From the IMG/VR virus record IMGVR_UViG_3300019376_000001: a DNA stretch of 10,584 nucleotides. One strand, written 5' to 3'. Source of the stretch: a virus (lineage: Duplodnaviria; Heunggongvirae; Uroviricota; Caudoviricetes). Below are positions 1 to 10,584 of the stretch, piece after piece; the first letter of the stretch is position 1, and each line of letters starts with the position of its first letter. The translations under genes and the position numbers were made by a program. The notes beneath the pieces were generated by a model. It was not told where the DNA came from, did not search any database, and was given only the letters and a program-made list of their open reading frames with translations.

Positions 1-2540
1 AAAGAATAAGGAAGTGAATGGTTCAAGCTAAACGCATAACCAAGCTGAGGCGCAATCGCATTTTCCCAGAAATAGTCAGCAACCATTCTGTCCTCAAAGC
101 TTCCATATACCTGTTCGCGCAACTCTGGAATCTTGCTCATTTGTTTCTTACCAACAATCTTACGAGCGTTATTTGCTTCACCGAGCGTAAATCCGGCAAC
201 ATCCATAAGAAGTTCCATCATCTGCTCCTGGAGAGCGCAACATCCCCAATACTGGTCACAATGTTTATGCATTAACTCTCTCTGTTGGTCAGTAAATCTT
301 GCTCTCTGCATTTCTGCATCGAATACTTCCAAGCCTTGATTCTGAATACGAACATATCTGTCCTGCTGAGACTCCTTGCCTTTTTCAGACATAAGTCTCA
401 TCATAGCGTTCGCTGCAGTCATCTCCATAGGGTTTTGAGGTTTAAGCTTTTTCGCAATCGCCAAACCTACGCCAGTAGAGAACTGGAATACGTCAAGAAC
501 ATCACCCAAAGCCAAATGTTCCCAAAGTCTTGGGTCTGTCGTATCCATAATCTCAGGATGAATGTATTTATTATATAATTCACGAATTGTGAATTCAGCT
601 TCAACAACTTTATCTTTCTGTAATAACTCGAAACACTTGATAATTTTATCAGAAATTTCAGTTACAAGGAAGTCGTACTTTGTATCACCCGCTGCTTCCG
701 CTTTATGTAGGTCGTAGCAAGTAATCAAGTCGCCTCCTGGAGTCTTCATGAAAGATGCAGTTTCAAATGGGTCATCACCATAAAGAATAACACCAGACGC
801 ATGAGAAGAACGCTTATTTACAAGACCTTCAATTCTTTCAATAATATCCAAAAGACCAGGATATTGATTTACTTCACGAATGAAAGCCTGAACTGGTTTT
901 CTACCTTTTTCCTCACTACCATGAATAACTTCACTAATAGACCACAAAAATCCACGCTCTTGTGGAATCAGCGAAGACATGTATTGAGCTTGGTCAACAT
1001 CAATTCCATCTGGGAAGTCATCACTCCTGTAGCCTCTGCAAGCCGTGAGAACTGCTGACTTAGTTCCTTCAGTTCCGAAAGTTGCGACCTGAATGAGTCC
1101 GAATTCTCCTCGCTCTTTTCTGATAGCTTCGAAGATTGCTGGTCGTTTACTTGGTGCCAAGTCAATGTCGATATCTGGCAACTCTGCTCTTTCTTTATTG
1201 AGGAATCGCCAGTAAGGCAACTTCCATCTGATTGGGTCGAGCTGAGTGATTCCAAGTAAGTAGTTCGATAGGAATCCAGTTGCTGAACCTCGTCCAGGGC
1301 CAACTGTACTTCCGCATTCCCAAAATAAGTCGATGTAGTGCTTAAAGGTGTTGAAATATGCGAATAAGCAGTCATCTAACTTCTCTCCAATATATTTAAT
1401 TACATCAGCTTCGATTTCCAATCTCTGAGCATATTCACTATTGCCATCGAGATTCATTTCAATCAACTTGTTGATGCATTCATTTGCCCAGTATCTTTCT
1501 TGAACATTATCAGACACCAACAAATCACGAATTGTTGGATACATATCCCATTCCCAAGCAGAACACTTAGGATAATCTTTTACTTCAACCTTTGGAATAA
1601 TCTGATTTCTTTCAAGAGAATACCAAGTAATTTTATCTTTAACTTCATTAGTATTATCTAAAATCCACTGAACAATATCTGCAGGATCTTCGTGAATATC
1701 CTCTGCATCAAAACATGGTTTCAAAAGTTCAGTTACTTCTTCTACAGTCATCAAACGAGAGAACTCGTAGAAAGAGTCAACCTCACGCTCGCCACCTTTA
1801 GAATTCAGATAAGCCTTATGAACTTGTCTATCTTCAGTTGTAAGATAATGTGCATCTGTTCCCACAACCATCTTAACGCCCATTGCTTTTGCAATTCTAT
1901 AGAGCTTATGATTAACAATCATCTGGTCCTGCATAGTGGAAGGCGCACATTCAATATAGAAATCATCACCAAAAACATCTTTACAAAATGTGACAAATTC
2001 TACAATCTGACTATGATACTCGCGCATTGCTTTAGTATCATTCACATCGGCCGCAAGTTCCATAGCCAAAGCTAAAGTGGAAAGTTCTCCACCCATACAT
2101 GCTGTAGTCGCAACCACATGACCTCTATACTTATTCATTACCTCTTGGAGTTCAGATTTAAGCAGAGGTACACGCTCCATTCGTCTATCTTCATAGCTAT
2201 TATACCATGCGATAGAACTCATTTCACGAAGAGCTTTGTGACCCAAAGCATCTTTCGCACCAAGAATGAAGTGGTAATATTTTTGACCACGACTTCTATC
2301 TTCAGTTAAATAAATCTCATTGCCAAGACCAATCGTGAAATCTGGGTCAATTTCTTTTAGCTTCTTTGCATACTGATTTACCTCCATGTGTGCTGAAAGA
2401 CACTCATGGTCGGTAATCATAATGCCACTGAGACCCATCTCTCTGGCTTTGTCAATGAGAGCTTTTGGTTTGTTAATACAGTCTAACAAACGGATATTGG
2501 AATATTCTGTGTGATTATGAATCCCGAAATAAGTTCCCAT
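1..2540 (-). CDS. dnaE: DNA polymerase III alpha subunit, DnaE-type (phage-encoded), 3'-partial, runs off the window edge
   Basis: Manual translation from ATG at 2540 gives 846 codons with no in-frame stop down to position 3. N-terminus MGTYFGIHNHTEYSNIRLLDCINKP. PHP motifs HNH, ITDH, GNE, TACMGG, GTDAHY. Also GPGRGSATG, RFLNKERAELPDIDID (catalytic DxD, 1161-1178), SSHASGV, KYDFL (666-680) and GYAFSLNHSLPYS at the window edge. SD AAAGGA at 2554-2549. Absent from the ORF track, presumably because its stop lies outside the window. Confidence 0.97.
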   Translation of the reverse strand, partial: MGTYFGIHNHTEYSNIRLLDCINKPKALIDKAREMGLSGIMITDHECLSAHMEVNQYAKKLKEIDPDFTIGLGNEIYLTEDRSRGQKYYHFILGAKDALGHKALREMSSIAWYNSYEDRRMERVPLLKSELQEVMNKYRGHVVATTACMGGELSTLALAMELAADVNDTKAMREYHSQIVEFVTFCKDVFGDDFYIECAPSTMQDQMIVNHKLYRIAKAMGVKMVVGTDAHYLTTEDRQVHKAYLNSKGGEREVDSFYEFSRLMTVEEVTELLKPCFDAEDIHEDPADIVQWILDNTNEVKDKITWYSLERNQIIPKVEVKDYPKCSAWEWDMYPTIRDLLVSDNVQERYWANECINKLIEMNLDGNSEYAQRLEIEADVIKYIGEKLDDCLFAYFNTFKHYIDLFWECGSTVGPGRGSATGFLSNYLLGITQLDPIRWKLPYWRFLNKERAELPDIDIDLAPSKRPAIFEAIRKERGEFGLIQVATFGTEGTKSAVLTACRGYRSDDFPDGIDVDQAQYMSSLIPQERGFLWSISEVIHGSEEKGRKPVQAFIREVNQYPGLLDIIERIEGLVNKRSSHASGVILYGDDPFETASFMKTPGGDLITCYDLHKAEAAGDTKYDFLVTEISDKIIKCFELLQKDKVVEAEFTIRELYNKYIHPEIMDTTDPRLWEHLALGDVLDVFQFSTGVGLAIAKKLKPQNPMEMTAANAMMRLMSEKGKESQQDRYVRIQNQGLEVFDAEMQRARFTDQQRELMHKHCDQYWGCCALQEQMMELLMDVAGFTLGEANNARKIVGKKQMSKIPELREQVYGSFEDRMVADYFWENAIAPQLGYAFSLNHSLPYS

Positions 2541-2580
2541 TCGACTTTTCCTTTCATCTTTTTATAACTTCTTTACTTAT

Positions 2581-2609
2581 ATTATATCATATTTTTCATT
2601 AAATGTCAA
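2581..2609 (-). promoter_or_regulatory. sigma70/sigmaA consensus promoter for dnaE
   Basis: Minus strand reads TTGACA (2609-2604), 17-nt spacer ending TGA, TATAAT (2586-2581). This is a perfect consensus with an extended -10 TG, about 40 nt upstream of the dnaE ATG. The -35 lies in the last codons of the upstream 61-aa ORF. Confidence 0.9.
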
Positions 2610-2784
2610 CTGGTTGCCCGTCAGCTTCAAGTCTATCCAAAAGGACTTGTAAGATGTAGGCTGCCGCAGTAAAATCTGTTGTTTGGTCAAGCAAGAATCT
2701 GGCAAAAGCTTCACTCTTAACAATACGACTTACTTCATCTAAGTTAACTTCAACTTCCATATTCCAATCTATTTTTTCTGCCAT
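2599..2784 (-). CDS. hypothetical protein, 61 aa, acidic
   Basis: ATG start with SD GAGGT embedded in the last codons of the upstream gene, 1 nt after its TAA. Fills the gap in a tightly packed operon. No recognisable motif. Confidence 0.75.
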   Translation of the reverse strand: MAEKIDWNMEVEVNLDEVSRIVKSEAFARFLLDQTTDFTAAAYILQVLLDRLEADGQPVDI

Positions 2785-2785
2785 A

Positions 2786-3412
2786 TTATTTTACCTCTTT
2801 ATAATAATACTCATACATTAACTTCCAAGTAGCAAACAAATGTCTGTACATCGGAGGAATCCACCAAGAGCTGCCACAGAGGACTACTCTATCAATTTTA
2901 TCAAGATATTTTTCTAATTTATAAAAATCAAATGGAAGCTCTAATACTTCTTGAGGGTAATACTTTGCGTCAATAATATCAGTGTCAAATTCTGAATTGC
3001 CATTAGCAACCCATGTGTAACTATTGATGCGATCTCGGTCAGTTAGATATTTTACCCAGTCACCAACGCTTGCAAAATCTAACTCTTCATCCCAGTGTTG
3101 ACAAATATATCCATATCCAATGTCATGATGATAATCTACATTGATTAAATCAAATTTCTCTAAGTCAGCAGTACAATCTACAATTTCCGCATGATTATCA
3201 ATGAAATAAAAAACATCTTTATCTAAGCGTTCAAAAAGTTTCATTAAAAACTCTGTTAAATTTTGATATAAACCAAGGTCGGCCGTAGCTCCCCACATAT
3301 GAGGGAAATGAGTTGCCATATCTTCAAATTTATATTCTTCTCTAATAAAATTGTTATAGGTAGGTAAACTTAAATACATAATTGTATCAAAATCAATAGT
3401 TAATACTGTCAT
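2786..3412 (-). CDS. UPF0489-like putative metallohydrolase (arginase/deacetylase-like fold)
   Basis: Motif series TIDFD...DNHAEI...NVDYHHD...VGDW...CGSSWWIPP resembles the UPF0489 family from recall, not from a search. ATGA overlap with the helicase stop. Confidence 0.65.
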   Translation of the reverse strand: MTVLTIDFDTIMYLSLPTYNNFIREEYKFEDMATHFPHMWGATADLGLYQNLTEFLMKLFERLDKDVFYFIDNHAEIVDCTADLEKFDLINVDYHHDIGYGYICQHWDEELDFASVGDWVKYLTDRDRINSYTWVANGNSEFDTDIIDAKYYPQEVLELPFDFYKLEKYLDKIDRVVLCGSSWWIPPMYRHLFATWKLMYEYYYKEVK

Positions 3413-4590
3413 CTATAATTCCTCACAATCACTAATCTATCTACTGCACGAGTAGCGGCCGTATAGAGCCAGCGCGCATGCATTTCTGCATCACCTTTAA
3501 GCCACTCTTCAAGAACTAAAACTTTACCATATTCAGAACCCTGTGACTTATGGCAAGTAATACAATAGCCATAATCAAATTCTTTAGGCCTCCAAATCTT
3601 AGGGAAAGATTTCCAGTTTTTTTGATTTACTGTTGTTTCACCTTCGTTCAACAACTTATAATCCATATTTACATTTCTGAATATCAAATCTTGAGGTGAC
3701 AGCATTAGGTCTTCATCCGTCACTCCCTCTGGTATAAAATCTGCTAACATTTGAGGTTTCAAGAAATAGTGGTTATCATTGAAAGTAACATTACTCAAAT
3801 ATCCGATACTTCCATTAACCATTACATCTCCCGCCTCGTTCGGATTCTCCCAGTCGTTGCGCACACAAATTACCTTATCCCCTTCGATAGGACGAGGGTC
3901 AGTGACGCCATGAATCATCTGGCGCATCTGATGATTTACCAGTCTTCTGGTTTCATTCTTCGCTACGATTACTTGGTCAGCCCAAGTAAGCATTCCGTCA
4001 ACCATATCACACTGGTCAATAACCTGCACTTGCTTACCCTTAAAAAGTTCAAGAGGCTTGCCCGCACGAATGTCCATAGTCAACTTAATAATTTCACTAT
4101 CTTCCTCTTGGCGCATAATCTCGTCCAAAAAGATATGAGCATCCTTAAGAACTCCATTATCTTTACCTACTGGTGGCAGCTGGAACGGGTCACCAAGAGC
4201 AATAACATGAATATTATGAGAAAGAAGCAACTGCCAAATTTCATCAGGCAACATAGAAATCTCGTCTACAACAATTAACTTATAAGGATAAATTGGTCTA
4301 CGAGGTCTGTGTGCGAAGGTGCCATCATTTCTCGGATAAGATTGATAAAGTAGTCTATGTGCGGTCATGGCATTGGGGCAACCTTTGTCCTTGAGGACAA
4401 GGGCTGCTTTGCCAGTAAAAGCGATATATGCAATATCGGTTTGACGGAGGTTTAGAGCGGATACAATGAACTTAACCAGAGTGGACTTTCCTGTACCGGC
4501 GTAACCAGCAATACAGGTATATGGAGCGTCTTCATTGTAACGCTTTACAGCAAGCTCCAATCCTTCCTGTTGTTTCTTTGTTAATTCCAT
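3409..4590 (-). CDS. SF1B DNA helicase, Dda/RecD2-like
   Basis: Walker A GYAGTGKS, motif Ia AFTGKAA, TAHRLLY, Walker B VVDEISM, motif III GDPFQLPPV, motif V YCITCHKSQGSEY, motif VI LYTAATRA. SD AAAGGAG upstream. Confidence 0.93.
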   Translation of the reverse strand: MELTKKQQEGLELAVKRYNEDAPYTCIAGYAGTGKSTLVKFIVSALNLRQTDIAYIAFTGKAALVLKDKGCPNAMTAHRLLYQSYPRNDGTFAHRPRRPIYPYKLIVVDEISMLPDEIWQLLLSHNIHVIALGDPFQLPPVGKDNGVLKDAHIFLDEIMRQEEDSEIIKLTMDIRAGKPLELFKGKQVQVIDQCDMVDGMLTWADQVIVAKNETRRLVNHQMRQMIHGVTDPRPIEGDKVICVRNDWENPNEAGDVMVNGSIGYLSNVTFNDNHYFLKPQMLADFIPEGVTDEDLMLSPQDLIFRNVNMDYKLLNEGETTVNQKNWKSFPKIWRPKEFDYGYCITCHKSQGSEYGKVLVLEEWLKGDAEMHARWLYTAATRAVDRLVIVRNYR

Positions 4591-4602
4591 TCATATTCTC
4601 CT

Positions 4603-5196
4603 TTATTCACAATAACAATCGGAATCATCATCGTCATCCCAATCATCATCTTCATATTCATAATCATCATCGTCGCTCGTCCACTCGGCGCTGTTGAATG
4701 CGGCAATGGGGTTCGAGAGATCGATATCTCGGCAAATCATGGTTTCATATGGGCAACCCCAAACGCAGCCTTCTACATAAAGGGTATCTTCATCCCAATC
4801 AAAATAAATAGGACAGAAGCCACAGCCGAACTTTTTATCATCAATATCAACATATGACTTGGCTTCCATATCATCCAAGTTCACAATAGTGATGCACTGG
4901 TAATCACCAGAAGTGATAATGTAATCTACCCCATTTTGTTCGACAAAAATTGCTTCAAAAGATGGGTAGTTGCGCACGAACTCAAACATTACAGTACCAT
5001 TACTGCAAATCTGAATGAGTGAAGAACCCCATACATGGTCGTCGGTAGCGTGCTTAAAACTCTGTTTAATAACACTATAAGGTTGAGGTAAATCTCTTAC
5101 TTGATATGAAATATCCTTAACCTCATGAATAATATAATTTTCCAGTAAACGCTGCTTATCTAATAGTGCAACTTCTTGATAGTTTTGTCTTTGCAT
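4603..5196 (-). CDS. hypothetical protein, 197 aa, Cys/Trp-containing core with a highly acidic C-terminal tail
   Basis: Start overlaps the stop of the HD gene (TAATG at 5198-5194). Core contains RNY...GDYQ...GFC...VEGCVWGCPYE. Tail DDDDYEYEDDDWDDDDDSD. Confidence 0.85.
   Translation of the reverse strand: MQRQNYQEVALLDKQRLLENYIIHEVKDISYQVRDLPQPYSVIKQSFKHATDDHVWGSSLIQICSNGTVMFEFVRNYPSFEAIFVEQNGVDYIITSGDYQCITIVNLDDMEAKSYVDIDDKKFGCGFCPIYFDWDEDTLYVEGCVWGCPYETMICRDIDLSNPIAAFNSAEWTSDDDDYEYEDDDWDDDDDSDCYCE
4618..4674 (-). repeat. low-complexity GAT-rich run encoding a poly-Asp/Glu tail
   Basis: Imperfect ATC trinucleotide repeats on the + strand, equal to Asp codons on the - strand. 15 of 19 residues are D or E. 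Confidence 0.8.
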
Positions 5197-5855
5197 TATT
5201 CTTCTTTCCTTTCATAAATCTTTAACCACTTTTCATATTCCTCTGAATAGTGAAATTTCAAGATATCATTTAAGGTTCTAATATTAGTGCGCAGAACAAA
5301 GAGAGGGTCTGCCATCTCTGGAAACTCTTCTTTTGCCTTCTTGAGAATGGGAAGAAGCAGCACTTCGGTCTCAGCGCAATTCTTACCAATAGAATCCGCA
5401 GAAAGAGCAAAAGGCATATCAGACAGATTATTATATCTATCCAATGCCTTACAAATCAAGGCTTCCTTACTTTCCAATAACTCGTTGAAATATCTGCACT
5501 TAGTTTCAATCTTAGAGATATCAGTATCCATATGCATGATTGTCATATGTACAACGGCATCTTTGATGGTGTCGTTTACTGGCAAATACTCTGCCTTGAT
5601 ATTGCAATCTTCGAGAATATCGTGCAAAAGAATAGTTGCAACAATATTGTCCTCGTTTAAACCGAGCGCAATGGCGTAACAAGCCATAGAAAGCGGATGC
5701 ACAATATAGGGGGTGCCATCTTTACGAGTCTGCGCACTGTGCTGTTTACGAGCGAATTGAAGCGCCTTGATAGACTCGGTCATACCCGCACCTGTGAGAT
5801 AACCTCTTAAATATGTATACATTTTGTCAACATTATAAGGTTGTCTGTTACTCAT
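5196..5855 (-). CDS. stand-alone RelA/SpoT-type HD-domain hydrolase (small alarmone hydrolase / Mesh1-like)
   Basis: RSH hydrolase motifs ARKQHSAQTRKDGTPYIVHP, LLHDILED, KALDRYNNL, plus the following helix CAETEVLLLP (compare ARETLxIYAP of Rel). No synthetase domain follows. SD AGGAGG at 5868-5863. Confidence 0.88.
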   Translation of the reverse strand: MSNRQPYNVDKMYTYLRGYLTGAGMTESIKALQFARKQHSAQTRKDGTPYIVHPLSMACYAIALGLNEDNIVATILLHDILEDCNIKAEYLPVNDTIKDAVVHMTIMHMDTDISKIETKCRYFNELLESKEALICKALDRYNNLSDMPFALSADSIGKNCAETEVLLLPILKKAKEEFPEMADPLFVLRTNIRTLNDILKFHYSEEYEKWLKIYERKEE

Positions 5856-5889
5856 ACCAATACCTCCTAACTTTTCTTTCTATACATTT

Positions 5890-5918
5890 ATTATACCATA
5901 TTTTATATGGAAAGTCAA
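5890..5918 (-). promoter_or_regulatory. sigma70/sigmaA promoter driving the HD hydrolase-helicase operon
   Basis: TTGACT (5918-5913), 17-nt spacer ending TGG, TATAAT (5895-5890). Lies downstream of a terminator and about 35 nt upstream of the ATG at 5855. Confidence 0.9.
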
Positions 5919-6022
5919 TTAGAAGCTTTTTAGAGAAAAATTACCCATGGCATTTTTAATTTGGGTTGACGATTCATGCGTCTGTCACCGGCCGGAGCGT
6001 GTTCCACAATTTGCATATAAAC

Positions 6023-6062
6023 AAAAAAAAATGGCTACATAGTTGTTACACTATGTAGCCAT
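6023..6062 (-). terminator. Rho-independent terminator after the lysozyme-domain gene
   Basis: Perfect 12-bp inverted repeat ATGGCTACATAG (6031-6042) / CTATGTAGCCAT (6051-6062) with an 8-nt loop, followed on the minus strand by a U-run (A-run at 6023-6031 on +). It begins 3 nt after the TAA. Confidence 0.93.
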
Positions 6063-6065
6063 CTG

Positions 6066-6938
6066 TTAATTTACAAAATAGTTATATGCTTTCAAGGCAT
6101 TAGACTGGCGGATTCCATAAGAACCACTGCCGCATCTTTCATATGCCTTTGCGAATGCCAATGCAGCATCCTCAGCATCTGTTAAAGCACAGAAACTTTC
6201 ATAATCCATGCCACTTCTAAATGCGTATCCGTATGTATCCAACTCTTTCTTAACAGTATCTCTTAAGAAATCGAGTTGGGCTTCAAGGCTTGCGCCCTGG
6301 ATACCTGGGTAATATCTACCAGACCATTGGCAAATACCGTAGTAGCCTCCGCCACTATGACCATATAAGAAAGGCTGTAAGTTGAGAGTCTGTCCGCCAA
6401 CTTCCGCCATCATGTTACCCATGACACCGGCGCAAACATAATCATTCCAACCTAATTCGTCTTTCATATATCTCCAAACTTGTGTTGCTACTGGATATTC
6501 TCCAGCTTTCTCGCTCCACATAGCTTCAATACGTACTTCTTCAGCTTCGATTGCGGCGATTGTTTCTTCATACTCCGCCATCAAGCCTCGCACATCTGCG
6601 AGCTCCTCTTCTACTAAGTCTCTTTCATCTGCTAACTCTTGGTTGTTTAACAGCTTAATGAGACGGAACTCATAGTCTTTACAAGTTGCCAGTTCAGTCT
6701 TTAATACTTCTTTATCAGTGGAATCTTCATATGTCATTTCTTGAAAATATTTCAACACTTCTGGAACTTTAACTTCTTCTGTCGGGTTTTCAATCATCAT
6801 CACAGCGGCCGTAGCCGCCGGGTCTGAACTTGCTGCACTGTCATCTGTTTTATTAAATGCTAACGATGTTGTTGTAATAAGTGCCACAAGTATAATTACT
6901 ATACCTACTATACGTAAGCAGTTGAGCTTCTTTTTCAT
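6066..6938 (-). CDS. signal-peptide/membrane-anchored protein with a C-terminal phage tail lysozyme (Phage_lysozyme2-like) domain
   Basis: N-terminus is MKKK plus a hydrophobic stretch (IVGIVIILVALITTTSLAF), followed by an acidic helical/coiled-coil linker. C-terminal motifs AGVMGNMMAE (putative catalytic Glu), GYYGICQW, QLDFL and AFAKAYER...R...A are typical of tail-lysozyme domains. Confidence 0.85.
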   Translation of the reverse strand: MKKKLNCLRIVGIVIILVALITTTSLAFNKTDDSAASSDPAATAAVMMIENPTEEVKVPEVLKYFQEMTYEDSTDKEVLKTELATCKDYEFRLIKLLNNQELADERDLVEEELADVRGLMAEYEETIAAIEAEEVRIEAMWSEKAGEYPVATQVWRYMKDELGWNDYVCAGVMGNMMAEVGGQTLNLQPFLYGHSGGGYYGICQWSGRYYPGIQGASLEAQLDFLRDTVKKELDTYGYAFRSGMDYESFCALTDAEDAALAFAKAYERCGSGSYGIRQSNALKAYNYFVN

Positions 6939-6955
6939 AATAATGTACTTTCCTT

Positions 6956-6973
6956 CCTAATATTACTATTAGG
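6956..6973 (-). promoter_or_regulatory. GNRA-capped hairpin overlapping the SD region of the lysozyme gene
   Basis: Minus strand CCTAATA-GTAA-TATTAGG, a 7-bp perfect stem. Its 3' AGG is the start of the purine tract AGGAAGGAAAG upstream of the ATG at 6938. Confidence 0.45.
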
Positions 6974-6988
6974 TCTGTTGTGCAATTA

Positions 6989-8740
6989 TTAGAAATAATA
7001 GGCTGTCCTTCCTACAATTTCATAGTCTTCAATAATTATCTGCGGTTTGTCGTCCCATCCACTGTTTCTTGAACAGCGGCCAACGACGTTAATGGTAACA
7101 CAACCTAACTCTGAATACAAACTTTCATATTCTTCATTAGACGACCTGAACTTAACTAAACTAATACCTTCATCCGAAGGTAAGGCTATCTTCAGAGTTG
7201 AACCGAACAAATTGAGGTTACTTGCGCTGACTTTTACATCAGTAATAACAACAATTGGCTCTTCCACTCCTTGGCCCCAAATATGCCCCAGGTCAGCAAG
7301 TTTCAGAATTTCTGAACCGTGAACCATATCTGCAAAATAAATCACATCAGGAGAATATTTTGGGGAGAAGTCTACATCTTTTAGTTTTTCATTTGCATAT
7401 GCGATGAAATCTGCAAAGTATTCATCACGAATAGATACACCAAAAGCATTATCATGCCCTTCTGCAAATTCAAAATAACCAGATTCATTTAAGAATTCTT
7501 GGAAATTAGTCAAGTCTGTACCATTAGCGTTTCGGCCGGAGCCGTCCCATGTAACATAGACATTATCTGGGTCTTCATCGTGGACAGTTCGGTTTAGAAT
7601 GAGAACAGGGCGTTGGTACCTACCCATTATTTGGTTCGCAATCAAACCTGTGATGTTTCGGTTGGACTCATTTTTGCCTTCGAGTTTTACTGCTAAGACT
7701 TGATTCTCTAAAAGATTTTTCTCTTCAATTATGCGTTCAATTATCTCCAAGCTTGCGTCTCTTGCTTTATTCTGTCTGTTTCGAATGTTTGTGCAATTTC
7801 TGCAGGCTTGCTCGACTCTCGTTTCGAACTGACCCTTACAACCACGTTTAGTGGAAGGAATCTGTTCGTAGGCACGAAACTCAAGCATAGACTCAAATAA
7901 CATTAACTTCTCTTCTACAGTTCCGACACGAGTAATCGCATTCACACCAGGTGCGATGTAGAAGGAAATTCCATGTGGCGTTACGCGGTCCTTTAGCTGG
8001 AATGCTTGCTTTGTGACCATGCCACGCAGGAATGGATTTCGAATATTGGCTAAGCCAGTATCCACTAAGTATCTTGTTTCAAAATCTCTCAAATCCATAA
8101 CGTCAGCAAGGATACCAAGAGCAACTAAATCTAAATACTGGTCTGCATAATCAACATGAAGCAATGAATCCAAATAAGAACAAAACTTATACACCATACC
8201 TACACCAGATAATGACTTGGTAGGATAGTCGTCCATTTGGTTGTTAATTACGCAAGCGTATTCAGAATAGTGAGTTGTATTGTGGTGGTCAATAACCAAC
8301 ACATCCACCCCTCTTTCGTGAAGCTCTTTGTGAATTTCAAATTCATTTGAACTTGAGTCAGGAGCAATCACAAGCTTCACATCACTTGGCACTGTCTCCG
8401 GAATGATTCCGTGAGCCTTGTTTGTATGAGGTCTATAAAAGACATTATTCTGCACAAAACCTGGGAAAAGGCAATTCAGATAATTGATAAGAACTGCCGC
8501 AGATGTAAAACCATCACAGTCACTATCAATTTGAACTAAAACTTTATGGTTCTGTGCAATGTGAGAAACCAGCATCTTTGCGCCGGTCTCTATATTGGTA
8601 ATTGTAGCCGGGTCAATTACATCGGCTACCGAGGTATGCAAATAATGATTTACCTCTTCTGCGGGAATCCCGCGGTTGACAAACACCTGTTCGACCACTG
8701 ACATATGTGGGATGCGAGGTGCTCTTAGTTGAAAATTCAT
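6989..8740 (-). CDS. recJ: RecJ-like single-stranded DNA exonuclease (DHH/DHHA1)
   Basis: DHH-family motifs IDSDCDG, VIDHH, LSGVGMVYKF, LGILADVMDL, IAPGVNAITR, GSGR and GHDNAFG. SD AAAGGAGG at 8759-8752. Confidence 0.93.
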   Translation of the reverse strand: MNFQLRAPRIPHMSVVEQVFVNRGIPAEEVNHYLHTSVADVIDPATITNIETGAKMLVSHIAQNHKVLVQIDSDCDGFTSAAVLINYLNCLFPGFVQNNVFYRPHTNKAHGIIPETVPSDVKLVIAPDSSSNEFEIHKELHERGVDVLVIDHHNTTHYSEYACVINNQMDDYPTKSLSGVGMVYKFCSYLDSLLHVDYADQYLDLVALGILADVMDLRDFETRYLVDTGLANIRNPFLRGMVTKQAFQLKDRVTPHGISFYIAPGVNAITRVGTVEEKLMLFESMLEFRAYEQIPSTKRGCKGQFETRVEQACRNCTNIRNRQNKARDASLEIIERIIEEKNLLENQVLAVKLEGKNESNRNITGLIANQIMGRYQRPVLILNRTVHDEDPDNVYVTWDGSGRNANGTDLTNFQEFLNESGYFEFAEGHDNAFGVSIRDEYFADFIAYANEKLKDVDFSPKYSPDVIYFADMVHGSEILKLADLGHIWGQGVEEPIVVITDVKVSASNLNLFGSTLKIALPSDEGISLVKFRSSNEEYESLYSELGCVTINVVGRCSRNSGWDDKPQIIIEDYEIVGRTAYYF

Positions 8741-8819
8741 ATGAAAGTCAACCTCCTTTCATACGAATCACCAAAAATCTATGAATAATGTTCAAATTCA
8801 ATTAACCACCTTTCGCCTT

Positions 8820-9164
8820 TTAGAATGGAAGTGGTACTTCATCACTAATATGAAGATTACCCTCACCCCAAAGACGAATAGCCGCAAACGGAAAGTCGAA
8901 CATAGTTGGACTGATTATGGTTCGATATACATCATATGGAATATTGCGTTGGATGTAAGCTACATTACAACGCACTCCTCTGGAACAATCACTGGCTCTA
9001 CAAACTCGCCAGAAATCTCCATTGCCGAACTCTGCAGTAGAACCACTAATTGCAGAGATTTTCTTATGGCGTAATTCAATTCCATATCTTGTATAATTTT
9101 CGATTACTTTTTCGAGCATTTCATTACCTTCTGCGGCAGTCATGCTCCAAATCGCACCTTTCAT
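8820..9164 (-). CDS. hypothetical protein, 114 aa
   Basis: ATGA overlap with the primase stop (9161-9164) and SD AAGGAG within the primase 3' end. Contains FGNGD...RASDCSRGVRCNVAYI. Confidence 0.85.
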   Translation of the reverse strand: MKGAIWSMTAAEGNEMLEKVIENYTRYGIELRHKKISAISGSTAEFGNGDFWRVCRASDCSRGVRCNVAYIQRNIPYDVYRTIISPTMFDFPFAAIRLWGEGNLHISDEVPLPF

Positions 9165-10273
9165 AGCGTTACTCTCTCCTTAAATAATTTCAAAAACTTT
9201 TCAGGTCCTTCGTCTATTGGGCTTGCTTTATAACTTGTAATCATGTGTCTATCAAATATAAAAGACAAAGTTGCAAAGTTTTTATATTTCGCATGGAGTT
9301 TCTTGAAATTGGCTACAAGATGCTGATGTTCTTTATCCCCAATCTCTTGGAACTGTCTATCGAATGCTACTATAATTTCCTTTGCGCCAGCGTCAATCAG
9401 CATTTGAATCTGATACGCTGAGATATTACTACCACAACAAGCCACAGAAATGTCATTTTCAATTCCAAAATAAGATTGATACAACAAACAGCTTTTTTCT
9501 GATTCAAAGATAATGGCTTTACCCATTATTTTAATATTTTCTTTGCTGTTGTTCAAGTTGTATAAATTCATTCCTAATGGATGGTTGTAGAGTTCTTTGT
9601 TGATACGAATCGGTCTATATTTACCGAATCGCTCGCCTTCCTCTGCACATAAGGTACGGCCACGTAACCCGATAAACCTGCCATCTTTATCAAAATGAGG
9701 AATTGTGATTTGGTCACCACCAGGATAAAAGCCAATATAATTATGTCTAATTGCTTCTTGACTAATTCCCTCGCGCAACCAAGGCGCAATCTTCAAACTG
9801 TAATTCAAGCGTGTTAAGATAATTGGGTTGAATTCCTTAAGCGTCACATGATAGTCCTTAGTCTCTGTCGCTTGGATTCGGTCATAGTTTGTCAGATGCT
9901 TCCAGTCGTCCAACTGGTCTTCGTCTTGTACCTCGTATTTTGTGGACAATCCGAATCTATATGCGACCCAGCGTACTGCATCATTTAAGTCATATTCTTT
10001 ATTTCCCTGTATAGCAGCTACTTTACTGGTCAATTCGAAAATATCGAACGAGGTGCCGCAACCCGTATAACAAGCAAACAAATCTGTATTTTCATAGTAA
10101 TATAACTTTCTACTTCCTTCTCCTGGGAGATTATGACAGATAGTAGAAGAGAGGATACCAAAGTCTGTCCACTCTGGGTCTCCTCCCCATTCTTGAAGTA
10201 ATTCAAAAATGTTATCTACTGTCAAAGCCTCACGAATATCCGCTTTGGAATAGGGGAGGTTGTTGCTATTAAT
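9161..10273 (-). CDS. dnaG: DnaG-like DNA primase (zinc-binding domain + TOPRIM); start codon uncertain (ATT 10273 proposed, TTG 10225 in the ORF track)
   Basis: Zinc-ligand pattern TICHN...CYTGC, ITIPHFD...IGLRGR, TOPRIM IIFESEKS and IIVAFDRQ. The reading frame stays open upstream of the TTG to 10276 (stop TGA at 10279-10277). Confidence 0.88.
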   Translation of the reverse strand: MNSNNLPYSKADIREALTVDNIFELLQEWGGDPEWTDFGILSSTICHNLPGEGSRKLYYYENTDLFACYTGCGTSFDIFELTSKVAAIQGNKEYDLNDAVRWVAYRFGLSTKYEVQDEDQLDDWKHLTNYDRIQATETKDYHVTLKEFNPIILTRLNYSLKIAPWLREGISQEAIRHNYIGFYPGGDQITIPHFDKDGRFIGLRGRTLCAEEGERFGKYRPIRINKELYNHPLGMNLYNLNNSKENIKIMGKAIIFESEKSCLLYQSYFGIENDISVACCGSNISAYQIQMLIDAGAKEIIVAFDRQFQEIGDKEHQHLVANFKKLHAKYKNFATLSFIFDRHMITSYKASPIDEGPEKFLKLFKERVTL

Positions 10274-10287
10274 AAGTCAACACCCTA
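10251..10287 (-). promoter_or_regulatory. putative RNA hairpin enclosing the primase SD, a candidate AUU start and the upstream stop codon
   Basis: mRNA UAGGGUGUUG (10287-10278) is complementary to CAACA (10265-10261) plus CCCUA (10255-10251), or alternatively to CAACAACCU (8 of 9 pairs). Confidence 0.55.
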
Positions 10288-10584
10288 ATACATGTACCAA
10301 GCAGGCCGTACTGCTCAGTTACATACTCGCAAAGATACTGCTGAGGGTTCTTCTTTGCATCCTGGCCGCTACGATTCTTGAGGATATTTCTTGCACATTC
10401 AGCGGACATCTTATACTCATAAGCTCTGCCCTCTACCTTCATCACAGCCTGTGCTTTGCTCTGATTTACGTTGAAGTTCTTAGGAGTATTATCTCTCTTC
10501 TGATTCTTTCTCTGTCCGTTACCCTGAGCCTTAGCCTTAGGATTTCCATTCTTATTCTTATTAAAATTCTTTCTCTGTTCAGCC
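10269..10584 (-). CDS. hypothetical basic protein, 5'-partial (104 aa visible), N/K/Q-rich low-complexity region followed by a compact C-terminal domain
   Basis: Manual translation from 10583: AEQRKNFNKNKNGNPKAKAQGNGQRKNQKRDNTPKNFNVNQSKAQAVMKVEGRAYEYKMSAECARNILKNRSGQDAKKNPQQYLCEYVTEQYGLLGTCIRVLTY*, ending TAA at 10271-10269. Not in the ORF track as a full-length call because its start is outside the window. Confidence 0.85.
   Translation of the reverse strand, partial: AEQRKNFNKNKNGNPKAKAQGNGQRKNQKRDNTPKNFNVNQSKAQAVMKVEGRAYEYKMSAECARNILKNRSGQDAKKNPQQYLCEYVTEQYGLLGTCIRVLTY

Follow-up and report, generated by a model that had tools for sequence, protein, structure and literature searches.

A gut-phage primase lacking a canonical start codon most likely retains its conserved N-terminal helix by starting at a weak ATT that overlaps the upstream stop

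Introduction

The baseplate gene 26 of phage T4 is known for internal initiation at an AUU codon. In Escherichia coli, the infC and pcnB genes begin with AUU, and near-cognate codons, AUU included, reach 0.02–3% of the initiation level of AUG (10.1101/063800). Translational coupling between neighbouring genes is most efficient when the stop and the start are spaced by -4 to +3 nt, and reviews of coupling leave open how readily AUU is accepted by reinitiating ribosomes as compared with free 30S subunits (PMC12548453). Our literature search on ATT start codons in phage returned nothing relevant. Here, we analyse a phage primase gene of the window (the whole stretch of DNA studied, 10,584 nucleotides), whose called TTG start is preceded by an open stretch devoid of canonical start codons.

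Results

The primase, encoded on the minus strand of the window, matched the PHROG_47 DNA primase (E=7e-35) and the RNA-polymerase domain of B. subtilis DnaG (5GUJ, E=7e-4) in profile searches. Residues C46, H47, C68 and C72, of the CHC2 zinc-binding type, are invariant, and the protein combines these residues with a TOPRIM catalytic core, as DnaG-like primases do. Homologues measure 366–368 aa. Pfam returned no family for the primase at E<0.01, a blastn search of the region against isolated phages yielded no close relative, and related primases in the isolated-phage database reach about 35% identity at most. The gene probably belongs to a phage of roughly 190 kb infecting gut Firmicutes. The gene preceding it, which codes for a basic protein without a Pfam or PHROG match, lies syntenically between DnaB and the primase in relatives. 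The features of the region are collected in Table 1.

Table 1. Features of the primase gene and of its junction with the upstream gene (window coordinates)
Feature	Position	Strand	Basis
DnaG-like (zinc-finger + TOPRIM) phage primase, proposed full CDS	9161..10273	-	ATT 10273 to TGA 9163-9161, 370 codons
TTG, start chosen by gene finders; internal Leu codon	10223..10225	-	TTA/CTA/CTT/GTA or CTG in relatives
15 codons (NSNNLPYSKADIREA) 5' of the called TTG; translated; helix 1 of the zinc-binding domain predicted at K10-A16	10226..10270	-	Homologue alignment, codon variants, AF2
Larger hairpin, UAGGG 10287-83/CCCUA 10255-51 plus UGUUG 10282-78/CAACA 10265-61	10251..10287	-	MFE fold in the window
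Small hairpin, 5' arm 10284-10277, loop CUUA 10276-10273, 3' arm 10272-10265	10265..10284	-	Covariation
Upstream gene, 3' part; basic protein of ~100 aa; double stop TAA TAG at its end	10266..10583	-	ORF list
ATT, proposed initiation codon, whose final T doubles as the first base of the upstream TAA	10271..10273	-	No other near-cognate from the in-frame stop to the conserved L-P-Y
TGA, in-frame stop closing the primase frame upstream	10277..10279	-	Sequence check; TAA in some relatives
AGGGTG, weak SD-like motif 7 nt before the ATT, within Arg-Val codons of the upstream gene	10281..10286	-	Duplex with the 16S tail, -6.5 kcal/mol

A preliminary description of this DNA had placed the primase start at the ATT, and its reading of the junction held when rechecked on the minus strand. 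The called TTG has GAGG 2 nt upstream, and the primase frame is open for a further 17 codons (LINSNNLPYSKADIREA), back to the in-frame TGA, a stretch that contains no ATG, GTG or TTG; the ATT is preceded by AGGGTG at exactly 7 nt. The upstream ORF ends with TAA (10271-10269) followed by TAG (10268-10266), so that T10271 is common to the ATT and the TAA. This same-strand ATTAA, a stop/start overlap of the sort associated with coupling, is kept in all haplotypes examined. In-frame ATT codons within five AT-rich codons are not rare by themselves. Elsewhere, the window contains a TAATG between the HD gene and the next gene (5198-5194) and two ATGA overlaps (9164-9161 and 3412-3409). Read-through or recoding of the in-frame TGA from a start further upstream is excluded, since the same site is TAA in the L055, L056, L068-type and L084 relatives, and TGA, which ends both the primase gene and the Dda-like helicase gene of the window, is a normal stop in this genome.

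Comparison with homologues shows that the 5' extension is translated and that the TTG is not the primase start. As proposed earlier, the protein reaches past the TTG: homologues begin 12–13 residues before it, and the TTG position corresponds to an internal Leu. Homologue N-termini of the form M-x-x-[YF]-[DN]-K-x-E-I-[RK] align with LPYSKADIREAL of the window at identities from 77% down to 35%, the longer start M-x-x-[YF]-[DN]-K-x-E-I-[RK]-x-x-L-T aligns with LPYSKADIREALT, and SPbeta-like phage primases (35% identity) align from query residue 7–11. In ATG-bearing homologues the equivalent of the TTG is a Leu codon (TTA, CTA or CTT) or GTA, and in the sub-lineage L062-L067 it is CTG, so that gene callers begin 8 codons further downstream there.

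Furthermore, the extension is under purifying selection in relatives that lack a canonical start, where variants are mostly synonymous and indels are in frame. Across 35 related loci, which represent 16 junction haplotypes and whose primase DNA is 81–98% identical, the 12 codons of LPYSKADIREAL (L-P-...-A-L) showed 10 synonymous and 2 singleton non-synonymous codon variants. The head of the gene varies by whole codons: all nine head variants have a length divisible by 3 (15 or 21 nt), which preserves the reading frame. AlphaFold2 predicted helices at residues 10–16 and 19–28, counted from the ATT, with a mean pLDDT of 84 for residues 11–20. The single continuous amphipathic helix that had been suggested was not recovered, as the model breaks into two helices at Leu17-Thr18, the Leu being the one encoded by the TTG.

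No ATG, GTG or TTG separates the closing stop from the conserved N-terminal residues in 14 of the 16 haplotypes (33 of the 35 loci). The ATT is invariant in all 16 haplotypes (35 loci) and in the window. The other codons found between the stop and L-P (CTT; AAT/AAG; AGC/ACA/ACC/ACT; AAC/AAT/AGT; AAC/ACT/AAT/ACC) include no near-cognate, leaving the ATT as the sole one among the 4–6 codons available. The Tyr-stop (TAT TAA) of the upstream gene likewise constrains the ATT, and the conservation of the two is inseparable; the one free base, T10272, is T in 16/16 haplotypes, which constitutes weak evidence. A second ATT (10237) was rejected as a start, being ATA or ATC in relatives and lying downstream of L-P-Y-S-K codons that are under selection.

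In a phylogenetic tree, the ATG-less clade was monophyletic (support 97/99). Its only ATG-bearing member, L060/L061, carries the ATG two codons after the ATT, at the same length, and is nested within the clade as the sister of L053 (100/100). This topology indicates that the ATG-less state is old and stable, and the ATG of L060/L061, two codons downstream of the ATT, looks regained. The preliminary description had regarded a plain ATG in relatives as a sign of local mutation or assembly error; such an ATG does occur in the nearest outgroups, where the junction reads TAATG, and in L060/L061, but the ATG-less state is common to a well-supported clade and to hundreds of contigs (two clade proteins were found on 130 and 103 contigs), and is thus neither. 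Assembly error or a homopolymer slip at CCCC was likewise rejected, given that 35 independent loci share the architecture, several of them without the run. In one phage clade the ancestral ATG, which typically overlapped the upstream stop as TAATG, was lost, apparently through a small rearrangement of the junction that changed the frame.

The Shine-Dalgarno (SD) sequence ascribed to the ATT has the spacing claimed for it and little strength. Its duplex (-6.5 kcal/mol) is the weakest of the 10 gene starts of the window; the other nine genes all start with ATG and all have a better SD (-7.2 to -17.5 kcal/mol). Most haplotypes present AGGGTG or AAGGTG at 7 nt, and the motif degenerates to AGAGTC in two (L070/L075); duplex energies in relatives were -4.0, -3.9 and, for AGAGTC, -2.4 kcal/mol. 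The energy required to open the ATT site, 11.6 kcal/mol, is the second-highest among the window gene starts (median near 5), and this combination of the weakest SD with a high opening energy fits a dependence on the upstream ribosome.

The larger hairpin, previously proposed to lock the SD, the ATT and the upstream stops, is indeed the minimum free energy fold of 10300-10240 (-10.9 kcal/mol), but 93 of 200 dinucleotide shuffles folded equally well or better (z = -0.11). Nor is it conserved, since its register shifts or its pairing breaks in relatives. RNAalifold on seven sequences returned only trivial helices of 3–4 bp, with a covariation term of 0.02 and no consensus for the larger hairpin, and single-sequence folds of the junction gave z between -0.1 and -0.7. 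A small hairpin encloses the 3' end of the SD, the ATT and the TAA. In 13 distinct sequences, 94% of its cells are paired, as against at most 71% in controls with shifted partner columns; two pairs vary on both sides (GU/AU/CG and GC/AU/GU), and its covariation score was reached by one of 500 shuffles. The version present in the window is itself weak, with two G-U pairs and one mismatch.

Discussion

Most likely, translation from a weak ATT that overlaps the upstream stop still supplies the primase with its conserved N-terminal helix. We consider it probable that the gene is translated by AUU initiation, mainly through termination-reinitiation, the ancestral ATG having been lost. The initiation codon would be the AUU at 10273-10271, with which fMet-tRNA would pair. 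A ribosome terminating on the overlapping UAA would need to shift by one base, replacing UAU with AUU in the P site, and because of this short move we favour termination-reinitiation as the main route of initiation. The SD may help slightly, and the local structure would be opened by the terminating ribosome. Coupling to translation of the upstream basic protein is plausible in view of the ATTAA overlap, the weakest SD of the window and the structured initiation region; primase output is then expected to be low and linked to the upstream gene, and we infer a low primase dosage. The protein would begin with (M)NSNNLPYSK.

The same AUU could instead be used independently of a terminating ribosome, driven by its SD or gated by the larger hairpin. 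The motif found at 7 nt in most haplotypes, the two covarying pairs of the small hairpin and the high opening energy are compatible with this reading, which we nevertheless judge unlikely, because the SD is the weakest of the window, is not conserved and is joined to a weak start codon, and because the larger hairpin is neither significant nor conserved. A primase start at TTG 10225, or at a codon downstream of it, is quite improbable; from the TTG the N-terminal peptide would be MTVDNIFELLQEWGGDPEWTDFGILSSTICHNLPGEGSR, and the preceding codons would be a decaying old N-terminus. This canonical start codon is the one chosen by automatic annotation in more than 100 cluster members, and GAGG is nearby; the GAGG, however, is only 2 nt away and belongs to Glu-Ala codons kept even in ATG-bearing relatives, the TTG is replaced by CTG in L062-L067, and the extension, a confidently predicted helix of the zinc-binding domain, is under strong purifying selection across the clade at DNA divergence of up to 19%.

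A different class of explanation dispenses with primase initiation altogether: recoding at UAU-UAA, by a +1 frameshift or a short hop, would fuse the basic protein to the primase, having arisen recently in one clade from a plain TAATG junction. We regard recoding of either kind as very unlikely. A programmed +1 frameshift where the upstream gene terminates (UAU UAA to UAU, AAU), which would create the junction peptide VLTYNSNNLPYSK, draws on the +1 position of the primase frame relative to the upstream frame, on a stop codon in the A site with a purine-rich SD-like motif upstream, and on the weakness of the start signals; codon-level conservation from the AAT onward fits a fusion equally well. 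Nevertheless, tRNA-Tyr on UAU would be unable to re-pair on AUU as a prfB-type shift demands, the SD-like motif lies 6 nt from the shift codon instead of the 3 of prfB and has disappeared in L070/L075, the primase is a cistron of its own, with an ATG, in every outgroup and in the nested L060/L061, and other branches carry a different gene before the primase, all of which makes the frameshift highly improbable. Bypassing of the T4 gene 60 type, with take-off at TAT 10274-72, landing at TAT 10252-50 and fusion at Y-S-K (junction peptide VLTYSK), seems barely conceivable. The matching take-off and landing codons with TAA directly after the take-off, and a hairpin spanning the take-off site, are present in 16/16 haplotypes. 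Yet the intervening gap behaves as coding DNA: its Leu-Pro codons vary only synonymously (CTC/CTT and CCC/CCT/CCA), its length of 13 or 19 nt (from the 15- or 21-nt heads) differs by whole codons, and relatives P0006 and P0008 begin M-L-P-Y, in agreement with the L-P-Y of the window. Moreover, both TAT codons are explained by ancestry, one as the C-terminal Tyr of the upstream protein and the other as the conserved [YF] of the primase, and relatives have separate cistrons.

Automatic calls of this common gut-phage primase all fall at the TTG or later. Such calls leave out at least 16 residues, among them the first helix of the zinc-binding domain, so that any attempt to express the annotated ORF or to solve its structure would be made with a truncated protein. 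The clade represents a well-documented natural experiment: an essential phage replication gene that lost its ATG has done without a canonical start on hundreds of contigs and at DNA divergences reaching 19%. The case would illustrate how the loss of a start codon can be compensated by a near-cognate codon that overlaps a stop. The combination of a weak codon, a weak SD and a stop overlap offers a clean case for comparing AUU acceptance by reinitiating ribosomes and free 30S subunits.

Regarding the protein itself, the closest described counterparts are the DnaG-type primases of SPbeta-like Firmicutes phages, which share the zinc-finger and TOPRIM layout and align at 35% identity over 95–98% of the length, the N-terminal extension included. 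An AUU start here is a known kind of mechanism. As in E. coli infC and pcnB (AUU) and in S. aureus cvfC1 (AUU), ccpN and infC (AUA), a conserved gene lacks a canonical start (10.1101/063800; PMC13009471), and the primase shares with the infC/pcnB/cvfC1 type an in-frame AUU, an SD at proper spacing and an expected low initiation efficiency. It differs from that type in that the AUU overlaps the upstream stop and that close relatives use AUG, which makes it a lineage-specific replacement; moreover, the non-canonical starts of S. aureus have extended SDs, whereas the SD of the primase is weak and not conserved. As in termination-reinitiation systems with ATGA or TAATG junctions, the two genes are co-directional and the stop and start share a base (PMC12548453), and the outgroups of the primase use TAATG at this very junction. 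The primase departs from those systems in its AUU start and in the order of the elements, ATTAA placing the start first within a 5-nt span, outside the commonly enriched overlap motifs (-4, -1, -8). T4 gene 26 likewise provides an AUU start of a phage product, but there the start is internal and additional to the normal one, whereas the primase, an essential replication gene, would have no start besides the AUU.

Genomic setting of the primase

All genes in the window are carried on the minus strand. The primase was identified by a match to the PHROG_47 DNA primase (E=7e-35), its family profile matches the RNA-polymerase/TOPRIM domain of B. subtilis DnaG (5GUJ), and Cys46, His47, Cys68 and Cys72 are invariant. 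Its neighbours encode a RecJ-like exonuclease, a Dda-like helicase, an HD hydrolase, a DnaE-type polymerase and, in relatives, a DnaB-type helicase. Since the closest isolated phages (~35% identity) are SPbeta-like and come from Bacillus, Staphylococcus and Enterococcus, the host is a Firmicute and initiation is expected to be SD-dependent. Each of the other nine genes in the window has an ATG preceded by a recognisable SD. Overlapping stops and starts are usual in this gene block, and the operon contains further junctions of the canonical coupling type: a TAATG (5194-5198, minus strand) links the HD hydrolase with the gene that follows it, and ATGA overlaps (minus strand) join the primase to a 114-aa gene (9161-9164) and the Dda-like helicase to a 208-aa gene (3409-3412).

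The primase N-terminus extends upstream of the called TTG

A minus-strand recheck upheld every sequence statement of the preliminary description on the primase junction. The upstream ORF terminates in TAT TAA TAG, with T10271 common to the TAA and to the ATT proposed as primase start, and no ATG, GTG or TTG occurs in the primase frame between the in-frame stop and the called TTG.

Features of the primase junction and reading frame
Feature	Position	Strand	Remark
AGGGTG, SD-like motif	10286-10281	-	7 nt 5' of ATT
Small hairpin	5' arm 10284-10277, loop CUUA, 3' arm 10272-10265	-	better kept than the larger hairpin first proposed
In-frame stop TGA	10279-10277	-	closes primase frame; followed by CTT, ATT
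ATT, proposed start	10273-10271	-	15 more codons, then TTG
TTG, called start	10225-10223	-	GAGG 2 nt before
Terminator TGA	9163-9161	-	end of primase frame

Among the best 120 of 3,725 database homologues, primases are mostly 366-368 aa long. Aligned homologues begin M-x-x-[YF]-[DN]-K-x-E-I-[RK]-x-x-L-T, which the window sequence L-P-Y-S-K-A-D-I-R-E-A-L-T matches residue for residue, and SPbeta-like primases align from residue 7-11. Across 48 related viral loci, the equivalent of the called TTG is an internal codon at a leucine position (TTA, CTA, CTT or GTA). Relatives with the window's architecture were collected from IMG/VR (L001, L002), from a metagenome search whose pattern was anchored 3' of the junction (L055-L057) and from contigs encoding cluster members (L052, L053, L060-L087), giving 35 loci with 16 distinct junction haplotypes and 81-98% identical primase DNA. 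Within the 12 codons L-P-Y-S-K-A-D-I-R-E-A-L, ten synonymous variants (CTC/CTT, CCC/CCT/CCA, AAA/AAG, GCG/GCA, ATT/ATC/ATA, CGT/CGA/AGA, TTG/CTG) were found versus two non-synonymous ones, both singletons. The variable head from ATT to L-P exists in nine versions, each of 15 or 21 nt, so that all remain in frame. In L062-L067, CTG replaces the called TTG, and gene callers there start eight codons downstream. Comparison of these sequences thus provides good support for translation of the extension and for a real N-terminus upstream of TTG, as first proposed.

An AlphaFold2 model (34-sequence alignment; mean pLDDT 82) places helices at K10-A16 and 19-28, separated by a break at L17-T18, with residues 1-6 disordered; a primase begun at TTG would be missing helix 1 of its zinc-binding domain. 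Conservation in the family alignment is lowest in the zinc-binding/TOPRIM linker (residues 112-137; window ~9860-9940, minus strand), for which disorder is predicted (pLDDT below 50).

ATT as the candidate start codon

A start 5' of the in-frame stop, by read-through or recoding, was ruled out because that stop is TGA or TAA among relatives and TGA is an ordinary stop here. Initiation must lie within the four to six codons separating the stop from L-P, which in the 16 haplotypes are CTT, ATT, AAT/AAG, AGC/ACA/ACC/ACT, AAC/AAT/AGT and AAC/ACT/AAT/ACC. An ATG appears only in L060/L061, at the AGC/ACA/ACC/ACT position. ATT is invariant and the sole codon of the stretch one change, at the third position, from ATG; its conservation is inseparable from the Tyr-stop of the upstream gene, T10272 being the only base free to vary. 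This comparative evidence supports AUU initiation, the core of the preliminary reading, and ATT is well supported as the primase start.

In a more distant branch of viral contigs (L046:1441-1545, L047, L048, L050; primase ~40% identical), a GTG directly abutting a strong SD is the sole canonical start, in a TAAGGA-GTG-AT[AT]-ATT-ATA junction with in-frame ATT and ATA 5 and 8 nt past AAGGAG. This branch may hold a second, independent non-canonical start within the family.

SD strength and RNA structure at the junction

The SD-like motif lies at the position first described, but the emphasis placed on it was unsupported: its pairing with the 16S tail (-6.5 kcal/mol) is the weakest among the ten window starts (others -7.2 to -17.5), and in relatives it falls to -4.0, -3.9 and -2.4 kcal/mol, degenerating to AGAGTC in L070/L075. 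It sits within Arg/Lys-Val codons of the upstream protein. Opening -17 to +6 around ATT would cost 11.6 kcal/mol, the second highest of the ten starts (median near 5). No other gene in the window has an SD as strong (-17.5 kcal/mol) or a predicted opening energy as high (14.9 kcal/mol) as the RecJ-like gene, which starts at 8740 (8705-8775, minus strand); its ribosome-binding site is strong yet structured.

The hairpin originally proposed to lock start, SD and upstream stop (UAGGG/CCCUA plus UGUUG/CAACA) was not supported. Although it is the MFE fold, equally good folding was obtained for 93 of 200 shuffles; among relatives its register shifts or its inner stem is broken (e.g. L053), and RNAalifold found no consensus for it. 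In the separate small hairpin, 94% of cells are paired versus at most 71% when slid, two pairs are altered on both sides (G-U/A-U/C-G; G-C/A-U/G-U), and the covariation score was reached by 1 of 500 shuffles, with the four core pairs dictated by the codons TTA-ACT-TAT-TAA and the covariation amounting to about two events. It is weak in the window's own version.

Origin of the ATG-less state

The nearest ATG-bearing relatives share the upstream gene and have a TAATG overlap (L088/L090, TAATG CTT CCA TAT, giving M-L-P-Y; L011, L003 and L004 similar), while L054 reads TAA TAG ATG. The shortest ATG-less form (L055 type, TAAT ACC CTT CCC TAT) looks like the TAATG form with ACC in place of G. Such a change would have removed the ATG, moved the frame by two and put the pre-existing ATT of TAT-TAA in frame, and we infer that it gave rise to the ATG-less state. 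In a maximum-likelihood tree built on 990 nt of the primase, the ATG-less group forms a clade (97/99 support) within which L060, the sole ATG-bearing member, is nested as sister to L053 (100/100). In L060 (745-800) and L061, the junction ATT AAT ATG AGT AAT CTT CCC TAT keeps the window's length and carries an apparently regained ATG two codons past ATT. One loss and one later regain is the simplest history, implying that the ATG-less state persisted throughout the diversification of the clade. Members of the clade are abundant, with one of its proteins recorded on 130 contigs and another on 103. The L060/L061 sub-lineage offers a natural control in expression studies.

Proposed coupling to the upstream gene

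The weak codon, weak SD, structured site and one-base distance from UAU to AUU point to reinitiation by the upstream gene's ribosome, which on terminating would step one base, from P-site UAU to AUU. Coupling of the primase start to the upstream gene by this route is plausible, and translational coupling is reported to be most efficient at spacings of -4 to +3 nt (PMC12548453). The upstream basic protein (~76-107 aa; window 10266-10583, minus strand; L054:1234-1497; L062:434-733) has no family match in Pfam or PHROG. It is always flanked by the DnaB-type helicase and the primase, conserves the C-terminal motif Y-L-C-x-Y-V-x-E-Q-Y-G-L-x-G-x-C-[IV]-[KR]-V, and may be a helicase/primase accessory factor.

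AUU initiation independent of the upstream ribosome, whether SD-driven or hairpin-gated, is unlikely given that the SD is not conserved. That the called TTG is the true start seems still less probable, in view of the CTG variants, the purifying selection on the extension and the helix predicted within it. A +1 frameshift fusing the upstream protein to the primase would agree with the frame relation and with conservation from AAT on, yet both a slippery codon and a proper SD spacing are absent and the cistrons are separate in all relatives, which makes it very improbable. A hop of the gene 60 type between the two TAT codons is scarcely credible, as the putative gap behaves at the codon level like coding sequence.

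The case is of value for the corrected annotation and as a clean evolutionary example of a lost start codon rescued by a stop-overlapping near-cognate. AUU start codons are known from infC and pcnB of E. coli, and the four near-cognates, which include AUU, yield between 0.02 and 3% of AUG according to the construct used (10.1101/063800). Retapamulin profiling in S. aureus mapped the starts of cvfC1 (AUU) and of ccpN and infC (AUA) (PMC13009471). The mechanism proposed for the window primase is of a known kind.
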